The notes under the pieces: generated by a model | The model's input: the letters and a program-made list of their open reading frames with translations, nothing else | Told to the model about the DNA's origin: nothing | The model's database searches: none | Shown: piece by piece, positions 1 through 64,000 of the stretch | How positions within the stretch are numbered: position 1 is the first letter of the stretch | How the letters are laid out: each line of letters begins with the position of its first letter | Made by a program: the position numbers and the translations under genes | Origin: Candidatus Poribacteria bacterium | GTDB lineage: Bacteria; Poribacteria; WGA-4E; WGA-3G | Direction: 5' to 3' | NCBI GenBank assembly: GCA_022821725.1 | Contig: JAJEDB010000018.1 | Span: forward strand, 30,467 to 94,466 | DNA: 64,000 nucleotides

Positions 1-1190
1 TGTTCAATGTCGCCATCCTGTTGATCACCGTCAAGAATAAAGAGGGTGTTTTGCAGTTGACCGAATTTGTCTAAAGCCCGGGCGTGCATCGGAAACTCGC
101 TTGCCCCGGTATCACGTCCGATGTGGATGGACTCCCACTTAATTCTTTGATTGGATAACAACAAATCAAACACACCTTTTAAAATTCCCTCAGCGATTTC
201 ATCTTCACAGAGCAGTTTCAAGACTTCACTGGAGCGCCCATAAAGCGCGTTCTGAATCACGTCTCGATATGGAAGACGGACGACAATTTTGCCTGACTCC
301 TCGTCTCGATCAAGAAAAATGCGACCGCGGGCGGGGACTGCGTCAAGAACAACTGGACTGTGAGAAGTGACGATGATCTGGAGATCGTTCCGCAGTGCTA
401 ATTGCTGCAGATGCAACATGAGCAGTTGCTGCACCCAAGGATGTAGTCCAGCTTCCACTTCGTCAATCAGAACCAGGGCCCCTTCCAGCTGTGCTATCTC
501 TTTTGACAACTGCAGAATCGCACGCTCCCCAGCCGCCATGTGTAGTTCTGAGTAAGCAGCACCGCCTTCTTGGGCAGCAAACAAGAGATTCTTATTTCCG
601 CTGGACAGATTAACAACTTCCGAATACCTGAAAGGGAGCATCTGATGTGCAAACGCAATTTGTGAAGGAGTTAAGGGGGTCTCTTCCGGTTCAGATTTCA
701 GACGCGACATGCTGAGAACCCCACGCACTTCTGATGGATTGCTCAGATTGCTCAGCGTTCTGAGATAGACCTGTCGCTCCGGTTGACTTGCATTCTGACG
801 ACCCAGGAAGCTCCGACTCCACCCCTTGGCACGCCGCCATCGCATAGAACGCATGCCTTCTGGGGTCTGATAGTTGAATTCCAGCGTTATTCTTTGTAGG
901 CTATCCTGACGGTCCCCGAGTTTAGGACTATAATATGGGAAAAGTGTGGACGGAACGAAATCCTTAGGGCCTGCTCCCGGCACTTTATAGGCGCACGCAG
1001 CTGTAAAAAGCACTGTTGATTTCCCAGTCGCATTTCCCCCGGCAATGACACTCACTGGATAATCAAACAGCACCCGCAAATCGTCAAGTCCACGAAGTCC
1101 ATCTAAGTAAATCTCCGATAGAAAATGCGGTAGATGTGGTTTTTTCCCTTGTAAGCTGTCCCAGAGTCCTTCTAAGCGTCTCTCAATCAT
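1..1190 (-). CDS. OLD-family-like ABC/AAA ATPase with C-terminal TOPRIM-like region (3' end cut by window edge)
   Basis: Absent from the ORF track because it runs off the left edge. Reverse-strand translation from ATG (complement of 1188-1190) stays open to base 1: MIERRLEGLWDSLQ... Motifs: Walker A GGNATGKST, signature-like AAGERA, Walker B LVLIDEVEAGLHP, H-loop TSHSP, then LLCEDEIAEGIL and LFILDGDQ (Glu plus DxD, TOPRIM-like). Confidence 0.75.
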   Translation of the reverse strand, partial: MIERRLEGLWDSLQGKKPHLPHFLSEIYLDGLRGLDDLRVLFDYPVSVIAGGNATGKSTVLFTAACAYKVPGAGPKDFVPSTLFPYYSPKLGDRQDSLQRITLEFNYQTPEGMRSMRWRRAKGWSRSFLGRQNASQPERQVYLRTLSNLSNPSEVRGVLSMSRLKSEPEETPLTPSQIAFAHQMLPFRYSEVVNLSSGNKNLLFAAQEGGAAYSELHMAAGERAILQLSKEIAQLEGALVLIDEVEAGLHPWVQQLLMLHLQQLALRNDLQIIVTSHSPVVLDAVPARGRIFLDRDEESGKIVVRLPYRDVIQNALYGRSSEVLKLLCEDEIAEGILKGVFDLLLSNQRIKWESIHIGRDTGASEFPMHARALDKFGQLQNTLFILDGDQQDGDIE

Positions 1191-1284
1191 AAGTTATCCC
1201 CTTCGTGCAAGTGCCTTTCTTTTCTTTAATCCTGGGCATATTACCGTCTCGATCTCAACCAGAAGTTACGACTCTGGCTGTATC

Positions 1285-2826
1285 TTAATCCACTTTTTCT
1301 GATTTCAGACTCGTCAAGGCAGTCTTCCCTTTATGCGTCAGGCGGTATTTCTGTAGGCGACTATTGGGTTTATCTGGCAGTGTATATTCAATCATCTGGT
1401 CAGCTAAGAGCGTCCGCACAACCTTATTCAGGGGGCCAGAGATTGCCCTTTGCCCTAAGTTTCTGGACAATTCAGATTTTTGCATTGGACCCTTGGCAAG
1501 TAAGTTTAGTACTCTCGACTTGAGTTCTCTGGGCTGTGACTCTGGTTGTGACTCTGGTTGTGACTCTGGCTGTGACTCTGGCTGTGACTCTGGCTGCACC
1601 TTGATCGGCTCCGGAGGTGTAGCACGCCAGATCGTTGTCTTAAATCCACTGATGTCAGTGAATTCCGGTTCGCGTAAGTTAGCATCCCCGCATCGACGGA
1701 TCATGTCTAACGTTCCTGTCCCCATCTCTTCAATGTATTGAGTGAGGTATAAGGACCGAGCAAGCAATCGGTTGTTGGGTACCGATGGGTGCGTGTCTCG
1801 CAGTTGTTCCAGAGTCAAGGAGGGTGGCAGTCTGCCAGGATTCAATATCTCAAGCCGATCTGAGAAGAGCATCACTTGGACGCTGGCATTACTGGTATAG
1901 TCCCGATGTGCTACGGCGTTGACGATCGCCTCCCTTACAACTTCTTTCGGGATCTCATAGCTAACAGGGGCTTGCACGCTTTCTGCGCGTGTCCCTACCG
2001 ACAGGGCGATCTTGCTAAGCACAAAATCCACGGCTTGATCGACGAGTTGAAATGCTGTGCCCTTGTAGATTTGGTAGGACGGGATGGGTTTCGCAACCTC
2101 TGTTCCATGGAAGTGCGCGCATTTAACCTCCGAGGAAATTAGAAACTGCTGTGGTGCTTTCCCAAATGCCAGCACTGCCGCGTTGGTTGGGCGTCCATCG
2201 TTTAGCAGATTGAGATGAACCAATAACTCTTCGGTTGATACACCTTCAGTTAGCGGAAACTCCCTGGCACTCCGTGCCGTTCGGATAAACCAGCCCATCT
2301 GATCGGTGTCAAGATCATCCAACGATGCTTTTGAACAGGGTGCCGCATCAAAAGGTTCAGAACGGACGAGGTCTTGATTGTCTAAGTATTCGACTAACGC
2401 TGCGTAGAGTGCCGTTATTAACTCTTCCGACGTGTTGAATCGTTTTCGGATGAGTCCGGCTTGTGCCTTACGAATAAGTGCTTGCATCTTCGGTTGCCGA
2501 GCGCTGTCATCTGTCCCTTTTACAAAAATCAGACGATGGATACCGGAAGTGGTTGCCTGATCGAACTCCCGTTCTGTCGGTGATATTCCCTCTGCATCCT
2601 CCGATCCGTAGTCGTTACCGAACAATCCCACATAGACATCCGACTGCTTAACCTCATCCAAATAGAGGTCATCCGGACGACGATCTAATGCCGGAACGTC
2701 TTCAAACAGAAAAACATCAAAGAACCGTCGCATCAACGGATCACTGAGTAGATAGGTGCGTAGTGCCGCGCGTTCCTGCGCTAATTCTCTTTGAACACTG
2801 CTGATAAAAATACGGATAGGGTTCAT
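1285..2826 (-). CDS. DUF4062-type N-domain fused to HATPase_c_4-type putative DNA-binding module and wHTH-like tail
   Basis: 513-aa ORF. N-terminus IFISSVQRELAQER..VYVGLFGNDYG..SPTEREF is DUF4062-like. The C-terminal half has EVVREAIVNAVAHRDYTSN..LEILNPGRLP..YIEEMGTGTLDMIR, typical of the RecG-like/'ATP-binding' regulator family. A PESQ x5 linker separates it from the tail. Confidence 0.8.
   Translation of the reverse strand: MNPIRIFISSVQRELAQERAALRTYLLSDPLMRRFFDVFLFEDVPALDRRPDDLYLDEVKQSDVYVGLFGNDYGSEDAEGISPTEREFDQATTSGIHRLIFVKGTDDSARQPKMQALIRKAQAGLIRKRFNTSEELITALYAALVEYLDNQDLVRSEPFDAAPCSKASLDDLDTDQMGWFIRTARSAREFPLTEGVSTEELLVHLNLLNDGRPTNAAVLAFGKAPQQFLISSEVKCAHFHGTEVAKPIPSYQIYKGTAFQLVDQAVDFVLSKIALSVGTRAESVQAPVSYEIPKEVVREAIVNAVAHRDYTSNASVQVMLFSDRLEILNPGRLPPSLTLEQLRDTHPSVPNNRLLARSLYLTQYIEEMGTGTLDMIRRCGDANLREPEFTDISGFKTTIWRATPPEPIKVQPESQPESQPESQPESQPESQPRELKSRVLNLLAKGPMQKSELSRNLGQRAISGPLNKVVRTLLADQMIEYTLPDKPNSRLQKYRLTHKGKTALTSLKSEKVD
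1535..1594. repeat. 12-nt tandem repeat x5 (TGTGACTCTGGY) encoding PESQ x5
   Basis: Five head-to-tail 12-nt units read directly in the sequence, in frame inside CDS 1285..2826. Confidence 0.9.
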
Positions 2827-2906
2827 TGTTCAGTTCTTACCTTCTGGTATAGCGCTAGTTCGACTTATGATGGATTATGAATGTAAGTGGACATTCGAGG
2901 TTAATT

Positions 2907-2976
2907 GACATAGCACTCCGCTGGAGTGCAGCTTAATGACACTCAATATTCTATAGACATATCGCTCCGCTGGAGC
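2907..2976 (-). repeat. Two units of hairpin + ATATGTCTATAGAA family (inverted orientation)
   Basis: The reverse complement reads GCTCCAGCGGAGC-GATATGTCTATAGAAT and GCACTCCAGCGGAGTGC-TATGTC. Same family as 3181-3259 and 9516-9595. Confidence 0.8.
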
Positions 2977-3180
2977 AAGGAGACCGATTTTTTAGACTAC
3001 CACTTTCAAATCTTGCATGTATATTAGGGCTTACACATTTCCTCTTAAAGTCCCCTTGATAAGGGGGATTTAGGGGGTTAGATAAGACGAAATAACGAGT
3101 TTTGAGCGAAATATATTCTTTTTTTGTTCAATTTGCGTAAGTTCTGTATGTGTTTATGCGTCTGTTGGATGCTCCCTCCT

Positions 3181-3259
3181 CACGCCGAAGGCGTGATATG
3201 TCTATAGAAAATCGTATCGACGCCACCGCACTCCAGCGGAGTGCTATGTCTATAGAAAA
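3181..3259 (+). repeat. Two units of hairpin + ATATGTCTATAGAAAA family
   Basis: CACGCC-GAA-GGCGTG + ATATGTCTATAGAAAA, then GCACTCC-AGC-GGAGTGC + TATGTCTATAGAAAA. Confidence 0.85.
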
Positions 3260-3308
3260 CAGTAAATCCTGATTCAGGCAAAAGGCACAGCAAACACCAA
3301 GCATCCCC

Positions 3309-3356
3309 AATCCGCGTTAATCCGTATCATCCGTGCAAATCCGCGATTCAGACAAC
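3309..3356 (+). repeat. ATCCGYG...ATTCAGACAA repeat family copy overlapping the hsdS 3' end
   Basis: AATCCGCGTTAATCCGTATCATCCGTGCAAATCCGCGATTCAGACAA. Related copies at 33178-33230 and 61966-62070. Confidence 0.7.
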
Positions 3357-4468
3357 CGCACCCGCCCCGTGAGAAGCTGCTGCATCATCCCCTGTTTGAT
3401 GGCGCGTGTCTTGTCCCTTCGCTGCTCCAACGCCGCAATCTCGGCATCTATATCAGAGAGGACAGAGGCGATGGCGCGTTGTTCTGCTATATCCGTCGGT
3501 ATGGAAAAAGAAAAATTCTTGAAGGTTGGCAGACGTAATGAATCAACGGTTGCCTTTACTGTATTTTGCATAGCATGGCTACCAAATTGCAAAACCATGA
3601 TATAATAGACCAACTTACCATAAACGTCTTTCACAAACCGGTTGATCATATAGACGCGCTGATGACAGTCGAAACGACCATTGATGTAATGAAAAATGCT
3701 CTCAATTCCGCCTTCACCGGGAACAAGAATTGCCTCACCGTCATAGCAATAACTATTAATTCGTTCAACAATTGGCGATCGAACGAAAAAAGAATATTGC
3801 CCATCCTCCACTTTGTCTTCGTTGTTTCGACCGCCCGTTTTGATATGGGCAATCTCCCCCAACCGCTTTGTCTCCCACACCCCACTAAACCCCGGCAGGC
3901 GCGTCTTACCCGTCAGCAGTTGCTGCATAGTGGCTTGCTTAATCGCCTGCTTCTTGGCGATGAGTGCCTCCAACGCATTGATCAACCTATCCACATCTGA
4001 TAATGCTTCGGCAATGGCGCGTTGTTCTTTCTCATCGTCAGGGACGCGAAGTCGAAATTGTCCAACTTGTTCCGAGTTTGCCGCGGTAAATGTGCTACCT
4101 TGTTCTAAAGATTGCCATCGATCTTCTGCATGAACCAAAGCGTGGAATAGAAAACTTGAGTTTCCAAAAGGTTTCAGTCCGCATACCCCACGTCCAATAC
4201 ATGCGTTCTTACTCGCAACGGCGACAGCACCAACAGGCGCGCGGACGGTAAGTATTAGGTCCCCTAAATTACAACGTTTGTTCCCTTTGGTGGTCCATAC
4301 GCGTTCTATTGTCTTTCGGGATTCAATATCGGCATTCCCTTGAATTAACGGCAGTCCTTCACCACGTGAATTGTAAAATATTGAAGATGGCGATTGCCCC
4401 ATTGTAATAATTGCAAGATCAGAAAGCGGTTTTTCAGACCACTTTCCGCTAAAGCATGGATTGACCAT
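3317..4468 (-). CDS. hsdS: Type I restriction-modification specificity subunit HsdS
   Basis: 383 aa with two TRD halves, each followed by a conserved helix (AIAEALSDVDRLINALEALIAKKQAIKQATMQQLLTGKTRL and AIASVLSDIDAEIAALEQRRDKTRAIKQGMMQQLLTGRVRL). The ATG lies 1 nt after the hsdM stop. Confidence 0.9.
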   Translation of the reverse strand: MVNPCFSGKWSEKPLSDLAIITMGQSPSSIFYNSRGEGLPLIQGNADIESRKTIERVWTTKGNKRCNLGDLILTVRAPVGAVAVASKNACIGRGVCGLKPFGNSSFLFHALVHAEDRWQSLEQGSTFTAANSEQVGQFRLRVPDDEKEQRAIAEALSDVDRLINALEALIAKKQAIKQATMQQLLTGKTRLPGFSGVWETKRLGEIAHIKTGGRNNEDKVEDGQYSFFVRSPIVERINSYCYDGEAILVPGEGGIESIFHYINGRFDCHQRVYMINRFVKDVYGKLVYYIMVLQFGSHAMQNTVKATVDSLRLPTFKNFSFSIPTDIAEQRAIASVLSDIDAEIAALEQRRDKTRAIKQGMMQQLLTGRVRLSESRICTDDTD

Positions 4469-4469
4469 A

Positions 4470-6920
4470 TCACGCCACCCTCATTTTCCGCAAATGCGCC
4501 TCAACCTTTTCACTAAACGCCTCCACCTCTTGTGCCAACTCAGGCAACGGATCTGCGTAGCGTTCCTCCAATTCCTTTACACGTTCCGTAAGTGCTTGGG
4601 TCAACCGCTGGACTTCCCCATCAATTGCTGCATGAATACTGGCGAACCATTTATCCGCAACCACAAGTATCTTGATGTCATCCGCAGTGAGCATAGCATA
4701 GCGCGCCAGCACCTGTTCATCGAGCGCGAGTTGCGCATCTTTTACTGTTTTGTCCGCTTTCGATTTTGCATCGAGTAGCGATAGGCAGTGCTCAAGGGCA
4801 TCCCGTTCATCGTCGTTGTCTTGCATCTCGTGGAGGGTTAGCATATCGGGAGTAAGTGTCTTGAGACGTGCCTTCACACTGCTGGCGGTGATACTGCCAC
4901 TATTGTTAGTTGCATCTGTGAGCAATCCTTCATCACCGGTGTGTTCCTCGATGTATTCGTCTAATGCACTCACAGCCGCCGCTTGCCTCGCTTGCAACAT
5001 CTCAATAGCTTCCTGCTCAGCCGCGAAATAGCGTGCAACGATCAACGCAGGCGGAATCAGGTCCATCTTATATTTCTTTTTCTTGATGACAAGGTCAGGT
5101 GTCTCCTGCACCTGTCTGTCCTGAATCACTTCGCGCGGTTTCGCAGCTGCAACCCATCCGTCCGCAGCGATGAGATAAACGTCGTCCTGCATCACCGCGT
5201 CCCAATAGTCCATCAGTTTCTGATAGACATCATAAGCGTCGAGCAGGGGCAGCCCTGTGAACTGCTCTAACAGATCCTCTGAGAGCGTTTGAACGATTTC
5301 CCTCGGAGAAGCGTCAACCGCAATACCTGTCAGGAGCGGTTCGTGTGTCTCGCTCCACGCCTGACAGACAGTATCGACCTGCTGTTGGTAGGCGTTGAAT
5401 TCGGGATGCGTGAGGATAGTCGTTTTTACGTGCTGTGTTTCTACGAGCGGATCGCTGTAACCGGGTCTACCGTTACCTTTGAAGAGTGTGTCGCGGAGTG
5501 TTGGAAAGACCCTCCAATAGTCGTTGAGTGCGTCGATATCGGTATCAGGAATGCCTCCGTTGAGGTGTGCGCCGAGGTCGTGCACGTCTTCGGGTTCACT
5601 TGCATCAATATAACGTGGGATATTCAGGTTATAGGCGTTCGCGAGGTCAGCGATTTCGGAGAGGGACACCATGCGCGAGTAGCGCGGTAATTCTGTCTGT
5701 TCATTGAAAACCGAAACGATTTTATGGATGTCCTGGGCGCGGAGTCGGTTTTTGTTACCATCCTTGAGGAACCCTTTACTTGCATCAATCATAAAGATAC
5801 CAGTGCGATGTGCGGCGTTCTCCTTGTCAATCACGAGGATACAGGCAGGGATCCCAGTGCCGTAGAACAGATTCGCAGGTAGACCGATGACCCCCTTGAT
5901 ATAACCGCGTCGGATAATCTCTTTGCGGATGTCTGCCTCTCTGTTGCCGCGGAATAGCACGCCATGGGGTAAGATGATAGCACCTTTGCCCCTGCTTTTG
6001 AGCGAGGTGATGAAGTGGAGCAAAAAGGCGTAATCGCCATTTTTCGCGGGCGGAACCCCGTATTCAAAACGGTTGTAAACGTCGTTCTCAGGGGTGAGTC
6101 CGTTGGTCCACGCTTTATCCGAGAAAGGTGGATTGGCGACAGCGAAATCGAAGGTTCTGAGCCTATCACTATCTGTGAAATCGGGTGCAGCAAGCGTGTT
6201 CCCGTGTCGTAAATCAGCCGTGGCGTTGTCGTGGAGGATCATGTTCATACAGGCGAGTGCGTATGTTGCATTGTCTTTTTCCTGTCCGTAGATACTCAAC
6301 CCACGCGGTGCGGCATCGGCAGCCCGGAGCAGGAGTGAGCCGGAGCCGCACGCAGGATCGTAAATCGTTTCATCCTGCGAAGTGTCGGGACCGATACCGA
6401 TCACCTGTGCCATGATGCGGGAGACCTCAGCCGGTGTATAGAACTGTCCTTTGCTCTTACCGGATTCAGTGGCGAAGTGCTGCATGAGGTATTCGTAAGC
6501 ATCGCCTAAGAGGTCGTCGCCTTCCACCCGATTGGCTCGGAAATCGAGGCTCTCGAAGATAGCGACGAGTTTTGAGAGCCGATCTTGCATCTCTTTGCCG
6601 CTGCCGAGTTTGCTGTCGTCGTTGAAATCCGCCTGATCGATGATGCCTTTGAGGTCGTTCTCCTCGGCGAGTCTTCCGATGATTTTGTTAAGCTTATCTC
6701 CGATATCTTTATCGCCCTTGAGGGTGACCATATCGGCGAATCCACCGCCTTCGGGGACGAAGATAAGCGAATCTGGATCGCTGGCGGCTTTGTCGGAAAC
6801 GTATTTCATGAAGAGGAGTGTCAGGATGTAATCTTTGTATTGGGAGGCATCCATCCCGCCGCGAAGTTCGTCGCAGCTTTGCCAAAGCGATGCATAGAGT
6901 TGTGATTTCTTTATCGCCAT
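4470..6920 (-). CDS. hsdM: Type I restriction-modification N6-adenine DNA methyltransferase subunit HsdM (long form, ~330-aa C-terminal extension)
   Basis: 816 aa. N-terminus LWQSCDELRGGMDASQYKDYILTLLFMKYVSD. SAM motif YDPACGSGSLL. Catalytic motif FAVANPPFS. Confidence 0.95.
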   Translation of the reverse strand: MAIKKSQLYASLWQSCDELRGGMDASQYKDYILTLLFMKYVSDKAASDPDSLIFVPEGGGFADMVTLKGDKDIGDKLNKIIGRLAEENDLKGIIDQADFNDDSKLGSGKEMQDRLSKLVAIFESLDFRANRVEGDDLLGDAYEYLMQHFATESGKSKGQFYTPAEVSRIMAQVIGIGPDTSQDETIYDPACGSGSLLLRAADAAPRGLSIYGQEKDNATYALACMNMILHDNATADLRHGNTLAAPDFTDSDRLRTFDFAVANPPFSDKAWTNGLTPENDVYNRFEYGVPPAKNGDYAFLLHFITSLKSRGKGAIILPHGVLFRGNREADIRKEIIRRGYIKGVIGLPANLFYGTGIPACILVIDKENAAHRTGIFMIDASKGFLKDGNKNRLRAQDIHKIVSVFNEQTELPRYSRMVSLSEIADLANAYNLNIPRYIDASEPEDVHDLGAHLNGGIPDTDIDALNDYWRVFPTLRDTLFKGNGRPGYSDPLVETQHVKTTILTHPEFNAYQQQVDTVCQAWSETHEPLLTGIAVDASPREIVQTLSEDLLEQFTGLPLLDAYDVYQKLMDYWDAVMQDDVYLIAADGWVAAAKPREVIQDRQVQETPDLVIKKKKYKMDLIPPALIVARYFAAEQEAIEMLQARQAAAVSALDEYIEEHTGDEGLLTDATNNSGSITASSVKARLKTLTPDMLTLHEMQDNDDERDALEHCLSLLDAKSKADKTVKDAQLALDEQVLARYAMLTADDIKILVVADKWFASIHAAIDGEVQRLTQALTERVKELEERYADPLPELAQEVEAFSEKVEAHLRKMRVA

Positions 6921-7103
6921 ATTTGAATCCTTTCTTGGGGTATTGAGGGAAGTATACCAAAGGCGACTGATTAAGTCAACAGGTTTAGGAGGGTGTTAGG
7001 GAGTCATTCAGTTTTCGGTTTTCTGATTGTTTTGGGCAGAGTATCGCGACCGGGAGGTCGCTCCTACAGCAGAGTCGTGTATGATTATCTCTGCCCGTCT
7101 TTT

Positions 7104-7418
7104 TTAGAGGTTTAGCCATTGACGCACAGCATCTTCAACTGTGGATAATTGCGCAGGCTGAAGATTTCCCAATTTTCTCAAGAACTTTGCTTCTGATACT
7201 GTGACCAAACTTTGTGCATCGAAAACACCGGTATCCAGAAATCTCGTTTTTATAGGGATTTCAAATCTTGAACCACGCGCGCTCGTTGTATGCGTGACAA
7301 CGGTGACGAGCGCGCGATCTTGGAGACGAGCAGAGATGCTAATGACGAGGCAAGGTCTGACCTTGGCTACCATTCCGAGATCAACTAACCAGACTTCCCC
7401 TCGATTTTGCTTCGGCAT
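7104..7418 (-). CDS. PemK/MazF-family type II toxin
   Basis: MPKQNRGEVWLVDLGMVAKVRPCLVISI..VTVVTHTTSARGSRFEIPI. I start it at the internal ATG (7418), which has a GGAG upstream, rather than at the longest ORF start (7463). Confidence 0.8.
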   Translation of the reverse strand: MPKQNRGEVWLVDLGMVAKVRPCLVISISARLQDRALVTVVTHTTSARGSRFEIPIKTRFLDTGVFDAQSLVTVSEAKFLRKLGNLQPAQLSTVEDAVRQWLNL

Positions 7419-7602
7419 CCTCTGTCTCCATTTTGTCGTGTTCAGCGAAAAGTGCGTCAGCAATTTCCGTGAGTGCCTCGTCTGTCAAGGGTGGAATCTC
7501 CAGCAAAGCTACTTGCTTTATGATTTCAGAGGCGATCGCATGTTTTTCAATCTCAGGAAGTTGATTGAATGCTTCTAATATGTTCTGTGAGGTTGCATGC
7601 AT
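7381..7602 (-). CDS. Putative antitoxin (small acidic protein upstream of and overlapping the MazF-like gene)
   Basis: ATG at 7602 has GGAGG 6 nt upstream; the ORF-track start at 7629 is TTG. The gene overlaps the toxin start by 38 nt. I do not recognise a MazE/AbrB motif. Confidence 0.55.
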   Translation of the reverse strand: MHATSQNILEAFNQLPEIEKHAIASEIIKQVALLEIPPLTDEALTEIADALFAEHDKMETEDAEAKSRGSLVS

Positions 7603-7622
7603 CCGGGACCTCCATAAATCCG

Positions 7623-8678
7623 CTACCAATCCTCATCAAAGAACGGCGTGCTTGGGTAGCTATAGACTCCGCCTTCATAGTTGCGGAGTTGGATTTCGTC
7701 GTCATCAAAGGCGACAACCGGATTAGGAATCAGCGCAATCTTCCCACCGCCACCAGGGGCATCCACGACGTAATGCGGCACACCCAGCCCAGAGATATGC
7801 CCACGCAACGCCGCAACGATGTCTAAGCCTGCTTGGACGGCTGTCCGGAAATGATCCGTCCCGACGACAAGATCCGCTTGATAGATATAGTAGGGCTTAA
7901 CGCGGATACGCAACAATCCTTTCATCAGTTCCACCATCACATCGGGATCGTCATTCACACCTTTCAGGAGCACAGTCTGGTTACCGAGCGGTATACCCGC
8001 ATCGGCTAACATCCCGCACGCCTTCTCGGTTTCCGGTGTAATCTCGCGCGGATGGTTGAAATGGGTGTTGATATAGAACGGGTGATGCCGTTTCAAGATC
8101 GCACACAATTCCGGTGTGATACGTTGCGGCAGCGTTACGGGGACGCGCGAACCGATCCGAATGATTTCCAGATGTTTAATCGCTCGGAGTCCCCCGACGA
8201 TCAGGTCAATCTTTTTATCCGTCAACATGAGCGGGTCGCCACCGGAGATGATGACATCCCGGATCTCTGGATGCGCCTGAATATAAGCAAGTCCTGTCTC
8301 AATGTTATCTTCGGAGATGGAGTGTGGGTCCCCGACTTTCCGTTTCCGAGTGCAGAAACGGCAATAGATGGGACACATGTAATTGACATAGAAAAGTGCC
8401 CGATCGGGGTAGCGATGTGTTACGTTTGGCACTTCGCTATCGTCTTCTTCGTGCAGTGGGTCCTCTACCCCGGTACTTATCAATTCTCTTGGATCAGGAA
8501 CGACCTGTTTCCAAATCGGATCACCGGGTTCTTCTATGAGACTCAGGTAATAAGGATTGATACGGATTGGGAACTCTTTGTGAATCCGCTGCATCTCCGC
8601 TAAGTCAACGTCAAATGCAGCAGCGAGTTTTTCTGGAGTGTTGACAGTATCTCTGACGAGTCGTTTCCATTCTTCCAT
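7623..8678 (-). CDS. KamA-family radical SAM protein (lysine 2,3-aminomutase-like)
   Basis: 351 aa. CPIYCRFCTRKRK (CxxxCxxC cluster), ISGGDPL, and YYIYQADLVVGTDHFR. Confidence 0.9.
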   Translation of the reverse strand: MEEWKRLVRDTVNTPEKLAAAFDVDLAEMQRIHKEFPIRINPYYLSLIEEPGDPIWKQVVPDPRELISTGVEDPLHEEDDSEVPNVTHRYPDRALFYVNYMCPIYCRFCTRKRKVGDPHSISEDNIETGLAYIQAHPEIRDVIISGGDPLMLTDKKIDLIVGGLRAIKHLEIIRIGSRVPVTLPQRITPELCAILKRHHPFYINTHFNHPREITPETEKACGMLADAGIPLGNQTVLLKGVNDDPDVMVELMKGLLRIRVKPYYIYQADLVVGTDHFRTAVQAGLDIVAALRGHISGLGVPHYVVDAPGGGGKIALIPNPVVAFDDDEIQLRNYEGGVYSYPSTPFFDEDW

Positions 8679-8707
8679 ATAGTAAGTCCGTCCTTTCCAA
8701 ATGCATG

Positions 8708-9241
8708 CTACGGTGCGACTGTGTAGTTTTCGATCGTCACGCTGGTCATAACATCCTGTTCACGGAGGGCATCTACCACATCCATGCCTTCAATAACTTT
8801 CCCAAACGTGGTGTAGCTCCCGTTGAGATGCGCATAAGGTGTTGGATCCGAGTTGATGCAGATATAAAATTGGCTTCCCGCGGAGTCAGGGTTCTGGGTC
8901 CGTGCCATCGCAACAACACCCTTTTCATGAACCGGCATCTTGTCGCGAAGTTCTGGATCTTGGAACTCACCCCGGATTGTCCATCCAGGTCCACCTCTCC
9001 CTGTTCCCTCTGGATCCCCGCCTTGGATAACAAAACCCGGGACGTGTCGATGGAAGATCACACCATTGTAGTATCCTGCTTCGATCAATCTCGCAAAATT
9101 CTCTACTGTGGTTGGAGCCGCTTCTGGGTAAAGTTCAATAATGATGTTTCCTTTTTCGGTTTCAATCGTTACATAAGGCAGTTGATTATTATTACATGAA
9201 ATAACTGCCGCGAAAAACGCGCCTAATAGACTAAATCGCAT
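8708..9241 (-). CDS. Cyclophilin-type peptidyl-prolyl cis-trans isomerase, probable lipoprotein
   Basis: FHRHVPGFVIQGGDPEGTGRGGPG and GVVAMARTQNPDSAGSQFYI. N-terminus MRFSLLGAFFAAVISC carries a lipobox. Confidence 0.9.
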   Translation of the reverse strand: MRFSLLGAFFAAVISCNNNQLPYVTIETEKGNIIIELYPEAAPTTVENFARLIEAGYYNGVIFHRHVPGFVIQGGDPEGTGRGGPGWTIRGEFQDPELRDKMPVHEKGVVAMARTQNPDSAGSQFYICINSDPTPYAHLNGSYTTFGKVIEGMDVVDALREQDVMTSVTIENYTVAP

Positions 9242-9419
9242 AATTTGGGTGTGAAAATTTGGGTGTTTTCACGAATTCCTTTTAGAGTTTTATCAAAGAT
9301 TTCCGACGAGCGTCTGCCGGATAGATAGGTTGAGCAGAAACCACGCACGCGTCGAAAGTTGGTATACATTATACACGGATTCGCGCGTGAAGTCAAGGAG
9401 AATTTTAAAGGGGTTCACC

Positions 9420-9448
9420 TTGACACTGCCGGTTGGACATGGTATTCT
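9420..9448 (+). promoter_or_regulatory. Sigma70-like promoter TTGACA-N17-TATTCT
   Basis: Read directly. It lies about 170 nt upstream of the disA-like gene. Confidence 0.4.
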
Positions 9449-9455
9449 ATTAATG

Positions 9456-9482
9456 TAACCCAAGTTGCTACTAACGGGTTTT
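9456..9482 (+). repeat. 27-nt sequence TAACCCAAGTTGCTACTAACGGGTTTT, inverted partner at 30695-30721
   Basis: A 19-nt exact match (TAACCCAAGTTGCTACTAA), and 25 of 27 overall, to the reverse complement of 30695-30721. Confidence 0.85.
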
Positions 9483-9515
9483 GAAGATTTCAAAGAGATC
9501 TTTCAGGGGCTTCCT

Positions 9516-9595
9516 CACCCCAGAGGGGTGATATGTCTATAGAAAACGGCGTATTTAACCCCTGCACTCCAGCGGAGTGCTATGTCTATAGATAA
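9516..9595 (+). repeat. Two units of hairpin + ATATGTCTATAGAAAA family
   Basis: CACCCC-AGA-GGGGTG + ATATGTCTATAGAAAA, then GCACTCC-AGC-GGAGTGC + TATGTCTATAGATAA. Confidence 0.85.
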
Positions 9596-9629
9596 GTGGC
9601 AGCTTAGGTTAATGTAGGAGGTGGTTGCA

Positions 9630-10370
9630 GTGCAAAGCATCTCAACGGAAAATCAAAAAACACGCAAACTCTTTGCGGCACTGAAGTTGCTATCGCCGGG
9701 GACCTGTCTCAGGGAAGGTATGGATTATATCATCCAGAGTAAGACCGGTGGGCTCGTCGTTTTGGGGGATACGCCAGAAATTCTGGATCTGACAGAAGGC
9801 GGCTTCCGAATTAATTGCCCCTATACACCGACAGCCTTATATGAGTTGTCGAAGATGGACGGCGCGATTATCCTTTCTGAAGATATAAAACGCATCGTAC
9901 GTGCGAATGTAACGTTGAGAACCAGCCCGACGATACCCTCTAATGAAACCGGACTCCGCCACCGCTCTGCAGATAAATTCGCAAGACAAACTGAACACAG
10001 TGTCCTCGCCGTATCACGAAGTCGCAATACGCTCACCCTGTATCTCAAAGATCAACGCTATACTTTCCGAGAACGTCCTACACTGCTGGCGGGGGCGAAT
10101 CAAACGATGCTCGTGCTGACGCAGCATCTCAAAGCCCTGCAAAATGCCGTTGCCATTCTGAATTGGGCTGAATTAAGTGGAAACGTCACCTTAACCGAGG
10201 TCGTCTCGGCTATCCAATTGTGTGAGCGCGTTCGCCGCGCTGAGCAGGAATTGGACCGTTACAGGATCGAGTTAGGCACACAGGCGCAATCTCTACAGTC
10301 TGTTATTCCCGAACTCACAACTGAAATTGAGAGTGGACTTCTAATTATAAAAGACTACTATCGTCAGTGA
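9630..10370 (+). CDS. disA: DisA-like diadenylate cyclase (DAC domain plus part of the helical linker; C-terminal HhH region missing)
   Basis: LSPGTCLREGMDYI, LYELSKMDGAIILSEDIKRIVRANV and NETGLRHRSADKFARQT match DisA DAC motifs. I use GTG 9630, which is 9 nt after GGAG; the ORF-track start at 9621 abuts the SD. The protein ends at ..LLIIKDYYRQ, about 95 aa short of canonical DisA. Confidence 0.8.
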   Translation: MQSISTENQKTRKLFAALKLLSPGTCLREGMDYIIQSKTGGLVVLGDTPEILDLTEGGFRINCPYTPTALYELSKMDGAIILSEDIKRIVRANVTLRTSPTIPSNETGLRHRSADKFARQTEHSVLAVSRSRNTLTLYLKDQRYTFRERPTLLAGANQTMLVLTQHLKALQNAVAILNWAELSGNVTLTEVVSAIQLCERVRRAEQELDRYRIELGTQAQSLQSVIPELTTEIESGLLIIKDYYRQ

Positions 10371-10564
10371 CCCAACCCTAAAGGGTTGGGCTTCTGCGAA
10401 GCGCATACCAAGCGTCCACTCCAGAAGTTAAACCATTGACTACCGTAATATATCGCATATCTATGGCGTGGTAGCCCGCACAATGTATCGGATACTCCCC
10501 TCGTCTGATACCGCTTGGATATGTGATCGGGAAGGGGCAATATATACTCGAAAGAGGTTTATGC
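10371..10564 (+). ncRNA. Candidate omega-RNA (HEARO-type) scaffold of the IsrB-like nuclease
   Basis: A 194-nt ORF-free stretch immediately 5' of the nuclease ORF. It begins with the perfect hairpin CCCAACCC-TAAA-GGGTTGGG, then GCTTC-TGC-GAAGC. Position and orientation match where IscB/IsrB omega-RNAs are encoded. No covariance-model search was run. Confidence 0.45.
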
Positions 10565-11587
10565 ATGTTAGTACCAGTCGTAGATAAAAATCAAACCCCT
10601 CTCATGCCTACGAAACCCTCACGGGCAAGGCGTTGGATGCAATCTGGTAAAGCCACACCTTTTTGGAAGAATGGTATTTTCTGTGTCCGCCTCAACATTG
10701 ACCCTTCAGATACCGAACTCCAAGAGATAGCCATAGGTGTAGACCCCGGTAGTAAGAAAGAGGGCTTTACAGTGAAGTCGGAATCTCACACCTATCTCAA
10801 CGTTCAGGCAGATGCCCACAACAAAGTCGGTAAGAAGGTTGAAAAGAGACGAGAACTTCGCAGAGGAAGACGTTCGCGAAAAAGTCCAAATAGAAAGAAC
10901 AGAACGAACCGCCTTGTGAATAAAGAACGCATCCCTGCTGGCACCCGCGCAAGATGGAACTGGAAGCTGCGTATCCTTGAGTGGTTCTCGAAACTCTATC
11001 CGATCACACACGTCTGTGTTGAGGACATCAAAGCGCGGACGAGAGAACGCGCAAGGCGTTGGAATCAGTCGTTTAGTCCTTTGGAAGTCGGTAAGCAGTG
11101 GTTCTACACTGAAATAGAAAGACGTTGGAAACTGCTAACGCTACAAGGCTGGGAAACCAAAGAGATACGCGACAGGCTTGGACTCAAGAAGTCGTCAAAG
11201 AAACTATCAGAGACGTTTGATGCCCATTGTGTGGATAGTTGGTGCTTAGCGTATCATACCGTTGGCGGTTCTGATATACCAGATCATACAGATATATTCT
11301 GTATATCACCAATCCCAATCCGCAGACGTGAACTTCACAGGCAGAACCCACAGAAAGGCGGGAAAAGACCTCGCTACGGTGGCACAACTTGGAATGGGTT
11401 GGTAAAGAATACACTCGTTAGACACGTGAAGCATGGGCTCACCCGTATTAGTGGCTTTGGTAAAATAGGTATCTCACTCTATTCATTAGAGGGAAAACGC
11501 CTGTGTCAAAACGCTAAAACAGACGATTTTAGAGTGCTAACACGCCTGAACTTTAACTATAGAAGCGGGCATTCTTCCCAAGCATAA
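10565..11587 (+). CDS. isrB: IsrB-like OMEGA nuclease (PLMP domain + split RuvC + Arg-rich bridge helix, no HNH insert)
   Basis: 340 aa from ATG 10565, with AGAGG 8 nt upstream. Motifs: NQTPLMPTKPSRARRW; IAIGVDPGSKKEG (RuvC-I); RRELRRGRRSRKSPNRKNRTNR (RRXRR); HVCVEDIKAR (RuvC-II); FDAHCVDSWCLA (RuvC-III). There is no Cys/His HNH block between RuvC-II and RuvC-III. Confidence 0.8.
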   Translation: MLVPVVDKNQTPLMPTKPSRARRWMQSGKATPFWKNGIFCVRLNIDPSDTELQEIAIGVDPGSKKEGFTVKSESHTYLNVQADAHNKVGKKVEKRRELRRGRRSRKSPNRKNRTNRLVNKERIPAGTRARWNWKLRILEWFSKLYPITHVCVEDIKARTRERARRWNQSFSPLEVGKQWFYTEIERRWKLLTLQGWETKEIRDRLGLKKSSKKLSETFDAHCVDSWCLAYHTVGGSDIPDHTDIFCISPIPIRRRELHRQNPQKGGKRPRYGGTTWNGLVKNTLVRHVKHGLTRISGFGKIGISLYSLEGKRLCQNAKTDDFRVLTRLNFNYRSGHSSQA

Positions 11588-11633
11588 ATACTTGGGTTTC
11601 CTGCCCGAAGATCAGATGAAAAGGAGTTAGAAA

Positions 11634-12962
11634 ATGAAACGGTTCATCACTTTAGCACAGAGAGGGAATGTAACACCCAGTGGGATTTTATTCATTGGGA
11701 TGCTTTTTGTTTCCTTCGGTTTAGTCGGATGTGGCGGAAAACTCGGAAAAATAGAACCATCAGCAGTGGATACGGCAATCGCCGACGCAGAGATGGCGCT
11801 CGCGGCCGCAGGAGACGTTGATGCACCGACACTCGCATCGGATCTGTTTGCGGCTGCAGAAACGAACCTTGAAGCTGCAAAAACGGCACGCGACGAGAAA
11901 AAGGGCAACGCTGCCCTCCGCCTCGCGTATCAAGCGATCGCTGATGCCGCGCTGGCTCGAACGAATTCCATGAATGTCACGAAAAACTCGGAATTGAATG
12001 CGTCTATACTCCAGAAAGAGACGGAAGCAGAATCACTTCGCGCGACTGTTAACAGTAAAGCAGAAGAACTCGCAGGACTTCACGCCGAGATGCAAGACAT
12101 TCAGAGCGAGCACACGCAATTGAAACAGACCGTTCGCGCCCTCCAAAAAGAGAATCGTGAGTTAGGTGATACACGGGAAGCCTATGGTGAACAGGTCGCA
12201 CAACTCTCTGACACTTTAGAGGAGATTCAGGGGCGCGCTCGGAGGGCGGAAACGAATATTCGTAACTATGGGAGAGAGGTCGCCGAACTCCGTCGGAAAC
12301 TTGAAGTTGCTGACAGGCGGGTGCAAGAGGAAGGGCATCAGAAACGGGCAGTTATCGCTGAGATAGATTCCCTTAAGAGACAACTCCGCGAACAGGCGGA
12401 AATCTATACCGAGAAACTCGCAGAAGCCAACCAGCAAAATGCGGGTGAAGAGCATGCGGAATATCTCAAACAGAAAGCACAAGAGGCGCGGGCGTATGTT
12501 GACAGCCAACCTCCCGTCCATCCTGTCAAGACAGGGCGTGTTTCCCTCTCCGCAGAACAGATTGCAGCCGGTAAGATGGTGCTTGGTAATTGGGAACGCG
12601 CATGGCATGCGAACGACCTCAATGGACATCTCGCTTATTATGAACCTAATATTATTGCCGATAAAGTCGTGATTCACGAGAGTAAAGAACATCGAAGTAA
12701 AATCGATCTCCAGCAACTCAAGGCAGATCTTCATCAGATGCGCACCCACACGTGGAACAAAGCGAAAGCCGATACCGAAGTCGAAGGAGAAAGCGTTATC
12801 GGTATCCAGCGACTGACCCGGTTGGCGATGCCTGCAGCGGATGAGAACGCGACGGAACTCTACAATATCTGGATCCGCGAAATCTGGATGCATCAAGTGG
12901 GGAACGACTGGAGAATTCATCACGAAATCTGGCAAGTCTATGAAAACGTACCAAATTTTTAA
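11634..12962 (+). CDS. Lipoprotein with long coiled-coil and C-terminal NTF2/SnoaL-like domain (function unknown)
   Basis: Signal peptide and lipobox (FVSFGLVGC). A heptad-rich middle section is followed by a C-terminal W..AW...DL..HLAYY..N module. AAGGAG lies before the ATG. Confidence 0.6.
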   Translation: MKRFITLAQRGNVTPSGILFIGMLFVSFGLVGCGGKLGKIEPSAVDTAIADAEMALAAAGDVDAPTLASDLFAAAETNLEAAKTARDEKKGNAALRLAYQAIADAALARTNSMNVTKNSELNASILQKETEAESLRATVNSKAEELAGLHAEMQDIQSEHTQLKQTVRALQKENRELGDTREAYGEQVAQLSDTLEEIQGRARRAETNIRNYGREVAELRRKLEVADRRVQEEGHQKRAVIAEIDSLKRQLREQAEIYTEKLAEANQQNAGEEHAEYLKQKAQEARAYVDSQPPVHPVKTGRVSLSAEQIAAGKMVLGNWERAWHANDLNGHLAYYEPNIIADKVVIHESKEHRSKIDLQQLKADLHQMRTHTWNKAKADTEVEGESVIGIQRLTRLAMPAADENATELYNIWIREIWMHQVGNDWRIHHEIWQVYENVPNF

Positions 12963-12982
12963 TTTTTTCCGGAGGTTAAATT

Positions 12983-14389
12983 GTGAATAACACGCAAAAC
13001 CGGCAAAACAATCAAAAGAAATTCGCTATATCCCGGAACCTAATGTGGGGAGGGGCGGTTGCAGCGATCGTCATCGCTTTTATTCTATTCCTTGTGATCG
13101 TCATGAGTTCCAGTGAGACCCCCACAGCCTTTTTAGTGAAATGGAAAAGTGCACTCGAATCCGGCGACCCGCAAAGGTATGAAGCACTCTGGGTGAAAAG
13201 TGCACGTCAACGTCCCAATACGGGGTATCAGAGAACCGTGCGGCTCCTGCGGGATAACGTCAATTTTGAAGTTGACCTCGGCGGTGCGAGTCAACCCTAT
13301 CGGGTCCCTCGCTATACGAACCGCTTCCGGATTGAGGGGATTCCGCTCACGGCTTATTATCCGGGCGAAGCGCAACAACAGTTGCGGAATCTTGTTATTG
13401 AAAAGAAAGGTATTATTCAACAGCGGTGGAAAATCGTCCAGGAGGAGGTCGTCGGCAGTGAATTCGCACCTACAGTCTCAACGCCGGGTCCTGCACAAAA
13501 ACCCGAGATTACTGAACAGTCCAACAGTCCTGTGGTCCCGCTCGTGATAGCTTGGAAGACTGCCTTAGAGGTTCAGGATTTAAAGGCATATACTAACTTA
13601 TGGGACAAATCCTCTCGGAAAAAACGCTCCTCCAGTTTCGCACGTGCCAAGGACCTGATGTCGCAAACCCATAGCGTCGATCTCAGTGGAGCCACCTATA
13701 CGCCTGTGCCGCGCTTCAAAAACCGACACATCGTTGATAACATCCAGATAACTTTGCAGAACGGCAGCGATGTTATTGAGACCCATACCCGCACACTCAC
13801 AATTGAGAAAAAGGGGTTTTTCAGACGAAAATGGAAAATCATGAACGATCAAATCAATGTGGTGTCTGATGCGATCGCGCTCGCACCAGAGGTGTCCGGG
13901 GTGGACACTGTCTCTGGCAAGGAATCCGGCGGCACTTTTGATGGGAACGCACCATTGGATACGCACCTCAAAGTGAGACAAGTGTTAGGAAAATGGCAGG
14001 CGGCATGGGAAGACAAGGACCTGAATACCTACATGTCTATCTATTCGGCTAAGGCACAAATTACGCGCGTCAGTGTCAAGGACGGAAGAGAATCTTCGGT
14101 GTATCTTACAAAAGGGCAACTCCGCTCCAAGATGCAGAGACTCAATACGATATATGCTGATATTCAGGTCTCCATCTCGAATTTACAGGTGAATGGAGAT
14201 CGCGCAGTCGCAGATGTGAAGTTTCTACAAAAATTCACTGGCACGCCGGCGAGTGGGAGCCGACCCGCGTACTCCGATTACGGCACTAAAAAACTTAATC
14301 TCATGGTGGATCCAACTGACGGACACTGGCGCATTTACGCCGAGACGTGGAGTCGATACGAGGACGTACCGGATTTTCCCAAAATGTAA
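12983..14389 (+). CDS. Membrane-anchored protein with three NTF2-like repeats (function unknown)
   Basis: GTG start with GGAGG 8 nt upstream and an N-terminal TM helix. Three repeats share W(K/Q).A(L/W)E..D...Y..LW / ..Y. Confidence 0.6.
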   Translation: MNNTQNRQNNQKKFAISRNLMWGGAVAAIVIAFILFLVIVMSSSETPTAFLVKWKSALESGDPQRYEALWVKSARQRPNTGYQRTVRLLRDNVNFEVDLGGASQPYRVPRYTNRFRIEGIPLTAYYPGEAQQQLRNLVIEKKGIIQQRWKIVQEEVVGSEFAPTVSTPGPAQKPEITEQSNSPVVPLVIAWKTALEVQDLKAYTNLWDKSSRKKRSSSFARAKDLMSQTHSVDLSGATYTPVPRFKNRHIVDNIQITLQNGSDVIETHTRTLTIEKKGFFRRKWKIMNDQINVVSDAIALAPEVSGVDTVSGKESGGTFDGNAPLDTHLKVRQVLGKWQAAWEDKDLNTYMSIYSAKAQITRVSVKDGRESSVYLTKGQLRSKMQRLNTIYADIQVSISNLQVNGDRAVADVKFLQKFTGTPASGSRPAYSDYGTKKLNLMVDPTDGHWRIYAETWSRYEDVPDFPKM

Positions 14390-14395
14390 CGGAAG

Positions 14396-14490
14396 GGTTA
14401 TCGGTTTTCGGGTAAGAGTCCTTTGTGGCGGTTGTGTTCGTTCGCAACCGCCCAGACGGCCCACTGATAACCGATAACTCATAACTGATC
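14396..14490. repeat. GGTTATCGG...ACTGATAACCGATAAC interspersed element
   Basis: The termini GGGTTATCGGTTTTCGG and ACTGATAACCGATAACTCATAACTGATCA are inverted relative to each other. Related element at 43494-43636. Confidence 0.6.
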
Positions 14491-14493
14491 ACC

Positions 14494-14901
14494 ATGCACA
14501 CCGAGTACCAAACCAAACGCAAAATTGAGTTTGCTGATACCGATATGGCGGGGATCGTCCATTTTACACGATTTTTTGTCTTTATGGAGACGGCGGAACA
14601 CGAATTTCTTCGGAGTTTAGGGACAAGTGTCGCCACCGAATGGAACGGAGATAAGATCGGATGGCCCCGACTTGCGGCTTCGTGTGAATACTTAAGTCCG
14701 CTCCGATTTGAGGATGAGGTGGACATTCGCCTCAGCGTCATCAAAAAGGGGACGAAATCCCTCACCTACCAATTCCATTTTACACATCAAGGAAAAGACA
14801 TCGCGCGTGGACAGATCACGGCAGTCTGTTGTGTAACGAACCCCGGTGAGAAGCTCCGCACGATCCCTATCCCAGATTTCATCGCTGATCAAATTTTTTA
14901 G
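14494..14901 (+). CDS. Acyl-CoA thioesterase, 4HBT/YbgC-like hotdog fold
   Basis: IEFADTDMAGIVHFTRFFVFMETAEHEFLRSLG is the typical N-terminal catalytic-Asp region. Confidence 0.85.
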   Translation: MHTEYQTKRKIEFADTDMAGIVHFTRFFVFMETAEHEFLRSLGTSVATEWNGDKIGWPRLAASCEYLSPLRFEDEVDIRLSVIKKGTKSLTYQFHFTHQGKDIARGQITAVCCVTNPGEKLRTIPIPDFIADQIF

Positions 14902-14910
14902 GTGAATAAA

Positions 14911-15585
14911 ATGCTGAAAGTCTCCCATATATCTAAACATTATGGGACACTCGAGGTCCTACGGGATATTTCCTTTAGTTTCACGAGTGGCACGTCCGTT
15001 GCCATTACGGGACCTTCTGGCTCCGGCAAAAGCACGCTTCTGCATATCATCGGCACCTTAGAAAAACCTTCTATCGGACAGATCGAGATTAACAACACCG
15101 ATCCATTTACGCTCTCTGAGCCTGAACTGGCGCGATATCGAAATGCTGTCATCGGATTCGTATTTCAAGAACATCATCTGCTTCCACAATATTCTGTGCT
15201 TGAAAATGTCCTTATACCGACACTCGTTTCCGATCGCGGATCTGATGCCACCGAACGGGCATACGAACTCCTCGAACGGGTTGAACTTTCGCATCGAACA
15301 ACACATCGACCCCCTCAGCTTTCGGGCGGAGAACGGCAACGGGTCGCGATCGCTCGCGCACTCATGAATCAACCCGATATTCTTCTCTGCGATGAGCCGA
15401 CCGGAAATTTGGATACTGCTACTTCAGAGACTGTCACTGACCTGCTTTTTGAGCTACACGGCATAGAGCAGAATATACTCATCGTCGTCACGCACAACCT
15501 CGCACTCGTCCCCCGTTTTCAACAACACGTGCAACTTTTAGATGGCACCTTATCGCAAGCCCGTAATGAAATGGAGGGCGGATAG
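14911..15585 (+). CDS. ABC transporter ATP-binding protein (MacB/LolD-like)
   Basis: GPSGSGKSTLL, LSGGERQRVAIARAL and ILLCDEPTGNLD. ATG 14911 is preferred (AGGTG SD); the longest ORF starts at GTG 14902. Confidence 0.9.
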   Translation: MLKVSHISKHYGTLEVLRDISFSFTSGTSVAITGPSGSGKSTLLHIIGTLEKPSIGQIEINNTDPFTLSEPELARYRNAVIGFVFQEHHLLPQYSVLENVLIPTLVSDRGSDATERAYELLERVELSHRTTHRPPQLSGGERQRVAIARALMNQPDILLCDEPTGNLDTATSETVTDLLFELHGIEQNILIVVTHNLALVPRFQQHVQLLDGTLSQARNEMEGG

Positions 15586-15596
15586 GTGGAACGCAA

Positions 15597-18500
15597 TTGA
15601 GAGTTCAAACGCCTTTCATTACACCGCAAGGTATCATTAAAAATTTCAAATATTTTTGGCGGATACATTTCATCGTCGCACTCTGCACGGCTGTGGCGAC
15701 CGGTGTCCTTGCAGGCGCATTGATCGTCGGGGATTCTGTCAAAGGAAGTCTGCGTGGCTTAACAAAGGAACGACTCGGCGCAATCCAACACGCCCTGCTT
15801 GCGGACCGTTTTTTCCCACCAGATGTCCTAAACCGACAGAACACAGTCTCAGCAATCCTGCTGAACGGGACAATCGTCGCGCCGCAAACGCAGACGCGAG
15901 CCTCGACGGTGAACATCCTCGGTGTCCCTGAAAGTTTCTTCGCCTTTTGGGAAGGCAGTGCGACCCCACGCCTGAACAAAACCTCGACGGAAACCTTCAA
16001 TCCCATTGTCATCAACGCCGCACTCCAGCGCGAGCTGAACGTCAACGTAGGCGATACACTCCTCGTAAATGTCCCGCAAGCCCCTGACATCCATCCAGAA
16101 TTCCTTCTCGGTGAACGCGATACCTCCGAGGCTATCCAAAGCCTACGCTTGATTGTCAGTGAGATTGTGCCGACTGAGAACGCTGGAAGATTTAGCCTTC
16201 GCGCCCATCAAAGTCTTCCGTTGAATGCTTTCATTTCGCTCCCGATTTTACAAAGGGTGCTTGGGCAAGAGGAGCGGATAAACGCCCTATTTACAGCGGA
16301 AACAATTCCGATTTCGCCTGACGATCTCGCACTGCACATGGGTGCCCTCGACTTGGAGGTCCAAGAACACGGCACGCACTTTGATCTCCAAAGTCAGCAG
16401 TATCTCCTGAAACCGATCTTTTCTGACCTCGCACGCACCATCGCTGCTGAAAACGGCATCCCAACGCTCCCGACACTCACCTATCTCGCAAATACGATTT
16501 CCGCGAAAGATAAAACCGTTCCCTATTCAACTATCGTCGCACTTCCGACAGGTGAAGGCGAGTTTTCTCATCTTCTTAACAAACACACTGTCGCATCGGA
16601 ACCGGGGATTATCTTTAATACATGGGCAGCGACCGACCTTGGCGTGGAAGTCGGGGACCAAATCAGCATAACATACTATCGCGTTGGAGCAGGAGAAGAA
16701 TACATCACAGAAACGGCATCTTTCCTGTTGCGTGGAATTGTGCCAATTGAAGGTATCACCGCCGATAGAGACCTCATCCCGACTTTTCCCGGTATTCATG
16801 AGACCGCTGATATGTCCGAGTGGGAATCCCCATTCCCGATCGATTATGCCTTGATTCGCAATAAAGACGAGGTGTATTGGGATGAATACGGCGCAACACC
16901 GAAAGCGTTTATTCCGCTCGAAACCGGGCAGCAACTTTGGAAAAACCGATTCGGCGACCTCACCGCGATTCGGTTCGGTGTCGCACCAAACGCAACTCTT
17001 CAGGCAACACGCACGCTTTTTGAAACCGAATTCCTCAAAAAGATTCAACCCGAACAGGCCGGATTCCGATTCTTGGCGCTTCAATCTGATGGACTGCAAG
17101 CCGCCACCGGGGCCACAGATTTCGGGATGCTCTTTAGCAGCCTGAGCGCCTTTATCATAATTGCTGTCGCCTTGTTGGTGGGGATGCTTTTCCGTATCGG
17201 CGTAGAGCAAAGGTCGCGTGAAATTGGGATTTTACAAGCCATCGGTTATCCGCTCACTCAGATTCGCCGTCAGTTCCTTTACGAGGGAGTCATCATCGCC
17301 GGTATCGGGAGTCTATGCGGGTGTCTGCTCGCGATCGGGTATGCACAATTGATGATATACGGGTTACAAACGTGGTGGCTACCTGCCATCGGGACCCCGT
17401 TTATGGAACTTCACGTCAGTATATGGAGCCTGCTCATTGGCGCCGTTATCTCACTATCTGTTGTGATGCTCTCCATCCGCTTGACTGTTCATAAATTGGG
17501 AAGGGCTTCTACCGTTTCGCTCCTCGCCGGTAAAACCGATTTTGTTGATGCGACGCCAACGGACGGCTACAGAACAAAAAAAATGAGATACCTTCGCTGG
17601 TTGGCCGCTGTGATTGGACTCGGCGTAGCTATATGGATAGAGCAACCAGTGGTGAGTCTCCTGTTTGTCGCACTCCTCATTATCGGTATTGGGTCAGAGG
17701 CATTCGATAAATGGTTGAAATCTCAGAATATACCGAAACAGTTGAACAGGACCCGATTTGCTATAAGAAACGCAGCACGCCAACCCGGGCGGAGCAAGAC
17801 CTGTGTTACCACCATCAGTATCGCCTGCTGTATCATCGTCGCCGTGGGTGCGAATCGGCACGATGCCCCACCAGAGACAGAATACGCCTTTGTCGCTGCG
17901 TCCGCCCTTCCTTTACACCATAACCTAAATACCCCGGACGGTAGGTTTGAACTCGGTTTTTCCGAGAAAGCCTCTGCGTTACTCAGCGCGTCGGAGGTGA
18001 TTCCGTTTCGTGTCCTGCCGGGTGAAGATGTCAGTTGCCTGAATCTTTATCAGCCCCAGAAACCGCAAATTCTGGGTGCCTCTGATGCCATGATAGGCAA
18101 AGACCCTTGGGTCGGTTTGTATCTGATGTCTACTGAAAACGGCAAAATTCCTGCGATCGGGGATGAAAAGTCGCTCCGTTGGATCTTGCATCACAACCCG
18201 GACGACGATTTTATCGTCCAAGATGAATTTGGCACACCCCTCCATCTCGAACTTCAGACGGTTGTAAACAGTCTCTTCCAAAGCCAGTTGATTATTTCTG
18301 AATCCAATTTCACGAAGTATTTCCCCAGCCAAAGCGGATACCAATTTTTTCTCATCAAAACACCGCCTGCTTTGCGGGAGGAGACCGCGCAAGTCTTAGA
18401 GAAAACGTTAGGCGACTACGGTTTTGATCTTGCGTCTGCCGCAGCGCGTTTGGCGAGTTATCGAGCGGTTGAAAATACCTATATCTCCACTTTTCAAAGC

Positions 18501-18857
18501 CTCGGCGGTTTAGGCGTGCTGCTCGGCACCTTCGGGCTGGCACTGGTGCTGTTTAGAAATATCATCGAACGTCGTGGCGAATTGGCGGCCCTACGTGCCT
18601 TCGGTTTCGGACGGCGGTTACTCTCGCGGATGCTTTTCCTTGAAAGTAGTTTCCTGCTCGTGAGTGGGATGCTTATCGGGATCGTCGCTGGACTCGCCTC
18701 GATTTTCGCTTCACAGGGACATCTCCCCCCCTTTCCGTGGTTTTCCCTCACAATTACCTTGCTTTTCATCTTCGGTTTTGGTATAATTGCAAATGCCGTT
18801 GCGGTTGCTGTGGCACTTCGAAGCCCGCTCTTGGCAACGCTCAAATCCGATCTTTAA
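15597..18857 (+). CDS. Large FtsX/MacB-type ABC transporter permease (two FtsX domains)
   Basis: 1086 aa with two TM clusters, each followed by an FtsX-like segment (REIGILQAIGY.. and ELAALRAFGFG..). It lies directly downstream of the ATPase gene. Confidence 0.9.
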   Translation: MRVQTPFITPQGIIKNFKYFWRIHFIVALCTAVATGVLAGALIVGDSVKGSLRGLTKERLGAIQHALLADRFFPPDVLNRQNTVSAILLNGTIVAPQTQTRASTVNILGVPESFFAFWEGSATPRLNKTSTETFNPIVINAALQRELNVNVGDTLLVNVPQAPDIHPEFLLGERDTSEAIQSLRLIVSEIVPTENAGRFSLRAHQSLPLNAFISLPILQRVLGQEERINALFTAETIPISPDDLALHMGALDLEVQEHGTHFDLQSQQYLLKPIFSDLARTIAAENGIPTLPTLTYLANTISAKDKTVPYSTIVALPTGEGEFSHLLNKHTVASEPGIIFNTWAATDLGVEVGDQISITYYRVGAGEEYITETASFLLRGIVPIEGITADRDLIPTFPGIHETADMSEWESPFPIDYALIRNKDEVYWDEYGATPKAFIPLETGQQLWKNRFGDLTAIRFGVAPNATLQATRTLFETEFLKKIQPEQAGFRFLALQSDGLQAATGATDFGMLFSSLSAFIIIAVALLVGMLFRIGVEQRSREIGILQAIGYPLTQIRRQFLYEGVIIAGIGSLCGCLLAIGYAQLMIYGLQTWWLPAIGTPFMELHVSIWSLLIGAVISLSVVMLSIRLTVHKLGRASTVSLLAGKTDFVDATPTDGYRTKKMRYLRWLAAVIGLGVAIWIEQPVVSLLFVALLIIGIGSEAFDKWLKSQNIPKQLNRTRFAIRNAARQPGRSKTCVTTISIACCIIVAVGANRHDAPPETEYAFVAASALPLHHNLNTPDGRFELGFSEKASALLSASEVIPFRVLPGEDVSCLNLYQPQKPQILGASDAMIGKDPWVGLYLMSTENGKIPAIGDEKSLRWILHHNPDDDFIVQDEFGTPLHLELQTVVNSLFQSQLIISESNFTKYFPSQSGYQFFLIKTPPALREETAQVLEKTLGDYGFDLASAAARLASYRAVENTYISTFQSLGGLGVLLGTFGLALVLFRNIIERRGELAALRAFGFGRRLLSRMLFLESSFLLVSGMLIGIVAGLASIFASQGHLPPFPWFSLTITLLFIFGFGIIANAVAVAVALRSPLLATLKSDL

Positions 18858-18946
18858 TTTTACCTTGCGGAGAAATAACGGTGTTCGGGCTTTCAAGGTT
18901 TCTGTGTTGGAGCTGAAGAAACACCCAAGCAAAAACCCCTCCATTT
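18852..18946 (-). repeat. Leader-like repeat ending CCGCAAGGWAAAATTAAAG (copy L5, minus orientation)
   Basis: The reverse complement reads GGAGGGGTTTTTGCTTGGGTGTTTCTTCAG...CTCCGCAAGGTAAAATTAAAG. Its TTAAAG end overlaps the TAA stop of the FtsX permease gene. Confidence 0.75.
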
Positions 18947-18996
18947 CATTATGGGCTACATACTTTGGCTCATATTTTAAAAAAGGGAAACGCAAG

Positions 18997-19599
18997 ATGC
19001 ATCCTGTTCCATTCAAAACGAGGTCTCATATTATATGCGTAATTCTACTTGCCTTTTGCTTTCTGATACTGGTCGGTTGTTCCAGCGATCCCGATCCAAA
19101 TACGTCAACGGCGTTGAATCACATGGAGCGGGGATGGCGTTCCTATGAATCGGGGAACTATGCACAGGCACTGCTCAGTTTTGAGCGCGCAGTTAACTTC
19201 GATGAAAATCTGGCGGATGCGTATAACGGCGTAGGATGGAGTCATCTCAGTCTATCGCTGAATCCACCCTTGGCACAAGAAGCCTTCCAAAACGCCGTGC
19301 AACTCGATCCGTCAAATGCGGACGCATGGGTCGGACTTGCGAATCTGCTCTTTTTGCGCCACAAAGATACAAGCGATTTCCGATCTGCGATTCGAGCGAT
19401 TGATAACGCGCTACAGGGGGATGCCCAATACCTCTTCCGGCACGACTATCGTTCCAAAGCCGAACTCTATGTGCTTAAGGCGGCATGTTACTATTATCTC
19501 GGTGAAGATACGTCTGCAAAACAGGAAGTAGACAAGGCACTTCAAATTGAAACGACAAATCGGACAGCCATCGTGCTTCGCGAACTGTTGCAAAAATAA
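18997..19599 (+). CDS. TPR-repeat lipoprotein
   Basis: I start it at the internal ATG MHPVPFKTRSHIICVILLAFCFLILVGC (lipobox). TPR-like ..AL..FERAV..D..LADAYNGVGW.. follows. The longer ORF-track N-terminus is read through repeat L5. Confidence 0.75.
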   Translation: MHPVPFKTRSHIICVILLAFCFLILVGCSSDPDPNTSTALNHMERGWRSYESGNYAQALLSFERAVNFDENLADAYNGVGWSHLSLSLNPPLAQEAFQNAVQLDPSNADAWVGLANLLFLRHKDTSDFRSAIRAIDNALQGDAQYLFRHDYRSKAELYVLKAACYYYLGEDTSAKQEVDKALQIETTNRTAIVLRELLQK

Positions 19600-19742
19600 A
19601 GAGTTGTCAGTTAGGTAGTCATTTATAGTAAATCTTAGAATTAAGTGGTCTCCTATTTCTTAACAAATATCCGTTCGTAGTAGGGCAATTCATTGCCCGT
19701 CATATTAAAGAGTGCCCATTATTTTTCGACCTTACTATAAAA

Positions 19743-19890
19743 TAGGACTTACGCAGTTGTCCCGTTTTTATGCTGTTTTTGGTTCGTAGTAGCGCAATGG
19801 CGCAAGTCGCGTGTGGACTTGCGGGACAATGCGCATTCTTCGGGAATATTGCCTCACTTTTGGCATAGAAGCCAATTTTGCGTAAGTCCT
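19743..19890. mobile_element. MITE-like element with inverted termini TAGGACTTACGCA / TGCGTAAGTCCT
   Basis: The terminal inverted repeats read directly. The interior is nearly identical to the copy at 38941-39093. Confidence 0.8.
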
Positions 19891-19953
19891 GTAAAAGTAA
19901 GCCAGATCCTTCTTTAACTGATAACCGACAACCAATATAAGGAGAAACAAAAT

Positions 19954-20847
19954 ATGTCTCAGAACGTTATCACGTCTACAGACTTAACGAATTATACACC
20001 TGCCCACCGCGGAAAAGTCCGAGATCTCTATGACCTCGGGGACGAACTTCTCATCATTTCCACGGATCGGATTTCCGCCTTTGATGTTGTGCTGCCGAAC
20101 GGCATCCCGGATAAAGGGAAGGTCTTAACCGGTTTATCCAAATTCTGGTTCAAGTACACCGAATCCGTCGCCGACAACCATCTCATTTCAACGGATGTCG
20201 AAGAGTATCCCGATGCTTTACAACCTGACGCAGAACTTCTCGAAGGACGCTCTATGCTCGTCCATAAAGCCGATCGCGTTGATGTTGAGTGTGTCGTGCG
20301 CGGATATCTCGCAGGTTCCGGTTGGTCCTCCTATCAGAAGACCGGAGAAATCTGTGGTCAGAAACTACCCGACGGACTCCAAGAATCTGATCGGCTCCCA
20401 GAACTGCTGTTCACGCCGACAACCAAAGCCGAGCAGGGGGAGCATGACGAACCGATCTCCATTGAGGAGATGCGTAACGAGGTCGGTAGTGAACTGACAG
20501 ATCAGTTGATTGAAACGAGTTTCGCGCTTTTCAGAGCCGCCAGTGAACACGCCGAAAGTGCTGGGATTATTCTCTGCGATACGAAGTTTGAATTCGGGCA
20601 ACGCGACGGAAAACTCATCGTCATTGATGAGGTCTTCACGCCGGACTCCTCTCGGTTCTGGCCTGCGGATCTCTATGAACCCGGTCAACCGCAGCAGAGT
20701 TTTGATAAGCAGTTCGTGAGGGATTACCTTTCGGAAATCGGTTGGAGTAAACAACCGCCTGCGCCTGAGTTACCGTCGGAGGTTATCTCTAAAACAAGCG
20801 AGAAATATCGAGAGGCATATCGCCTCATCGTTGGCGAGGAATTGTAA
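19954..20847 (+). CDS. purC: Phosphoribosylaminoimidazole-succinocarboxamide (SAICAR) synthase
   Basis: HRGKVRDLYDLGDELLIISTDRISAFD, GIILCDTKFEFG and TPDSSRFW. Confidence 0.95.
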   Translation: MSQNVITSTDLTNYTPAHRGKVRDLYDLGDELLIISTDRISAFDVVLPNGIPDKGKVLTGLSKFWFKYTESVADNHLISTDVEEYPDALQPDAELLEGRSMLVHKADRVDVECVVRGYLAGSGWSSYQKTGEICGQKLPDGLQESDRLPELLFTPTTKAEQGEHDEPISIEEMRNEVGSELTDQLIETSFALFRAASEHAESAGIILCDTKFEFGQRDGKLIVIDEVFTPDSSRFWPADLYEPGQPQQSFDKQFVRDYLSEIGWSKQPPAPELPSEVISKTSEKYREAYRLIVGEEL

Positions 20848-20867
20848 GCACATAGGAGAGATAATCG

Positions 20868-22055
20868 ATGGCAGGTCCCCTTGATGGCATGAAGGTTTTG
20901 GATTTAACCCGAGTTCTCGCTGGTCCCTATGCAACGATGCTCCTTGGCGACCTCGGTGCAGAGGTCATCAAGATTGAGCAGCCCGGCACGGGAGACGAAT
21001 CCCGAAATTTCGGTCCCTTCAAAAACGGCTTCAGCCTCTATTTCATGAGCGTAAATCGTGGAAAGCAGAGCGTGACCCTCAACCTTAAAACCGAGCGTGG
21101 ACAGGCAATATTCAAGCAGCTATTGAAGCAGACCGATATCCTCGTTGAGAACTTCCGTCCGGGAACGATGCAAAAATTGGGATTGGACTACGACACATTG
21201 AAGGGTGAGCAGCCATCGCTTATCTATGCCGCGTGCTCCGGTTTCGGGCAGACGGGCCCCTACGCACAGCAGGGCGCTTATGACATGATTATCCAAGGCA
21301 TGGGGGGGATCATCAGCATTACAGGTGAACCCGATGGACCCCCTGTGCGTGTCGGCACTTCTATTAGCGACATCACCGCTGCCCTTTTCACGACAATCGG
21401 AGTCCTCTCCGCAGTGCACCACCGCAATCGAACAGGGAGTGGACAGTTTGTCGATGTCGCCATGTTAGATAGCCTCGTTGCCGTTTTAGAAAACGCTGTT
21501 GTCCGTTATTTTGCTACGGGTGAAGCCCCGAAACCCCTTGGCGCGAGACACCCGGCGATTACACCCTTTGAAGCGTTTGCCTCTGCGGACGGACACGTCA
21601 TTATCGCACTCGGAAACGATACCCTCTGGGCAAAGTTCTGTGAACACGTCGATCGTCATGCGCTCATTTCAGATGAACGGTTCCGAACGAATGCGGACCG
21701 AACCGAGAACCACAGTGAATTGTTTCCCATTCTCTCAGAGATTATGTCTCAGCGTCCGACGGATGACTGGATTGACGCGCTTGGTGCGATTGGTGTCCCG
21801 TGTGGTCCCATCAATGCAATGGACAAAGTCGTCAGTCATCCACAGGTGCAGGCGCGAGAAATGATTACGCGCGTTGCACACGACATCACGGGTGAAGTGG
21901 AGGTCCCAGGCGTGCCGATTAAACTTTCGGAAACACCCGGGAACGTGGACGCGCCTGCACCGAGTCTCGGGGAACACACCACCAAAATCCTGACAGACCT
22001 GTTGAAAATGTCCGCAGATGAAGTAGATCAGTTAAGACGAGACGGCGTTATTTAA
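20868..22055 (+). CDS. CaiB/BaiF family III CoA-transferase
   Basis: LDGMKVLDLTRVLAGPYATMLLGDLGAEVIKIE, ENFRPGTM and GAYDMIIQGMGG. Confidence 0.9.
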   Translation: MAGPLDGMKVLDLTRVLAGPYATMLLGDLGAEVIKIEQPGTGDESRNFGPFKNGFSLYFMSVNRGKQSVTLNLKTERGQAIFKQLLKQTDILVENFRPGTMQKLGLDYDTLKGEQPSLIYAACSGFGQTGPYAQQGAYDMIIQGMGGIISITGEPDGPPVRVGTSISDITAALFTTIGVLSAVHHRNRTGSGQFVDVAMLDSLVAVLENAVVRYFATGEAPKPLGARHPAITPFEAFASADGHVIIALGNDTLWAKFCEHVDRHALISDERFRTNADRTENHSELFPILSEIMSQRPTDDWIDALGAIGVPCGPINAMDKVVSHPQVQAREMITRVAHDITGEVEVPGVPIKLSETPGNVDAPAPSLGEHTTKILTDLLKMSADEVDQLRRDGVI

Positions 22056-22144
22056 TTGAGGGTGGTTCATTATTTACGACATCTTTGTACCGCAAACTGT
22101 ATGAAGTTTCAGAAAATAATGCGGTAATTCTATGTTCCCCCAGG

Positions 22145-22176
22145 CCCGGTAGGTGCGGTTTCCTAACCGCACCGGG
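22145..22176. repeat. REP-like palindrome GGTGCGGTT-loop-AACCGCACC
   Basis: CCCGGTAGGTGCGGTTTCCTAACCGCACCGGG. One of seven copies in the window. Confidence 0.85.
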
Positions 22177-22249
22177 CATTGCTGTGGAATTGCCGAATTA
22201 AATTCTTAATCTTCATTTATGGTAAATCCTAAAAATATATGGACAGTTT

Positions 22250-22344
22250 CGTAGGGGTGTTTTTGCTTGGGTGTTTCCCCTAAGTATACGTAAAGGCACG
22301 AGAAGGTCCTAACCGTCCTGATCGAACCGCAAGGAATAATTAAA
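22250..22344 (+). repeat. Leader-like repeat ending CCGCAAGGAATAATTAAA (copy L1) abutting a start codon
   Basis: CGTAGGGGTGTTTTTGCTTGGGTGTTTC...GAACCGCAAGGAATAATTAAA is followed directly by ATG 22345. Confidence 0.75.
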
Positions 22345-24582
22345 ATGTTACGTGGAACGGAACCTTTAACGTTAGACGGCGATCTTGCCGCACAGATGGT
22401 CGAGGCACTTGATGGCTATGTCTCCCGCGCGCTGGCGGATTCTATCGAGACGCGGGCGGGTTTGTGGAATCGCGATTATAGTTCACACACTGCGTATACC
22501 GGGTCCGTTGAACCCAACCGGGCGCGGCTCCGAAAACGGATCGGCTGTCTCGATTCACGGCTCCCCATTGAAGATCTCATTTATAGTGCCACGACCAAAA
22601 CCGAAGCGCAACTCACGGATGATGACAATTACACTGTTTCGCGCGTGCGATGGCAGGTTTTTGATGAGGTAGAGGGTGAAGGACTTTTGTTGGAACCGAA
22701 ACATAACGTCCCAATGACTGCACAGATTGTTGCACTGCCCGATGCCGATTGGACACCCGAAATGATAGCAGGAGTAACGGATGAATTGCCAGCAAATGCC
22801 CAATTTGCAAGACGTTTGGCGAAAGCAGGATGTCGTGTCGTTGTCCCACTTCTCATCAACCGGGACGATACCTATTCAGGAAACCCAGCCCTCGGTGCGA
22901 TGACGAATCAACCGCACCGCGAATTCATCTATCGGATGGCATTTGAACTCGGACGCCATATCATCGGGTATGAAGTGCAGAAGGTCTTGTCATTAGTGGA
23001 CTGGATGTCTCTTTCCGATGCCCCGATCGGTGTGATGGGTTACGGTGAAGGCGGATTGATTGCGCTCCACAGTGCTGCAGTCGATACACGGATTCAGGCA
23101 GCAGCCGTGAGTGGATATTTCCAATCTCGGCAGGAGGTCTGGCGGGAACCCATCTATCGGAATGTTTGGGGATTGCTACACGAATTTGGCGATGCTGAAA
23201 TTGCGAGCCTTATTGCGCCGCGTCCGTTGGTTATCGAAACAAGCCGAGGCCCTGAAATCGCCGGTCCACCACAAGGGCGTGAGGGACGTGGCGGTGCTGC
23301 GCCCGGTCAATTGGTGTCACCACCGATCCATGCAGTAGCGTCGGAGTTTGAACGGGCTCACGATTTTTATCAGCAGCTTGACAGCGACGATGCCTTGCGC
23401 CTCGTTTCTCCTATAGATCAATTGCCGGGTTCTGAAGAGACGCTAACTGCTTTGCTTACAGGACTCGGTGTTGAAAACGTAGATATTGACAACCACTCCC
23501 TTCTCTCCTCGGATACAGTTGACAATTTTGATGACGAAGCACGACAGCAGCGTCAGTTTATGCAGCTGGTAAATCTATCGCAACGCTTTTTGAGAGAAGC
23601 GGCAACACGACGGCAGCAGTTCTTCTGGGAGAAAACGGATACTTCGTCGCTGACACGGTGGGAGGAAACATGTGCCGACCCCAAAGCCTATTTCTGGGAA
23701 GAGGTTATCGGTAAGTGTCCACCCCCCGACGCGCCGACCCATCCAAGGACGCGGCTCCTCTACGATGAACCGCTCTGGAAAGGCTACGAAGTCGTCCTTG
23801 ATGTGTGGCAGGACGTTTTCGCTTACGGTATCCTGCTCCTTCCGAACGATCTCCAGCCCGGTGAACAGCGTCCCGTTGTCGTCTGTCAGCACGGCTTAGA
23901 GGGACGCCCTCAGGATACCGCTGATCCGAGAATAGAATCCGTTTATCATTCCTACGCCGCCCAGTTAGCAGATAGGGGGTTCGTCGTCTACGCACCACAA
24001 AATCCGTATATCGGTCAAGACGCTTTCCGTGTCATTCAACGCAAAGCGAATCCGCTAAAATGGTCGCTCTTTTCGTTGATCGTCCGCCAACATGAGCGAA
24101 CGCTTGAGTGGCTCGCCGAGCAACCCTTCGTTGATGCGGATCGGATCGGTTTTTACGGATTATCCTACGGCGGTAAAACCGCGATGCGTGTCCCCGCGTT
24201 ATTGGAACGCTACGCCTGCTCCATCTGTTCCGCGGATTTCAATGAGTGGATCGTCAAAAATGCGACCTATCATTCCCGATATAGTTATATGTTTGGGGGT
24301 GAGTATGAGATGCCAGAATTCGATTTAGGGAATACCTTTAACTACGGTGAGATGGCGGGATTGATTGCGCCGCGCCCGTTCATGGTGGAGCGTGGACATG
24401 ATGACGGTGTTGCACCGGATGAATGGGTCGCACACGAATTCGCTGTCGTCCGTCGGCTCTACGTTCAATTGGGGATCGCTGATAGAACGGAGATCGAATT
24501 CTTTGATGGGGGGCATCAGATTAACTCCGATAAGACGTTCCGGTTCCTGCACCGCCACCTGAATTGGCCCGAACCCCAGTAG
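22345..24582 (+). CDS. Two-domain alpha/beta-hydrolase-fold protein (dienelactone hydrolase/peptidase S9-like)
   Basis: 745 aa. The C-terminal half has GFYGLSYGGKTA (GxSxG) and ..ERGHDDGV..GGHQ. The N-terminal half has GVMGYGEGGLIA with no Ser nucleophile. Specific function unknown. Confidence 0.65.
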   Translation: MLRGTEPLTLDGDLAAQMVEALDGYVSRALADSIETRAGLWNRDYSSHTAYTGSVEPNRARLRKRIGCLDSRLPIEDLIYSATTKTEAQLTDDDNYTVSRVRWQVFDEVEGEGLLLEPKHNVPMTAQIVALPDADWTPEMIAGVTDELPANAQFARRLAKAGCRVVVPLLINRDDTYSGNPALGAMTNQPHREFIYRMAFELGRHIIGYEVQKVLSLVDWMSLSDAPIGVMGYGEGGLIALHSAAVDTRIQAAAVSGYFQSRQEVWREPIYRNVWGLLHEFGDAEIASLIAPRPLVIETSRGPEIAGPPQGREGRGGAAPGQLVSPPIHAVASEFERAHDFYQQLDSDDALRLVSPIDQLPGSEETLTALLTGLGVENVDIDNHSLLSSDTVDNFDDEARQQRQFMQLVNLSQRFLREAATRRQQFFWEKTDTSSLTRWEETCADPKAYFWEEVIGKCPPPDAPTHPRTRLLYDEPLWKGYEVVLDVWQDVFAYGILLLPNDLQPGEQRPVVVCQHGLEGRPQDTADPRIESVYHSYAAQLADRGFVVYAPQNPYIGQDAFRVIQRKANPLKWSLFSLIVRQHERTLEWLAEQPFVDADRIGFYGLSYGGKTAMRVPALLERYACSICSADFNEWIVKNATYHSRYSYMFGGEYEMPEFDLGNTFNYGEMAGLIAPRPFMVERGHDDGVAPDEWVAHEFAVVRRLYVQLGIADRTEIEFFDGGHQINSDKTFRFLHRHLNWPEPQ

Positions 24583-24605
24583 TGGATACAAGGTAAAATT
24601 AAAAA

Positions 24606-25667
24606 ATGTTATATGCAATCACCGTAAGTGCAGGACTCGAAACCATCGCACGCCAAGAGTTATCCGAACGCTTGGGTTCCGACACAGGACATCTGAAAAT
24701 CCTTGGACGGAAACCCCAGCGGATCCTCTTTGAATATACGGGTAACCCGCGTGAACTCCTATCGCTGCGAACAGCCGAACATCTCTTTCTCATCTTAAAG
24801 CAGATACCGAAGATGACCCGTTCACGTAGTTCCTTAACCGCATTTAGCGGTGCCCTCTCACGCTTCAATTTCAAAGAGGCGTTTGCGTGTTGTCGGCAGA
24901 TGGGTATCAACACATGGAAACGGATGCCGTTTCGAGTGACAAGCCGGCTTTCAGGAAAACGCAACTTCCGACGGGTGGATCTCCAGCGCGTGGTCGAACG
25001 GGCGTTAATAGAACGCGGATGGTATTCCGGATCATCAAAATCGGCTTTAGATATTTGGGCAGAGGTCCATGGAGACGACGGCTACATCAGCATCAAACTC
25101 TCCTCAAACGATATGGCACAACGTCCGTATAAGCAGGCACATATCCCCGCGTCCCTCAAACCGACACTCGCATACAGTATGGTGCGCCTCTCACGCCCGC
25201 ATCCAGAGGATATTTTTTTGGACGCCATGTGTGGGGCTGGGACGATCCTCTTAGAACGTGCGTTTATCAAGCGGTATCGCTATCTGATTGGCGGAGATGT
25301 TTCCACAGAGGCTTTAGACGCGACCGTAACGAATTTCGGACGTCAACATCAGCCGCGTCAATTCTTTCACTGGGATGCCCAAAATTTGCCGTTAGGATCG
25401 AACACTGTTGATAAAATCGTCTGTAATCTCCCGTTCGGTGAGACGATCGGAGATGTGTCGGAGCTGACGCGTCTATATCGTCAGTGTCTTACGGAATACG
25501 AGCGCGTCCTGAGACCGAGGGGACGGATGGTCCTACTCACTTCGCAAAACACACTGCTTGACGATACGTTGAAACAACGGCGTTCCCTCAGGGTTACCCA
25601 GAAATTGACAGTCGATGTGAGAGGGATGCGGGCATGGATGTCCGTCGTGTGCCCAAAAACAAGGTAG
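24606..25667 (+). CDS. THUMP-domain class I SAM-dependent RNA methyltransferase
   Basis: N-terminal ferredoxin/THUMP-like region, then LDAMCGAGTILLE (SAM motif I) and IVCNLPFG (motif IV). Confidence 0.85.
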   Translation: MLYAITVSAGLETIARQELSERLGSDTGHLKILGRKPQRILFEYTGNPRELLSLRTAEHLFLILKQIPKMTRSRSSLTAFSGALSRFNFKEAFACCRQMGINTWKRMPFRVTSRLSGKRNFRRVDLQRVVERALIERGWYSGSSKSALDIWAEVHGDDGYISIKLSSNDMAQRPYKQAHIPASLKPTLAYSMVRLSRPHPEDIFLDAMCGAGTILLERAFIKRYRYLIGGDVSTEALDATVTNFGRQHQPRQFFHWDAQNLPLGSNTVDKIVCNLPFGETIGDVSELTRLYRQCLTEYERVLRPRGRMVLLTSQNTLLDDTLKQRRSLRVTQKLTVDVRGMRAWMSVVCPKTR

Positions 25668-25680
25668 GTGTCCTTTAAAG

Positions 25681-25710
25681 TCCGGTAGGTGCGGTTTCCT
25701 AACCGCACCG
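25681..25710. repeat. REP-like palindrome GGTGCGGTT-loop-AACCGCACC
   Basis: TCCGGTAGGTGCGGTTTCCTAACCGCACCG. Confidence 0.85.
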
Positions 25711-25735
25711 AAAACAAAGTAGATGCCCCTTTAGG

Positions 25736-25764
25736 TCCGGTAGGTGCGGTTCACCAACCGCACC
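25736..25764. repeat. REP-like palindrome (variant loop)
   Basis: TCCGGTAGGTGCGGTTCACCAACCGCACC, 26 nt after the previous copy. Confidence 0.8.
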
Positions 25765-25779
25765 AATCCAGAACAAAAC

Positions 25780-26865
25780 CTAAATCTCCGGCACTCTCAC
25801 CGCAACCTCTTTCCCCACGGCATGCGATCGGAAAATACCGTCCATAATCACATTCGTGAGGAGGACACCCTCCGGCGGTATCGGCGAGGGTGCGTCCGCT
25901 TTGACGGCTTCACGGAAGGCTATCATTTGTGCTGCCCAGTTATCTTCCTCTGGGAATCCTGAGAACCGGATCGTCGTCATGCCTTCCGGCGGATTCGGTT
26001 CTCCTGTTAATCCCTCTGATTCCACAAACTTCTTGAGATCCCCCGCATACGCATCGGCGTAGATAACCGGTCCACTCAACGAGAACCCCGCCTTCGTCCC
26101 AAGATGGAAGTTGCCACCGAGTGAATCCTGATGCACTGCCCAAGAGATTTTGAACACCATCACACCGCCGTTTTCAAACCGCACCCACGCCGCACCGAAC
26201 TCTTCAACGTCCATGATACCCCGGAACCTCGGATCTTGCTGTGAGATATAATCCTCAGTAATAGCGGAAACCCGCACAGGTTTCGGATACCCCATCGCAT
26301 ACAGTGAAGCGTGCATGTTATAGACACCGATATCGACGGTCGCACCCGCACCCGCGGTTTTTTTGTAGATGAACGTATGTCCAGGGTTCCCGCGTCGCCT
26401 GCACCCCGCAGATTCGGAATAGTAGATGTCCCCGAATAATCCCGCATCGAACGCCTTTCTGAGGAATTGGAGTCTCGGACTAAACGTCGGATTGAGACCG
26501 ATCTGTAATATCTTGCCTGATGCCTTTGCTGCGCGGGTCATCGCCGTCGCATCGGGAAGCGTCGCTGCCATCGGTTTTTCACAGAGGACGTGTTTCCCGG
26601 CGTTCAGTGCCGCGACTGTCGGTCGTCGGTGCCCCTGATTGTAAGTGCAGACGCTCACCGCGTCGAGGTCGTCCATTTCGAGCATCTTGTTGTAACTTGA
26701 AAACGCGTTCTTTTTCGGGACACCCCACTCTTCAGCAGCTTGGTTCGCCTTACTTTTGATAATGTCGCACACCGCGACGATTTCAAAACCACCGACTTTC
26801 TCATAAGTGCTCTGGTGGGCACGTGAAATGCCACCTGTGCCAATAATACCGACTCGGACCGTCAT
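25780..26865 (-). CDS. Gfo/Idh/MocA family oxidoreductase (paralog 1)
   Basis: MTVRVGIIGTGGISRAH (Rossmann fold), EKPMA. ATG 26865 with GGAG upstream gives 361 aa, the same length as the neighbouring paralog. Confidence 0.9.
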   Translation of the reverse strand: MTVRVGIIGTGGISRAHQSTYEKVGGFEIVAVCDIIKSKANQAAEEWGVPKKNAFSSYNKMLEMDDLDAVSVCTYNQGHRRPTVAALNAGKHVLCEKPMAATLPDATAMTRAAKASGKILQIGLNPTFSPRLQFLRKAFDAGLFGDIYYSESAGCRRRGNPGHTFIYKKTAGAGATVDIGVYNMHASLYAMGYPKPVRVSAITEDYISQQDPRFRGIMDVEEFGAAWVRFENGGVMVFKISWAVHQDSLGGNFHLGTKAGFSLSGPVIYADAYAGDLKKFVESEGLTGEPNPPEGMTTIRFSGFPEEDNWAAQMIAFREAVKADAPSPIPPEGVLLTNVIMDGIFRSHAVGKEVAVRVPEI

Positions 26866-26902
26866 AGTGTTCTCTCCTTCTAACAAATTCACCGAATTAA
26901 AC

Positions 26903-27988
26903 TTAAAGCGCCGGCACGCGCACCGCGACCTCTTTCCCCGATTCCTGTGATCGGAAGATACCGTCCATAATTACGTTTGTAAGGAGGACACCCTCCGGCG
27001 GTATCGGCGACGGGGCATCCGCTAAGACGGCTTCTCGGAACGCGGTTATCTGTGCCTCCCAGACATCGACCTCTGGAAATCCTGAGAATTGGATCGTCGT
27101 CATCCCTTCTGGTGGGTTCGGTGCTGCCGTCAATCCTTCCGATGCCACCAGTTTCTTGAGATCATCTGTATACGCATCGGCATAGACAGCCGGTCCATCC
27201 AACGAGATACCCATTTCTTTACCGAGACAGAAGCTCGGACCGAGCGAATCCTGATGAATCGCCCAAGAGATTTTGAACACCATCACGCTCCCATCTTCAA
27301 ACCTGATCCATGCCACACCGAACTCTTCGACATCCATGATACCCCGGAATTGCGGATCCTGCTGTGAGATGTAATCCTCGGTAATGGCGGAAACTCTCAC
27401 CGGTTTCGGGTACCCCATCGCATACAGTGAATTGTGCATGTTATAGACACCGATGTCTACAATCGCACCCGCCCCTGCTGTCTTTTTATAGATGAACGTG
27501 CGTCCCGGATTCCCGCGGCGTCTGCCCCCCGAGGACTCGGAATAGTAGATATCCCCGAGCAATCCTTCATCGATGACCTTCTTAGCGAATTGGAGTCTCG
27601 GATTGAATGTGCTATGGAGACCGATCTGCAAAATTTTGCCCGACGCTTTCGCTGCACGGGTCATCGCGGTCGCATCAGGAAGGTTTGCCGCCATCGGTTT
27701 TTCACAGAAAACGTGTTTGCCAGCGTTCAGTGCCGCAACCGTTGGACGGCGATGTCCTTGGTTATAGGTACAAACACTCACGGTATCGATCTCATCCATT
27801 TCGAGCATCTTATTGTAGCTGGAGAAGACGTGTTTTCTGGGAACACCCCACTGATCGGCTTTTTCGTTCGCTTTACTTTTGATGATGTCGCACACCGCGA
27901 CGATCTCAAAACCGCCCACTCTCTCGTAGGCTCTCTGATGTGCCCGTGAAATACCGCCTGTGCCAACAATACCGACTCGGATAGTCAT
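26903..27988 (-). CDS. Gfo/Idh/MocA family oxidoreductase (paralog 2)
   Basis: MTIRVGIVGTGGISRAH. Colinear with and highly similar to 25780..26865 along its whole length. Confidence 0.9.
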   Translation of the reverse strand: MTIRVGIVGTGGISRAHQRAYERVGGFEIVAVCDIIKSKANEKADQWGVPRKHVFSSYNKMLEMDEIDTVSVCTYNQGHRRPTVAALNAGKHVFCEKPMAANLPDATAMTRAAKASGKILQIGLHSTFNPRLQFAKKVIDEGLLGDIYYSESSGGRRRGNPGRTFIYKKTAGAGAIVDIGVYNMHNSLYAMGYPKPVRVSAITEDYISQQDPQFRGIMDVEEFGVAWIRFEDGSVMVFKISWAIHQDSLGPSFCLGKEMGISLDGPAVYADAYTDDLKKLVASEGLTAAPNPPEGMTTIQFSGFPEVDVWEAQITAFREAVLADAPSPIPPEGVLLTNVIMDGIFRSQESGKEVAVRVPAL

Positions 27989-28145
27989 ATTCTGTTCTCC
28001 TCGTAATCAGGATTGAATTGCTAAATGAGTTTAGACGAAATCGGTTTGCAATGCAAGCGAAAAATGTGATATACTTCAGGGACATACGAACAATGGGATT
28101 TTGATGGTTTGGTGTTAAGCCCTGTCAAAGAAGGAGATTTTGAAA

Positions 28146-28883
28146 ATGAGGCATCAAGACGAGTGGACCGATGCACAGTGGCACCAAATGGCACAGGCAC
28201 ACGAACTTCAGCGACAGCGACTTCTACAGACCCCCGCACTCCACACCGCTGTCGGGATGTCCTCAGGGACATTCTTTGCCATCTGCGAACTTATCAAAGC
28301 CAGTCACGAAGAACCCGAACACTACGAAACGAACCTGCCTTACTTTTTTTGCCACGGCGACATCGCAACAGATATCCACACGTATCGCCAGCAATACCCA
28401 CATCTTTTTCAAAGTGTGGGGTATGGCGGTGGCGGTTTGATCAAACCGGGGATGACTCGGTGGCAACTTTCTTGGTGTGGGCGGTCTTTTTTTAAGGAAT
28501 ATCCCTATCAGATAGATATTTCTTGGGTTGACGAGAAACTACAAACCCATCTCGATTGTACATGGGATGCATGGATTCAGGGTGTCCCGATGTATATTTT
28601 CGGAACGCTCACCTGCGAGGTCGAAACATACAACACCTTAACGGCAACCTCGTGTTTTATCTATGGTGTGGAAGAAAATCCGCACGAGGCATTTGATCTT
28701 GACGCACACGAAATACCGACAGGACCGAATTTTCAGTTGAAGACAGGGGAGATCGTTGAGGACGGAAAAGAGTATCCCGTCAACTTCAATATAGAGGGTG
28801 ACGCGGGGTTCTATGAGCCGTACAGCGAGATTGATATTATAGACGGATTCATGGGATTGGACGGCACGATCCACAGCCGATAG
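28146..28883 (+). CDS. Hypothetical protein
   Basis: 245-aa ORF with coding-like composition. ATG 28146 lies 9 nt after AGGAG. I recognise no motif. Confidence 0.5.
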   Translation: MRHQDEWTDAQWHQMAQAHELQRQRLLQTPALHTAVGMSSGTFFAICELIKASHEEPEHYETNLPYFFCHGDIATDIHTYRQQYPHLFQSVGYGGGGLIKPGMTRWQLSWCGRSFFKEYPYQIDISWVDEKLQTHLDCTWDAWIQGVPMYIFGTLTCEVETYNTLTATSCFIYGVEENPHEAFDLDAHEIPTGPNFQLKTGEIVEDGKEYPVNFNIEGDAGFYEPYSEIDIIDGFMGLDGTIHSR

Positions 28884-29117
28884 CTGTGCTCGCGATTTTC
28901 TTTTAATGTCCAAAAGTTATAAAATAGGGCTTCCGCAGGATGCTCTTTTGTAGCATAACCTGTTAGGTTGGGTTCTCCCTGAGAACGTCTGTGTTTTTCT
29001 ACACTTCATCCACTAAAGGCGCGTCCTATCGCCAAAATTGCGTCCGTCCTGTAAAACTTAACTATCTTTTGCAACACTATCAAACTGGATCTACCAAAAA
29101 TTAATCCTCTGATAAAT

Positions 29118-29147
29118 TTGACATGTATTTGTATGTTGTGATATACT
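29118..29147 (+). promoter_or_regulatory. Sigma70-like promoter TTGACA-N18-TATACT upstream of dndC
   Basis: Read directly, 72 nt upstream of ATG 29219. Confidence 0.4.
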
Positions 29148-29218
29148 TCTCGTATCAGCGACGAAAGCCAAGCGTTATATTTCCCATATATCCGTCTTCA
29201 TGAGAAGGAACCAGATTT

Positions 29219-30622
29219 ATGGCAGAGACACCCTACAGTATCTTCGACTCACGCACCCCAGACGATATCCATCGCGAAATTCAAGAAGTCTACCTTGAAA
29301 ACGCGCGCCCTTGGGTTATCGGATACAGCGGTGGAAAAGATTCAACGACGGCCCTTCAGCTTATCTGGTATGCCCTCGCTGAACTTCCGCCAGAAAAACG
29401 AAAATACCCAGTCTACGTGATTTCATCCGATACCCTTGTTGAAACGCCGGTAATTGTTAGTTACATTACTGGGACCTTAGACCAAATTGAAGCGAAAGCA
29501 CGCGAAGAAAAAATGCCGTTTCAGACAGACATCGTCCGTCCTAAAGTTGATGATACCTTTTGGGTTAATCTCATTGGCAGGGGTTATCCTGCCCCCTACA
29601 CTCGCTTCAGGTGGTGCACTGACAGGATGAAAATCCGACCAGCGAATCAATTTATCTTAGATAGGGTTGCTGAACACGGTGAAGTTATTATGGTTCTCGG
29701 AGTTCGGAAAGGTGAAAGCACAACGCGTGATCAAGTTCTAAGTTTGCACCGCATGAAAAATTCACTCCTTTCACGACATACGACACTGCCGAATGCTTTT
29801 GTTTATACGCCTGTAGTCGATTTTACTACAGATGATGTCTGGATGTACCTGTTATCCGCAGCATCGCCATGGGGTGGTGATAATAAGCAATTGCTAACGC
29901 TCTACCGCAACACGAACGCACAAGGTGAATGTCCACTTGTCGTTGATGAAACGACGCCTTCTTGTGGAAATAGTCGCTTTGGATGTTGGACCTGCACTGT
30001 CGTCACAAAAGACAAGGCGATGGAGGGACTTATTGATAACGGGGAGGACTGGATGATACCGCTGCTTGAGTTCCGAGATTTTCTCGCGAAAACCCAAAAT
30101 CCTGAGAAGAAACCTGAAATTCGAGAACATCGGCGACGGAACGGACAGATTACGATCCTCAACAATAAACTTGTCCACGGTCCCTATAAACTGGATTTTT
30201 GCAAGGAACTTTTAAGAAGGCTTCTCACGACCCAACAGCAAGTTCGAGAAGCGGGGCCTGACTCGAATATCAAACTCATTACGGATGATGAACTTGAGGA
30301 AATCCGTAAAATCTGGCGAACTGAACGTCAAGATTGGGAAGATGCTGTCCCACAGATTTACGCAGAGATTATTGAAGACCGCGACTGGATCGTTGATGAT
30401 GCTACTTCTTTTACAGAGAAGGATAAAGATATCTTGGCAGCGGTCTGCAGCGAAAAGGGGATCCCTGTCACCCTTGTGGCAAAATTACTCGATACAGAAC
30501 GACAAATGGATGGGATGAGTCGGCGTGCGGGGATACAGTCCCGAATTGACGAAATCTTCCATGAAGACTGGCGTTCAGAACAAGAAGTTCGCTCCGGGCT
30601 GGATAACCCTAATCAACAATGA
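29219..30622 (+). CDS. dndC: DNA phosphorothioation protein DndC (PAPS-reductase-like PP-loop ATPase)
   Basis: WVIGYSGGKDSTTALQLIW (PP-loop SGGKDS), RFRWCTDRMKIRP, VLGVRKGES and SCGNSRFGCWTCTVV (Cys cluster) are all characteristic of DndC. Confidence 0.9.
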   Translation: MAETPYSIFDSRTPDDIHREIQEVYLENARPWVIGYSGGKDSTTALQLIWYALAELPPEKRKYPVYVISSDTLVETPVIVSYITGTLDQIEAKAREEKMPFQTDIVRPKVDDTFWVNLIGRGYPAPYTRFRWCTDRMKIRPANQFILDRVAEHGEVIMVLGVRKGESTTRDQVLSLHRMKNSLLSRHTTLPNAFVYTPVVDFTTDDVWMYLLSAASPWGGDNKQLLTLYRNTNAQGECPLVVDETTPSCGNSRFGCWTCTVVTKDKAMEGLIDNGEDWMIPLLEFRDFLAKTQNPEKKPEIREHRRRNGQITILNNKLVHGPYKLDFCKELLRRLLTTQQQVREAGPDSNIKLITDDELEEIRKIWRTERQDWEDAVPQIYAEIIEDRDWIVDDATSFTEKDKDILAAVCSEKGIPVTLVAKLLDTERQMDGMSRRAGIQSRIDEIFHEDWRSEQEVRSGLDNPNQQ

Positions 30623-30771
30623 TTCTCCACAAACTCACCCTTAACAATGTAGGCTTGTTTCGTGACACACAAACTATCCACCTCACACCGATGCAAAATC
30701 CATTAGTAGCAACTTGGGTTAAAGACTATTCTCTGAATCTGTTTTCGCGGTGCCATGCTAATGCTGCCTGA
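30619..30771 (+). pseudogene. dndD: dndD 5' stub (about 25 native codons, then unrelated sequence)
   Basis: ATGA overlap with the dndC stop. MILHKLTLNNVGLFRDTQTIHLTP resembles the DndD/SMC-like ATPase N-terminus, but it is never followed by the Walker A. Homology ends near 30690-30700, where the 27-nt repeat and the convergent HNH gene begin. Confidence 0.6.
30695..30721 (-). repeat. 27-nt sequence, inverted partner of 9456-9482
   Basis: The reverse complement is TAACCCAAGTTGCTACTAATGGATTTT. It lies immediately 3' of the HNH gene stop, at the dndD break point. Confidence 0.85.
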
Positions 30772-31679
30772 GCTGGATAATGTTCTTTGTTCTCTGGTAC
30801 CAGAATTTTCTTATCCTTCAGTGTCCTAAACTTCCATTCTGAAGGTCCCTTTTCCACCATCAAATCAGAAACTATTATTTTGTAGGTATTCGTAAAAGAG
30901 ATCAACCCTCTGTCAAATCCCCAATGATGGAATTGGCACAGCGAAATTCCATTTCGGACATCGTTATTTCCTGAAATGTTGAATGGAATGATGTGGGCCG
31001 CTTCAGCTACACTTTCGCCATCCAGTGTTAGAACATACGATTGACAAACTGCGCAAGTGTAATCGTAAATTCGCATGATTGCTTGGCGGAAACCTGCTGT
31101 CCGAATTGGATTGTCCGTTTCTGTGAGTGCCAAGGGTTGTAGAGATGAAAATGTTTGTTTGACTTGCTGCAGCAGGGTCTGTCTGTACTCATCAATCTGC
31201 TGTTCTTCAGCTATAAGACTTTCGATATCTGCTTTGAAATCTATGAAATAGGTATCTATAAGGGTTTGGCGGATTACCTCTCGATCATGGGTATTAGTAA
31301 GTAGGAGGAAAAGTTCATCGTCAAAACTGGCATACGCAACAATTTCGCGAAGCCGAGAAACCGTTTTTATTTGCGTGGTAACCCTTAATGCTGTTTCGTA
31401 TCCAGCGTTCGAATGGTGATGCCAGAATCCTTCACTTTTCAAATGGAAAAACGGTAAGGCAAGATTAGGTCTGCGGTCGGTCAATATTGACCAATATTTC
31501 ATAAAAATTTCAAACAAGTTCGGAGAAGGCAGGATTTTATTTTCGAGAATTTGTCCTTGCTCAATCAATTCAATGAGTGCTAATAAAAGGATAGGTTTAT
31601 TAGGAGCTGCACCGTGTGCTCTGTCTACACGCAAGTTTCTGAACTTATTCACATATTTGAGCAGAATATTGCTGACCAT
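30726..31679 (-). CDS. HNH_2-type endonuclease with ~200-aa N-terminal putative DNA/modification-reading domain
   Basis: C-terminus: FRQAIMRIYDYTCAVCQ..AEAAHIIPF..NGISLCQFHHWGFDRGLI. N-terminus: KFRNLRVDRAHGAAPNKPILLLALIELIEQGQ. I use ATG 31679; the ORF-track start at 31748 is TTG and overlaps the upstream gene. Confidence 0.8.
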   Translation of the reverse strand: MVSNILLKYVNKFRNLRVDRAHGAAPNKPILLLALIELIEQGQILENKILPSPNLFEIFMKYWSILTDRRPNLALPFFHLKSEGFWHHHSNAGYETALRVTTQIKTVSRLREIVAYASFDDELFLLLTNTHDREVIRQTLIDTYFIDFKADIESLIAEEQQIDEYRQTLLQQVKQTFSSLQPLALTETDNPIRTAGFRQAIMRIYDYTCAVCQSYVLTLDGESVAEAAHIIPFNISGNNDVRNGISLCQFHHWGFDRGLISFTNTYKIIVSDLMVEKGPSEWKFRTLKDKKILVPENKEHYPAQAALAWHRENRFRE

Positions 31680-31707
31680 GTTTTTAGTGATACTATGGAA
31701 ATATAGG

Positions 31708-32982
31708 TTACAACACTTTTTTGGGCAATTCAACCTTTTCCGTTTCAATGCCTATTGCCTTGGCATAATCCTCACGTAATTTATCTGCATCTTTTTGAAA
31801 ATGATTTAACATATAGAGTTGCAAATTTTTAACGAGCGTTTTACCTTTTATTAACATCTTTTTTTGTGTAGGATGCCAGATGACCCCATGATAAGGCGTT
31901 TGAGTCAGATCTGTAGGTAATTTTGAAATCATCCTGAAACACGTGGATAATGGATACTTCAGCACGAGTTCCGCGATGATTTCTGTTAGGATTTTCAATC
32001 CTATGGGACGGAAAAGGATACTACCGCCCTCTGGATGTCTATACTTCTTGACAATTGTTGAATTGTCAGACATGTTGACGAATTCTTGTAGTGGTAAAAA
32101 ACTCTCTGTAAGTCGCTTAAAATAATCACAAGCATTTTGGTAATGTTCGTCAAGAATGTGATCCGGTTGACGCACTTTTGTGAGTTCATCTTTTCTATCT
32201 GCAAGTCCTTTTTTATTTGATATGACGTATGTTCTCGTAAATAATATTTTCAACAAATCATAGAGATTTCCGATCGTGGTAAGGCAAGTTTGGTTACCCT
32301 GTGGGACATTATCAGTTACATTGTTTAAGATTCGATTCTCCATAAACATTGGATTTTCCGTAACCAGTCTCCGGGCAGTAATGGCCATTGTATCATCTTC
32401 ATCAAGAGCGATTGTCTCTCCTTTGGAAACCCGGACAGCGTTTTTGTTCAATGTTGTGAAAAGTCTTCGGGTTCTTTCCATTCCGTCCGGATCAGTCCTA
32501 TGAGCAATAAAGATTATTGACAACTCATCTTCACCCAAGTGAGGTGCTTCTGCCACTGCTTCTTTAATTCCTATGAGACGGTGTTGTCCATCCAGTGTGA
32601 ATAGTTTTTCTTCACCATTCAAACTAAGAATTCCGATTCCAGCAACCACATCTTCCGGAAATTCTTCACTATCCAATTGATTATTACCCTCTATTCGAGT
32701 AATCTCATGCCAGTTGGGATCGCCTTGATAGACTGCTACAATCAGTGAATTGAAAAAGCGTTGTTCCTGTTTGAGAAGATAGTCTTTTATTTCTTCACCG
32801 CGATTTTCTTTTATTTCTCGCTGGACCATTTCACTCAAGGTTTTACTTTGGTAAATCTCTTCAGCAATCTTGACCCTTTCAGCGATGTCTTTAAGTTTCA
32901 TGAGCGTAGGGTAATATACCCAATCACCCATGATGCCTCTTAGCGACGGAAGATATAATTTTTTCATATCTTGATATACCAT
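31708..32982 (-). CDS. DGQHR-domain protein (DndB/ParB-like family)
   Basis: Literal motif KLFTLDGQHRLIGIKEA. N-terminus SLRGIMGDWVYYPTLMKLKDIAERV is DndB-like. ATG 32982 has AGGAG 5 nt upstream. Confidence 0.85.
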   Translation of the reverse strand: MVYQDMKKLYLPSLRGIMGDWVYYPTLMKLKDIAERVKIAEEIYQSKTLSEMVQREIKENRGEEIKDYLLKQEQRFFNSLIVAVYQGDPNWHEITRIEGNNQLDSEEFPEDVVAGIGILSLNGEEKLFTLDGQHRLIGIKEAVAEAPHLGEDELSIIFIAHRTDPDGMERTRRLFTTLNKNAVRVSKGETIALDEDDTMAITARRLVTENPMFMENRILNNVTDNVPQGNQTCLTTIGNLYDLLKILFTRTYVISNKKGLADRKDELTKVRQPDHILDEHYQNACDYFKRLTESFLPLQEFVNMSDNSTIVKKYRHPEGGSILFRPIGLKILTEIIAELVLKYPLSTCFRMISKLPTDLTQTPYHGVIWHPTQKKMLIKGKTLVKNLQLYMLNHFQKDADKLREDYAKAIGIETEKVELPKKVL

Positions 32983-33010
32983 AACATCTCCTGGCACGGT
33001 TTAAGAGGTA

Positions 33011-33039
33011 AGTTTAACACATTCCACAAAAAAAGTCAA
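33011..33039 (-). promoter_or_regulatory. Sigma70-like promoter TTGACT-N17-TAAACT for the DGQHR-HNH pair
   Basis: Read on the minus strand, about 30 nt upstream of the DGQHR start. Confidence 0.45.
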
Positions 33040-33177
33040 ATTTTCGCCTGATTCTTTCAAAATATAGACCCATAAGACATAATCCAAATCATGTTGAGGT
33101 GAACCCTGACGAAAACAACCGCCCAGCGAGATTGATACGAGACTTCACCAAAACTATTGAACACACCAAAGATACCG

Positions 33178-33230
33178 AAATCCGCGAAATCTGTAAAATC
33201 CGTGTCAATCCGCGATTCAGACAATTAACA
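33178..33230 (+). repeat. ATCCGYG...ATTCAGACAATTAACA repeat family copy
   Basis: AAATCCGCGAAATCTGTAAAATCCGTGTCAATCCGCGATTCAGACAATTAACA. Confidence 0.75.
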
Positions 33231-33268
33231 GAATATTTACATACCCAGAAGAAAAGTCAATTTTTTGT

Positions 33269-33297
33269 TTGACAAATTTCTGAAAAAAATGTAAAAT
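33269..33297 (+). promoter_or_regulatory. Near-consensus sigma70 promoter TTGACA-N17-TAAAAT
   Basis: Read directly. No credible ORF follows for about 500 nt. Confidence 0.55.
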
Positions 33298-33303
33298 AAA
33301 CAT

Positions 33304-33653
33304 ACTGTGAGTGCGATGAAGCATTTCTCAGATACCCAAACGCGATGGATGCGATTAACGCCCTCGCTGCTAAGTTCACTATCGCAACGGCTTCTCTAAG
33401 GGGTAAAGACCATGAACCGTAAGGGTCAAGATGTGAATATTCTTAACACGCCAATGAAACCCGTGCAGCACTGCTGTCTCTGGCCGACAGTGCAAGGTGT
33501 CTTGGTCCGCTGTGTAGTTGCTGTTTCAGGCACTCTGCGGGGTAAACGACACCGCTCTACCCCCCCCCTTATATTTACACACGTTAAGTATAAAATCTCG
33601 CAACCTATTTTACGCAGTTGCGTCAGTGTTTACCGCTGCCGCTGTTTTTTCGC
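33304..33653 (+). ncRNA. Candidate non-coding transcript or long structured leader (class unknown)
   Basis: Bounded by the promoter at 33269-33297 and the terminator at 33654-33690. Several local hairpins are present (GGGGTA..TACCCC, ACGCA-GT-TGCGT). The only long ORFs are Cys/Arg-rich and run through the terminator stem. Confidence 0.3.
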
Positions 33654-33690
33654 GCCTGCGCGTGCATCGCACGCTGCGGGCTGTTTTTGT
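33654..33690 (+). terminator. Rho-independent terminator
   Basis: GCCTGCGCGTGC-ATC-GCACGCTGCGGGC forms a 12-bp stem with one G-U pair and one bulge, followed by TGTTTTTGT. Confidence 0.55.
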
Positions 33691-33812
33691 TAGCATATTG
33701 AGATGTTCCGATAAATGTAAATTGTTGAATATTGGTCATAGTGTTCCTACGTGAGGTTTAACACCCTAAACCTCTTAAACTATTATCTCATGTAATAGGA
33801 GGATCTTTTTAA

Positions 33813-34646
33813 ATGAGATTTTTTATGATTGTTGCTGGCGTGCTATGTGCCGCGACCCTCGCACTCTGGACACCCACAGCCGATGCTGTTCCGAAAGTAG
33901 ATATCTTCATCTACACGGAGATAACGCAGTGGATCGGCCAAGGACAGGCACAAGAACAAGCCGATATATTCATTAAAGAAGTCGATGGCCAAAGAGGTAT
34001 CGGCAAGGTTGTCAATGAGAACGCCAAAGCCATTGAAAAGTGGACGAAGGATCACACCGAGGAAAAAGGCTATCACCTTATTAGCCTCTACGGCGATTTT
34101 CCACCTGAAATCTATGGACAGGGCAATAAAGATGAAGATGGTTCCGTTGCTGAAGAATTCTTGGATGCCGGGAATACCTTCTCAAACAGTGCCGACTATT
34201 TCTTCTGGGGCTTAGCCGGAAGAAACCGTGAAGGTGGACTCCAAAACATGATGGACATTCCAGGTATCGTCCAATGGGATGATGACACAGCAATGAAGGT
34301 CACAAAGGAAGGGAAAGAGTTCACACCGACCCTGAAGGATTATGCCACCGATCGTCCGTTCCACGTGGATCAGCTCGAAAAAACCGATTGGGAAGTGGAG
34401 ATCGCATTTGCGACGGAAACAGGGAAATCCAAGGGGATGAACCGGTGTGACCCTTGCATCATCCGGAATACGAAAACAGACGCACGTCTCATTCAGGTCT
34501 ATCAGACGAATGGCCAAGACGATCCGAAGGGTAAAGTCCTCGCGGAAATTATCCTAAACTATTATCTTGAAGTCATTGGGGCACTCGATGTCGATCCCCA
34601 AGAAAAACTCCCCACATTGTGGGCGGATCTCAAATCCAGGAGGTAA
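33813..34646 (+). CDS. Secreted protein of unknown function (paralog A)
   Basis: Signal peptide MRFFMIVAGVLCAATLALWTPTADA. Blocks shared with paralog B: LYGDFPPEIY, ADYFFWGLAGRNREGGLQNMMDI, WDDDT.MKVT and DRPFH.DQL. GGAGG lies before the ATG. Confidence 0.7.
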   Translation: MRFFMIVAGVLCAATLALWTPTADAVPKVDIFIYTEITQWIGQGQAQEQADIFIKEVDGQRGIGKVVNENAKAIEKWTKDHTEEKGYHLISLYGDFPPEIYGQGNKDEDGSVAEEFLDAGNTFSNSADYFFWGLAGRNREGGLQNMMDIPGIVQWDDDTAMKVTKEGKEFTPTLKDYATDRPFHVDQLEKTDWEVEIAFATETGKSKGMNRCDPCIIRNTKTDARLIQVYQTNGQDDPKGKVLAEIILNYYLEVIGALDVDPQEKLPTLWADLKSRR

Positions 34647-34652
34647 AATTTA

Positions 34653-35456
34653 ATGCGAAATATTTTTCTTTCACTCACCCTGATTGCGTTAATGGCACTC
34701 CCTTTAACGCCCGTACTTGCCGCCGGTGAAGTTGCTATCTATACCGGAATCACGCAATGGATTGGTAAGGCTGAAGCTGATGAACAGGCAGAGATTTGTG
34801 TCGGTATGCTCGAAGATGCGGATATCGCTGTCACGTGGTATGATAGCGATGGCCAAGCCGACGACTTAGCCGCTTGGATGGAAAGTACTACCGGCGACGA
34901 TGGCTTGGATGTCTGTGTCCTCTACGGTGATTTCCCTCCCGAAATCTACCCGGAAGGCAATTCACAGACCGACGGCTCTATCGCTGAAACCTTCATCGAA
35001 ACTACCGATGGCGACGTTTTTATCAACCACGCCGATTATATGTTCTGGGGGTTGTCGGGTAGAAACAGAGAAGGCGGTCTTCAGAACATGATGGATATCG
35101 ACGGCATTGTGATGTGGGACGATGATACACCTATGAAAGTCACGGCAGAAGGCAGTGCCATTTCCCCAAGTCTAACCGACTATGCATCCGACCGTCCGTT
35201 CCACACCGATCAACTCGATGGCGATTGGGAAATTGAAGTTTCTCTCGCACAAAACGACGACGGCACCCGTGCCGATCCGATTATTGTTCGCGATGGCAAC
35301 CTCGGTAGGTTAATTCCAACGATACAGACGAATGGTGGCGATGAACCGAAAGGTGCAATTGCTGCTGAAATTATCGTCTGGCTGATGTCCACAACACCGG
35401 TTGAACCTGCGGGTAAACTCTCCACCACGTGGGGAGATCTGAAAGCAGTTCGATAA
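34653..35456 (+). CDS. Secreted protein of unknown function (paralog B)
   Basis: Signal peptide MRNIFLSLTLIALMALPLTPVLA. It has the same conserved blocks as 33813..34646, and GGAGG lies before the ATG. Confidence 0.7.
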   Translation: MRNIFLSLTLIALMALPLTPVLAAGEVAIYTGITQWIGKAEADEQAEICVGMLEDADIAVTWYDSDGQADDLAAWMESTTGDDGLDVCVLYGDFPPEIYPEGNSQTDGSIAETFIETTDGDVFINHADYMFWGLSGRNREGGLQNMMDIDGIVMWDDDTPMKVTAEGSAISPSLTDYASDRPFHTDQLDGDWEIEVSLAQNDDGTRADPIIVRDGNLGRLIPTIQTNGGDEPKGAIAAEIIVWLMSTTPVEPAGKLSTTWGDLKAVR

Positions 35457-35465
35457 GATACAAGA

Positions 35466-35583
35466 TAGGACTTACGCACTTCCCTGGTAGGTGCGGTTTC
35501 TAACCAGGGTTCCCACCCGTTACTGGGAAGGGACGCCGAATCCTGTGAAAATAGGTGAAATTTGGTCATTTTGCGTAAGTCCT
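35466..35583. mobile_element. MITE-like element (TAGGACTTACGCA / TGCGTAAGTCCT) with a nested degenerate REP palindrome
   Basis: Termini read directly. The interior carries CCTGGTAGGTGCGGTTTCTAACCAGGG (35483-35509). Confidence 0.8.
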
Positions 35584-35662
35584 GCAAGAAAAGACGGAAG
35601 GATGGAAGGATAGCAGTCCGCTGCAAGCTTCCAACCTTCCCGTCTTCCAATTTTTATGAGCG

Positions 35663-36562
35663 ATGAGATTTAGCGAAATCAGAATTCTCCGCTGGCGCGC
35701 TTTTCTAACCTCGATGCTTGTGCTTTTGATTTTCACGTTTTTAATGTCCGCGTGTCGCGATAGAGCAGACTCCCCCCTCGTTGGTCCCCTTCCCATTCAG
35801 ACGATCACAACCCCGAAAGATGAAGCCGTAATGGTCTATGTCCCCGCTGGCGAGTTCCTGATGGGAACCAGCGATGCCGATATCGAACGTTTCAAGGAGA
35901 TTTTTCCGCTCCGCGATATTGCTCGGTTCGACAATGAACGTCCGCAACGCACCGTCTTTGTTGATGCCTTCTACATCGACAAGTATGAAGTAACAAACAA
36001 ACAATACAAGCGATTCCTCGCCGAAACCGGTTATATCCCCAAGCAGTATTTGGATTATCCGCCGCATAACACGCCCGACTTCCCTGCCGCAGTCTTAGCG
36101 TGGGAGGATGCGGTCGCCTACGTAAATTGGGCTGGTAAAAGACTCCCAACAGAAGCAGAATGGGAGAAGGCGGCTCGCGGGACAGATGGGCGCTTTTGGC
36201 CCTGGGGGAATGAATGGGATGGAACAAAACTCAGTGGAAATGACGGCACCGGGCTCAAAGATGGATATAAGGAGACCGCACCCATTGGACAGTTTCCACA
36301 AGGCGCAAGTCCTTACGGCGCACACGATATGGCGGGCAACCTCTGGGAATGGGTGTCAGATTGGTATGATCCAAACTATTATCGGACCTCACCCCCCAAT
36401 ATCAACCCGAAGGGCCCCGACACCGGTGATGGACATGTGCTAAAAGGCGGTGGTTGGGCGGAGAATTTAGATTTTACGCGATGCGCCAGCCGTCAGGGCG
36501 GAAACCCCGGGTCTCTCATACGAGGACTTCGATGCGTTATAGACGCGCCGCCTGGAGAGTAG
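35663..36562 (+). CDS. Formylglycine-generating-enzyme (SUMF1) family protein, probable lipoprotein
   Basis: FYIDKYEVTNKQYKRFL, RLPTEAEWEKAARG, NLWEWVSDWY and VLKGGGW. N-terminus ends ..FTFLMSAC. Confidence 0.85.
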   Translation: MRFSEIRILRWRAFLTSMLVLLIFTFLMSACRDRADSPLVGPLPIQTITTPKDEAVMVYVPAGEFLMGTSDADIERFKEIFPLRDIARFDNERPQRTVFVDAFYIDKYEVTNKQYKRFLAETGYIPKQYLDYPPHNTPDFPAAVLAWEDAVAYVNWAGKRLPTEAEWEKAARGTDGRFWPWGNEWDGTKLSGNDGTGLKDGYKETAPIGQFPQGASPYGAHDMAGNLWEWVSDWYDPNYYRTSPPNINPKGPDTGDGHVLKGGGWAENLDFTRCASRQGGNPGSLIRGLRCVIDAPPGE

Positions 36563-36858
36563 GTAATCTTAGGTTCATCTCCCCTGAAAAGAGACTTAAC
36601 TTACACTCGAAAATGTGTAGAGGGGATATCCGAATCCCAACTTCTAATTTCTTTCTTTCCCTCATGAAATTTCATAGCAAATTTCATAGCAACTTCCCCA
36701 GAACCTGCAGGCGAAATCGCTCAAAACCCAGTTACAGTCTGCGGTCACGTCTCTTTCCAAACTTTTCCAAATCTATCACATTTTAGGTTTTGCTATGAAA
36801 ACTGTGAAATTCGCGCGATTTTGTTTTCTGATTTATACGCCTCTGACCCATCACGAAT

Positions 36859-36888
36859 TTGACATCTATTCTTGTGCTGTGCTATACT
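36859..36888 (+). promoter_or_regulatory. Sigma70-like promoter TTGACA-N18-TATACT
   Basis: Read directly. It lies upstream of leader-like repeat L2 and CDS 37065. Confidence 0.4.
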
Positions 36889-36938
36889 TTATAATGGGTA
36901 GACGAGAAAAGTTCGTAAGCCAAATCACGTAGTCCGTA

Positions 36939-37064
36939 ACGTAGTGGAGGGGTGTTTTTGATAGGGTATTTCTGCGTATTGCTTGGGGGTTTCCTCTAGA
37001 TATATCGAAAGGCACGTGAAAGTTTCAGCCAACGTTACTTATCCGCAAGGAAAAATTAAAAGAT
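36939..37064 (+). repeat. Leader-like repeat ending CCGCAAGGAAAAATTAAAAG (copy L2) abutting a start codon
   Basis: ACGTAGTGGAGGGGTGTTTTTG...TTATCCGCAAGGAAAAATTAAAAGA, then TTG 37065. Confidence 0.7.
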
Positions 37065-37553
37065 TTGAAACAGATTATCACACATGCCAATCCAGACCTT
37101 GATGCTATCGTCAGCGCATGGATCGCCCAAGATTTTCTCTTCAACGGACACGAGTCGGAGGTCCTGTTTGTCAGCCGAAAAGTGCCAGAGAAATTCATGC
37201 TACATGCCGATTGTGTGGTGGACGTCGGGAACACATACATCCCTGAAAAATACCGATTCGATCACAAGCCTCCCGCATTTCAGAATAGAAATAGCACGTG
37301 TGCCACCCGACTCATCTGGGAATATTTACGCGACACCGGTGCCGATGTCGCGCATCTTGAGCCTTTGGTCCAGATAACATATCAAGGGGATACGCATCGG
37401 AATTCGGACGCACTCAAACGGAGCCGACTTGAGGGTCCGCACGCGGAATTAGTCAAACTCAAATCAGAAGTTAAAGAGATAACAGAGGTCTATCGGCAGA
37501 TGGTTCTCTATCTAAGGAGTTACACAAATAGGACTTACGCACTCCCTCGGTAG
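37065..37553 (+). CDS. Hypothetical protein with DHH-like N-terminal motifs; C-terminus supplied by a MITE
   Basis: TTG start. IITHANPDLDAIVSAW and RFDHKPP resemble DHH motifs I and III. The last ~8 codons and the stop lie inside the MITE at 37529-37609. Confidence 0.5.
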   Translation: MKQIITHANPDLDAIVSAWIAQDFLFNGHESEVLFVSRKVPEKFMLHADCVVDVGNTYIPEKYRFDHKPPAFQNRNSTCATRLIWEYLRDTGADVAHLEPLVQITYQGDTHRNSDALKRSRLEGPHAELVKLKSEVKEITEVYRQMVLYLRSYTNRTYALPR

Positions 37554-37609
37554 GTGCGGTTTCTAACCGCACCGAATCCCGTGAAATTTGGTCATTTTGC
37601 GTAAGTCCT
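37529..37609. mobile_element. Short MITE-like element (TAGGACTTACGCA / TGCGTAAGTCCT) with nested REP palindrome
   Basis: Termini read directly. The REP GGTAGGTGCGGTTTCTAACCGCACCG lies at 37548-37574. Confidence 0.8.
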
Positions 37610-37623
37610 AACAAAAAAAGCTT

Positions 37624-38934
37624 ATGAAACAGTTTATGCCCCTCTGCATTGTTCTATTGATACTCATCGCGATGCAGACGCAATTTTCAAGTGCCGATGA
37701 ATGGCATCAGTGGCGTGGTAAAGACCGCACGGGCGTTTGGAATGAAACGGGTATTCTGGAAGAATTTGAAGGCGATCAGATTCCGCTGCGATGGCGCGTC
37801 CCGATCGGGAGCGGGTATAGCGGACCGAGTGTCGCTGATGGACGTGTATACGTTACAGACAGGCTCACAAAACCGAAACAGATCGAGCGTGTTCACTGCT
37901 TCGATTGGGAAACAGGTGAACCTATCTGGTCCTACACTTATGACTGCGTATACAAGATTGACTATACAGCAGGTCCCCGTGCGACTGTGACTGTCCAGGA
38001 TGGACTCGCTTACGCGTTAGGGTCGATGGGACATCTACACTGTTTTGATGCGGCTACCGGTGATATCGTATGGAAACGAGATCTCAATGCCGAATATAAT
38101 ATTAATATGCCTATCTGGGGGATCGCCAGCGCGCCTATCGTTGAAGCGGAAAACCTGATCGTTCAAATCGGCGGCAAACCGGACGCGTGTATCGTTGCGT
38201 TTGACAGGAAAACCGGTGAGGAAAAATGGAAAGCACTGGACGATAACGCCTCCTATTCCGCACCGATTGTCATTACGCAAGCCGGTAAACGCGTCCTTGT
38301 CTGTTGGACGGGTGCGAATGTAGCAGGTCTCAATCCACAAACCGGCGCGGTATATTGGCTCTATCCGTTTTCACCCGAGAGTTTCGAGATAGCAATCGCC
38401 ACGCCTATTTTCGACCAGAATGAATTGTTCGTCACTGAGTTCCGTCAGGGCTCTCTTCTTCTAAAAGTGTCACAAGATAAGTTGGCGGTAGAACTCGGCT
38501 GGCATCGTAAGGGCAAAAATGAGCAGAATACCGACGCACTTCAGACGACGATGGCAACCCCCGTGCGTCTCGGTGATTACATTTACGGTGTCGATAGTTA
38601 TGGTGAACTCCGCTGTCTGGACGCGCGAAACGGCGATCGGATGTGGGAAGACCTCTCTGCCGTCCGGAAGGCGCGCTGGAGCAATATCCATCTCGTCAAG
38701 CACCCCGCATCATCGGATAACAAGGTTTGGATGTTCAATGAACACGGAGAACTTCTCATCACGGAACTCTCCCCTGAAGGACTGAATATCATCAGTCGCG
38801 CCAAATTGATCGAACCGACCCGCGACCAACTCAACCGAAGGGGCGGCGTTACATGGGCACATCCCGCGTTCGCCTATAAGCACGTCTTCATTCGAAACGA
38901 CAAAGAACTCGTTTGTGCAAATTTAGAAAAGTAA
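37624..38934 (+). CDS. PQQ-like/BamB-like beta-propeller repeat protein, secreted
   Basis: Signal peptide, WHQWRGKDRTGVW, and repeated ..G.VY.....G.L.CFDA.TG...W blades. Confidence 0.8.
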   Translation: MKQFMPLCIVLLILIAMQTQFSSADEWHQWRGKDRTGVWNETGILEEFEGDQIPLRWRVPIGSGYSGPSVADGRVYVTDRLTKPKQIERVHCFDWETGEPIWSYTYDCVYKIDYTAGPRATVTVQDGLAYALGSMGHLHCFDAATGDIVWKRDLNAEYNINMPIWGIASAPIVEAENLIVQIGGKPDACIVAFDRKTGEEKWKALDDNASYSAPIVITQAGKRVLVCWTGANVAGLNPQTGAVYWLYPFSPESFEIAIATPIFDQNELFVTEFRQGSLLLKVSQDKLAVELGWHRKGKNEQNTDALQTTMATPVRLGDYIYGVDSYGELRCLDARNGDRMWEDLSAVRKARWSNIHLVKHPASSDNKVWMFNEHGELLITELSPEGLNIISRAKLIEPTRDQLNRRGGVTWAHPAFAYKHVFIRNDKELVCANLEK

Positions 38935-38940
38935 AATATA

Positions 38941-39093
38941 TAGGACTTACGCAGTTATCCCGTTTTTATGCTGTTTTTGGTTCGTAGTAGCGCAATTTTG
39001 CGGTGTACTCACCCAAATGCGACGTGCATTATTGCGCATTCTTCGGGAATATTGCCTCAATTTTGGCATAGAAGCCAATTTTGCGTAAGTCCT
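38941..39093. mobile_element. MITE-like element (TAGGACTTACGCA / TGCGTAAGTCCT)
   Basis: Near-identical to 19743-19890 over both arms. It accounts for the spurious N-terminal extension of ORF 38968. Confidence 0.85.
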
Positions 39094-39117
39094 GATATAG
39101 ATACGGAGGTTAAAATA

Positions 39118-42114
39118 TTGGATGCGACCCGAATACCAGACGTAGTTTTACGTCCTGGCGAAAAACTGCACGGCTTTGAAGTAAAAGCCGTCACACCCAT
39201 CGACGAATTGCGAGCCGTAACGATTGAATTAGCACATCAACACAGCGGTGCACGTTTACTGCATCTCTACACAAACGACACAGAGAATCTCTTCTCCATC
39301 AATTTTCCGACCCCACCCTCAGACGATACAGGTGTCCCACACATTCTTGAGCACGCCGTTTTAGCCGGCTCACAGAAGTATCCGGTGAAAGAACCTTTTT
39401 TTGAAATGATTAAGATGAGCATGGCAACCTTTATCAATGCCATGACAAGCTCAGATCATACCTACTACCCCGTAGCGAGCAATGTGAAAAAAGATCTCTT
39501 CAACTTAGCGGAAGTCTACTTCGATGCCGTATTCCATCCGCTTCTCACGCAGGAGACCTTCAAACGCGAAGGGCACCATCTCGCACCTGCCGATCCCGAA
39601 GATCCCACGGGCGATTTGAAGATAACGGGTATCGTCTATAATGAGATGAAAGGGGTCTTCTCGGATCCAGAATCACTGTTGTATCGAGCAATGACAAGTC
39701 GGCTCCTGCCTGATACGCTCTATGCATGTGAGTCTGGTGGAGATCCTGATGCCATTCCGGATTTGACGTATGAGCAGCTGAAAAAATTCCACGAAACCTA
39801 TTATCATCCGAGTAACAGTTACTTCTTCCTCTACGGTGATATTCCCACAAACGACTACCTCTCCTTTCTTGCGGATAAGTTGGATAAGATTCCGACAAAC
39901 GAGGAGAGTGCCGCCTTACGGCCCCTCAGTCCAGAAGTCACCCGTCAGCAGCAGTGGAAATCACCACAAGTTGTGATTGACACCTATCCCGTTGGCGCAG
40001 ATGAACCGCTGGCAGAGAAGACGTATCTAATGCTGAGTTGGTTCATCGGAGATGCGACAGATCCTGAAGAGATTGTTTTGGGGCGCATTTTAAGTCTCAT
40101 CCTTCTCGGCAATGAAGCCGCACCGCTCCGAAAAGCGATTATCGATTCCAAACTCGGCGCAGATCTCGTCTATTCGGGTGCCGGTTCTATCGGGGCTGCA
40201 GCCACTTTTTACCTCCTCCTCAAAGGAAGTGAAACCGATCGCGTCGAAGCGTTTACCCAACTCGTCATTGATACCCTCACACAGGTTGCGGATTCAGAGA
40301 TTGAGAGTGAGAAGGTGGAAGCAGCGTTCCAGCAAGCAACCTATCACTACCAAGAGGTCGCCTCCATGTTCCCGCTCCGCATGCTCCAACGTGTGATTGA
40401 GGGATGGATATATGAGAAGGATTCAAACACCTTCCTGAAAATGGGGGAAACCCTCGCCGATATCCATCAGCAGTGGCAGGAAAATCCAGCGATTTTCAAT
40501 GAACTCATCCGTAAACGGCTGATTGAAAATCCGCATCGCTTGACAAGCGTGCTATCGCCAGATAGAGACAAACAGGCGGAAACCGACGCTGAACTCGTCG
40601 AACGGATGAAAGAGATACGGGCACAATTCACGGATGAACAGGTGAAACATATCGCCGCAGATGCCGCTGAACTCGAACGTCTCAACGCACAACCCAATTC
40701 ACCCGAAGCATTGGCGAAACTCCCACAACTTCAGGTCAGCGATCTACCCGAAAAACCGAGACATATCCCGACAACCGTGGAGAACGTTGAAGGACGCACC
40801 CTTCTCCACAACGATGTCTTTGCCAATGGTGTTAACTATTTCGTGCTAAACTTCGATTTGCAAGGATTGCCGGAGCATCTTTGGACCTATCTGCCGAGAT
40901 ACACCGACGCTATTAGCAAACTCGGTGCTGCCGATATGGACTACGCCGAGATAGCACATCGGACATCCGCAGTTACCGGTGGGATTGGATGTTCACCCGG
41001 ATTCAGCACACACGCCCTTCACCCCAGCCGTTCCTTGCAAAACATGCGTTTTCATCTCAAGGCACTTGATGGCAAAATAGATGCTGCGCTTGACGTGCTT
41101 CATGACCTCATTTTTGCTGTGAACCCGCGCGACACCGAACGCCTGCGTGATGTCTTGGTTCAGGCTGTTGCCGAATACCGGACAGAGATGATTCAGGATG
41201 GATTGAATACAGCGATTCATCACGCCTCGCGCGGTCTATCACCAGAATCCCATATCTCAGAGATGGTTTTTGGGCTTCCGCAACTCCACAACACCGAAAC
41301 GTTCCTCGACAATTTTGACGAACTTAACACCGACTTAATATGTCATATAGAAGCGATTCGGGACTTCTTACTGACCCGTGGACGCGTGACCGCGAGTTTC
41401 ACCGGTTCCGACACCGCTTTTGAGACGACACGCACCAAACTCGGTGAATGGCTCAATACGATGCGTGATGAACCGATTCCGTCAGAATCTGTTGCGTTTC
41501 AACCCTTTGAGACACCGCCGAGAGAAGGATTGGCCGGTCCTATTCAGATTGCCTACTGTGCGCACGTGATCCCGGCACCGCATTATTCACATCCCGACTC
41601 AACGTTGCTCAGTATCGGCGCACATATTTTGCGATTGGATTACATCATGAGTGAGATCCGCTTTAAAGGCAACGCTTACGGGGCATATTTCACCTATAGT
41701 CCGTTTGATGCACAACTGTATCAAGCCTCATATCGCGATCCGCATGTCGCACGGACGCTCAACGTCTTTGAACAGGCAGCCGACTACGTTAAACAGGTGG
41801 AATGGACACAGACGGACATTGATCGAGCGATTATCGCGACCGCGAAAACTGCTGAGAAACCGATCCGTCCGAGCCAAGCCGCAAGTGATGCCCTGAGCCA
41901 ATACCTTGTAGGACAGACACGTGAGATGCGGGAGGATCGTTACGCACAACTCCGACGTGCCACCCCTACTGAGGTAAAACGGGCACTCCTCCAACTCTTG
42001 GAGGGAAATCGAGATAAAGCCGCGGTGTGTGTCGTTTCAAGTCGTGAAAAACTGGAAGCAGCGAATCGTGAATTGGCACAACCGCTTATCATTGAGGACA
42101 TTGTCGCCTCTTAG
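39118..42114 (+). CDS. M16-family (insulinase/PreP-like) zinc metallopeptidase
   Basis: Inverted zinc motif GVPHILEHAVLAGS (HxxEH). About 1000 aa, like PreP. I use TTG 39118, which is 9 nt after GGAGG; the upstream ORF part is MITE sequence. Confidence 0.85.
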   Translation: MDATRIPDVVLRPGEKLHGFEVKAVTPIDELRAVTIELAHQHSGARLLHLYTNDTENLFSINFPTPPSDDTGVPHILEHAVLAGSQKYPVKEPFFEMIKMSMATFINAMTSSDHTYYPVASNVKKDLFNLAEVYFDAVFHPLLTQETFKREGHHLAPADPEDPTGDLKITGIVYNEMKGVFSDPESLLYRAMTSRLLPDTLYACESGGDPDAIPDLTYEQLKKFHETYYHPSNSYFFLYGDIPTNDYLSFLADKLDKIPTNEESAALRPLSPEVTRQQQWKSPQVVIDTYPVGADEPLAEKTYLMLSWFIGDATDPEEIVLGRILSLILLGNEAAPLRKAIIDSKLGADLVYSGAGSIGAAATFYLLLKGSETDRVEAFTQLVIDTLTQVADSEIESEKVEAAFQQATYHYQEVASMFPLRMLQRVIEGWIYEKDSNTFLKMGETLADIHQQWQENPAIFNELIRKRLIENPHRLTSVLSPDRDKQAETDAELVERMKEIRAQFTDEQVKHIAADAAELERLNAQPNSPEALAKLPQLQVSDLPEKPRHIPTTVENVEGRTLLHNDVFANGVNYFVLNFDLQGLPEHLWTYLPRYTDAISKLGAADMDYAEIAHRTSAVTGGIGCSPGFSTHALHPSRSLQNMRFHLKALDGKIDAALDVLHDLIFAVNPRDTERLRDVLVQAVAEYRTEMIQDGLNTAIHHASRGLSPESHISEMVFGLPQLHNTETFLDNFDELNTDLICHIEAIRDFLLTRGRVTASFTGSDTAFETTRTKLGEWLNTMRDEPIPSESVAFQPFETPPREGLAGPIQIAYCAHVIPAPHYSHPDSTLLSIGAHILRLDYIMSEIRFKGNAYGAYFTYSPFDAQLYQASYRDPHVARTLNVFEQAADYVKQVEWTQTDIDRAIIATAKTAEKPIRPSQAASDALSQYLVGQTREMREDRYAQLRRATPTEVKRALLQLLEGNRDKAAVCVVSSREKLEAANRELAQPLIIEDIVAS

Positions 42115-42136
42115 GAAAAAAGGAAAGGAATTAGAA

Positions 42137-43486
42137 ATGAAAAGAATCGCAATTCTGATAGTATTTACCCTTACTGTGGCAGTGATTGCAGCAAGCGCGT
42201 CACAGCCGGTCGGTTTCGAGAAAAACTGGCATCACTGGCGCGGTCCCCACGCAACCGGTGTCGCAGCCGATGCGAATCCGCCCACGACATGGAGTGAAAC
42301 TGAAAACATCCGTTGGAAACTTGCCATCCCCGGCACGGGACATGCCGCGCCAATTATTTGGCAAGACAAAATCTTCATCCAAACCGCGGTTAAGGGCGAA
42401 GCGTCCAAAGCAGAAGCCGAAGAATCTGGAGATGACAATCCGTTCAGCGGTTTCTTTAACCAGAGGCGTGGACGCGGGGCAGTTGAAAACGCTTACAAAT
42501 TTGATCTTATCGCCATCAATCGAGAAGATGGGAGTATTCTCTGGCAAAAAACACTGCGAGAGTTAAATCCCCATGAAGGGACACATCAAGATGCCACTTT
42601 CGCTTCAAACTCTCCCGTCACCGACGGTGAGTTCATCTACGCATATTTCGGTTCGCGCGGACTCTATTGTGTGGATATGATGGGCAATGTGAAGTGGGAA
42701 AAAGACGTTGGCACGATGTATAAACGCAACACCTTCGGTGAAGGAAGTTCGCCTGTTCTTCACGGCAATACGCTGGTTATCGTTCAAGATCATGAGGGCG
42801 ATTCCTTTATCACCGCGCTTGATAAGCGGACAGGGGATGTGCTATGGAAGACCGATCGTAATGAAAGAACAACGTGGTTTTCACCGATTGTCGTTGAACA
42901 GGATGGGAAAGCACAAGTGGTTACCGCTGGCACAAATCGTGTCCGTAGCTACGATTTGGAAACCGGTGAACTTTTATGGGAGGGCGATGGGTTGACTGCG
43001 AATAGTATTCCTTCACCTGTCGCTGCTGATGGGTTCGTTTATCTGATGAGTGGTTTCCGAGGCAATGAATTGCGGGCGGTTCACCTCGCAAAAGCGATGG
43101 GTGATATTAGCGGTTCAGGAGCAGTCGTCTGGGAACACGGTCGAGATACACCTTATGTGCCATCTCCGCTCCTCTATGGAGATATACTCTATTTCTTGAA
43201 AAGCAACGACGGTATCCTTTCTGCCTTCAATACCAAGACAGGGAAGGCGCACTACGGTCCGAAACGGTTACAGGGTGTTTCTGGGGTCTACGCTTCGATT
43301 GTTGGTGCGGCGGATCGTATCTACATCGCCGGACGGAACGGAACCGTGAACGTTGTCCAACACGGTCCTGAGTTTACAATCATAGCGGAAAACACGTTGG
43401 ACGATAGTTTCAACGCCTCGCCTGCGATTGCGGGGTCGGAGTTATACCTCCGTGGGGGGCAGTATCTCTACTGCATCGCCGAATAA
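42137..43486 (+). CDS. PQQ-like/BamB-like beta-propeller repeat protein, secreted
   Basis: I start it at the internal ATG MKRIAILIVFTLTVAVIAASAS (signal peptide). WHHWRGPHATGV and propeller blade repeats follow. The longer ORF-track start overlaps the M16 gene. Confidence 0.8.
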   Translation: MKRIAILIVFTLTVAVIAASASQPVGFEKNWHHWRGPHATGVAADANPPTTWSETENIRWKLAIPGTGHAAPIIWQDKIFIQTAVKGEASKAEAEESGDDNPFSGFFNQRRGRGAVENAYKFDLIAINREDGSILWQKTLRELNPHEGTHQDATFASNSPVTDGEFIYAYFGSRGLYCVDMMGNVKWEKDVGTMYKRNTFGEGSSPVLHGNTLVIVQDHEGDSFITALDKRTGDVLWKTDRNERTTWFSPIVVEQDGKAQVVTAGTNRVRSYDLETGELLWEGDGLTANSIPSPVAADGFVYLMSGFRGNELRAVHLAKAMGDISGSGAVVWEHGRDTPYVPSPLLYGDILYFLKSNDGILSAFNTKTGKAHYGPKRLQGVSGVYASIVGAADRIYIAGRNGTVNVVQHGPEFTIIAENTLDDSFNASPAIAGSELYLRGGQYLYCIAE

Positions 43487-43493
43487 ATAATCG

Positions 43494-43636
43494 TCGGTTA
43501 TCAGTTATCAGTTATCGGCTATCGGTTAAGAAGACTTGAAGCAACAATTCACCACGTTCTGGAGTCCTCCAAGCAGGCTCCGATTGTTACAGAGGGGACT
43601 CTTAACTGACAACCGACAACTGACGACTGACAACTA
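43494..43636. repeat. GGTTATCAGTTATCGG...ACTGACAACCGACAACTGA interspersed element
   Basis: Low-complexity inverted termini read directly. It lies in a convergent intergenic region. Confidence 0.6.
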
Positions 43637-43641
43637 ATTAC

Positions 43642-44388
43642 CTAATACGTGGCTCTTCCGCCGCTGACATCGTAACACTGACCCGTTACGAAACTCGCTT
43701 CATCCGAAGCCAAGAAATTCACCACAGCCGCGACTTCCTCCGGTTTCCCGACACGCCCCAATGGAATTTTACTCACCATATAGTCGACAGTCGATTGTGC
43801 CATGCCGTCCAATATCGGTGTTTGGATCACCGCGGGCGACACGGCGTTCACGCGAATGTTATAGTTTGTTACCTCTTTTGCGAGTGCCTTTGTCAAGCAG
43901 ATCACACCCGCCTTGGATACCGAATACGGGATGAGCGTTGGATTGCCCTCCTTGCCAGCAATCGAGGCGATGTTCACAATCCTACCGTAATCCTGTGCAA
44001 TCATTGGACCAATCACTGCTTTACAGCAGAGAAAAACGCCTGTCAGGTTTACACCCATCACGGCATCCCAATCCGCTACTTCTAAATCCGTTAAGGGTAG
44101 GGTGCGTCCCGCAATACCGGCGTTGTTGACGAGTATGTCAACGCGACCGAAGGTGGAGATCACTTTTTCAACTGCAGCATTGACATCAGTAGATTGCGAA
44201 ACATCTGCTTGAACGGGTAATGTTTGGCATCCGGTAGCCGCAATTTCCTGTGCTACCGCTGCAGCTGCTCCCATGTTTAAATCCATGATGCCGACAGTTG
44301 CGCCAGCGTTTGCGAGTCTAATCGCAATCGCTTTGCCGATACCTTGCCCTGCGCCTGTTACAATCGCAATTTTATCCGTTAGATTCAT
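43642..44388 (-). CDS. SDR-family oxidoreductase (FabG-like)
   Basis: IAIVTGAGQGIGKAIA (TGxxxGxG), NNAG, and YSVSKAG (YxxxK). Confidence 0.9.
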   Translation of the reverse strand: MNLTDKIAIVTGAGQGIGKAIAIRLANAGATVGIMDLNMGAAAAVAQEIAATGCQTLPVQADVSQSTDVNAAVEKVISTFGRVDILVNNAGIAGRTLPLTDLEVADWDAVMGVNLTGVFLCCKAVIGPMIAQDYGRIVNIASIAGKEGNPTLIPYSVSKAGVICLTKALAKEVTNYNIRVNAVSPAVIQTPILDGMAQSTVDYMVSKIPLGRVGKPEEVAAVVNFLASDEASFVTGQCYDVSGGRATY

Positions 44389-44941
44389 TAAAATTTCTCC
44401 CTTCCAGAAAATTATCTAATTCAATTCCGAACGCATCTGCTATCTTGTTGACGTAACAGAAGAAACCGACGACCTCCACAATAGCGAAGAGTGCCTCGTC
44501 CGTGAGTCCATGATTGCGGAGATGTTCCAAGTCCGACGGTGTAAGCGTAGGTGCCGCTTTTGTCACCTTAACGGCGAATTCGAGGATCGCTTTTGTGGTT
44601 TCGTCAATGTCAGCCGTCTGAAAATCCGTTACAATCTGTGAAATCTGTTCATCTGTGAATTGTTCCCGCAATTCATCGGCGTGTGCTATTATTCAGTAGT
44701 GGCATTCATTCACTTTTGAAACGACGGTAGCGATCATTTCCCGTTGCATCCGACTCAACGGTGAGTCTGGGTCGTGCATCACGATTTTGTAGAGTTCCAC
44801 GAAAGCACGCATACTTTTCGGACGCACACTAAAAAGCTTGACGATATTGTAAAGTTGCCCCGCCCGTGCAATCGCCGCGTCATATTCCGCTTTCACGATG
44901 CCGGTGGCATCCGCCTCATCCACGGTTTGAATCCATGCCAT
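44372..44941 (-). CDS. AhpD/carboxymuconolactone-decarboxylase-family peroxidase-related protein, candidate selenoprotein (in-frame TGA at 44693-44695)
   Basis: ORF-track entries 44693..44941 and 44372..44671 are in the same frame (offset 270 nt). Together they give 189 codons. The TGA falls in ..SKVNECHY[TGA]IIAHADEL.., where the family has C-x-x-C followed by H. A hairpin lies 17 nt downstream. Confidence 0.6.
44656..44675 (-). promoter_or_regulatory. Candidate bacterial SECIS hairpin
   Basis: In the mRNA, UGAAUUG-CGGGAA-CAAUUCA forms a 7-bp stem with a G-rich apical loop. The stem starts 17 nt after the UGA and the loop 24 nt after it. Confidence 0.4.
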
Positions 44942-44944
44942 ATT

Positions 44945-46174
44945 TTATTCTCCAATCACGACACCATATTCACCAACAACCGCACCTTTGTGTCCGGTTT
45001 GGTAGTGTAGGTGTCTTTCACCGACAATCGGTTGTGTGCTTTGCACTTCGACAGTGCCGCGCACTTTCCCCATTGCCTCTTCATCCATATCTACACAGCA
45101 GAGCGGCTTAATTTGCCGATGCACTTGCCGACGAATATGTCCCTCCCGATTGCGGACGATGACATTCACAAAGGCATCTGCTTCCCCGACGTTAAGGAAT
45201 CGGAACCAGTCCCAGGCACCCCCCGCAATTTCGGGGAAAAAGAGCCGAATCCCAATCTGCCCGCCCTCCACGGATGCCCCGGGTAGATCGATAATGGCTG
45301 TCCCACTTTGCATGTGTCGTTCCGCCACAACCGGCTGGTTGCTGCGCACTTCTACGGAGGATTTCACTTTAATGTCGTCCATGGGTGGCGTCCAACACTC
45401 AAAAGGTCTCAACCGATCGCGTTTTTTTGTCCATGTCGATTGCGCGTTGTCGTCTTTCCGTGCGATCATCGTGACTTCTGCATCTTCTCTTCCGACGTTG
45501 ACGATGACGACCCAGTCTTCCCATGCGGGTCCGACCTCCGGGAAAAAGAGCGTGCGCGGCGCATCCGAGATTACCTGTCCAAATTGCCCGACACTCGTCT
45601 TACCGCCTTGATAGTGGAGATGGCGTTCTCCGACAATCGGTTGTGAACTTTGCATCTCAACGGTGCCTGTGACGTTACCCATCACACCTTCATTGAGATC
45701 CCAACAGCAGAGCGGTTTGATAACGTGATGGCGTTGCCGTAACACATCCCCGTTCCTGTTGCGGACGGTGATGTTGACGTGCGCGTCTGCCTCACCGACG
45801 TTCAGAACCCGAAACCAGTCGTGAGCACCAGAGACCAGTTCTGGGAAGAAGAGCCGCTGTCCAACTGTTCCATATTCTGGAGCCGCGCCGACAAAATCCA
45901 ACACATTCGTGTCCTTGTGCATGTGTCGTTCTGCCACAATCGGTTGGTCCGCAGTGAACTGCATTGAAGAGTTCGTTTTAATCTCATCAACGGCGGGGAT
46001 CCAAGACTCAAAGGAACTTATGGTTTTCTCCGCAGACCAAGTCGGTTGTCCGTTGTCAGCATGTCTCGCGATTCCGGTCACACGGGTGTCTTCGGTTCCC
46101 ACATTTGTGACTTGAACCCAGTCTTGCCACTCGGGGCCCACTTCTGGAAAATAAAGGGTTGTCGCGCCTGCCAT
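44945..46174 (-). CDS. Four-repeat (A-B-A-B) protein of unknown function
   Basis: 409 aa made of four ~100-aa modules, each containing LFFPE..G..DW....NVG..DA.V and QP(I/V)V(A/G)ERH(M/L)H. The B modules carry KPLCC(W/V)D. Its stop is 3 nt before the start of the AhpD-like gene. Confidence 0.7.
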   Translation of the reverse strand: MAGATTLYFPEVGPEWQDWVQVTNVGTEDTRVTGIARHADNGQPTWSAEKTISSFESWIPAVDEIKTNSSMQFTADQPIVAERHMHKDTNVLDFVGAAPEYGTVGQRLFFPELVSGAHDWFRVLNVGEADAHVNITVRNRNGDVLRQRHHVIKPLCCWDLNEGVMGNVTGTVEMQSSQPIVGERHLHYQGGKTSVGQFGQVISDAPRTLFFPEVGPAWEDWVVIVNVGREDAEVTMIARKDDNAQSTWTKKRDRLRPFECWTPPMDDIKVKSSVEVRSNQPVVAERHMQSGTAIIDLPGASVEGGQIGIRLFFPEIAGGAWDWFRFLNVGEADAFVNVIVRNREGHIRRQVHRQIKPLCCVDMDEEAMGKVRGTVEVQSTQPIVGERHLHYQTGHKGAVVGEYGVVIGE

Positions 46175-46386
46175 TACTGCCTCCTATTTAGAGTCTTTTG
46201 TATTACAACACATATCCACAAGGTTTAATTAAGGACGCTGTTATCAAGATTCCTGTTACTATTTTAACTTGCATATATTTATCTTTTCCACTACAATTTT
46301 GATCAATCCCATTTGATTCGCACTTACGACGATACTTCACTAAATGGCTTTCGCAATTGCACTACACATCTTGAGGAGAATATTTA

Positions 46387-46674
46387 ATGGCAGCGAAGAA
46401 ACTCTCAGACGCTGAGATTCAGGAAAACTTGGGGCAGCTCAACGGTTGGACCGTGGAAGACGGTAAGCTACACAAAGAATTCCAGTTTGATACCTTTGTT
46501 GCGGCGTTCGGTTTCATGGCACAACTCGCCTTAATCGCCGAATCCATGAATCACCACCCGGAATGGTTCAATGTCTATAACCGTGTGACGATTGACCTAA
46601 TGACCCACGATGCGGGTGGCATCAGTGAACTCGATTTTCAGTGGGCAAAGCACGCAGATTCGATGATCGGTTAG
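46387..46674 (+). CDS. phhB: 4a-hydroxytetrahydrobiopterin (pterin-4-alpha-carbinolamine) dehydratase
   Basis: 95 aa. [15 protein letters not shown], and [28 protein letters not shown]. Confidence 0.9.
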
Positions 46675-46721
46675 CCGGTTTTCTATAGATGCAAATGACA
46701 TAACCCACGCTGGAGAGACGC

Positions 46722-47669
46722 ATGGATAATACGAAAGTCTTGATTGGCAGTCGGCAGGCATCAGACATTGAGGCGATGCTTTCGGATCTTCCCTCAACGG
46801 TTGAGGTTCGCTTTTTACCACACGGTGAGTCCTTGCGTGACCACATCGCTGATGTTGATATTTTGTTCGGACACCTTGGCGAAGATGTGATGCCAGAGGC
46901 AACGGCATTGCGTTGGGTGCATCAACCGCATGCAGGGGTTGAAGGATTTATGTATCCTGCTTTCAAGGTGAGCGATGTTATACTCACCAACTGTCGCGGC
47001 TTGTATGGCACACAGATTGCCGAACACGCCTTTGCTTTGCTTTTATCCCTCACCCGTCGGATTCCCGAGCAATTGGAATTTATGAAGACGAGACATTGGG
47101 AACGCGTTCCATGTATCGAATTGGCGGGGATGACAATGGGCGTCCTCGGACTCGGAGGCATCGGACGGGCAATTGCGGCACGCGCACAGGCGTTTGAATT
47201 TAATGTCATTGCCGCTGATGTGGAGCCAATCGGCAAACCCGATACCGTCTCAGAACTCTTTGATTTGGATGGGTTGATGGTGTTCTTAGCGAAATCCAAC
47301 ATCCTCATGGTATGCTGTCCGAGTACCCCCGAAACCCATAAACTCCTATCAGATGCGCAATTTAATCAGATGCCCGATGCGAGTTTCCTCGTGAATGTCA
47401 GTCGTGGCAGGATTATTGACGAAACCGCACTGATAACCGCACTTCAGAGTGGGAAATTAGCCGGAGCAGGACTGGATGTAACGTATACGGAACCGTGTCC
47501 ACCGGAAAGCCCGCTGTGGGAACAGGAGAATGTCATCCTGACCTCACACAGTGCGGGTTCCTCGCAGCACGTCCGGAGACGTGCCATGCAACTTTTTATA
47601 GATAATCTACACCGTTACATAAAGGATGAACCTTTGGTCAACGTCGTTGACAAGCAGAAGGGATACTAA
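46722..47669 (+). CDS. D-isomer-specific 2-hydroxyacid dehydrogenase family protein
   Basis: GVLGLGGIGRAIA (NAD-binding), FLVNVSRGRIIDE, and LDVTYTEP..SPLW...NVILTSH. Confidence 0.85.
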   Translation: MDNTKVLIGSRQASDIEAMLSDLPSTVEVRFLPHGESLRDHIADVDILFGHLGEDVMPEATALRWVHQPHAGVEGFMYPAFKVSDVILTNCRGLYGTQIAEHAFALLLSLTRRIPEQLEFMKTRHWERVPCIELAGMTMGVLGLGGIGRAIAARAQAFEFNVIAADVEPIGKPDTVSELFDLDGLMVFLAKSNILMVCCPSTPETHKLLSDAQFNQMPDASFLVNVSRGRIIDETALITALQSGKLAGAGLDVTYTEPCPPESPLWEQENVILTSHSAGSSQHVRRRAMQLFIDNLHRYIKDEPLVNVVDKQKGY

Positions 47670-47694
47670 ATCACAACATAGAAATGGAGAGAAA

Positions 47695-48768
47695 ATGAGT
47701 CAGAAAACATATCGCGCCGCCGCAATCGGACATACCGGTGCAGGCAACTTCGGGCACGGACTCCATACCCCCTATAAAGATATAGAGAACGTCGAATTTA
47801 TCGCTGTCTCTGATCCGAACGAAGAGGGTAGAGAAAAGGCAGCCGCAGAGGCAGGGGCATCGCGCAGCTACGCCGATTATCGAGAGATGCTTGAGAAAGA
47901 GGATCTCGATATTGTGAGTGTCTGCCCGCGATGGACATCGGAGCACGTGGCTATGGTAACCGCGTGTCTTGAGGCAGGCTGCAGCGTCTACAGTGAGAAA
48001 CCGATGACGAGTACGCTCGCAGATGGCGATGTAATCGTTAAGACAGCGAAGGCACACGGATTAAAGGTGGCTGTGGCACATCAGGCGGTATATCTCCCCG
48101 CGACACATGCGATTAAGGAGATGCTCGACGATGGGAAAATCGGCACGATCCAAGCCATTCACGCCAGCGGTAAGCAGGATCATCGCGGCGGTGGTGAGGA
48201 TATGATTGTGCTTGGCACCCACATTTTTAACATGATGCGTTTCTTCGTCGGTGATGTCGCATGGATGCAGTCTCATGTCACGACGAATGGCAAGGAGATC
48301 GCATACGGGGACGACCACGAACCCACAGAACCTGTTGGACCCGTTGCCGGTGATTCCATCAACAGTTACTTCGCTTTCAAAAATGGTGCCTCTGGCTTTT
48401 TTGAATCCCGAAGGGATCAAGCTGGCTCCGGTAGATACGGCATGGAAATCGTCGGCAGCGACGGTATCTTTTCGCTCCGCGGCGATGTTGCCAATCGACT
48501 CATGGTCTATCCATATCCAGTACTGCTCCCTTCAAATCCGGATCAGGAGTGGGAGGCAATCGACTTAGATCAAACGCCTTTCTCCAGTGGCAATGAACTC
48601 GCGATTCGCGATCTGATTGATGCGATTGAGAACGACCGGAAACCGATTTCCGCGGCGGAAGACGCTGTTGCCGCCTTGGAAATGATCCTCGGCGCCTACG
48701 AGTCTCAACTCTCAGGCGGGCGCGTCCCCTTCCCAATCGCAAACCGTGAACATCCCTTGAGCAGATAA
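47695..48768 (+). CDS. Gfo/Idh/MocA family oxidoreductase
   Basis: I start it at the internal ATG MSQKTYRAAAIGHTGAGNFGH, which has GGAGAG upstream. EKPM motif present. The longer ORF-track start overlaps the previous gene. Confidence 0.85.
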   Translation: MSQKTYRAAAIGHTGAGNFGHGLHTPYKDIENVEFIAVSDPNEEGREKAAAEAGASRSYADYREMLEKEDLDIVSVCPRWTSEHVAMVTACLEAGCSVYSEKPMTSTLADGDVIVKTAKAHGLKVAVAHQAVYLPATHAIKEMLDDGKIGTIQAIHASGKQDHRGGGEDMIVLGTHIFNMMRFFVGDVAWMQSHVTTNGKEIAYGDDHEPTEPVGPVAGDSINSYFAFKNGASGFFESRRDQAGSGRYGMEIVGSDGIFSLRGDVANRLMVYPYPVLLPSNPDQEWEAIDLDQTPFSSGNELAIRDLIDAIENDRKPISAAEDAVAALEMILGAYESQLSGGRVPFPIANREHPLSR

Positions 48769-48818
48769 TTCCAAGAACACTGTCCGTTGGCGAGGTATCC
48801 ACCCTCGCCAATACCTCC

Positions 48819-49535
48819 CTATACCGGAATCATCTTCCGGACACCATCTTCATACCGCACCTGATAATCGGAAGCTGGCACGTCCATTGCTCGGACAGCA
48901 AGCTCACCGAACGTAATCAATGGCTCGGAGAGCAGGAGCAGTTCATCGAGGGATTCGGTCGGAGTCTTATCCGTTGTATCCAACACAATCTTCCGTCCTT
49001 TCTGTGTAAACAGAGACCTATCGATCTCCTCCTGAAAGAGGCCTTTGAGCGTTGGAATATCGGCTTCCTTGATAATCTGATATTCGTGTGGGGCTGTTGC
49101 CATCCGTTCCTTAATCGCATCATCACTCGCAGTGACGTGGATCATCACGACATCTGGCAATCGTGCTTCGATCACCTGTGTTTCATAGCCGCGTTGCGCA
49201 TTGATGTGATACTTCGAGTAGTATGGGCTTTCTGGATCATCGCCATAGAAGGACGAGTAAACCAGTTCCTCGATATGCCACCCTGCGATCATCGTATTCG
49301 CATAGTTTCTAATCACCTCTACGTGATACTGAAGTTGCATCCGTTGCATCCGTTCCTTCACGTCATCTGGGAAATTGACATACGCCGCTCTCGATTCAGG
49401 GCTGAGCGTCGAGTCAGGGATCGTGAAGTGATCATCAACGTGGACACTCAGCTTCCGGTGCCGATAATACTCGGTCATCAGGTCGACCAGGGTCGATTTT
49501 CCAGCATATTCGATACCCACAAAAATACATCTCAT
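48819..49535 (-). CDS. P-loop NTPase/kinase-like protein (AAA_28/NadR-kinase-like)
   Basis: MRCIFVGIEYAGKSTLVDLM (Walker A) from ATG 49535, with GAGG 10 nt upstream. Confidence 0.6.
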   Translation of the reverse strand: MRCIFVGIEYAGKSTLVDLMTEYYRHRKLSVHVDDHFTIPDSTLSPESRAAYVNFPDDVKERMQRMQLQYHVEVIRNYANTMIAGWHIEELVYSSFYGDDPESPYYSKYHINAQRGYETQVIEARLPDVVMIHVTASDDAIKERMATAPHEYQIIKEADIPTLKGLFQEEIDRSLFTQKGRKIVLDTTDKTPTESLDELLLLSEPLITFGELAVRAMDVPASDYQVRYEDGVRKMIPV

Positions 49536-49654
49536 AAGAAAATACCTCGCCATTGGAATTGGTGGTGAATGGTAACGTCCCACAGTTTATCTGCCCTTAT
49601 GTTTATCACGAAAATAGAAAAATGTCAAATACCTATTCCAATTTTTCGGTCGTC

Positions 49655-49683
49655 TTGACAATTGGACATTTGCAGGGTATAAT
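49655..49683 (+). promoter_or_regulatory. Perfect consensus sigma70 promoter TTGACA-N17-TATAAT
   Basis: Read directly, 38 nt upstream of ATG 49722, which has an AGGAGG SD. Confidence 0.6.
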
Positions 49684-49721
49684 AATTTTAATCTGAACGG
49701 TTTTAATACAAGGAGGCGCAG

Positions 49722-50024
49722 ATGAAAAAAAATCAGACCGTCAAAATCCAAAATCCGGAATACGGAGACACCTATACTGTCCACATCGAAAAAAATGGCA
49801 CAGGATGGATAGGACAAATACAAGAGGTTCCCGAGGTGCAGTGTGAAGGAAGCACACCGGAAGCAATACTGAAAATTCTCAAAACTGAACTCCACGAAAT
49901 CCTCATAGCCCGTGCAGATGCCTGGGATAATCAGATTGAGGAAGATATAAAAGCCGGACGGCTGGATCATCTTGTTGAAAAAGCCCTTGAAGATTTGCGG
50001 GCAGGCAGGTGTAAAGATCTATAA
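49722..50024 (+). CDS. Antitoxin, HicB-like N-domain plus C-terminal toxin-binding helix (copy 1)
   Basis: YTVHIEKNGTGWIGQIQEVPEVQCEGSTPEAIL resembles the HicB fold motif. The C-terminus is AWDNQIEEDIKAGRLDHLVEKALEDLRAGRCKDL. It overlaps the downstream toxin ORF. Confidence 0.6.
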   Translation: MKKNQTVKIQNPEYGDTYTVHIEKNGTGWIGQIQEVPEVQCEGSTPEAILKILKTELHEILIARADAWDNQIEEDIKAGRLDHLVEKALEDLRAGRCKDL

Positions 50025-50277
50025 AACTACTCCTGAGTTTTGGGCACATTATCAAGAACTACCACGATCAGTTCAACAACTTGCAGATGAAAAATTTGAA
50101 CTGCTGAAGCGATATCCAAGACATCCATCCTTGAATCTCAAAAAGATTGGCACCTGTTGGGTAGCAAGAGTCGGCATTAACTACCGAACCCTCGCACGCG
50201 AAGAGGATGGGATCCTCGTCTGGTTTTGGATTGGTAAACATGACGAATACATGCGACAGATTCGATCCGCCTTTTAA
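49972..50277 (+). CDS. RelE/ParE-superfamily toxin
   Basis: ..LLKRYPRHPSLNLKKIGTCWVARVGINYRTLAREEDGILVWFWIGKHDEY. The only available start is TTG, overlapping the antitoxin by 53 nt. Confidence 0.6.
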   Translation: MLKKPLKICGQAGVKIYKTTPEFWAHYQELPRSVQQLADEKFELLKRYPRHPSLNLKKIGTCWVARVGINYRTLAREEDGILVWFWIGKHDEYMRQIRSAF

Positions 50278-50320
50278 TAAGTCCTGAGATTGAGATTTTG
50301 TTCAACCTAAGGAGATCCAC

Positions 50321-50623
50321 ATGGACAAAATTCAGACCGTCAAAATCTACGATTCAGAATATGAGACAACCTATACTGCCCATATCCAAAAAAACGGCGA
50401 CGGATGGGTAGGATGGATACAGGAACACCCCAAGGTAAAGTGTGAGGACAGCACACAAGAAGCATTGTTGGAAACCCTTGAGGATACGCTTTATGAAACT
50501 TTAGAAGCCGACTGGGAAGCTTGGGATAAGCAGATCGAGGAAGACATAAAATCCGGAAAATTTGATCGACTTCGCGAGGATACCCTTGAAGATTTGCGGG
50601 CAGGTAGGTGCAAAGATCTATAA
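50321..50623 (+). CDS. Antitoxin paralog (copy 2, orphan)
   Basis: 100 aa, colinear with 49722..50024 (YTAHIQKNGDGWVGWIQEHPKVKCEDSTQEAL...LEDLRAGRCKDL). Confidence 0.6.
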   Translation: MDKIQTVKIYDSEYETTYTAHIQKNGDGWVGWIQEHPKVKCEDSTQEALLETLEDTLYETLEADWEAWDKQIEEDIKSGKFDRLREDTLEDLRAGRCKDL

Positions 50624-50668
50624 AACTGATTTGGCAAACACGACGAATACATACGGCGAATCCAATAA
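50571..50668 (+). pseudogene. RelE/ParE-like toxin remnant with ~225-nt internal deletion and frameshift
   Basis: After ..ATCTATAAAACT the sequence jumps to GATTTGGCAAACACGACGAATACATACGGCGAATCCAATAA. This encodes FGKHDEYIRRIQ* in a shifted frame and matches the last codons of the copy-1 toxin (WIGKHDEYMRQI). Confidence 0.6.
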
Positions 50669-50674
50669 CTAAAT

Positions 50675-50795
50675 TAGGACTTACGCAGCTTGCTCATTTT
50701 CGTGTGATCTTTGGTTCGTAGTAGCGCAATTCATTGTGCATTCTTGGGTTCTGAACAATTAATTTCGTCGCAGGATACAAATTTGCGTAAGTCCT
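50675..50795. mobile_element. MITE-like element (TAGGACTTACGCA / TGCGTAAGTCCT)
   Basis: Termini read directly. It accounts for the spurious N-terminal extension of ORF 50711. Confidence 0.8.
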
Positions 50796-50833
50796 GTAAA
50801 TCTTCTATAAAATTATATCACAGATTACATACC

Positions 50834-51826
50834 ATGCTAACAATCGACAACCTTAACATTCCAGATTTCCCACTGTTGCTCGCACCAATGGAAGATGTGA
50901 GCGACCCGCCTTTTCGCGCCGTCTGCAAAGAGAACGGTGCCGATCTCATGTACACGGAATTCATCTCCTCCGAGGCACTCATCCGTGATGCCGCACCGAG
51001 TGTCGCAAAATTGGACATTTTTGAGGTGGAGAGACCCATCGGTATCCAAATTTTTGGGCATAACATCGACTCGATGCGCGCCTCTGTCGAAATTACTGAG
51101 AAGGTCCGACCCGACATCATTGACATCAACTATGGGTGTCCCGTTAAGAAGGTTACGTGTAAAGGTGCCGGTGCGGGTATCCTACAAGACATCCCCAAGA
51201 TGGTAAGAATGACTGCCGAGATGGTAAAAGCCACGGATCTGCCTGTAACCGTCAAAACGCGGCTCGGATGGGACGATAAGACGAAATATATCGTTGAAGT
51301 CGCAGAGAGGCTACAGGATGTCGGTATCCGAGCGATTGCCATTCACGGCAGGACCCGGCGACAGATGTATAAGGGGGATGCCGATTGGACACTCATCGGT
51401 AGAATCAAGGACAACCCGCGCATGACAATCCCGGTCTTCGGGAACGGGGATGTTGATAGTCCACAAAAAGCAGCACGAATGCGGCAACAATACGGGGTTG
51501 ACGGTATCATGATTGGGCGCGCCGCGATCGGATACCCATGGATTTTCAACGAGATCAAACACTATTTCAAAACCGGTGAATTGCTACCACCGCCTTCGAT
51601 AGACGAACGCATTTCCGTTTTTAGAAAGCATCTCGATTTCTCTATCAAATGGAAGGGCTTAAAACTCGGTATCCTTGAGATGCGTCGGCACTACAGCAAC
51701 TATTTTAGGGGCATCCCACACGTTAAGCCCTTTCGCTATCGTCTCGTCACATGCGATAGTTACGACGGTGTGTTAGACATCGTGGCGGAACTCCGCATGC
51801 ATGCGCTTATGTCAGGGGTTTCGTAA
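50834..51826 (+). CDS. dusB: tRNA-dihydrouridine synthase
   Basis: LLLAPMEDVSDPPFRAVC, IDINYGCPVKKV and AIAIHGRTRRQMYKGDADW. I start it at the internal ATG 50834. Confidence 0.9.
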   Translation: MLTIDNLNIPDFPLLLAPMEDVSDPPFRAVCKENGADLMYTEFISSEALIRDAAPSVAKLDIFEVERPIGIQIFGHNIDSMRASVEITEKVRPDIIDINYGCPVKKVTCKGAGAGILQDIPKMVRMTAEMVKATDLPVTVKTRLGWDDKTKYIVEVAERLQDVGIRAIAIHGRTRRQMYKGDADWTLIGRIKDNPRMTIPVFGNGDVDSPQKAARMRQQYGVDGIMIGRAAIGYPWIFNEIKHYFKTGELLPPPSIDERISVFRKHLDFSIKWKGLKLGILEMRRHYSNYFRGIPHVKPFRYRLVTCDSYDGVLDIVAELRMHALMSGVS

Positions 51827-51968
51827 TTAGCAGTCAGTGATCAGTAAGCATCGCCCAGTGCAGCTTGATTCTACAGAGGAACTGGGTATCTCTGAAAAAA
51901 CGCTTGACGCGTAAACCGGATAATATTATCATATAACACAACTATATCTCCGCAGTAAAGGACTCTGA

Positions 51969-52793
51969 ATGGACAAAATACCCTTTATGAAACTCAGCGG
52001 GGCAGGCAACGACTTCGTCATTATCAATAATTTGGCAGAAATCGTTGATAGCACCGATACAGATTTTGTGAAAAAACTTTGCCAACGCCGTATGTCAGTC
52101 GGAGCTGACGGTGTTCTCCTCGTCGAAAAGGCAGATGACGTTGATTTTCGCATGCGCTACTTCAATGCCGATGGTGGTGAAGTGGAAACGTGTGGGAACG
52201 GTGCCCGTTGTATCTCCAGATTCGCCTATCTCAACGGTATCGCGGCTGAACAGATGCGGTTTCTGACGAACGCCGGGATTTATGAATCCGAAATAGTCGG
52301 TCAGAACGTTAAAGTGCGTATGAGCGATCCTACGGACATACGACTCAATGTACCACTCCAATTGACGGATGGAATGCACACAGTCGGATTCGCAAATAGC
52401 GGCGTGCCTCACGTTGTTTTTTTCGTTGAAGACCTGGAAGGAACGGATGTCTTTGATTTAGGACAGCAGACGCGGTATCACAACGATTTCAAACCCGCTG
52501 GCACAAACGCCAATTTTATCCGTATTCAGTCGCCAGGGCTGATTGATATCCGGACGTATGAGCGGGGTGTCGAAGATGAGACGCTCGCGTGTGGCACGGG
52601 GTCGATCGCTTCTGCTATTGTTGCTGCAACGTTAGGAAAGGTCGTATCTCCGGTTGCTGTCAAAACGGCGAGTGGCGTGGAATTGAAGATTCATTTCGAT
52701 GTCGAGAACGGCGAAGCTCAAAACGTTTATCTTGAAGGCGATGCTCGCGTTATCTACGTCGGTGAGCTCACAACAGACGCATGGAATTATTAA
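51969..52793 (+). CDS. dapF: Diaminopimelate epimerase
   Basis: FMKLSGAGNDFVII, ETCGNGARC and ETLACGTGS (two catalytic Cys). Confidence 0.95.
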   Translation: MDKIPFMKLSGAGNDFVIINNLAEIVDSTDTDFVKKLCQRRMSVGADGVLLVEKADDVDFRMRYFNADGGEVETCGNGARCISRFAYLNGIAAEQMRFLTNAGIYESEIVGQNVKVRMSDPTDIRLNVPLQLTDGMHTVGFANSGVPHVVFFVEDLEGTDVFDLGQQTRYHNDFKPAGTNANFIRIQSPGLIDIRTYERGVEDETLACGTGSIASAIVAATLGKVVSPVAVKTASGVELKIHFDVENGEAQNVYLEGDARVIYVGELTTDAWNY

Positions 52794-52958
52794 AAGTAGC
52801 AGGCCACGCGGCGCAGTAAATGTAGGTTGGGTTGAGCGGTAAAATACCAAGTACCCTCAAATGATAAAGAGCATGTCGGTACTTCACGTCCGAAGGATAT
52901 AAGGAAATATAGCAAAACCCAACGATCCGAACTGATAACTCACAAAAGGAGGGTTTAC

Positions 52959-53834
52959 ATGTTTCAAGGCTCTTATGTTGCACTCGTCACACCCTTTAAG
53001 GACGATGAATCGCTTGACGAAGCGAAACTCAAGGAACTGATTCAATTTCAGCTTGACGGCGGAACACACGGCATCGTCCCGTGTGGCACAACAGGTGAAT
53101 CCCCCGCGCTGTCTGAGACTGAACATGACAGGGTCATAGAACTCACTGTCGAAACTGTAAATGGACAGGTGCCAATTATCGCGGGTACCGGGTCCAACTC
53201 GACAACACGCACGTTGCGGGCAACAGAGCACGCCAAAGCCGCCGGTGCGGATGCTGCTCTGATTGTTACCCCTTATTACAACAAGCCGACCCAAGAAGGG
53301 TTGTATGCCCACTATATGAAGATCGCTGACACAGTGGACATCCCGATCGTCATCTACAACGTTCCAGGACGTTGCGGGACCGACATCCTTTCCCCCACGA
53401 TTGCCCGACTTGCCGAACATCCGAACATCATCGCACTCAAGGAAGCCACCGGCGAACTCAAGCGCGCCAGTGAAGTCGTCGACTTATGTCCCGATGATTT
53501 CGTCGTGCTTTCGGGTGACGATGTGAACACATTGCCGATTATGGCTGTCGGGGGTAAAGGCGTGATTTCAGTTGTGGCGAACGTTGCTCCCGCAGATGTC
53601 GCGGAGATGTGCAACGCTTTCCACGCCGGGAATCTTGAACTCGCTCGTAAACTCCACTACAAAACGTTGTCACTGGCGGTGGATCTCTTTATTGAAACAA
53701 ACCCGATTCCTGCGAAAACTGCCCTCCAACTGATGGGGAAACTCAACGGGAAATTGCGCTTGCCCCTCGCACCGATGGAGCCCGCGAACCTTGAATCCTT
53801 ACGCAAAACGGTTTCGGAAGCGGGGTTGATTTAA
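52959..53834 (+). CDS. dapA: 4-hydroxy-tetrahydrodipicolinate synthase
   Basis: ALVTPF, VPCGTTGESPALS, YYNKPTQEGLY, IVIYNVPGR and ALKEA. Confidence 0.95.
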   Translation: MFQGSYVALVTPFKDDESLDEAKLKELIQFQLDGGTHGIVPCGTTGESPALSETEHDRVIELTVETVNGQVPIIAGTGSNSTTRTLRATEHAKAAGADAALIVTPYYNKPTQEGLYAHYMKIADTVDIPIVIYNVPGRCGTDILSPTIARLAEHPNIIALKEATGELKRASEVVDLCPDDFVVLSGDDVNTLPIMAVGGKGVISVVANVAPADVAEMCNAFHAGNLELARKLHYKTLSLAVDLFIETNPIPAKTALQLMGKLNGKLRLPLAPMEPANLESLRKTVSEAGLI

Positions 53835-53974
53835 ATGACCTGATTTTGGGCAATTGTTCGTTCGGGCTGCCATGCCTGAACGAATAATCCCACATGATTG
53901 CTTCCGGAGGTTAGAGAAATAAAAACAATTCTTGTTTTTTCGCTGGGTGATATATTGTAAGAGGTATCACAATC

Positions 53975-54580
53975 ATGAGTTACAGTAATTTCACCTTAGA
54001 ATCAGCGTTAGAGGCGTTTCAACTGGAAAAGGTTGAATCCGCAGGCACCTTTTCTGAAATAGACCCGATTGCTCCAAGTGCCTATCTCTCAATGGGGTTA
54101 ACGAAAAAGATCCCGTTAGCCGCCGCCATCGGCACTGAGAAGGCGCGCTCCGAACTCATTGTGGCTGACGTACTGGTTGAACTCCGAGAAAAGTTCAACG
54201 ACCGCATCAGCTTCTTCTCAGGGATTGACTTCAGCGTTGATGTTGACAGTGGATTAGTAGGCATCTGCGATTTTTTAGTGAGCCTGTCCCCAGGCCAGCT
54301 TTTGTTAGAGGCACCGCTCATCATCCTTGTTGAGACAAAGAAAGATGACCCAAAACTCGGACTCGGACAGTGTATTGCCGAGATGCTCGCTGCCCAACGC
54401 TTCAATGCCGAAAAAGGCAATGACATTCCTGCTGTCTACGGTGCCACGACTACAGGGACAGAGTGGCAGTTCCTCAAATTGACAGGAAAGAATCTACAGA
54501 TTGATATGGAAATCTATTCGATTCAGCAGTGTGAGAAAATTCTCGGTATCCTTTCCAGTATGGTCAACCAAGAGGCGTGA
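53975..54580 (+). CDS. Hypothetical protein, possible PD-(D/E)XK nuclease fold
   Basis: GICDFLVS...LIILVETKKDD fits a D...E-x-K pattern. I recognise nothing else. Confidence 0.4.
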   Translation: MSYSNFTLESALEAFQLEKVESAGTFSEIDPIAPSAYLSMGLTKKIPLAAAIGTEKARSELIVADVLVELREKFNDRISFFSGIDFSVDVDSGLVGICDFLVSLSPGQLLLEAPLIILVETKKDDPKLGLGQCIAEMLAAQRFNAEKGNDIPAVYGATTTGTEWQFLKLTGKNLQIDMEIYSIQQCEKILGILSSMVNQEA

Positions 54581-54592
54581 AAAGGTTGCTGT

Positions 54593-55912
54593 TTACCGCT
54601 GATACGCTGTTGGCAATAACCGATGCACAGTATCAATCACCAGCTGCTCAACGCCCGGGGCAAATCGAGTAGGGGGACCGAAATAGAGCATCGCGCCGCC
54701 ACCCTCATAGCCGCCCTCGGCTAATACCCGCTCCGACGGAATATAGCACGGAAACGCGTTCGAGTATGCACCCACCCACAGCCGTTCGGCATCTAACTCG
54801 CTTTTCAAACGGAGTGAATAATCAACAACTACCTCACTTGCAAGGAACACGATCGCAAGTTCATCGCCGAATTTCCACGCCTGGACGGGATAGGAAAGCT
54901 CCGTCTCTAACGGTAATCCTTCCTGTAAGCGTTCGAGGTGCTTTTGCGCGTGATAGGCATCGGATCCACCTGCTGCTACCCGTGCCTCCCACTCTTCACG
55001 GGTCGGTAGCGTGTCAAAGGGCAGATTAACCATCTCAAACGCACCCGTAGGAACATTGATGAGTGGCTTAGCCTTTCCTTTCAGGAGACGTTGTACCTCC
55101 TCAGAGAGTGCCTCTCCGTGCGCTTTCGCATACGCGAGACGGGTGCTGAAGACCTCTTCTTGTCCATCCGGCATCGGCATCATCCGTGATTCGGGGTTCG
55201 CATCGGCACCACATCCGATGGAAATTAAAGCGGTGACACCGGGTAGGGCTTCTTGGAGGGCATCTTGTGCAAATCCTGCCCAGTCTCCACAAATGTGATT
55301 ATCGGTGCCCGCCAACGTCGTGGTATGGCAGGCGTAACTTGCCCAGATGGCGCGGAGTGTACCGTCCTTACGTGTGATTTGCATACACGGTAGGGAATGG
55401 TCTACCGGTCCACCTTCAGTGCGCCGATTTTTAGCGAAACCGAGTTCTCCGATGCTCCAACTCAGACGTGATGGCTCGCGATTTGCGAGTGCCTCCAAGG
55501 CAACGGCTTCCATCCAGTCCTTAAATTGAGCGGTGTATCGGTCTATCGTCTCCTGATGTGCAGGCGGTATATCCGAACTAAACAGGAAAGGTGCGGCGTT
55601 TGTCAGGCAAGGCGCACTGTGTGTATGCGTAAAGCATACCACGAAATGGGAACGTGGGATTCCCGTTTTCTCCTGAATTCGGTCGGACACTTCCTCGGTT
55701 AGCGCATCCGGTAACCCGCAGTTTTCGACCATTACTAAGATGACGGGTTCATCTGCGTCACTGCCGATAGCGAGTGCCTTTGCCCATATTCGCTGGATGA
55801 TACCGTCGGATTCCGTGCGACGACTCCCGTAACCGCTCAGTCGGATCGGATAATCTGGTGTGATATCTACTTCAGCAACACCAACCTGAATGACGTTGTC
55901 TCTATCTGCCAT
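54593..55912 (-). CDS. Neutral/alkaline ceramidase N-terminal-domain-like hydrolase
   Basis: VGVAEVDITPDYPIRLSGYGSRR..GI..IWAKALAIG, and CFTHTHSAP. Confidence 0.65.
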   Translation of the reverse strand: MADRDNVIQVGVAEVDITPDYPIRLSGYGSRRTESDGIIQRIWAKALAIGSDADEPVILVMVENCGLPDALTEEVSDRIQEKTGIPRSHFVVCFTHTHSAPCLTNAAPFLFSSDIPPAHQETIDRYTAQFKDWMEAVALEALANREPSRLSWSIGELGFAKNRRTEGGPVDHSLPCMQITRKDGTLRAIWASYACHTTTLAGTDNHICGDWAGFAQDALQEALPGVTALISIGCGADANPESRMMPMPDGQEEVFSTRLAYAKAHGEALSEEVQRLLKGKAKPLINVPTGAFEMVNLPFDTLPTREEWEARVAAGGSDAYHAQKHLERLQEGLPLETELSYPVQAWKFGDELAIVFLASEVVVDYSLRLKSELDAERLWVGAYSNAFPCYIPSERVLAEGGYEGGGAMLYFGPPTRFAPGVEQLVIDTVHRLLPTAYQR

Positions 55913-55931
55913 GTGAGGTTACCTCCCTGCG

Positions 55932-57095
55932 TTAGAAGCGTAGCGTGAATGCAAATAGGTGCTTATATGATTCGTATGTGAAATTTTTGAGCATCACGGT
56001 GTATTCCAAATACGTGGTTCCAAGTCTGAGTCCAACACCGAATGAGAAATGCAGCGTTGCATCTGTCCGTCCTGCCCCGAGTCGGAGTGCCACCGTTTTT
56101 GGTACCCTTCCAGTCCATGTTTTCTGAAATTCGCTGCCAACCGCGAAGCTTATTCCTTTTTGCCCAGAATCCCGCCACAGGTCCCCTGCGACTGTAAGCC
56201 ATTCCAGCGGCTCATACGCAGCACCCATACCGACTCGGAAAGGGTGCGGTTCTACCAAGTCTGCTCTCAGGAGATTTTCAAAAAGGATACCTACCAACAG
56301 CGGCGGGTGCGTCTGCTTTTGGGTAAACCATATTGGACGTTGAAACCCGATGTCCAGTTCTAATCGGTTGACTGTTCTCTCAAGTGTTGATTGGTGATTA
56401 TGGACGATGTCTCGGACTCTGTCCCCGAATTGCAGCTCTTCGACGATTGCCTCAATCAATTCTTCAGGCATATCTACATCTACTTCAGGTCCGTGGCGTG
56501 CTTCCAAATTTAAAGTCGAGATCGTCATTCCTCGGTTTACAACCTGCTTTAGCAGTCTAAGGCGCAGGCCCATTGCTGATTTTCCGAGTTCACGGCTGAT
56601 CCCTATTGTCCAACTTCTTTCTTGAAGTAGGTCGTAGCGTGTGAACAGATCCGTTGTAGCGGAAAATTGCCGTAAGTTTCGACGATATTCGGCATGCGTG
56701 CTTTCAAGTGTGAAGTCCACAAAATTTGTAAATCTTGCAGCATACCCAGCACTCGCCCCCCATTTACCAAATGCGTGTGAATAGTAGAACGCTGGCGAAA
56801 TGTCAATATTGGCTTCAGCCGCAAATTGCACAGTTCCGGGTTTCGGGAGTTCTGCCCAATGGATATTTTCAGCCGTAGCACCCAACGCGAGGTTGTGGTG
56901 TTTTACACCCACGAGCGATGCTGGATTCCCAAATATGCCTGCATCTTCCGCAGACGTTGCAATACGGGCACCGCCCATTCCAGCAATACGGAGCATCTCA
57001 TTTGCTGTGCTCACAGAAGGTATGACGGCAGTTAAGATGCCGAGTGTTAAGATAGCCGTGAAATGTCGGACGTTAAAACACCTCAATAACACCAT
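55932..57095 (-). CDS. Putative outer-membrane beta-barrel protein
   Basis: Signal peptide, alternating amphipathic strands, and a C-terminal aromatic residue (..FAFTLRF). Confidence 0.5.
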   Translation of the reverse strand: MVLLRCFNVRHFTAILTLGILTAVIPSVSTANEMLRIAGMGGARIATSAEDAGIFGNPASLVGVKHHNLALGATAENIHWAELPKPGTVQFAAEANIDISPAFYYSHAFGKWGASAGYAARFTNFVDFTLESTHAEYRRNLRQFSATTDLFTRYDLLQERSWTIGISRELGKSAMGLRLRLLKQVVNRGMTISTLNLEARHGPEVDVDMPEELIEAIVEELQFGDRVRDIVHNHQSTLERTVNRLELDIGFQRPIWFTQKQTHPPLLVGILFENLLRADLVEPHPFRVGMGAAYEPLEWLTVAGDLWRDSGQKGISFAVGSEFQKTWTGRVPKTVALRLGAGRTDATLHFSFGVGLRLGTTYLEYTVMLKNFTYESYKHLFAFTLRF

Positions 57096-57148
57096 ATCGC
57101 TGTCCGCTAAAAGATATCTGCAAGGAGAACGTCCACAGCAGCTCAGAT

Positions 57149-58084
57149 TTAATCGTTAGAAAATTGTGAATCCACACTCATCACCTCGGCGAAAATATCC
57201 TCTAACGTATGTTTCACCCCACGAAGCTGACGAAGCTGGACCCCTGTATCGTAAGCGAGTTTGAAAAAGAATGTCGTCTCCGTTTGTTCCTGATGTGTGG
57301 ACGTAACACGCAAGCGTTTATCGGGGTGCAGTTCGACCTGAAAGTTATGACGTTCCAAAGCGGTGATGTAAGCCTCACTATCACCGACAATCTTCAGATC
57401 GAAAGATTGTCCTTTGTTCTCTTTGAGTGTTTCTATCTGTCCTTGGATAGCAACACTCCCGTGTGATAAGGCAATGATTTCTTCACATGCGAACTCCACA
57501 TCGGGGAGCAGATGTGAAGACAGGATAACATTGATGTTCTTATCGGTTGCGATGTCTTTAACGAGTTCGAGCATCTCTTCTCTACCGCTGGTATCCATCC
57601 CATTTGTGGGTTCATCAAGCAGCAAGAGTGTTGGATCGTGGACGAGTGCTTGTGCTAACTTCACACGTTGTTTCATACCTGCGGAGTATCCGTCCACAGT
57701 GCGATACCGTTCTTCATCTAAACCCACGTAATAGAGCACTTCGTGCGCCCGTTGCAGGGCATCGCGTCTCGGCATGCCACAGAGTTCTCCTGCATAAGAG
57801 ACGAATTGGACAGCGGTCATACCCGGTATTAAACACTCGTCTTCCGGCATATACCCAACCTGTTTCCGAATTTCCAATGGATTCGTCTGCGCATCCAGTC
57901 CGAATACAGTCGCTGCACCTTCGTTCGGTTTAAGGAAACCGAGGAGCGTCTTAATCAGTGTGCTTTTTCCCGCCCCATTCGGTCCGAGTAAACCGACAGC
58001 ACCACCTTCTACCTGCAGTGAAAGGTTGTCTAATGCGGTTGTCGTGCCAAATAAGAGTGAAACATTCTTTACTTCAATCAACAT
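57149..58084 (-). CDS. ABC transporter ATP-binding protein (ABC-2/DrrA-like)
   Basis: GPNGAGKSTLIKTL, YSAGMKQRVKLAQAL and LLLLDEPTNGMD. Confidence 0.9.
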   Translation of the reverse strand: MLIEVKNVSLLFGTTTALDNLSLQVEGGAVGLLGPNGAGKSTLIKTLLGFLKPNEGAATVFGLDAQTNPLEIRKQVGYMPEDECLIPGMTAVQFVSYAGELCGMPRRDALQRAHEVLYYVGLDEERYRTVDGYSAGMKQRVKLAQALVHDPTLLLLDEPTNGMDTSGREEMLELVKDIATDKNINVILSSHLLPDVEFACEEIIALSHGSVAIQGQIETLKENKGQSFDLKIVGDSEAYITALERHNFQVELHPDKRLRVTSTHQEQTETTFFFKLAYDTGVQLRQLRGVKHTLEDIFAEVMSVDSQFSND

Positions 58085-58127
58085 TCTTTAAATTATTGTG
58101 CCTCCACCCAGCTTGACCTTGTCCCAG

Positions 58128-58156
58128 GCCCGGTAGGTGCGGTTTCTAACCGCACC
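58128..58156. repeat. REP-like palindrome GGTGCGGTT-loop-AACCGCACC
   Basis: CCCGGTAGGTGCGGTTTCTAACCGCACCGG. Confidence 0.85.
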
Positions 58157-58200
58157 GGATATGGTTAGAATTACTCAATATTTTATTACTTCATTGAGAT

Positions 58201-59307
58201 TTAAGATTCGTTGTTAGAAGCAACAGAACGAAAGGTTCTTTTTACACGGGGACCTATCTGCGTTAAGATTTCATAGGAAATTGTTCCAGCACGCTGGGCA
58301 ACTTCATCGACCGTAATTTCGGCGTTTCCCTGCTTCCCGATCAACACGACTTCATCACCAATAGATACCGTGTCCGAAGGCTCCAACCGCACCACACTCA
58401 CGTCCATGCAAACCCTCCCGATAATCGGACGACGCCTCCCACCAATTAACACCTCGCCGATACCAGACAGTGAGCGCGGATAGCCGTCACCGTAACCTAT
58501 CTGCACCATCGCCACGCGAGTCGGATAAGGTGCTGTATACGTCAATCCGTAGCTGACACCCGCCCCCTCTGAAAGAAAACCCATCCAACCGATACATGCC
58601 TTCCATGTAAGTGCCGGTTTTAATCGGATAGGTTTCTCAGGTGTCGGATAGACCCCATATAGACTCAAACCGGGGCGGACGGCATCGAAATGGGATTCAG
58701 GCACTGCCAGCGTTGCTGCGCTGTTTGCTACATGAACCATTTTATCACTATTGTCCGAAAGTAGAGATGAAAACCGCTTTAACTGCACAGAAACAAAACT
58801 TGTATCTACCGCATCCGCGGTGGCAAGGTGTGTAAAAAGCCCTTCAACTTCAAGTCGCGACAGCGTCTGCAATCTATCCAGAAACTGCCCTGCTTCTGTC
58901 CAACACACACCACTCCGATTCATTCCAGTATTGATATTGACGTGAACCTTCGTAGGCGAGGTCTCTGAGGCAATTTCATTCAATGCTGTCGCGAATTCCC
59001 AATTCCCTATTGTAGGTGTCAAACTGAATTCAACGATGTGTTCAGCCTGTGCAGGTAAACAACTAAAGAGGGTAAGAATCGGTGTGCGTATATCCGCTTG
59101 ACGCAGTTCAATGCCCTCTTCGACCGTTGCGACCGCGAACATATCAGCAATGGGACGCAGTATTTCTGCGACACGCACGGCGCCATGACCATAAGCATCC
59201 GCTTTCACAACCGCAATCAACTGTTTACCTGTGTGTCTCTTGATTGCTTCCGCGTTATGTTTGATTGCCAGCAGATCAATTTCTGTGTGTGTTCGGAGAT
59301 ACGGCAT
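58201..59307 (-). CDS. alr: Alanine racemase
   Basis: IAVVKADAYGHGAV (PLP Lys) and RVCMD. Confidence 0.95.
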   Translation of the reverse strand: MPYLRTHTEIDLLAIKHNAEAIKRHTGKQLIAVVKADAYGHGAVRVAEILRPIADMFAVATVEEGIELRQADIRTPILTLFSCLPAQAEHIVEFSLTPTIGNWEFATALNEIASETSPTKVHVNINTGMNRSGVCWTEAGQFLDRLQTLSRLEVEGLFTHLATADAVDTSFVSVQLKRFSSLLSDNSDKMVHVANSAATLAVPESHFDAVRPGLSLYGVYPTPEKPIRLKPALTWKACIGWMGFLSEGAGVSYGLTYTAPYPTRVAMVQIGYGDGYPRSLSGIGEVLIGGRRRPIIGRVCMDVSVVRLEPSDTVSIGDEVVLIGKQGNAEITVDEVAQRAGTISYEILTQIGPRVKRTFRSVASNNES

Positions 59308-59409
59308 CTTGTTTTTTACCTTACTGCGTCAGCAAAAGAATTATACCGCAGCTTATACAAATTTGCGAGGAATTTCAAATTTTCGTCAAAGGTATTCAAC
59401 TGAAAACCG

Positions 59410-59495
59410 AGCCTGAAACGAAGTGGAAGGCGACTCGGTATCAACACTTTCAAGGCTCAAATCCATGCCACTTACCCGCAAGGAATAATTAAAAA
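59410..59495 (+). repeat. Leader-like repeat ending CCGCAAGGAATAATTAAAAA (copy L4), no downstream plus-strand gene
   Basis: AGCCTGAAACGAAGTGGAAGG...CTTACCCGCAAGGAATAATTAAAAATC. Its AATTAA end contains the TAA stop of potC on the opposite strand. Confidence 0.7.
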
Positions 59496-60274
59496 TCTTG
59501 TTTTTGGGAGGAGGTAGCACCCCCTTGGAACCACAGGAATAATAAAATAAATACAATGGAGTTTGCCAACAGCATCGTTGAGATAGCGTTAATTTTAGGG
59601 GTAATCCCGAATTTCAGCAGCGAATAGATATGCACGGAAAGCGTCGTATAACCCACACCAGCCGTAAAGAACGTGATAACGAAGTCATCAATAGAGAGCG
59701 TGAAGGCGAGCAGCGCGCCACCGATAATTCCGGGAGCGATCAGCGGGAGTGTTATCCGCCAAAAGGTCTGCCATTCGTTCGCACCGAGGTCGCGGGCGGC
59801 TTCTTCTAAGGTGTTATCGTAACCTTGCAAGCGCGCCCGCACGACAATCGTAACATAAGCGATATTGAAAACACCGTGCGCGATGATGACGGTCATTAAG
59901 CCGAGTGGAATCCTAACTTGCACGTAAAACGTCAACAACGCAATCGCCAACACGATGTCAGGGATAATAATCGGGAGATAGAGCACTCGGACAAGAGCGG
60001 TTCGGAAACGGAAGCGGTGCCGTTCTATAGCGAGTGCTGCCGCCGTCCCGATAACCGTAGCGATCACAGTCGCAACACCTGCCACCATCAAACTATTGCG
60101 ACACGCCCGCCACAACGCCGCATCTTCAAACAGTCTTGCATACCAGCCGAACGTAAAGCCTTCCCAAACGGAGATCTGCTCGCCACTGTTAAATGAGAAC
60201 ACCACAACCGCGAAGATCGGCGTATATAAAAAGAGGTAAACCAACCCAATATTGGCTTCCAGAGCACGTTTCAT
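59489..60274 (-). CDS. potC: Spermidine/putrescine ABC transporter permease PotC
   Basis: LVYLFLYTPIFAVVVFSFNS...W.GFTFGWY, with the EAA loop LEEAARDLGANEWQTFWRITLPL. Confidence 0.85.
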   Translation of the reverse strand: MKRALEANIGLVYLFLYTPIFAVVVFSFNSGEQISVWEGFTFGWYARLFEDAALWRACRNSLMVAGVATVIATVIGTAAALAIERHRFRFRTALVRVLYLPIIIPDIVLAIALLTFYVQVRIPLGLMTVIIAHGVFNIAYVTIVVRARLQGYDNTLEEAARDLGANEWQTFWRITLPLIAPGIIGGALLAFTLSIDDFVITFFTAGVGYTTLSVHIYSLLKFGITPKINAISTMLLANSIVFILLFLWFQGGATSSQKQDF

Positions 60275-60360
60275 TTTTTAATTCTACCCTAACGGGAAGT
60301 TATCAGTTTGACCTGTGGCTATTCAGTTTTCCGTTTTTTTACCCGTTTTTGACCGCTTAA

Positions 60361-60392
60361 CCCGGTAAGTGCGGTTTCCCAACCGCACCGGG
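60361..60392. repeat. REP-like palindrome (variant) between potB and potC
   Basis: CCCGGTAAGTGCGGTTTCCCAACCGCACCGGG. Confidence 0.8.
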
Positions 60393-60438
60393 ACCTCCAA
60401 AAAAGGCGTGAAATCCGATAATTTCAAACTGAATGCCC

Positions 60439-61284
60439 CTAAGGTTGTCCTTCATTCTCTTGTAAAGCGCGGAAATATAACACAGTCCCAACCAAAACGA
60501 TGCCCATCAGCATGAATGAGAGTGCCGATCCAAAGGGCCAATCTCGCGCTGTTTTGAATTGCCGATCAATGACGTTCCCGATATAACTCACTTTTCCACC
60601 ACCGAGGAGGTCTGGTGTTAGAAACGCACCCACCGTCGGAATAAAGACTAACATTGAACCCGCAAGGATACCGGGCAAACTCAGCGGCACAGTTATATGC
60701 CAGAACGCCCGGCGTGGCGGTGCGCCTAAGTCTTGTGCGGCTTCTAACAGTGACACATCTAATTGCTCCAAAGCAGCATAGAGTGGAAGTATCATGAACG
60801 GTAGGTATCCGTAGACAAGCCCTATTTGGACGGCAAGTGGCGTGTTCAGCAGTTCTAACGGACCCCAATTCGGGAGGACGGCTCCCAAAAGGTTGTTCAG
60901 GAGTCCTTCTGTTCGCAGTATCAGAATCCACGCGTAGGTCCGAATGAGGAAGTTCGTCCAAAACGGGACAACCACGAGCAGTAACAAGACGTTTCGATGT
61001 TTCGGTTTATAGCGGGCGAGATAGTAAGCGAAGGGATAACCGAGGAGTAGACAGACTGCAGTGCAGACCGATGCTGTCGATACTGAACGCCAGAGGATAC
61101 CGAGATAGAGACCATCGAACAGACGTTGGTAGTTTTCCCATGTGAAGTGCCACCGCACCCCGCCGTATGTGCCCCGCTCTATGAAACTATAAATAAATAC
61201 CGATACAAGTGGAAGCAAGAAGAAACAGACAAGCCAAAATACAACGGGAAAAAGAAGGATAAAGAGGTGATAGTTACGCCGCAT
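60439..61284 (-). CDS. potB: Spermidine/putrescine ABC transporter permease PotB
   Basis: LLFPVVFWLVCFFLLPL, with the EAA loop LLEAAQDLGAPPRRAFWHITVPL. Confidence 0.85.
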   Translation of the reverse strand: MRRNYHLFILLFPVVFWLVCFFLLPLVSVFIYSFIERGTYGGVRWHFTWENYQRLFDGLYLGILWRSVSTASVCTAVCLLLGYPFAYYLARYKPKHRNVLLLLVVVPFWTNFLIRTYAWILILRTEGLLNNLLGAVLPNWGPLELLNTPLAVQIGLVYGYLPFMILPLYAALEQLDVSLLEAAQDLGAPPRRAFWHITVPLSLPGILAGSMLVFIPTVGAFLTPDLLGGGKVSYIGNVIDRQFKTARDWPFGSALSFMLMGIVLVGTVLYFRALQENEGQP

Positions 61285-61298
61285 ATTCGTTATCGGTC

Positions 61299-61766
61299 CT
61301 ATTCCTCCTCGATCTTCATCATTTTTTGCACGTTCTTGATCGTTTTGTAGATGAGCCGCTTGTCCTGATCAAACTGGTTTGCGATTTTATGAAACACTGT
61401 TGCTGTATCGGTGTTACTATCGAACGCATGCCTTACCATAAGTTCCCAAATTTTCTTTCGGGTATCTGATACCCTTTTAGCGATGTTGAACATCTGCTCG
61501 ATCCGTCCGGTCGAAGCAGCGATTTTTCGTTCTGCGCTCGGAAATCGATAATTATGCCCTAAACCGAAGGGATAAGCAATTTTCGGGGTGCCAAAGATGC
61601 GAGGCTCATTGACAGATTCACCATTGATCTTTTTTATTTTTAGTGAACCGTAATGTCTGTCTCTACTGAAACTGACCTGTCCCTCAACATGGTTTTGAGG
61701 ATTAAACGGGTCTGTCGCGCTAAATTCGGAGTAGTTGGAATCTAAAACTTGCTGGCCTCTTTTCAT
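61299..61766 (-). CDS. Hypothetical protein
   Basis: 155-aa ORF ending 14 nt upstream of the potB start. I recognise no motif. Confidence 0.5.
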   Translation of the reverse strand: MKRGQQVLDSNYSEFSATDPFNPQNHVEGQVSFSRDRHYGSLKIKKINGESVNEPRIFGTPKIAYPFGLGHNYRFPSAERKIAASTGRIEQMFNIAKRVSDTRKKIWELMVRHAFDSNTDTATVFHKIANQFDQDKRLIYKTIKNVQKMMKIEEE

Positions 61767-61965
61767 TTTTCTGCCTCCGTGCTAACCCTATTATACACAG
61801 TCTCCCAAGGAAATTCAAGGCAAATCCAAACCACAAGAAGAGTGTATACAGTGCTTGAGAAACGGTCAGGAGAGAATCCCCTTGTAGCATAACCTGTCAG
61901 GTTGTGCCCCGTGGGAGCAATTCCGAAGTCCGCAAGGAGGTAAGAACTTAGGGAAAATACTCTTT

Positions 61966-62070
61966 AAAATCCGCGTCATCTGTGCCATCCGCGTAAATCC
62001 GTGATTCAGACAATTAACATCCCCTAAAATCCGCGTCATCCGTAGAATCCGCGAAAATCCGCGATTCAGA
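61966..62070 (+). repeat. Two tandem copies of the ATCCGYG...ATTCAGA repeat family
   Basis: AAAATCCGCGTCATCTGTGCCATCCGCGTAAATCCGTGATTCAGACAATTAACA, then AAAATCCGCGTCATCCGTAGAATCCGCGAAAATCCGCGATTCAGA. Confidence 0.75.
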
Positions 62071-62170
62071 TTTTTATTTGATTGCAAACACAAAATAAGA
62101 TAAACTACTTCTTGTATCTTGCCCCGATGGACGATATTACCAAAAAACACAATTTAAAAGGAGACGGACA

Positions 62171-62431
62171 TTGGAAAAGATTCGTGAACTGATCTCTCTG
62201 TTAGAATCCGGGATCGAAGACTACGACGCGCAGATGAAAGTCCTACAGACGGAACGCTTAAAATATATTCGACTTTCCATTACAGATGGATTTGGCACAG
62301 AGGAAGGTGATTCTAAGGAGTCATGGCTGCTGCACCTCAAGCAGCTGGAAGATTCTCTCAGACTCCGACAGGACAGCATACGACAGGCAATCCGAGATGC
62401 CGCAGAAGATATTCAGAAAGAGGGAAAATGA
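62171..62431 (+). CDS. Small hypothetical coiled-coil protein
   Basis: 86-aa ORF with a TTG start and a helical, charged composition. Weak call. Confidence 0.3.
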   Translation: MEKIRELISLLESGIEDYDAQMKVLQTERLKYIRLSITDGFGTEEGDSKESWLLHLKQLEDSLRLRQDSIRQAIRDAAEDIQKEGK

Positions 62432-62450
62432 AAAAATACAAACAAAGATG

Positions 62451-62559
62451 TAGCCTGAAACGTAGTGGAAGGGTTTTTGCTTGGGTATTTCTTCAGATCT
62501 ACGGAGAGGCTATTTATTTATTCAACTTACCTGACCGAACCGCAAGGAAAAATTAAAAT
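62451..62559 (+). repeat. Leader-like repeat ending CCGCAAGGAAAAATTAAAAT (copy L3) abutting a start codon
   Basis: TAGCCTGAAACGTAGTGGAAGGGTTTTTGCTTGGGTATTTC...GAACCGCAAGGAAAAATTAAAAT, then ATG 62560. Confidence 0.75.
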
Positions 62560-64000
62560 ATGATAGTTAGATACACATATCCTAATGCAAGAAAACACAC
62601 AACATATATCCTGCTCTTGATAGGGTTTTTTGCCGTTTGGACGGTAAATGCCCAAGAGATGAACAGCACCCAAATCATCGAGGATGCGATCCGACACCAG
62701 AATTTAGGGTTGGCGTATCTCGAAGAATCGCAGCCCTCGAAAGCGGTCGAGGCGTTTACAGCACTGATTGAACTGCTCCCCGATGAAGCGATCGGTTACG
62801 GAAACCTCGCTGTCGCGTATCTACGCCTACAGCAGGCAGATGCTGCTGAAGAATGGGTCAAGCGTGGAATCGCTGTCGCACCGATGGACAGTCAATTACA
62901 CTTCATCTTGTCCGAGGTCTATCAACTCCAAGGACAGAGCGAATTAGCCGTGGAGGCGATGCAGGAAGCCGTGCGGTTGGCACCCGATGAGTTGGAGTTT
63001 CGCTATAAACTCGTCCGCCACTATCTGGCACAACGCAATGATCCAGAAGCGCAGCTGGAAGCGGTTGGACATCTGCAGGAACTCCATGCCCGGTCTCCGG
63101 TGAATATCGTTGTGCTGTTGAAATTGACACAAGGACTTTTGGCACAGGAGAAACTTGAGGATGCCGAAAATCTTTGTCAGGAGTTGATGCTCCTTTTAGG
63201 CGATATTGACCCAGACAAACTGAAATATCTCACACAAGGGATAACAGCGATACAACAAGGCGACCTGAAAATCGCTACCCGAAACCTCCGAATCTTTGAG
63301 AATGTGCAACGAGCGAGTCCACGGTATCAGCAGGGCATCGGTGAACTGGTAACCGACATCCTCGGCCATCCCATAGAAACCTTTAGCCCAGGCGTTAAGG
63401 CTCGGATTACCGCCAAACTGAGCACACCGATTGCAGTGGAGTTTGTGGATGTTACGGAACAACTTGGGCTCGCTACTGTGAGTGCCCCTACAGAAACATC
63501 TGCTGCTGTATATCTGATTGATTACGATGGCGATGGGAATCTGGATCTGTATATTGCCTCGACAGGGCAACTCCTTCGGAACACAGGCGAGAATTTTATG
63601 CATGTCCAACAGTTTGAAAGCGATCTCAGTCAACACGTTGTTGCGTTCGCGGATCTCAATAAAGACGGGACGCAAGAGCTCCTACTGCCACCTCACGACG
63701 CGATAACATACCTGCGAATGGATGCAGCGGGCAATTGGGAAACATCTTCACCCATTCAAAATGAACAGACAACAGACGAAACCGAACTCCTTTTCCCTGT
63801 TGATTTTGACCATGACGGCGATCTGGACCTCTTTTCGGGGCGAGCCAAGACGACACTGTATCGGAATAACGGCGATGCTGAAGGCAATATAACCTTCACC
63901 GATGTTAGCGAGCAAACCTTTGTAGGGACAGACGCGGATAACATGTCTCCCGTCCAGCGCGCCCCTGCTGAAGCAGTGTCCGCTGATTTTGATGATGACG
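62560..64000 (+). CDS. TPR + FG-GAP/VCBS-repeat (CRTAC1/ASPIC-UnbV-like) secreted protein, 3' end cut by window edge
   Basis: Absent from the ORF track because it runs off the right edge. Frame 62560 is open to base 64000: MIVRYTYPNARKHTTYILLLIGFFAVWTVNAQ (signal peptide), TPR-like helices, then repeated DYDGDGNLDLY, DLNKDGTQE, DFDHDGDLDLF and ADFDDD calcium-binding FG-GAP motifs. Confidence 0.8.
   Translation, partial: MIVRYTYPNARKHTTYILLLIGFFAVWTVNAQEMNSTQIIEDAIRHQNLGLAYLEESQPSKAVEAFTALIELLPDEAIGYGNLAVAYLRLQQADAAEEWVKRGIAVAPMDSQLHFILSEVYQLQGQSELAVEAMQEAVRLAPDELEFRYKLVRHYLAQRNDPEAQLEAVGHLQELHARSPVNIVVLLKLTQGLLAQEKLEDAENLCQELMLLLGDIDPDKLKYLTQGITAIQQGDLKIATRNLRIFENVQRASPRYQQGIGELVTDILGHPIETFSPGVKARITAKLSTPIAVEFVDVTEQLGLATVSAPTETSAAVYLIDYDGDGNLDLYIASTGQLLRNTGENFMHVQQFESDLSQHVVAFADLNKDGTQELLLPPHDAITYLRMDAAGNWETSSPIQNEQTTDETELLFPVDFDHDGDLDLFSGRAKTTLYRNNGDAEGNITFTDVSEQTFVGTDADNMSPVQRAPAEAVSADFDDD

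What the first reader, a model, noticed from the sequence alone, without database searches (positions are those of the whole stretch)
1..2826. OLD-like ATPase/TOPRIM gene plus a DUF4062 fusion protein nested downstream of hsdM-hsdS: candidate restriction-linked defence module
Seen in sequence, four co-directional minus-strand genes run in this order:
1. hsdM.
2. hsdS.
3. After a repeat-filled 490-nt gap, a DUF4062-HATPase_c_4-wHTH protein.
4. 94 nt further on, an ABC-type ATPase whose C-terminal part shows a conserved Glu (LLCEDEIAEG) and DxD (ILDGD), like a TOPRIM or DUF4435/RloB domain.

The ATPase gene is missing from the ORF track because it leaves the window. No hsdR is present in the window.

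Established knowledge: type I R-M loci often carry 'restriction-linked' ORFs between hsdS and hsdR, such as the rlo genes. OLD-family ATPase-TOPRIM proteins are the core of Gabija, PARIS and retron-associated systems. DUF4062 occurs as an N-terminal module in defence-island proteins.

Inference: the two genes form an embedded accessory defence module. I do not know this particular DUF4062 + HATPase_c_4 fusion paired with an OLD-like gene as a named system.
Basis: partly seen in the sequence, partly recalled or inferred. Interest (0 to 1): 0.65.

Follow-up and report, generated by a model that had tools for sequence, protein, structure and literature searches.

The report
Two defence genes inside a restriction system
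Between the specificity and nuclease genes of a type I restriction system sit two separable anti-phage genes: a relative of the known HEC-04/IbfA ATPase-nuclease, and a widespread but unnamed protein that joins a recently discovered NAD-destroying domain to an ATP-driven switch.

Summary
All coordinates and both gaps (490 nt and 94 nt) are exact.

Extending the contig shows the full locus: hsdM-hsdS-[DUF4062 protein]-[515-aa ATPase]-hsdR-YgjP. hsdR starts 18 nt after the ATPase stop codon, just outside the window.

**ATPase.** It is an ABC-ATPase/TOPRIM protein of the HEC-04/IbfA kind, a single-gene defence with published experimental support. K57, E329 and D387/D389 align with the residues mutated in that work.

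**DUF4062 protein.** Its N-terminal domain is the TIR-like NADase described in 2026 ("NIR"; Swarozyc, Evangelion, Vulcan). The rest is a GHKL ATPase (HATPase_c_4) plus a winged helix. The NADase sits exactly where the Schlafen AlbA_2 nuclease sits in "Schlatpase" proteins, so this looks like an effector swap.

**Are they a pair?** No.
- In 63 related loci the ATPase is next to the DUF4062 gene in only 11, on either side.
- The ATPase also occurs alone or with other cargo.
- The same slot elsewhere holds ThsB-TIR, Shedu, an AbiU2-like HEPN protein and others.

Best reading: two independent cassettes in a restriction-embedded defence hotspot. The NIR-GHKL-wHTH fusion is abundant (442 loci, many phyla) and is not named in the literature I could search. 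No function was tested here.

The parts
1..1190 (-). 5' 1188 nt (396 of 515 codons) of an ABC-ATPase/TOPRIM gene of the HEC-04/IbfA kind. The gene continues 358 nt beyond the window start.
   Evidence: Translation. The full gene is on the exact source contig at L001:11637-13184. PADLOC HEC-04 gives E 1.1e-39 over residues 20-477 against profile positions 23-455 of 494.
1014..1040 (-). Walker A motif GGNATGKST (K57)
   Evidence: Verified. K57 aligns with K62 of a canonical HEC-04 protein and K49 of IbfA.
438..476 (-). Walker B / D-loop LVLIDEVEAGLHP. The H-loop His277 lies at 360-362.
   Evidence: This is the region that matches PtuA, AriA and OLD chains in the PDB.
24..206 (-). TOPRIM catalytic core: Glu329 (nt 204-206) to Asp387-Gly-Asp389 (nt 24-32)
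   Evidence: Invariant in alignments A2 and A3. Aligns with E320/D376/D378 of a canonical HEC-04 protein and E318/D372/D374 of IbfA. Payne et al. showed that E319A/D375A/D377A abolishes HEC-04 defence.
1191..1284 (.). 94-nt spacer between the two cargo genes
   Evidence: No sigma-70 promoter or terminator consensus lies in the spacer; the nearest promoter-like match on this strand (1087-1059) is inside the ATPase gene, and matches overall are not above the shuffled expectation.
1285..2826 (-). Gene for the 513-aa NIR(DUF4062)-GHKL ATPase-wHTH fusion protein
2377..2826 (-). NIR/DUF4062 TIR-like NADase domain (residues 1-150). The motif S-P-T-E85-R-E87-F lies at 2563-2583.
   Evidence: PF13271 E 6e-21. 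Matches the KpSwz DUF4062 structure 10wc_A at E 5e-6. Foldseek hits for the N-terminal domain: CMP N-glycosidase, DNPH1, NDT and the SARM1 TIR. Across the 56 of 60 aligned representatives that have a residue at these columns, E87 is kept in 53 and E85 in 46.
1627..2349 (-). Linker subdomain plus GHKL (HATPase_c_4) ATPase, residues about 160-400. N-box E299-A-I-V-N303 at 1918-1932, NPG at 1834-1842, EEMGTGT at 1711-1731.
   Evidence: PF13749 E 1e-19. Matches 3lmm_A over residues 283-408. The PADLOC pAgo and Aga models hit residues 154-333, which I attribute to the GHKL domain shared with SLFN-pAgo proteins. Motif conservation is at least 90% in 60 representatives.
1527..1596 (-). 12-nt tandem repeat, 5.8 copies, encoding (QPES)n in the linker before the wHTH. 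It accounts for 513 aa here against about 497 aa in most homologues.
1336..1515 (-). C-terminal winged helix (Fic-like_C)
   Evidence: PF21247 E 4e-10. Matches 4rgl_A. pLDDT is about 85 in the model.
2827..3316 (.). 490-nt gap between hsdS and the cargo genes, with four REP/MITE-like hairpin units (2904-2929, 2949-2975, 3176-3212, 3228-3257)
   Evidence: The same unit occurs at 9532-9592. No Rfam match.
3317..4468 (-). hsdS, with two target-recognition domains
   Evidence: Methylase_S E 3e-30 with 2 matched stretches. PADLOC Specificity_I.
4470..6920 (-). hsdM, long 816-aa form
   Evidence: N6_Mtase E 1e-103 and HsdM_N. PADLOC MTase_I at 1285 bits.

Best explanation
The hsdS-hsdR interval of this type I R-M system, probably from a Candidatus Poribacteria genome, is a defence-gene hotspot. 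In this window it carries two independent single-gene anti-phage cassettes.

**Cassette 1: NIR(DUF4062)-GHKL ATPase-wHTH protein.**
- Shown: the N-terminal domain is a DUF4062 TIR-like domain and keeps the Glu motif.
- Shown: the GHKL ATP/Mg-binding motifs are intact.
- Shown: the domain occupies the position that the Schlafen AlbA_2 nuclease holds in 'Schlatpase' relatives.
[quoted passage not shown] That brings the NADase domains into an active assembly once the wHTH or linker region senses a phage cue. NAD+ is then hydrolysed and infection aborts.

**Cassette 2: HEC-04/IbfA-like ABC ATPase fused to a TOPRIM nuclease.**
- Shown: the Walker A Lys and the TOPRIM E/DxD are conserved and align with experimentally essential residues.
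- Inferred: the ATPase senses infection and licenses nucleic-acid cleavage by the TOPRIM domain.

The two cassettes share a slot and probably the R-M operon's transcription, but neither needs the other.
For: **Locus**
- The exact contig gives hsdM-hsdS-NIR-ATPase-hsdR-YgjP.

**ATPase**
- HEC-04 profile: E 1.1e-39, 134 bits, about 88% coverage.
- That is the same distance as IbfA (142 bits). A canonical HEC-04 protein scores 719 bits.
- Catalytic residues align with those mutated in the HEC-04 paper.
- The ATPase stands alone between KamA and Band_7 in L090/L091, at the same chromosomal site as in the window.

**NIR fusion**
- Pfam domain trio.
- KpSwz match.
- NDT/TIR-like fold for the N-terminal domain.
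- 49 of 60 representatives at 50% clustering share DUF4062 plus HATPase_c_4. Five carry AlbA_2 at residues about 5-130 instead, and the homology to our protein starts right after it.
- GHKL E299/N303 correspond by motif and spacing (E-x3-N) to E314/N318 of RzAgo; they were not aligned directly.

**Independence and hotspot**
- Adjacency statistics.
- Contexts centred on the ATPase.
- Other cargo in the same slot: ThsB_TIR, TIR_2, SduA_C, HEPN_AbiU2, AAA_15+DUF3696 and DUF4209.
Against: - No function was tested. NADase activity, ATP-driven oligomerisation and nuclease activity are all inferred from homologues.
- Both AlphaFold models are poor overall (pLDDT 55 and 46). The GHKL and TOPRIM folds therefore rest on sequence profiles and motifs.
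- Pfam finds no TOPRIM model in the ATPase.
- Seen from the ATPase side, an intact DUF4062 gene is adjacent in 6 of 11 contexts, with a remnant in a seventh. A facultative functional interaction is not excluded.
- The locus sample is the best 80 of 442. It is dominated by Poribacteria and is not corrected for phylogeny.
Confidence: 0.72

Rival explanations
1. The DUF4062 fusion and the OLD-like ATPase are an obligate two-gene defence system, with a sensor ATPase/nuclease and a NADase effector, nested in the R-M locus.
For: - The genes are adjacent and co-directional with a 94-nt spacer.
- Adjacency recurs in L005, L010, L026, L081, L082-L084, L086 and L095.
Against: - The ATPase is adjacent in only 11 of 63 loci with a relative of the DUF4062 gene, and gene order flips: 7 upstream, 4 downstream.
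- Five loci have the NIR gene as the sole cargo.
- The ATPase occurs alone or with unrelated cargo.
- One Poribacteria genome carries the two genes in two different R-M loci, L004 and L085. L085 also retains a degraded fragment of the NIR gene.
- The homologues of each gene that have been tested (HEC-04, IbfA, Swarozyc, Vulcan, Evangelion) all work as single genes.
Confidence: 0.08
2. The NIR-GHKL-wHTH protein is functionally tied to the type I R-M complex and acts as a PrrC-like guard. It is held inactive by HsdMSR and released when a phage anti-restriction protein disables the enzyme. On this view it is not an autonomous cassette.
For: - hsdR lies downstream on the same strand in 44 of 68 loci, and within 600 nt in 33. 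The R-M system always belongs to the same family, across bacterial phyla and in Methanoculleus.
- NIR identity co-varies with hsdM (Spearman rho 0.75) and hsdR (0.56), about as strongly as hsdR does with hsdM (0.72).
- PrrC sets a precedent for cargo found almost only inside type I R-M systems.
Against: - 24 of 68 loci have no hsdR downstream. L095 keeps an intact NIR gene beside a decayed R-M system.
- The identity correlations are confounded by shared phylogeny.
- Other, unrelated defence genes use the same slot.
- There is no interaction evidence.
Confidence: 0.17
3. The DUF4062 fusion is not a defence protein. It would be a DNA-binding regulator or 'RecG-like helicase' of the R-M operon, as database names suggest ('transcriptional regulator', 'ATP-dependent DNA helicase RecG').
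For: - Source annotations.
- A C-terminal winged helix is present.
Against: - There is no helicase domain. PF13749 is a GHKL ATPase fold.
- The N-terminal domain belongs to a family with experimentally shown NADase effector activity, and the Glu motif is conserved.
- Sister proteins carry a Schlafen nuclease in the same position.
Confidence: 0.03

Closest known systems
HEC-04 (PADLOC; Payne et al., bioRxiv 10.1101/2024.01.29.577857) and IbfA of IncI plasmids (PMC12111858)
   Same: - A single polypeptide of about 500-520 aa: an N-terminal ABC ATPase and a C-terminal TOPRIM domain.
- The Walker A Lys and the TOPRIM E...DxD align with residues shown to be essential.
- Found embedded in another defence system.
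- The best PADLOC hit covers nearly the full length.
   Different: - Only 24-26% identical to IbfA and to a canonical HEC-04 protein.
- Scores 134 bits against 719 for a canonical member.
- The host system is a type I R-M system rather than Hma or a plasmid.
- The C-terminal helical part of the protein (from about residue 420) aligns poorly with IbfA and the canonical HEC-04 protein.
Schlatpase proteins (SLFN AlbA_2 + GHKL ATPase, with or without an HTH; bioRxiv 10.64898/2026.05.29.728809)
   Same: - Same linker, GHKL (PF13749) and C-terminal wHTH. The closest AlbA_2-bearing relatives among the representatives (P0287, P0315, P0383, P0387) are 39-52% identical over this region.
- Conserved E-x3-N ATP/Mg motif.
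- Also found in Poribacteria type I R-M operons.
   Different: The N-terminal Schlafen nuclease is replaced by a DUF4062/NIR NADase. No AlbA_2 match was found, so the predicted output is NAD+ depletion rather than tRNA cleavage.
Swarozyc, Evangelion and Vulcan (single-gene DUF4062/NIR NADase defences, 2026 preprints)
   Same: An N-terminal DUF4062 domain with the conserved Glu motif, fused to a C-terminal region that those papers show is required for defence (for Swarozyc, portal sensing). They are single-gene, abortive-infection type systems.
   Different: The auxiliary region is unrelated. KpSwz matches only residues 5-137. Vulcan has HEAT repeats. None of the three texts mentions GHKL, HATPase_c_4 or a restriction context.
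PrrC / RloC (anticodon nucleases embedded in type I R-M loci)
   Same: An ATPase-containing abortive-infection gene nested between the hsd genes of a type I R-M system.
   Different: The effector (NADase or TOPRIM) and the ATPase class are different. No homology was detected. Coupling to the R-M enzyme is untested.
OLD-family nucleases, GajA (Gabija), AriA (PARIS), retron ATPase-TOPRIM effectors
   Same: ABC ATPase plus TOPRIM logic. PADLOC ATPase-Toprim_I-B gives E 1.5e-20 and one GajA model extends into the TOPRIM region. The top Foldseek hit is OLD 6p74.
   Different: - No GajB, AriB or reverse transcriptase partner is in the locus.
- The Pfam TOPRIM_OLD model is not matched.
- PDB sequence hits cover only the Walker B to H-loop segment.

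Membership tests
HEC-04 / IbfA | Near full-length match to the PADLOC HEC-04 profile (PDLC04149) | tested here: met
   E 1.1e-39, 134.4 bits, residues 20-477 against profile positions 23-455 of 494. IbfA, which its authors report PADLOC identified as homologous to HEC-04, scores 141.9 bits.
HEC-04 / IbfA | ABC-ATPase Walker A lysine equivalent to K62 | tested here: met
   K57 in GGNATGKST aligns with K62 of L088 and K49 of IbfA.
HEC-04 / IbfA | C-terminal TOPRIM metal site (E319, D375, D377 in the tested protein) | tested here: met
   E329, D387 and D389 align with E320/D376/D378 of L088 and E318/D372/D374 of IbfA. They are invariant in 37 homologues.
HEC-04 / IbfA | Works as a single gene | tested here: inconclusive
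   Genomic support only. The gene stands alone in L090/L091 and sits with varied neighbours elsewhere. There is no functional test.
HEC-04 / IbfA | Anti-phage phenotype | not testable with these tools
   Needs a phage challenge.
OLD family (Pfam TOPRIM_OLD; classes 1-4) | Match to a curated TOPRIM/OLD domain model | tested here: not met
   No TOPRIM family at E <= 1 in Pfam, either for the whole protein or for residues 321-515. NCBIfam gave only sub-threshold ATPase hits.
OLD family (Pfam TOPRIM_OLD; classes 1-4) | Structural similarity to solved OLD nucleases | tested here: inconclusive
   The top Foldseek hit is 6p74 (E 7.8e-6), but TM is 0.21 and the model's pLDDT is 46.
DUF4435 / RloB | Match to the DUF4435 model | tested here: not met
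   Not among the Pfam hits at E <= 1.
Gabija / PARIS / retron effector systems | Partner gene (GajB helicase, AriB, or reverse transcriptase with ncRNA) adjacent | tested here: not met
   The neighbours are hsdS, the NIR fusion, hsdR and YgjP. Rfam finds nothing in 1-8000.
NIR / DUF4062 NADase domain | PF13271 match above the gathering score | tested here: met
   74.8 bits against a cut-off of 24.7.
NIR / DUF4062 NADase domain | Conserved catalytic glutamate (KpSwz E97, PsAvs2 E108, Vulcan E98) | tested here: met
   - The motif SPTEREF aligns with KpSwz SFTEKAF.
- The deposited chain has Ala opposite our E87. That fits the E97A construct used for cryo-EM.
- E87-F88 also fits the 'E-Y' motif.
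- Across the 56 of 60 aligned representatives that have a residue at these columns, E87 is kept in 53 and E85 in 46.
- Which of the two Glu residues is catalytic is my inference.
NIR / DUF4062 NADase domain | TIR/NDT-like fold | tested here: met
   The N-terminal domain (pLDDT about 70-86) matches CMP N-glycosidase 4jen (TMt 0.70), DNPH1, NDT and the SARM1 TIR. The NIR paper lists the same classes of hit: a CMP hydrolase, ribosyltransferases and TIR domains.
NIR / DUF4062 NADase domain | NAD+ hydrolysis | not testable with these tools
   Needs a biochemical assay.
Swarozyc | KpSwz-type auxiliary (portal-binding HTH) domain | tested here: not met
   The KpSwz match is confined to residues 5-137. 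The remaining roughly 180 residues of the 326-residue KpSwz chain (its auxiliary region) are unmatched.
Schlatpase (SLFN + GHKL) | GHKL ATPase domain PF13749 with the E-x3-N motif | tested here: met
   PF13749 at 70.8 bits. E299 is kept in 60 of 60 representatives and N303 in 59 of 60. Compare RzAgo E314/N318.
Schlatpase (SLFN + GHKL) | Schlafen AlbA_2 domain (PF04326) | tested here: not met
   No AlbA_2 hit at E <= 1. DUF4062 occupies its position. The relatives P0287, P0315, P0383 and P0387 do have AlbA_2 there.
Type I restriction-modification system | hsdM, hsdS and hsdR all present in one locus | tested here: met
   Pfam and PADLOC matches for all three genes. hsdR scores 538 bits against TIGR00348.

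The most novel reading that the evidence does not exclude
The NIR-GHKL-wHTH protein would be a new, widespread class of defence protein. In it, the ATP-driven GHKL oligomerisation switch of Schlatpases has been re-armed with a TIR-like NADase. It would act as a PrrC-style guard of a particular type I R-M family and fire when phage anti-restriction proteins disable the enzyme. If so, the small 'Schlatpase + HTH' proteins, which the Schlatpase preprint reports as the majority of its 60,692 SLFN+GHKL proteins, would be a modular family of R-M-linked abortive-infection sensors with exchangeable effectors.
Probability: 0.2. Interest if true: 0.75.

Novelty: new variant of a known kind. Interest (0 to 1): 0.5.

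Why it matters
**Links between recent discoveries.** The locus connects three 2024-2026 findings: guilt-by-embedding defence discovery, DUF4062/NIR NADases, and the Schlafen-GHKL 'Schlatpase' switch.

**The effector swap.** A NADase replacing a Schlafen nuclease on the same GHKL-wHTH chassis is natural evidence that the chassis is a general sensor and oligomerisation module. It also suggests that the very abundant proteins annotated 'RecG-like' or 'transcriptional regulator' in R-M loci are immune effectors.

**Abundance and tractability.**
- The family is abundant: 442 loci in GTDB species representatives, and at least 49 clusters at 50% identity.
- It is horizontally spread through sponge-symbiont phyla and methanogens.
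- Its tight linkage to one type I R-M family makes the question of R-M-guarding systems, so far known mainly from PrrC, testable.

**The ATPase.** It is an ordinary new member of HEC-04/IbfA.

Tried and rejected
- **AlphaFold2 models.** Both were poor, probably because the alignments held only 74-100%-identical sequences (pLDDT 55 and 46). Only the NIR domain and the wHTH are usable. The Foldseek result for the ATPase is weak support at best.
- **Metagenome scan with the ATPase.** It returned only 3 loci. I ran the reverse co-occurrence test with exact-protein look-ups instead. One look-up, P0130, found nothing on record.
- **Rfam.** No RNA family in 1-8000. The gap repeats are not a known riboswitch or a CRISPR-like array. 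They are dispersed hairpin units.
- **Promoter and terminator scans.** No consensus site in the 490-nt gap or the 94-nt spacer, and overall matches were not above the shuffled expectation. The operon structure stays open.
- **Catalytic Glu.** I first assigned it to E85 from the KpSwz alignment. I then revised this. The PDB chain carries Ala opposite E87, which fits the E97A cryo-EM construct and the 'E-Y' motif. Both Glu residues are present, so the conclusion does not depend on the choice.
- **Middle region.** I considered it a divergent AlbA_2 domain and rejected that. Pfam finds none, and the AlbA_2 domain of sister proteins lies N-terminal to the homologous region.
- **Literature.** No paper in the library holds both PF13271/DUF4062 and PF13749/GHKL/Schlatpase. 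Figures are not searchable, so an architecture shown only in a figure panel cannot be excluded.

Full report
**Observation**

- hsdM: 4470-6920, 816 aa.
- hsdS: 3317-4468, 383 aa.
- A 490-nt gap.
- A 513-aa ORF at 1285-2826.
- A 94-nt gap.
- An ORF that starts at 1190 and leaves the window.

Pfam assigns DUF4062, HATPase_c_4 and a Fic-like_C winged helix to the 513-aa protein. It assigns AAA_21/AAA_15 to the truncated ATPase.

**Extending the locus**

A look-up of the exact 513-aa protein found its source contig: ENA ERZ23491298, scaffold_255, 103.7 kb (locus L001). On that contig:
- The ATPase is 515 aa.
- hsdR (1044 aa; TIGR00348 at 538 bits) starts 18 nt after the ATPase stop codon.
- A YgjP-like metallopeptidase gene overlaps the end of hsdR.

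The system is therefore a complete type I R-M system with two cargo genes between hsdS and hsdR. The nearest relatives of every gene are in Candidatus Poribacteria metagenome-assembled genomes, so the window probably comes from a sponge-associated poribacterium.

**The ATPase**

- Against PADLOC the full protein matches HEC-04 best: E 1.1e-39, residues 20-477 against profile positions 23-455 of 494. The next hit is the retron I-B ATPase-Toprim model.
- HEC-04 is an ABC ATPase fused to TOPRIM. It protects E. coli against T4 and T5, and K62A or E319A/D375A/D377A abolish defence (bioRxiv 10.1101/2024.01.29.577857).
- IbfA of IncI plasmids is its studied homologue (PMC12111858).
- I recovered IbfA (L087) and a canonical HEC-04 protein from a Streptomyces plasmid (L088; 719 bits) from the plasmid collection.
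- IbfA scores 142 bits on the HEC-04 profile and the window's protein scores 134. Both are equally distant members.
- In a five-way alignment, K57, E329 and D387-G-D389 align with K62, E320 and D376-G-D378 of L088, and with K49, E318 and D372-G-D374 of IbfA.
- Pfam has no TOPRIM hit.
- PDB sequence searches reach PtuA, AriA and OLD only over the Walker B to H-loop segment.
- The AlphaFold model is poor (pLDDT 46). The Foldseek top hit, OLD 6p74, is therefore only weak support.

Conclusion: this is a new, divergent member of the HEC-04/IbfA kind. It is OLD-like in logic, but it does not match the curated OLD TOPRIM model.

**The DUF4062 fusion**

Three 2026 preprints show that DUF4062 is a TIR-like NADase ('NIR'). 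It depletes NAD+ in the Swarozyc, Evangelion, Vulcan, Vesta and Avs2 defences, and a single Glu is essential.

*N-terminal domain.*
- Residues 5-137 match the solved KpSwz DUF4062 structure at E 5e-6.
- The modelled N-terminal domain (pLDDT about 70-86) matches CMP N-glycosidase, DNPH1, nucleoside deoxyribosyltransferase and the SARM1 TIR. The NIR paper lists the same classes of hit (a CMP hydrolase, ribosyltransferases, TIR domains).
- The motif S-P-T-E85-R-E87-F aligns with KpSwz S-F-T-E-K-A-F.
- The Ala in the deposited chain fits the E97A construct. E87 is therefore the likely catalytic residue.
- Across the 56 of 60 aligned representatives that have a residue at these columns, E87 is kept in 53 and E85 in 46.

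*The rest of the protein.*
Pfam finds none.
- An exhaustive search with residues 151-513 found 13,783 relatives, of which 491 have E <= 1e-30.
- Of 60 full-length representatives, 59 carry HATPase_c_4, 49 carry DUF4062 and 5 carry Schlafen AlbA_2.
- In the AlbA_2 members, AlbA_2 spans residues about 5-130, and homology to our protein begins immediately after it.
- The NADase therefore sits exactly where the Schlafen nuclease sits in the 'Schlatpase' supradomain, which is SLFN plus a GHKL ATPase.
[quoted passage not shown] It also notes Schlatpase genes in Poribacteria type I R-M operons (bioRxiv 10.64898/2026.05.29.728809).
- The GHKL motifs are intact here: E299-x3-N303, NPG and GTGT. Each is at least 90% conserved.
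- The shared GHKL domain is my explanation for the otherwise odd PADLOC hits to pAgo and Aga models.

**Are the two genes a pair?**

A scan of one genome per GTDB species found 442 loci that encode relatives of the fusion. The best 80 span the following groups at 58-91% identity: Poribacteria, Vicinamibacterales, Thermodesulfobacteriota, Gammaproteobacteria, Spirochaetia, Nitrospira, Latescibacterota, Opitutales and Methanoculleus.

*Seen from the fusion gene.*
- hsdR of the same R-M family lies downstream in 44 of 68 loci with enough flank, and within 600 nt in 33.
- The ATPase is present in 13 of 63 loci. It is adjacent upstream in 7 and adjacent downstream in 4.
- In five loci the fusion is the only cargo.

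*Seen from the ATPase.*
- An intact fusion gene is adjacent in L001, L082-L084, L086 and L095.
- It is degraded in L085 and split in L096.
- It is absent in L089 (a DUF5677 gene instead), in L092-L094 (a 372-aa gene instead) and in L090/L091.
- In L090/L091 the ATPase stands alone between KamA and Band_7, with no R-M genes. This is the same chromosomal site as in the window.

*Other cargo in the same slot.* ThsB-TIR, TIR_2, Shedu SduA_C, an AbiU2-like HEPN protein, AAA_15+DUF3696, DUF7380+DUF4209 and DUF1828.

The picture is a hotspot with exchangeable single-gene cassettes, not a two-gene system.

**Mechanism**

*Shown.*
- Domain identities.
- Conserved active-site motifs.
- The effector-swap architecture.
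- Embedding in the R-M locus.
- Separability of the two genes.

*Inferred.*
- The fusion is held inactive until a phage cue is sensed through the wHTH or linker. ATP-bound GHKL domains then oligomerise, the NIR domains assemble into an active NADase, and NAD+ depletion aborts infection.
- The ATPase-TOPRIM protein acts separately as an ATP-gated nuclease.

*Open alternative.* The fusion could guard the R-M enzyme, as PrrC does. Two observations favour this: the tight linkage to one R-M family across phyla, and identity correlations with hsdM (rho 0.75) and hsdR (0.56). Those correlations are confounded by phylogeny, and a third of the loci lack hsdR.

**Novelty**

- The ATPase is a new member of a known kind.
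- The NIR-GHKL-wHTH architecture combines two known modules in a way that the searchable text of the relevant papers does not name.
- Overall I rate the finding a new variant of a known kind, abundant enough to deserve a test.
- No experiment was done here, and the structural models are weak outside the NIR and wHTH domains.

Noticed in passing
window 7104-7629 (minus strand): A MazF/PemK-type toxin gene (119-aa ORF; PF02452, E 6e-13) lies immediately upstream of hsdM. An overlapping 73-82-aa ORF with no Pfam match precedes it and is probably the antitoxin. This adds a toxin-antitoxin pair to the island.
   Followed up: partly
window 2904-3257 and 9532-9592: A short hairpin-forming repeat unit (TCTATAGACATA followed by a GCACTCC-AGC-GGAGTGC palindrome) occurs four times, in both orientations, in the hsdS-cargo gap. 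Its core 12-mer occurs twice more in another intergenic region. That 12-mer matches 5 times in the window against 0.12 expected by chance. It looks like a REP/MITE-like dispersed element. No Rfam family matches in 1-8000.
   Followed up: partly
window 1527-1596: An in-frame 12-nt tandem repeat (5.8 copies) encodes (QPES)n in the linker between the GHKL domain and the winged helix. It makes this copy 513 aa, against about 497 aa in most homologues.
   Followed up: partly
L089, L090, L091 versus window 1-9241 / L001: The chromosomal site between the KamA-like radical SAM gene and the Band_7 gene is polymorphic among related Poribacteria. The window has R-M plus the NIR fusion plus the ATPase. 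L089 has R-M plus DUF5677 plus the ATPase. L090/L091 have the ATPase alone. The flanking genes are 82-95% identical.
   Followed up: yes
L002-L081, hsdS-hsdR intervals: The same slot in related type I R-M loci carries many other defence-type genes: DUF1828 (11 loci), an AbiU2-like HEPN protein (7), ThsB_TIR, TIR_2, Shedu SduA_C, AAA_15+DUF3696 and DUF7380+DUF4209. Transposases are also present. Several recurrent families have no Pfam match.
   Followed up: partly
L085:9561-10010 and L096:8574-10079: The NIR fusion gene is decayed in some genomes. L085 has a 127-aa called remnant ORF (tblastn matches a 162-aa stretch at 67% identity) between the ATPase and hsdR. In L096 the gene is split in two beside a degraded hsdM and a Y1 transposase.
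   Followed up: partly
protein P0243 (2918 aa): A giant representative protein carries two HATPase_c_4 and two Schlafen AlbA_2 matches plus several HTH domains. It is either a tandem multi-Schlatpase protein or a gene-calling fusion.
   Followed up: no
L001:16282-17058 (outside the window): A YgjP-like (SprT/WLM-like) metallopeptidase gene overlaps the 3' end of hsdR by 56 nt. It accompanies hsdR in most of the related loci that have hsdR, from bacteria to Methanoculleus. It appears to be a conserved fourth gene of this type I R-M family.
   Followed up: partly

Follow-up and report, generated by a model that had tools for sequence, protein, structure and literature searches.

The + strand of the window holds a mobile element at 10363-11615 (1,253 bp), whose ends were derived from about 80 paralogous copies. 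At a probability of roughly 90%, it is an intact, non-autonomous ISC1 element of the IS200/IS605 superfamily, with IsrB and its omega-RNA as sole cargo. It is a new, well-formed member of a known family and no new kind of system. The window is the whole stretch of Poribacteria DNA that was analysed, 64,000 nucleotides in length. A preliminary description had placed an IsrB-like nuclease and a candidate omega-RNA locus at 10355-11620; this span almost coincides with the element, whose ends are now set to 10363 and 11615, with ATGA following at 11616-11619. The main features of the locus are:

10363..11615, + strand: whole element, with the omega-RNA and isrB as its only cargo
9621..10362, + strand: disA remnant, the native part of the gene for a DNA-integrity-scanning diadenylate cyclase, truncated after codon 247
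10343..10362, + strand: predicted guide AATTATAAAAGACTACTATC, 20 nt of host DNA immediately 5' of the scaffold
10363..10564, + strand: omega-RNA scaffold, 202 nt directly 5' of isrB
10565..11587, + strand: isrB, 340 aa, with PLMP motif, split RuvC with Arg-rich bridge helix and C-terminal TAM-interacting (TI) domain, but lacking HNH
11566..11607, no strand assigned: nested subterminal hairpin at the isrB-distal end, outer helix 11566-71 with 11602-07, inner helix 11577-82 with 11591-96
11616..11619, + strand: target motif ATGA, the predicted TAM, in host DNA outside the element

The left border of the element is sharp. Across 78 compared copies, conservation sets in abruptly at 10363, and the 5' flanks are unrelated, with a mean identity of 0.29. 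The first bases are GTCA, and ATGA stands directly after the last base; among 81 copies, the 3' neighbour is ATGA in 66 and GTGA in 8 (74/81 together). Both ends are also set by an empty allele of the site (L081), to which homology restarts at 11616. There is no target duplication at the left junction, and the right junction is obscured by a 461-bp deletion. At 35 of the 75 insertion sites that were reconstructed, the ATG or GTG of the TAM is the start-like codon of a same-orientation ORF of at least 80 codons, compared with a rate of 4.9% at random [AG]TGA sites; an SD-like motif lies just before the left junction in 27 copies.

Subterminal imperfect hairpins are found at both ends (10371-10390, and 11577-11596 nested in 11566-11607), and terminal inverted repeats are absent. 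Both hairpins have loops of the (C/A)UAAA(G/U) type, covary among copies and are Watson-Crick paired. The distal hairpin, which holds the TAA stop of isrB (11585-87) in its loop, shows compensatory changes in 10 of its 12 pairs. Its pairs are almost all Watson-Crick, and with 9 G·U against 15 A·C on the + strand there is no bias, as expected of a DNA hairpin. It is probably the TnpA-binding end (LE on the minus strand). Neither blastn nor covariance models (CMs) turned up another omega-RNA copy, standalone or otherwise, in the 64-kb window or in the flanks of 81 loci. A tblastn match at 39040-39189 (E 0.048) was considered as a second IsrB fragment and rejected as chance; it falls inside a 1,048-aa ORF without IsrB resemblance, a putative M16-type peptidase to judge from its translation.

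The element belongs to a large family. We collected 3,242 related proteins at E<=1e-10, and the representative genomes of Poribacteria contain 359 relatives, with many copies per genome and at least 11 loci on one chromosome. The isrB ORF is intact in 79 of 80 related copies, and the median dN/dS is 0.08. Non-autonomy had been proposed from the missing TnpA, and this holds: the element leaves no room for tnpA, and tblastn with an approximate IS608 TnpA sequence as probe, a weak test, found none in the window or in the 80 related loci. The same disA insertion is common to a second genome (L001). The missing TnpA, the strong purifying selection and the shared insertion would also suit a domesticated, immobile IsrB locus, kept for a host function such as regulation or defence and no longer acted on by a transposase. 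We regard this as improbable, as hundreds of copies sit at unrelated sites, many of them in the same genome, and the majority of IscB/IsrB genes have no TnpA nearby. The two TnpA-type end hairpins and the target motif are moreover conserved, with compensatory changes, a pattern to be expected only under continuing selection by transposition.

The host gene at the insertion site is disA. The remnant matches NCBIfam PRK13482 at profile positions 3-240 of 357 and contains the Pfam domains DAC and part of DisA-linker; the orthologous DisA of Poribacteria has 366 aa. The 96%-identical allele L081 carries an intact disA, and its positions 102-855 correspond to window positions 9609-10362 at 96.4% identity. 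Compared with L081, the window is without 461 bp, made up of the 3' third of disA and the intergenic spacer. The insertion is not simple, and the 461-bp loss is not explained by simple peel-and-paste transposition. It removes the C-terminal DNA-binding third of DisA from the host.

The last 8 nt of the 'disA' ORF, including the stop codon, belong to the element. The guide had been assigned to the end of the disA remnant; its origin in flanking host DNA stands, and its exact span is corrected to 10343-10362, where the length of 20 nt is inferred and the position follows Hirano 2022 and Meers 2023. L081 carries a match to the predicted guide that is identical at 19/20 positions, ends in CTATC and continues directly into ATGA. 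From the disA stop to the ATG of isrB there are 194 nt, in which all ORFs are mechanical (a minus-strand pair and an extension of isrB from GTG-10523), in agreement with the earlier reading of this interval as free of ORFs. GTG-10523 was rejected as the start of isrB, as the paralogues keep the start at ATG-10565 together with the Shine-Dalgarno sequence (SD) in SL7. The upstream disA is co-oriented with isrB, and a promoter scan found a promoter-like site at 9420-9448, upstream of disA, and none between disA and isrB. In this arrangement disA would supply both transcription and guide.

The isrB product shows the ordered motifs of its lineage, all at the places given in the preliminary description: PLMP (NQTPLMPTKPSRARRW, aa 9-24), RuvC-I (IGVDPGSKKEG, 57-67), the RRXRR bridge helix (RRELRRGRRSRKSPNRKNR, 95-113), RuvC-II (CVEDIKAR, 151-158) and RuvC-III (DAHCVDSW, 219-226). 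Pfam RRXRR covers aa 3-158 (E 3.5e-33). The closest solved relative is the IsrB of Desulfovirgula thermocuniculi (DtIsrB, PDB 8DMB; E 9.6e-37 over aa 3-280), a group B1 system with a 262-nt scaffold and the TAM NTGA (Hirano et al. 2022, PMC9581776). The split RuvC is complete, with D60, E153, H221 and D224 invariant in 48 homologues and aligned with the VDPG, TEDV and HANDA motifs of DtIsrB. P17/P20 of the DtIsrB PLMP motif align to P12/P15 and R100/R104 to R95/R99; in a 62-sequence alignment, R323, Q326, N265 and E159 align to R312, Q315, N261 and E153. The predicted TAM readers R312 and Q315 are conserved and would fit G at TAM position 3 and A at position 4. Pfam and NCBIfam scans found no HNH family between RuvC-II and RuvC-III, and the 67-residue linker from E153 to H221 aligns with the HNH-linker of DtIsrB. 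The 8DMB match, the invariant RuvC residues and the HMM scans without HNH bear out the assignment to IsrB, the HNH-less relative of IscB.

Structure prediction gave the same picture. AlphaFold2 (AF2), run on an alignment that included DtIsrB-clade sequences, produced a model with pLDDT 80 and pTM 0.81; a first run, based on a 48-sequence alignment at 79-87% identity, reached pLDDT 52 and was discarded. Foldseek matched the model to IsrB chain 8dmb_P with E 9e-25 and TM scores of 0.76/0.79 over 342 columns. The target-normalised TM score was 0.79 for IsrB, against 0.38-0.61 for full HNH-bearing IscB chains with one exception, HfmIscB (9k2z_A), which scored 0.73 over the chain's 262 residues. 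When the C-terminal 90 aa were searched against the PDB by sequence alone, the TI domain failed to align; in the AF2 model, the TI region (281-330) has a pLDDT of about 83-90, and the model superposes on 8DMB. The conserved residues and the NTGA flank suggest that the protein would nick the non-target strand next to the TAM.

Directly 5' of isrB, the scaffold forms the following helices and pseudoknots, all on the + strand:

10363-69 with 10434-40: S1
10371-78 with 10383-90: SL1, a perfect 8-bp hairpin, CCCAACCC-TAAA-GGGTTGGG
10391-96 with 10422-27: SL2, with inner helix 10401-04 with 10412-15
10443-45 with 10528-30: S2
10452-61 with 10518-27: S3
10465-67 with 10474-76: SL4
10487-93 with 10503-09: SL5
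10547-49 with 10554-56: SL7, containing the SD AAGAGG at 10552-57
10406..10473: adaptor pseudoknot, SL2 loop 10406-10410 UACCA with SL4 loop 10469-10473 UGGUA
10497..10537: nexus pseudoknot, SL5 loop 10497-10501 CCCCU with S2-SL7 linker 10533-10537 AGGGG

An omega-RNA had been predicted here at about 10371-10565. The location proved right; the start lies at 10363, with the GTCA, instead of 10371. The fold of 10345-10600 has a z score of -3.69 against 200 shuffles; together with the E values for RRXRR and 8DMB, this shows that the protein and RNA features first listed for the locus are not chance. In 47 sequences, which are paralogous, phylogenetically related copies, 86.4% of the cells of 11 helices (61 pairs) are paired, compared with 32-42% in slid controls. 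Compensatory changes occur in 35 of the 61 pairs, and covariation scores 0.297, where the controls do not exceed 0.074. This covariation among paralogues supports a conserved secondary structure and an omega-RNA directly 5' of the ORF. In the helices outside SL1, G·U pairs outnumber A·C by 298 to 52 (about 6:1) and include invariant U·G pairs, and the excess indicates that the fold belongs to the + strand RNA. SL1, the hairpin already recognised at 10371-10390, behaves like a DNA hairpin, Watson-Crick paired without G·U bias. It belongs to the guide-adaptor region and is at once the DNA hairpin of the transposon end, whose dispensability for nicking was found by Hirano et al. (2022, PMC9581776).

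Each pseudoknot contains one clearly covarying pair, while the remaining pairs are invariant and hence uninformative. In the adaptor pseudoknot this pair is G-C in 23 copies and A-U in 20, with the remaining pairs 85-96% kept; in the nexus pseudoknot, 98.7% of cells are paired and the closing pair is A-U in 30 and U-A in 14. S4 merges with S3 into one continuous 10-11-bp helix and is not separable from it. SL7 is the weakest-supported helix (63% paired in the MAFFT register); its stem varies between CUC/GAG, CCC/GGG and CUCC/GGAG among copies, and its SD lies 8 nt before the ATG of isrB. A possible SL8-like hairpin over the start codon (ACAAAC/GUUUGU in most paralogues) was left out of the model, as the window copy differs in sequence at this place. 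A family CM (R1) scores the window copy at 220 bits, within the range of about 175-239 bits for full-length matches in the family. At 77 of the 80 related loci R1 finds the complete RNA, immediately before the ORF, and it matches nowhere else; the matches are partial at L059, cut by a contig end, and at L035, which keeps about the last 90 nt, and there is none at L050. At the DtIsrB locus, R1 matches exactly at the start of the published 262-nt scaffold, and it is the 5' module of the scaffold that agrees with this validated RNA.

The Rfam model HEARO (RF02033), suggested earlier as a check on 10300-10650, gave no match to the window copy at E<=10 in permissive searches of that interval and of 9500-12500. 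Four of 8 paralogues have weak matches, which start exactly at GTCA and reach 24.6-28 bits against a gathering score of 83. The experimentally validated DtIsrB RNA itself scores just 56.2 bits, so the model is insensitive for IsrB RNAs, and the negative search does not refute the omega-RNA. The missing match bears on Rfam membership and not on function. As HEARO misses this omega-RNA branch, standard annotation leaves only 'RRXRR domain protein'.

The rearranged site with its 461-bp deletion, and the lack of a HEARO match, could be taken to mean that the element is a decaying relic in which ORF and RNA look intact yet are non-functional. This is very unlikely, since the ORF is full length with all catalytic and TAM-reading residues, the RNA score lies within the family range, every pseudoknot pair is intact, and dN/dS is 0.17 against the 99%-identical L001 copy. 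That the upstream structure is a transposon-end DNA signal with an ordinary 5' leader instead of a guide RNA scaffold, as unbiased Watson-Crick pairing in SL1 and the 3' hairpin and the failure of any Rfam family to reach threshold might suggest, is hardly credible when the helices outside SL1 form only in + strand RNA, the solved IsrB omega-RNA family has this helix order, two pseudoknots and an SL7 that contains the SD, and even the weak paralogue HEARO matches begin at the GTCA.

The IsrB/omega-RNA element described here resembles DtIsrB in domain order (PLMP, RuvC-I, bridge helix, RuvC-II, HNH-linker, RuvC-III, TI), in an RNA that opens with GUCA (S1) followed by SL1 and SL2, in the SD carried by SL7, and in a 3' nested hairpin over the stop codon followed by NTGA. 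The native DtIsrB locus ends in ...GGAAGATC followed by TTGA, which is its experimentally determined TAM. The two differ in that protein identity is just ~31% and the host here belongs to a mesophilic Poribacteria lineage. The scaffold is 202 nt instead of 262 nt; the 6 nt from S2 to S3 are too few for an SL3, and the model is without the SL6 and SL8 of the DtIsrB RNA. The pseudoknot partners also differ: SL2-SL4 and SL5-linker here (group A), compared with SL2-SL5 and SL4-linker in DtIsrB (group B1). The SL2-SL4 adaptor pseudoknot matches the 'group A' topology of Hirano 2022.

ISC1 elements (IscB1 = IsrB) are likewise non-autonomous, about 1.3 kb long and encode only a RuvC-only Cas9 homologue; they share the 5'-GTCA terminus, the subterminal imperfect hairpins and insertion between N and ATGA without target duplication. 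ISC1-1_MA of Microcystis has the 5'-GTCA start and the target N/ATGA (Kapitonov et al. 2016, PMC4810608). It comes from another phylum, and the family here is much more expanded; the likeness described here is one of architecture. To IscB (OgeuIscB, 7XHT/7UTN), the N-terminus with PLMP, RuvC-I and bridge helix is homologous (E 1e-7 to 1e-12). As with IscB and its HEARO omega-RNA, the RNA is encoded 5' of the ORF and begins with the predicted guide, and HEARO aligns weakly to paralogues over its full length; unlike IscB RNAs, every copy tested falls below the gathering score. In contrast to IscB, the absence of HNH predicts nicking and not double-strand cleavage.

From these homologies we propose how the element would act. 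Read-through from the disA promoter via the truncated disA into the element would yield an RNA with about 20 nt of host sequence (10343-10362) at its 5' end, then the 202-nt scaffold, then the IsrB mRNA. IsrB would bind the scaffold, and bound SL7 with its Shine-Dalgarno could feed back on translation. The complex would recognise guide-matching DNA flanked by NTGA, that is, the empty disA allele or the post-excision donor joint. A nick made by IsrB in the non-target strand of this DNA would favour recombination that copies the element back in. Movement would need a Y1 TnpA in trans, with the ATGA (TCAT) target and both subterminal DNA hairpins as its substrates. At the disA site, the observed outcome is a DisA truncated after residue 247, with the associated loss of 461 bp. 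Guide length, RNA ends and nicking are predicted here by homology.

A donor-joint targeting model has been shown for the double-strand-cutting IscB and TnpB, in a study that also found most IscB/IsrB genes without a nearby TnpA (Meers et al. 2023, bioRxiv 10.1101/2023.03.14.532601). As in that model, the scaffold comes from the transposon end beside the nuclease gene, the guide lies outside the boundary, transcription would come from a co-oriented upstream gene, the TAM coincides with the motif targeted by the transposase, and no TnpA lies nearby. The difference is that the predicted enzyme here is a nickase, for which the repair that would bring the element back is hypothetical.

More tentatively, with a target and TAM, ATGA, that equals ATG+A, the IsrB family of Poribacteria could be specialised for insertion precisely at the start codons of host genes; we think this possible but doubtful, and the pattern may reflect adaptation or just survivorship. 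If such docking were adaptive, the host promoter would drive guide, scaffold and isrB, the guide would equal the host 5'UTR, and translation of the host gene would re-initiate about 28 nt beyond the isrB stop codon. In effect, hundreds of host genes would then have the element as a parasite in their operon leader, or as a regulator.

This locus leaves the present view of OMEGA systems as it was. It contributes a natural, well-documented pair of IsrB and omega-RNA from an uncultivated phylum associated with sponges, with a compact scaffold compared with the structural reference. The predicted NTGA TAM is clear, and in the natural allele with an empty site, guide, TAM and insertion point can be read side by side. 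As a large family under strong purifying selection, these elements can readily supply covariation data and candidates for compact nickases.

The 340-residue protein had been described from sequence as an HNH-less IscB relative. All the motifs quoted in that preliminary description were found in its reading frame (10565–11587, + strand). A Pfam scan of the protein returned RRXRR as the sole family (residues 3–158, E = 3.5e-33) and no HNH domain, in line with the proposed lack of an HNH insertion; the NCBIfam IscB model matched the N-terminal half alone, below the model cut-off. The best solved relative was DtIsrB (8DMB; E = 9.6e-37, residues 3–280), with its VDPG, EDV and H..D motifs in register, and matches to IscB structures were confined to the N-terminal 120–165 residues. 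The catalytic residues D60, E153, H221 and D224 were invariant among 48 close homologues. In an alignment of 62 sequences, including DtIsrB and its clade, the phosphate-lock residue N265 of DtIsrB corresponds to N261, and R323 and Q326, which read the G and the A of the NTGA TAM in DtIsrB (Hirano et al., 2022; PMC9581776), correspond to R312 and Q315. An AlphaFold2 model was calculated from the same alignment (pLDDT 80, pTM 0.81). Foldseek ranked 8dmb_P first against this model (E = 9e-25, TM 0.76/0.79, 342 columns), above the IscB chains (target-normalised TM 0.38–0.73). The RRXRR family without HNH, the best match to DtIsrB, the aligned TAM readers and the Foldseek ranking therefore identify the protein as IsrB and not IscB, as first proposed. 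The reading frame is intact in 79 of 80 related copies, with a median dN/dS of 0.08 against the window copy; the protein is strongly constrained.

Searching at E ≤ 1e-10 retrieved 3,242 relatives of the protein; a typical label among the closest is 'RRXRR domain-containing protein [Candidatus Poribacteria bacterium]'. When each species was represented by one genome, 359 relatives were obtained, the best 80 of which are all from Poribacteria; a single chromosome contributes at least 11 of the related loci. Nucleotide similarity between copies sets in abruptly at 10363, where GTCA is 94–98% conserved, and stops at ~11619, where ATGA is 88–97% conserved. The repeated unit contains the upstream non-coding region and isrB, and nothing else; its G+C content is ~47% (window, ~49%). 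The flanks of related copies are unrelated to one another, and one locus, L001 (OY764016.1), is 99% identical to the window copy and shares its flanks. Three apparently interrupted copies are probably nested insertions: in L016 and L019 the 3' end (~4040) has diverged and a canonical end motif lies 1.6 kb further downstream (~5631), and L035 retains the last ~90 nt of the omega-RNA (2919–3010), 1.5 kb downstream of a motif resembling a 5' end (1456).

The upstream gene (9621–10370) encodes the diadenylate cyclase DisA, but its match to the 357-position profile ends at position 240; Poribacteria orthologues have 366 residues. The closest of these (96% identical) is intact on contig L081, which has the same downstream genes and no element. 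Positions 102–855 of L081 correspond to window 9609–10362 (96.4% identity) and 1317–2101 to 11616–12400 (94.4%). Across the left junction, the sequence of the intact allele is GATTATAAAAGACTACTATC|ATGAGAATC; it matches the predicted guide at 19 of 20 positions, with the mismatch TAM-distal, and an NTGA TAM follows directly. This agrees with the suggestion that the guide comes from the flanking disA remnant. The left junction falls inside a disA codon, and the DisA remnant therefore comprises 247 native residues followed by an element-supplied R-Q-stop. The DAC (diadenylate cyclase) domain and the greater part of the linker are retained in this remnant, whereas the helix-hairpin-helix domain that binds DNA at the C terminus is lost. 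A second genome, L001, has this truncated arrangement too, which is thus stably inherited. Further upstream, the ORF list shows two small adjacent minus-strand ORFs (119 and 82 residues, 7104–7629) in a toxin-antitoxin-like arrangement, just downstream of a 351-residue minus-strand ORF (7623–8678).

The window also lacks L081 856–1316, 461 bp comprising the last third of disA and the intergenic spacer. The missing segment begins with ATGA and ends with ATTA, and the right junction reads ATGA|AAAGGAG in the window versus ATTA|AAAGGAG in L081; a target motif therefore flanks the deletion on one side and a near-target motif on the other. Recombination between two copies formerly inserted at both sites fits this loss, as does a transposase-mediated adjacent deletion.

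A conserved, strand-specific omega-RNA lies upstream of isrB. None of 200 shuffles folded as well as 10345–10600 (z = −3.69), and the perfect 8-bp hairpin noted earlier is present at 10371–10390. A structure was written on an alignment of 47 non-redundant copies, guided by RNAalifold and the published IsrB architecture.

Structural features of the omega-RNA and of the 3' end
10363–69 x 10434–40, +, S1, encloses SL1 and SL2
10371–90, +, SL1, inside S1
10391–10427, +, SL2, inside S1
10443–45 x 10528–30, +, S2, with S3 encloses SL4 and SL5
10452–61 x 10518–27, +, S3, with S2 encloses SL4 and SL5
10465–76, +, SL4, inside S2/S3
10487–10509, +, SL5, inside S2/S3
10547–56, +, SL7, holds the SD
Pseudoknot 1, SL2 loop with SL4 loop
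Pseudoknot 2, SL5 loop with S2–SL7 linker
11566–71 x 11602–07, outer stem of the nested 3'-end hairpin
11577–82 x 11591–96, inner stem, isrB TAA stop in the loop

Across this alignment of related paralogues, from which the structure was itself partly derived, standard pairs formed in 86.4% of cells (32–42% in controls with partners slid 1–3 columns), compensatory changes occurred in 35 of 61 pairs (controls, 13–18) and the covariation score was 0.297 (controls, at most 0.074), values equalled by none of 500 shuffles; the MAFFT register blurs SL7 and distal S3. In both pseudoknots a single pair clearly covaries (G-C 23 vs A-U 20 in one, A-U 30 vs U-A 14 in the other). With SL1 left out, G·U occupied 298 cells and A·C 52, and the fold therefore belongs to the + strand transcript. 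No such G·U bias is seen in SL1 or in the hairpins of the 3' end, whose pairs are nearly all Watson-Crick, as expected of DNA hairpins; compensatory changes were found in 10 of 12 pairs of the nested 3' hairpin. The pairing of SL2 with SL4 and of SL5 with the linker, without SL3, SL6 and SL8, corresponds to the 'group A' topology defined by Hirano et al. (PMC9581776), with subgroup A2 as the nearest match. In most paralogues a short hairpin, ACAAAC / GUUUGU, is possible around the isrB start codon (alignment columns ~213–233) and could be an SL8-like or translational control element; the window sequence differs there (10558–10585).

A covariance model built from this alignment scored 220 bits on the window copy, found no second copy in the window and matched the related loci directly upstream of isrB and nowhere else. 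On the DtIsrB locus, L082, it matched 2237–2322 (model positions 1–78, E = 4e-4), beginning 264 nt before the ATG, the expected start of the published 262-nt scaffold; the RNA there has a GUCA...UGAC start flanking SL1 with a CUGAAG loop. The HEARO search (RF02033) proposed earlier was negative for the window copy, also when the search was confined to 351 nt; of eight paralogues, four gave weak matches of 24.6–28 bits, each beginning precisely at GTCA (L012 1885–2087; L060 754–961; L065 308–494; L029 426–626). The experimentally validated DtIsrB omega-RNA (L082 2237–2474) itself scores 56.2 bits against a gathering score of 83, so the test is insensitive for IsrB RNAs generally. Standard Rfam annotation is effectively blind to IsrB-type omega-RNAs.

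The element terminates in ...GAAGATCAG, then ATGA; the tetramer after the element is ATGA in 66, GTGA in 8 and another in 7 of 81 copies. The DtIsrB locus has the same 3' arrangement followed by GGAAGATC|TTGA, and TTGA (NTGA) is the experimentally determined DtIsrB TAM (Hirano et al., PMC9581776). ISC1 transposons (IscB1 = IsrB) begin with 5'-GTCA, finish with CGATGA-3' and insert at N|ATGA (Kapitonov et al., 2016; PMC4810608). The IscB scaffold comes from the transposon end with the guide 5'-adjacent, beyond the boundary; transcription must originate outside, co-oriented upstream genes are favoured, and nearby TnpA is absent for most IscB/IsrB genes (Meers et al., 2023; 10.1101/2023.03.14.532601). 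The window locus fits these published ends and target and this guide and transcription arrangement. disA is co-oriented with the element, and a promoter scan gave no promoter-like site between disA and the scaffold and one upstream of disA (9420–9448). A weak test, tblastn with an approximate IS608 TnpA probe, found no TnpA in the window or the 80 related loci.

The analysis thus shows an intact isrB gene, the conserved omega-RNA, transposon ends with a target motif and, in the L081 allele, an empty site with guide match and TAM. By homology and from the literature, transcription would read through from disA into the element, the guide would span ~20 nt, and IsrB and omega-RNA would form an RNP that nicks the empty or excised site in an NTGA-dependent manner; the element would be mobilised by TnpA in trans. 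At the sequence level, it belongs to IsrB/ISC1 by every criterion tested except the Rfam HEARO threshold, missed likewise by the reference IsrB RNA (DtIsrB). Compared with DtIsrB, the protein is ~31% identical, the scaffold is 60 nt shorter (202 vs 262 nt) and the pseudoknot partners are swapped, in the manner previously reported for group A. Our literature search found no paper that connects IscB or IsrB with Poribacteria.

The window copy is not of the start-codon type seen among related copies (L002–L080; left junctions at ~2795 and right junctions at ~4050 of each locus). Of 75 reconstructed empty sites, 42 have an ORF of 80 codons or more that begins at the NTG of the TAM, and at 35 of the 75 this NTG is start-like (such an ORF, with an in-frame stop at most 30 codons upstream), compared with 4.9% of 4,436 random [AG]TGA sites from the flanks of these loci. 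An SD-like motif lies just upstream of the left junction in 27 copies; about half of the related copies thus sit exactly between the ribosome-binding site and the start codon of a host gene. The literature search found no mention of such siting for IsrB elements. It may reflect simple survivorship, ATGA being ATG plus A at a harmless, transcribed position, or it may be an adaptation. In the start-codon copies, the isrB stop codon lies ~28 nt before the host ATG, a spacing that would permit translational coupling.

Follow-up and report, generated by a model that had tools for sequence, protein, structure and literature searches.

The stretch of DNA analysed here (the window, 64,000 nucleotides) belongs to the genome of Candidatus Poribacteria bacterium, a sponge symbiont, and carries a dnd operon without the last two of its three genes, with the gene for a nuclease of the phosphorothioate (PT)-reading type in their place. 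The locus represents what is left of a PT-writing operon, dndC-dndD-dndE, in a hypervariable island at a fixed chromosomal site: all that once followed dndD codon 24 has been replaced, and the dndD stub is abutted by the 3′ end of a convergent gene, situated downstream of a DGQHR gene, for a protein with a sulfur-binding domain and an HNH domain (SBD-HNH). Taken as a whole, we consider it probable that the island has switched from a PT writer to a PT reader-nuclease, and that dndC and the stub are leftovers of this switch. The features are, in order:

28067-33794, no strand: variable defence island between conserved flanks
28140-28883, plus strand: 247-aa ORF, 5′ of dndC in a second variable slot
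29118-29147, plus strand: sigma-70-type promoter, TTGACA-N18-TATACT with TG extension (11 of 12 positions match in a consensus scan)
29219-30622, plus strand: dndC, 467 aa, intact PP-loop/PAPS-reductase-type sulfurtransferase
30619-30690, plus strand: dndD remnant, the first 24 codons, in an ORF of 50 codons that runs on to 30771
30693-30720, plus strand: 28-nt repeat at the precise site of the break, with the dndD stub on one side and the 3′ end of the HNH gene on the other
30726-31679, minus strand: SBD-HNH gene, 317 aa, sulfur-binding winged-helix domain plus HNH domain, its 3′ end abutting the stub
31708-32982, minus strand: DGQHR gene (DndB-like, ParB superfamily), upstream of the SBD-HNH gene and co-oriented

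The predicted product of dndC is a genuine DndC of full length: its score is 572 bits for TIGR03183 (cut-off 290) and 651 bits for NF005316 (cut-off 536). It contains the Pfam domains PF01507 (residues 33-215) and PF20306, and has a fused Sp-DndD domain at its C-terminus (residues 402-447); PADLOC matches it to DndC at E 1e-202 and, weakly, to SspD. The reading frame holds no internal stop, and the SGGKDS PP-loop, RFRWCTDRMKIRP and the Cys cluster GECPL/PSCGN/FGCWTC are legible in the translation, so that translation and above-cut-off family scores both agree with the original prediction, made from the sequence alone, of an intact dndC with these motifs. Neither DndC nor the DGQHR protein matched a solved structure in a sequence search. 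The gene had also been credited with a promoter of its own; the promoter is there, but its hexamers are kept in intact and truncated loci alike, with a variable spacer, and it is the ancestral promoter of the dnd operon. As for operonic partners of DndC, only residues 1-24 of DndD and, within 64 kb, no DndE are encoded.

As described before, the TGA of dndC overlaps the ATG of the stub (ATGA, 30619-30622), an overlap that most intact operons share. Alignment of the stub to DndD N-termini, one of the checks originally proposed, shows codons 1-24 to be 88-92% identical to residues 1-24 of DndD from the syntenic loci L003 and L004 (tblastn, E about 6e-8), and the stub matches the TIGR03185 profile at positions 1-27 (E 0.0018). 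DNA homology to intact operons breaks off at 30689-30691, i.e., at codon 24 and ahead of the GGMNGAGKT Walker A motif, in line with the end of homology after about 25 codons noted earlier; what persists is a remnant, not a DndD of about 670 residues with Walker A and B motifs and coiled coil. The frame does continue to 30771, through a repeat that measures 28 rather than 27 nt. To call the operon “decapitated” names the wrong end, as promoter and first gene are kept and the tail is lost.

A second copy of the repeat lies inverted at 9457-9484 (minus strand; three mismatches, none expected by chance), 21 kb away and not at the other end of the cassette, and further copies are found at the junction of L008 and upstream of dndC in L016 and L025. 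Among direct or inverted repeats of the transposition type flanking the cassette (28000-34500), only short matches at chance level were seen. A mobile-element origin was considered and rejected, as neither dndC nor the SBD-HNH gene has a close relative on viral contigs. The window stems from a metagenome scaffold, and a chimeric join might have produced such a junction. However, the locus is present with identical sequence in two assemblies (L001 and L002, an ENA scaffold and a Logan contig), the same junction recurs in an unrelated MAG of another study (L008, 4 differences in 107 nt), and long-read chromosomes contain analogous junctions. An assembly artefact is thus extremely improbable, and the junction is confirmed as genuine.

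The gene that meets the stub had been described as part of a DGQHR/HNH cassette, which is correct for the HNH domain and missed the sulfur-binding domain (SBD) of the same protein. Residues 29-168 of the 340-aa ORF match SBD_Hga (PDB 8H0L; E 5e-21, 140 aligned residues), the C-terminus matches PF13391 (E 3.7e-11), and PF26340 (DNA-SBD_ScoMcrA) is recorded on homologues 84-93% identical to the protein. The profile NF045808 (“phosphorothioated DNA-binding restriction endonuclease”) is covered from position 7 to 284 of 284 at 131 bits, under its cut-off of 180. The HNH motif (AAHIIPF...RNGISLC...HHWGFD) is intact and aligns across 25 homologues. With SBD plus HNH_2 in about 317 residues, the protein resembles the PT-dependent type IV enzymes SprMcrA and EcoWI, whereas ScoMcrA has an extra SRA domain and Hga combines its SBD with a PD-(D/E)XK nuclease. 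Conserved are the similarity to the crystallised SBD_Hga, the L-P-x-x-H motif, the Lys and the HNH motif; different from the known enzymes are the sub-cut-off family score, the sulfur cavity, and the placement of the putative nuclease gene in an operon with a DGQHR gene. Of the cavity residues listed for SBD_Hga (H25, K26, L75, P76, H79; PMC10602919), four of five are kept (N-K-L-P-H), the key His H25 being replaced by Asn, a variant that is conserved in one clade, while paralogues have His or Tyr. On these grounds, the product may be regarded as a putative PT-dependent type IV restriction endonuclease, whose PT dependence is not assured given the H25 substitution and the NF045808 score. The gene itself is a chimera of an “HNHa” body and the last ~6 codons of a tandem “HNHb” paralogue, and the junction shared with L008 suggests that its 3′ flank likewise derives from “HNHb.”

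The DGQHR domain of the neighbouring protein is well supported (TIGR03187, 119.6 bits, cut-off 58.85; PF14072, E 2e-34). Against the DndB equivalog TIGR03233 it reaches 73.8 bits, where the cut-off is 328, and the gene lies downstream of and convergent to dndC instead of in the divergent upstream position of the DndB type. In L019, L023, and L095 the same gene is found directly 3′ of intact dndCDE, without an HNH gene. As to the truncation, the earlier proposal that the operon was destroyed when a DGQHR/HNH cassette arrived with a deletion is upheld. The DGQHR gene need not have come with the cassette; it may be a resident that provides the right-hand homology arm for exchange. Compared with DndABCDE of the S. 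lividans / Salmonella Cerro 87 type, the locus has in common the dndC equivalog TIGR03183, an associated DndB-like DGQHR gene and, in the syntenic relatives of the window, the gene order dndC-dndD-dndE, in which stop and start codons overlap. It differs by its reduction to dndC and 24 codons of dndD without dndE or dndA in 64 kb, by the position, orientation, and sub-cut-off DndB score of the DGQHR gene, and by the Sp-DndD domain fused to DndC.

The island is bounded on the left by a GFO_IDH_MocA pair that ends at ~28066 and on the right by paralogues of 277 and 267 aa followed by FGE-sulfatase, PQQ, and M16 peptidase genes, starting at ~33795. Homology to L087, L090, and L093 breaks off and restarts at these edges, and identical flanks enclose differing contents in L003, L005, L007, and L087-L097. 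PIN, SLFN, SMODS/SLATT, SNF2, ParB-like, and GIY-YIG genes are among the cassettes. The 247-aa ORF has no match in NCBIfam, Pfam or PADLOC, and its slot is occupied in relatives by a gene of 585-602 aa (213 aa in L007/L094) plus a PIN gene; PADLOC finds nothing among the island genes past DndC, the DndB-like protein and a generic HNH protein. That related genomes might carry an uninterrupted operon at this chromosomal site was a further check suggested at the outset, and they do: in L003, the shared upstream genes are followed by dndC, dndD (670 aa), and dndE (120 aa), and L004 has the same operon.

A survey of 50 Poribacteria dnd loci, which are phylogenetically non-independent, comprises 19 loci with SBD-HNH and 31 with intact dndCDE. 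Intact dndE is missing from all of the former (19/19), often together with dndD, and SBD-HNH is absent from all of the latter (0/31). The SBD-HNH loci have at least 11 distinct breakpoints, in dndD at codons 13, 20, 24, and ~62, and in dndE at codons ~9, 14, 15-19, 23, 36, 49, and 73. Their distribution is non-random, as none falls into dndC or into dndD codons 63-670, which may reflect selection acting on entire genes or disfavouring a partial DndD. The same pattern was found outside the phylum in one locus each of Anaerolineae (L055) and Bacteroidota (L073). Three further contigs, chosen because matches to DndC and to SBD-HNH fell on contigs of the same length, conform to the predicted exclusion: L094 and L096 are without dndE, and L095 has intact dndCDE and no SBD-HNH, its seeming co-occurrence being due to two separate contigs of equal length. 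The apparent counter-example of a DndC match (P0027) and an SBD-HNH match (P0200) was discarded, as the two lie on different contigs that both measure 73,696 nt.

Such a pattern could also arise by coincidence at a hot spot where cassettes are swapped, with an SBD-HNH protein that does not depend on PT and an exclusivity with dndE imposed by space or insertion site. The many unrelated cassettes in the island, the NF045808 score and the Asn in the cavity are compatible with this idea. However, other cassettes coexist with intact dndCDE, 3′ of dndE, which SBD-HNH never does, and many of the Poribacteria SBD-HNH genes adjoining dnd remnants keep the canonical cavity His. Moreover, in the single case of an SBD homologue next to an intact dndCDE operon (L049), the protein has lost its nuclease domain, and the events in the two other phyla are independent. 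We regard a mere coincidence as improbable.

A different question is whether dndC still acts. Within the 64-kb window, tblastn reveals no DndD beyond the stub and no DndE, and family scans of its 49 ORFs give, among the top 25 families listed for each library, no Dnd-family protein except DndC and the DndB-like DGQHR protein, and no strong cysteine desulfurase, in agreement with the earlier statement that dndE, dndA, and the rest of dndD are absent from the window. A split but functional system, the alternative offered at the outset, would require a DndC that still produces PT, or catalyses some other sulfur or adenylation reaction, together with a cysteine desulfurase and DndD/DndE-type or Ssp-type partners whose genes lie elsewhere in the genome, and an SBD-HNH protein that has another specificity or does not target PT. 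The intact dndC with its conserved promoter speaks for this, as does the open frame of dndC in 19 of 19 remnant loci, and the change from His to Asn in the cavity could alter what the SBD reads. Sequence divergence points in the same direction: dndC of the window and L008 differ by dN 0.023 and dS 0.50 (omega 0.046) despite the shared junction, and median omega is 0.057 between truncated loci, 0.095 in mixed pairs and 0.075 between intact loci, i.e., no truncated class is relaxed. Likewise unrelaxed is dndD in loci without dndE (0.138 vs. 0.172). On the other side stand the lack of partners in the window and the finding that species representatives with SBD-HNH have no second dndC locus in a genome scan aimed at dndC loci, not at dndD or dndE. 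Furthermore, sister genomes at ~95% identity with the same island have lost dndC wholly and cleanly. We consider a split system unlikely.

The use of dN/dS as proof that orphan dndC functions was abandoned, as cassette and junction are more alike between lineages than the backbone (90-95% vs. 78-90% for L009, L013, and L059; between window and L008, 96-97% in the stub vs. ~89-92% in dndC), so that a shared junction does not date the truncation. The gene is a relic that is young or kept fresh by recombination, or else it still functions. That dndC is dispensable is evident from the loci without it: in L087-L092, SBD-HNHa, SBD-HNHb, and DGQHR genes lie between the same flanks (flank identity to the window 94-95.5% for L087 and ~84-89% for L090; SBD-HNHa identity to the window protein 93% and 82% at the amino acid level), and L093 and L097 have SBD-HNH alone.

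A cooperative module resembling Ssp might also be envisaged, in which DndC (or DndC with DndD), SBD-HNH, and DGQHR work together and the nuclease would replace DndE instead of opposing the writer. By analogy, DndC would correspond to SspD, the wHTH-HNH protein to the SspB nickase, DndD to the SspC ATPase, and DGQHR to the N-terminal domain of SspE. A PP-loop enzyme like DndC that occurs together with a ParB-like NTPase of the DGQ(H/Q)R type and an HNH-type nuclease does recall SspD and the two domains of SspE, and an analogy to Ssp has been drawn before (PMC10853773). Unlike in SspABCD-SspE, however, equivalents of SspB and SspC are missing from the window, DGQHR and nuclease are separate proteins, the nuclease has an SBD, and homology searches return no SspE match and the weak SspD match only. 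Cooperation would agree with dndC and dndD being intact and constrained in loci without dndE, with breakpoints that respect gene boundaries, and with the SBD-HNH ORF of L021, which is on the same strand and follows a dndE stub. It is difficult to reconcile with a window devoid of any ATPase, with the convergent orientation of SBD-HNH and dndC in nearly all loci, with the same SBD-HNH genes in the absence of dnd genes (L087-L093, L097), with the frameshifts of dndD in L027 and L038, and with the binding of SBDs to the PT product and not to unmodified DNA (PMC6224610), which makes such a module very improbable. More broadly, the orphan DndC (or DndC and DndD in loci without dndE) might be under selection in an undescribed PT-related module with SBD-HNH and DGQHR, the wHTH-HNH protein taking the place of DndE/SspB, or DndC might control or license the nuclease. 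This has a low probability; if true, the locus would be a new system and not a wreck.

For the switch from writer to reader-nuclease, which we prefer, the following course is proposed. By homology, the SBD-HNH protein would read the sulfur mark through its SBD and cut through its HNH domain, and its homology to PT-dependent restriction enzymes supplies a mechanistic reason for the deletion. The same swap in many relatives suggests that a cell cannot keep both, i.e., that a functioning writer and a nuclease dependent on its PT mark are presumably incompatible, so that only recombinants that gained the nuclease and lost dndE, or dndD and dndE, would have survived. The exchange probably proceeded by homologous recombination, with dndC/dndD as the left arm and DGQHR or the right flank as the other. 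PT writing from this locus would thereby be abolished in this genome, and the polarity of defence would be flipped from marking self with PT to cutting PT-marked invaders. The least certain step is the interpretation of dndC, its promoter, and the 24-codon stub as leftovers; they may be intact because the allele is young or has been refreshed repeatedly by recombination with intact haplotypes, and not through an action of DndC by itself.

Incompatibility of SBD-HNH and dnd was predicted earlier, with co-localisation below 3.6% and the suggestion that the rare co-localisations involve mutated dnd clusters (Lutz et al., 2020; PMC7461809), and SBD homologues restrict the transfer of dnd clusters in vivo (PMC6224610). 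The locus described here is exactly such a case of a mutated cluster, and it differs from the earlier report in that replacement of dndE or dndDE is repeated and resolved to the breakpoint, at one site and in one phylum. Proteins with SBD, SRA, and HNH domains have also been reported from dnd loci of 698 taxa, where they were seen as cooperating restriction partners (Krishnan et al., 2024; PMC10853773), and antagonism is therefore not universal.

The genes themselves are ordinary, and it is the evolutionary pattern that makes the locus moderately interesting. Published evidence for the exclusion between writer and nuclease consists mostly of plasmid-transformation assays and coarse co-occurrence statistics; the window and its relatives represent a natural experiment at the level of breakpoints, in which dndE is lost, alone or together with dndD, wherever SBD-HNH has arrived. 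The natural variants of the SBD cavity (His, Asn, and Tyr) form a set for studies of specificity, and the persistence of intact dndC raises the question of a life of DndC outside the DndCDE complex. For sponge symbionts, the prediction is that PT would be present in dndCDE haplotypes and absent from SBD-HNH haplotypes.

The dndC gene in the window is intact, as the original prediction held: the SGGKDS motif, RFRWCTDRMKIRP and, at the C-terminus, a Cys cluster can all be read in its translation, which reaches 572 bits against TIGR03183 (cut-off 290) and 651 against NF005316. Its domains are PF01507 and, C-terminally, Sp-DndD (PF20306). The features in and around this gene are as follows:

29118-29147 (+): promoter TTGACA-N18-TATACT with TG extension, from a consensus scan
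29219-30622 (+): dndC, 467 aa
30619-30622 (+): ATGA stop/start overlap, the dndC TGA over the ATG of a 50-codon ORF
30693-30720 (+): 28-nt sequence CAAAATCCATTAGTAGCAACTTGGGTTA, exactly at the dndD breakpoint
30726-31679 (-): SBD-HNH nuclease gene, convergent to dndC, 317 aa from the conserved start

The ORF opened by the ATGA overlap ends at 30771, and its first 24 codons indeed encode a DndD start: they are 88-92% identical to the DndD N-termini of relatives (tblastn, E about 6e-8) and match positions 1-27 of TIGR03185. By tblastn, the window holds no further DndD or DndE, in line with the prediction; in family scans of 49 window ORFs, the only Dnd-family proteins among the matches listed are DndC and a DndB-like DGQHR protein, and for the predicted absence of dndA, these matches include no strong cysteine desulfurase.

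The window belongs to a 103.7-kb metagenome scaffold (L001; L-numbers denote database loci or contigs), and its nearest DndC homologues are named Candidatus Poribacteria, sponge symbionts. An uninterrupted operon exists at the same site in a 6.04-Mb relative (L003): dndC (468 aa), dndD (670 aa) and dndE (120 aa) follow the upstream genes found in the window (CoA-transferase, S9 peptidase, UPF0020 methyltransferase, two GFO_IDH genes), and L004 and L005 carry the same operon. At the DNA level, the window aligns with these loci from 29048 to 30689-30691; homology is then lost, two codons ahead of the run into the Walker A motif GGMNGAGKT, as had been read from the window. Synteny and this endpoint establish the stub as a genuine dndD remnant; the truncated-operon interpretation is correct and the finding real. 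The ATGA overlap and promoter hexamers are common to intact and truncated loci and are therefore ancestral operon features, so that the promoter exists but is not dndC's own. The repeat described at the breakpoint is also present, measuring 28 rather than 27 nt. A second, inverted copy (9457-9484, -) lies between genes in an unrelated part of the window, against a chance expectation of none, and two intact-operon relatives carry the sequence about 300-500 nt upstream of dndC (L016, 9698-9725; L025, 9504-9531). A short dispersed repeat is one possibility, a site of recombination or regulation another.

The N-terminal half of the convergent SBD-HNH protein (sulfur-binding domain plus HNH nuclease) matches the crystallised SBD_Hga (PDB 8H0L, E 5e-21). 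The protein covers the full profile NF045808 ("phosphorothioated DNA-binding restriction endonuclease") at 131 bits, below the cut-off of 180; PF26340 (DNA-SBD_ScoMcrA) and PF13391 are found on close homologues. In an alignment using the SBD_Hga list of sulfur-cavity residues (PMC10602919), four of five are kept, the cavity His (H25) is Asn, and the HNH motif is intact. The SBD match, NF045808, the cavity residues and the HNH motif identify it as a homologue of phosphorothioate (PT)-dependent type IV restriction enzymes, which restrict dnd clusters in vivo (PMC6224610). At the H25 position, the window enzyme and its clade have Asn, the HNHb type (the paralogue found in tandem with HNHa in some relatives) has Tyr and others have His, and SBD-HNH genes evolve fast (omega 0.2-0.33 vs 0.02-0.1 for flanking genes). 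These cavity variants and the fast evolution may represent diversification of reader specificity.

A DndC scan of the genome collection gave 79 loci, about 45 from Poribacteria species representatives, which were screened with DndD, DndE, SBD-HNH and DGQHR queries; loci from contig look-ups were added. Intact dndE was absent from 19 of 19 loci with SBD-HNH: seven keep only a dndD stub (window, L007, L008, L011, L020, L044, L094), and twelve have dndC and dndD with dndE missing or truncated (L009, L010, L012, L013, L018, L021, L027, L038, L042, L045, L059, L096). Conversely, none of 31 loci with intact dndE had SBD-HNH within 10 kb (Fisher p about 3e-14, calculated by hand as 1/C(50,19), uncorrected and with phylogenetically non-independent loci). 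Junctions fall at codons 13, 20, 24 and about 62 of dndD and at codons about 9, 14, 15-19, 23, 36, 49 and 73 of dndE; being unlike between loci, they imply at least 11 separate events. All breakpoints in the surveyed remnant loci avoid dndC and codons 63-670 of dndD, a bimodal distribution that may reflect toxicity of partial DndD. The same pattern occurs beyond Poribacteria, in an Anaerolineae (L055) and a Bacteroidota locus (L073). Beside intact dndCDE, a single SBD homologue was found, and it lacks the nuclease domain (L049; upstream SBD-only ORF, 8734-9288, 193 aa). Cassettes that do coexist with intact dndCDE include SNF2, ParB-like, SMC-like and "dnd_assoc_4" genes. In L096 (13563-16987), dndC-dndD is followed by SMODS and SLATT and then by convergent SBD-HNH and ParB_N, without dndE.

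In the window, the DGQHR gene lies upstream of SBD-HNH in the same orientation (profile matches). With no HNH gene present, it follows dndE directly in L023 and L095 and at a greater distance in L019, and it is probably a locus resident. Of the proposal that an arriving DGQHR/HNH cassette destroyed the operon, replacement of the tail by the HNH gene stands, but probably not DGQHR as part of the cassette. Look-ups seeded with SBD-HNH homologues, and hence unbiased as to dndC, yielded L087-L092, in which GIY-YIG, DGQHR, SBD-HNHa and a second SBD-HNHb, with no dndC, lie between the window's left and right flanks; L093 and L097 hold SBD-HNH alone. SBD-HNHa of L087-L092 is 93% and 82% identical (aa) to the window's, and the L087 flanks are 94-95.5% identical. 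Because the same flanks enclose other contents in relatives, the window island spans about 28067-33794. In L008, about 95% identical to the window, the 24-codon stub and the 28-nt repeat recur, adjoining HNHb, and three successive states are visible in one clade at about 95% identity:

State 1, L008: dndC-stub-HNHb; the contig ends inside HNHb, with HNHa-DGQHR presumed to continue
State 2, window: dndC-stub-HNHa/b-DGQHR
State 3, L087: HNHb-HNHa-DGQHR

The window HNH ends in WHRENRFRE, as does HNHb, and L087 HNHa in WHREHVFKR; at 30726-30790 the last ~6 codons, and probably the 3' flank, are of b type on an a-type body. With this end, the gene looks like a deletion chimera from recombination between tandem HNHb and HNHa.

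The GIY-YIG gene (167 aa; L087, 6204-6707), which directly precedes DGQHR in L087-L092 and L094, is precisely absent from the window (32983-33794). Between the GFO_IDH genes and dndC lies a second variable slot, which holds a 247-aa ORF without family match (28140-28883, +), and in relatives a 585-602-aa gene (213 aa in L007 and L094) and a PIN-domain gene. The island is bordered by two pairs of tandem paralogues: GFO_IDH_MocA oxidoreductases (25780-26892 and 26903-27988, -; about 80% nt identity, one to three copies among relatives) and two proteins that match no family (33813-34646 and 34653-35456, +; 277 and 267 aa). Elsewhere in the window, type I restriction-modification methyltransferase and specificity subunits, with matches to the MADS models mad2, mad3 and mad8, and a DUF4062, HATPase_c_4 and Fic-like_C protein (1288-2826, -) matching Argonaute-associated models suggest a second defence cluster.

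The dndC ORF is uninterrupted in every remnant locus, and the probability that a neutral ORF of 1.4 kb remains uninterrupted through 138 random substitutions is about 0.005. Between the window and L008, dndC has dN 0.023, dS 0.50 and omega 0.046, against a dS of 0.17-0.25 in flanking genes; in every comparison, intact operons included, the dS of dndC is roughly double that of the flanks. Median dndC omega is 0.057 for truncated-truncated, 0.095 for mixed and 0.075 for intact-intact pairs, and dndD omega in dndE-less loci is unrelaxed (0.138 vs 0.172). Frameshifted dndD occurs in 2 of 11 dndE-less loci screened (L027, 11401-13406; L038, 11401-13405) vs 1-2 of 31 intact loci (L040, 11407-13412), all three being long-read MAG assemblies in which sequencing error is inseparable from real decay. 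The dndC pattern resembles selection. However, L009-L013 share a nearly identical junction despite a dndC dS of 0.66, and their SBD-HNH cassette is 90-95% identical vs 78-90% for the backbone; evidently, cassette-plus-junction alleles travel between lineages by homologous recombination. The dating assumption behind the selection argument therefore fails, and a dndC now beside a stub may have a history mostly in an intact operon, or have been refreshed from intact haplotypes. When the window (30619-30725) is compared with L008 (11401-11507), stub plus spacer show 4 differences in 107 positions and the non-coding DNA upstream of dndC shows 19 in 132 (dS in dndC 0.32-0.62), which means that either constraint acts locally or a narrow tract has recently recombined. 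On balance, we lean somewhat towards a relic rather than a functional orphan dndC; promoter, dndC and stub would then be a transcribed leftover, convergent into the nuclease gene.

Lutz et al. (2020; PMC7461809) predicted exclusion, reported dnd clusters in the vicinity of <3.6% of PT-dependent enzymes and raised the possibility that those clusters are mutated, whereas Krishnan et al. (2024; PMC10853773) described SBD+SRA+HNH proteins inside dnd loci of 698 taxa and proposed cooperation. As far as the two-domain SBD-HNH type is concerned, the Poribacteria loci support exclusion. Judged by title and abstract, none of the listed papers naming both Poribacteria and phosphorothioation deals with the replacement pattern. 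The window genes are members of known families; what the analysis adds is an identification of the nuclease next to dndC and a replacement of writer by reader that recurs and is resolved to its breakpoints. Junctions and synteny show an operon tail replaced, recurrently, by an SBD-HNH gene; the likely recombination arms are dndC/dndD to the left and DGQHR or the right flank to the right. As the SBD-HNH enzyme presumably cuts PT-DNA, only recombinants abolishing PT writing in the same event would be viable, and PT would then serve the cell as a mark of non-self, no longer of self.
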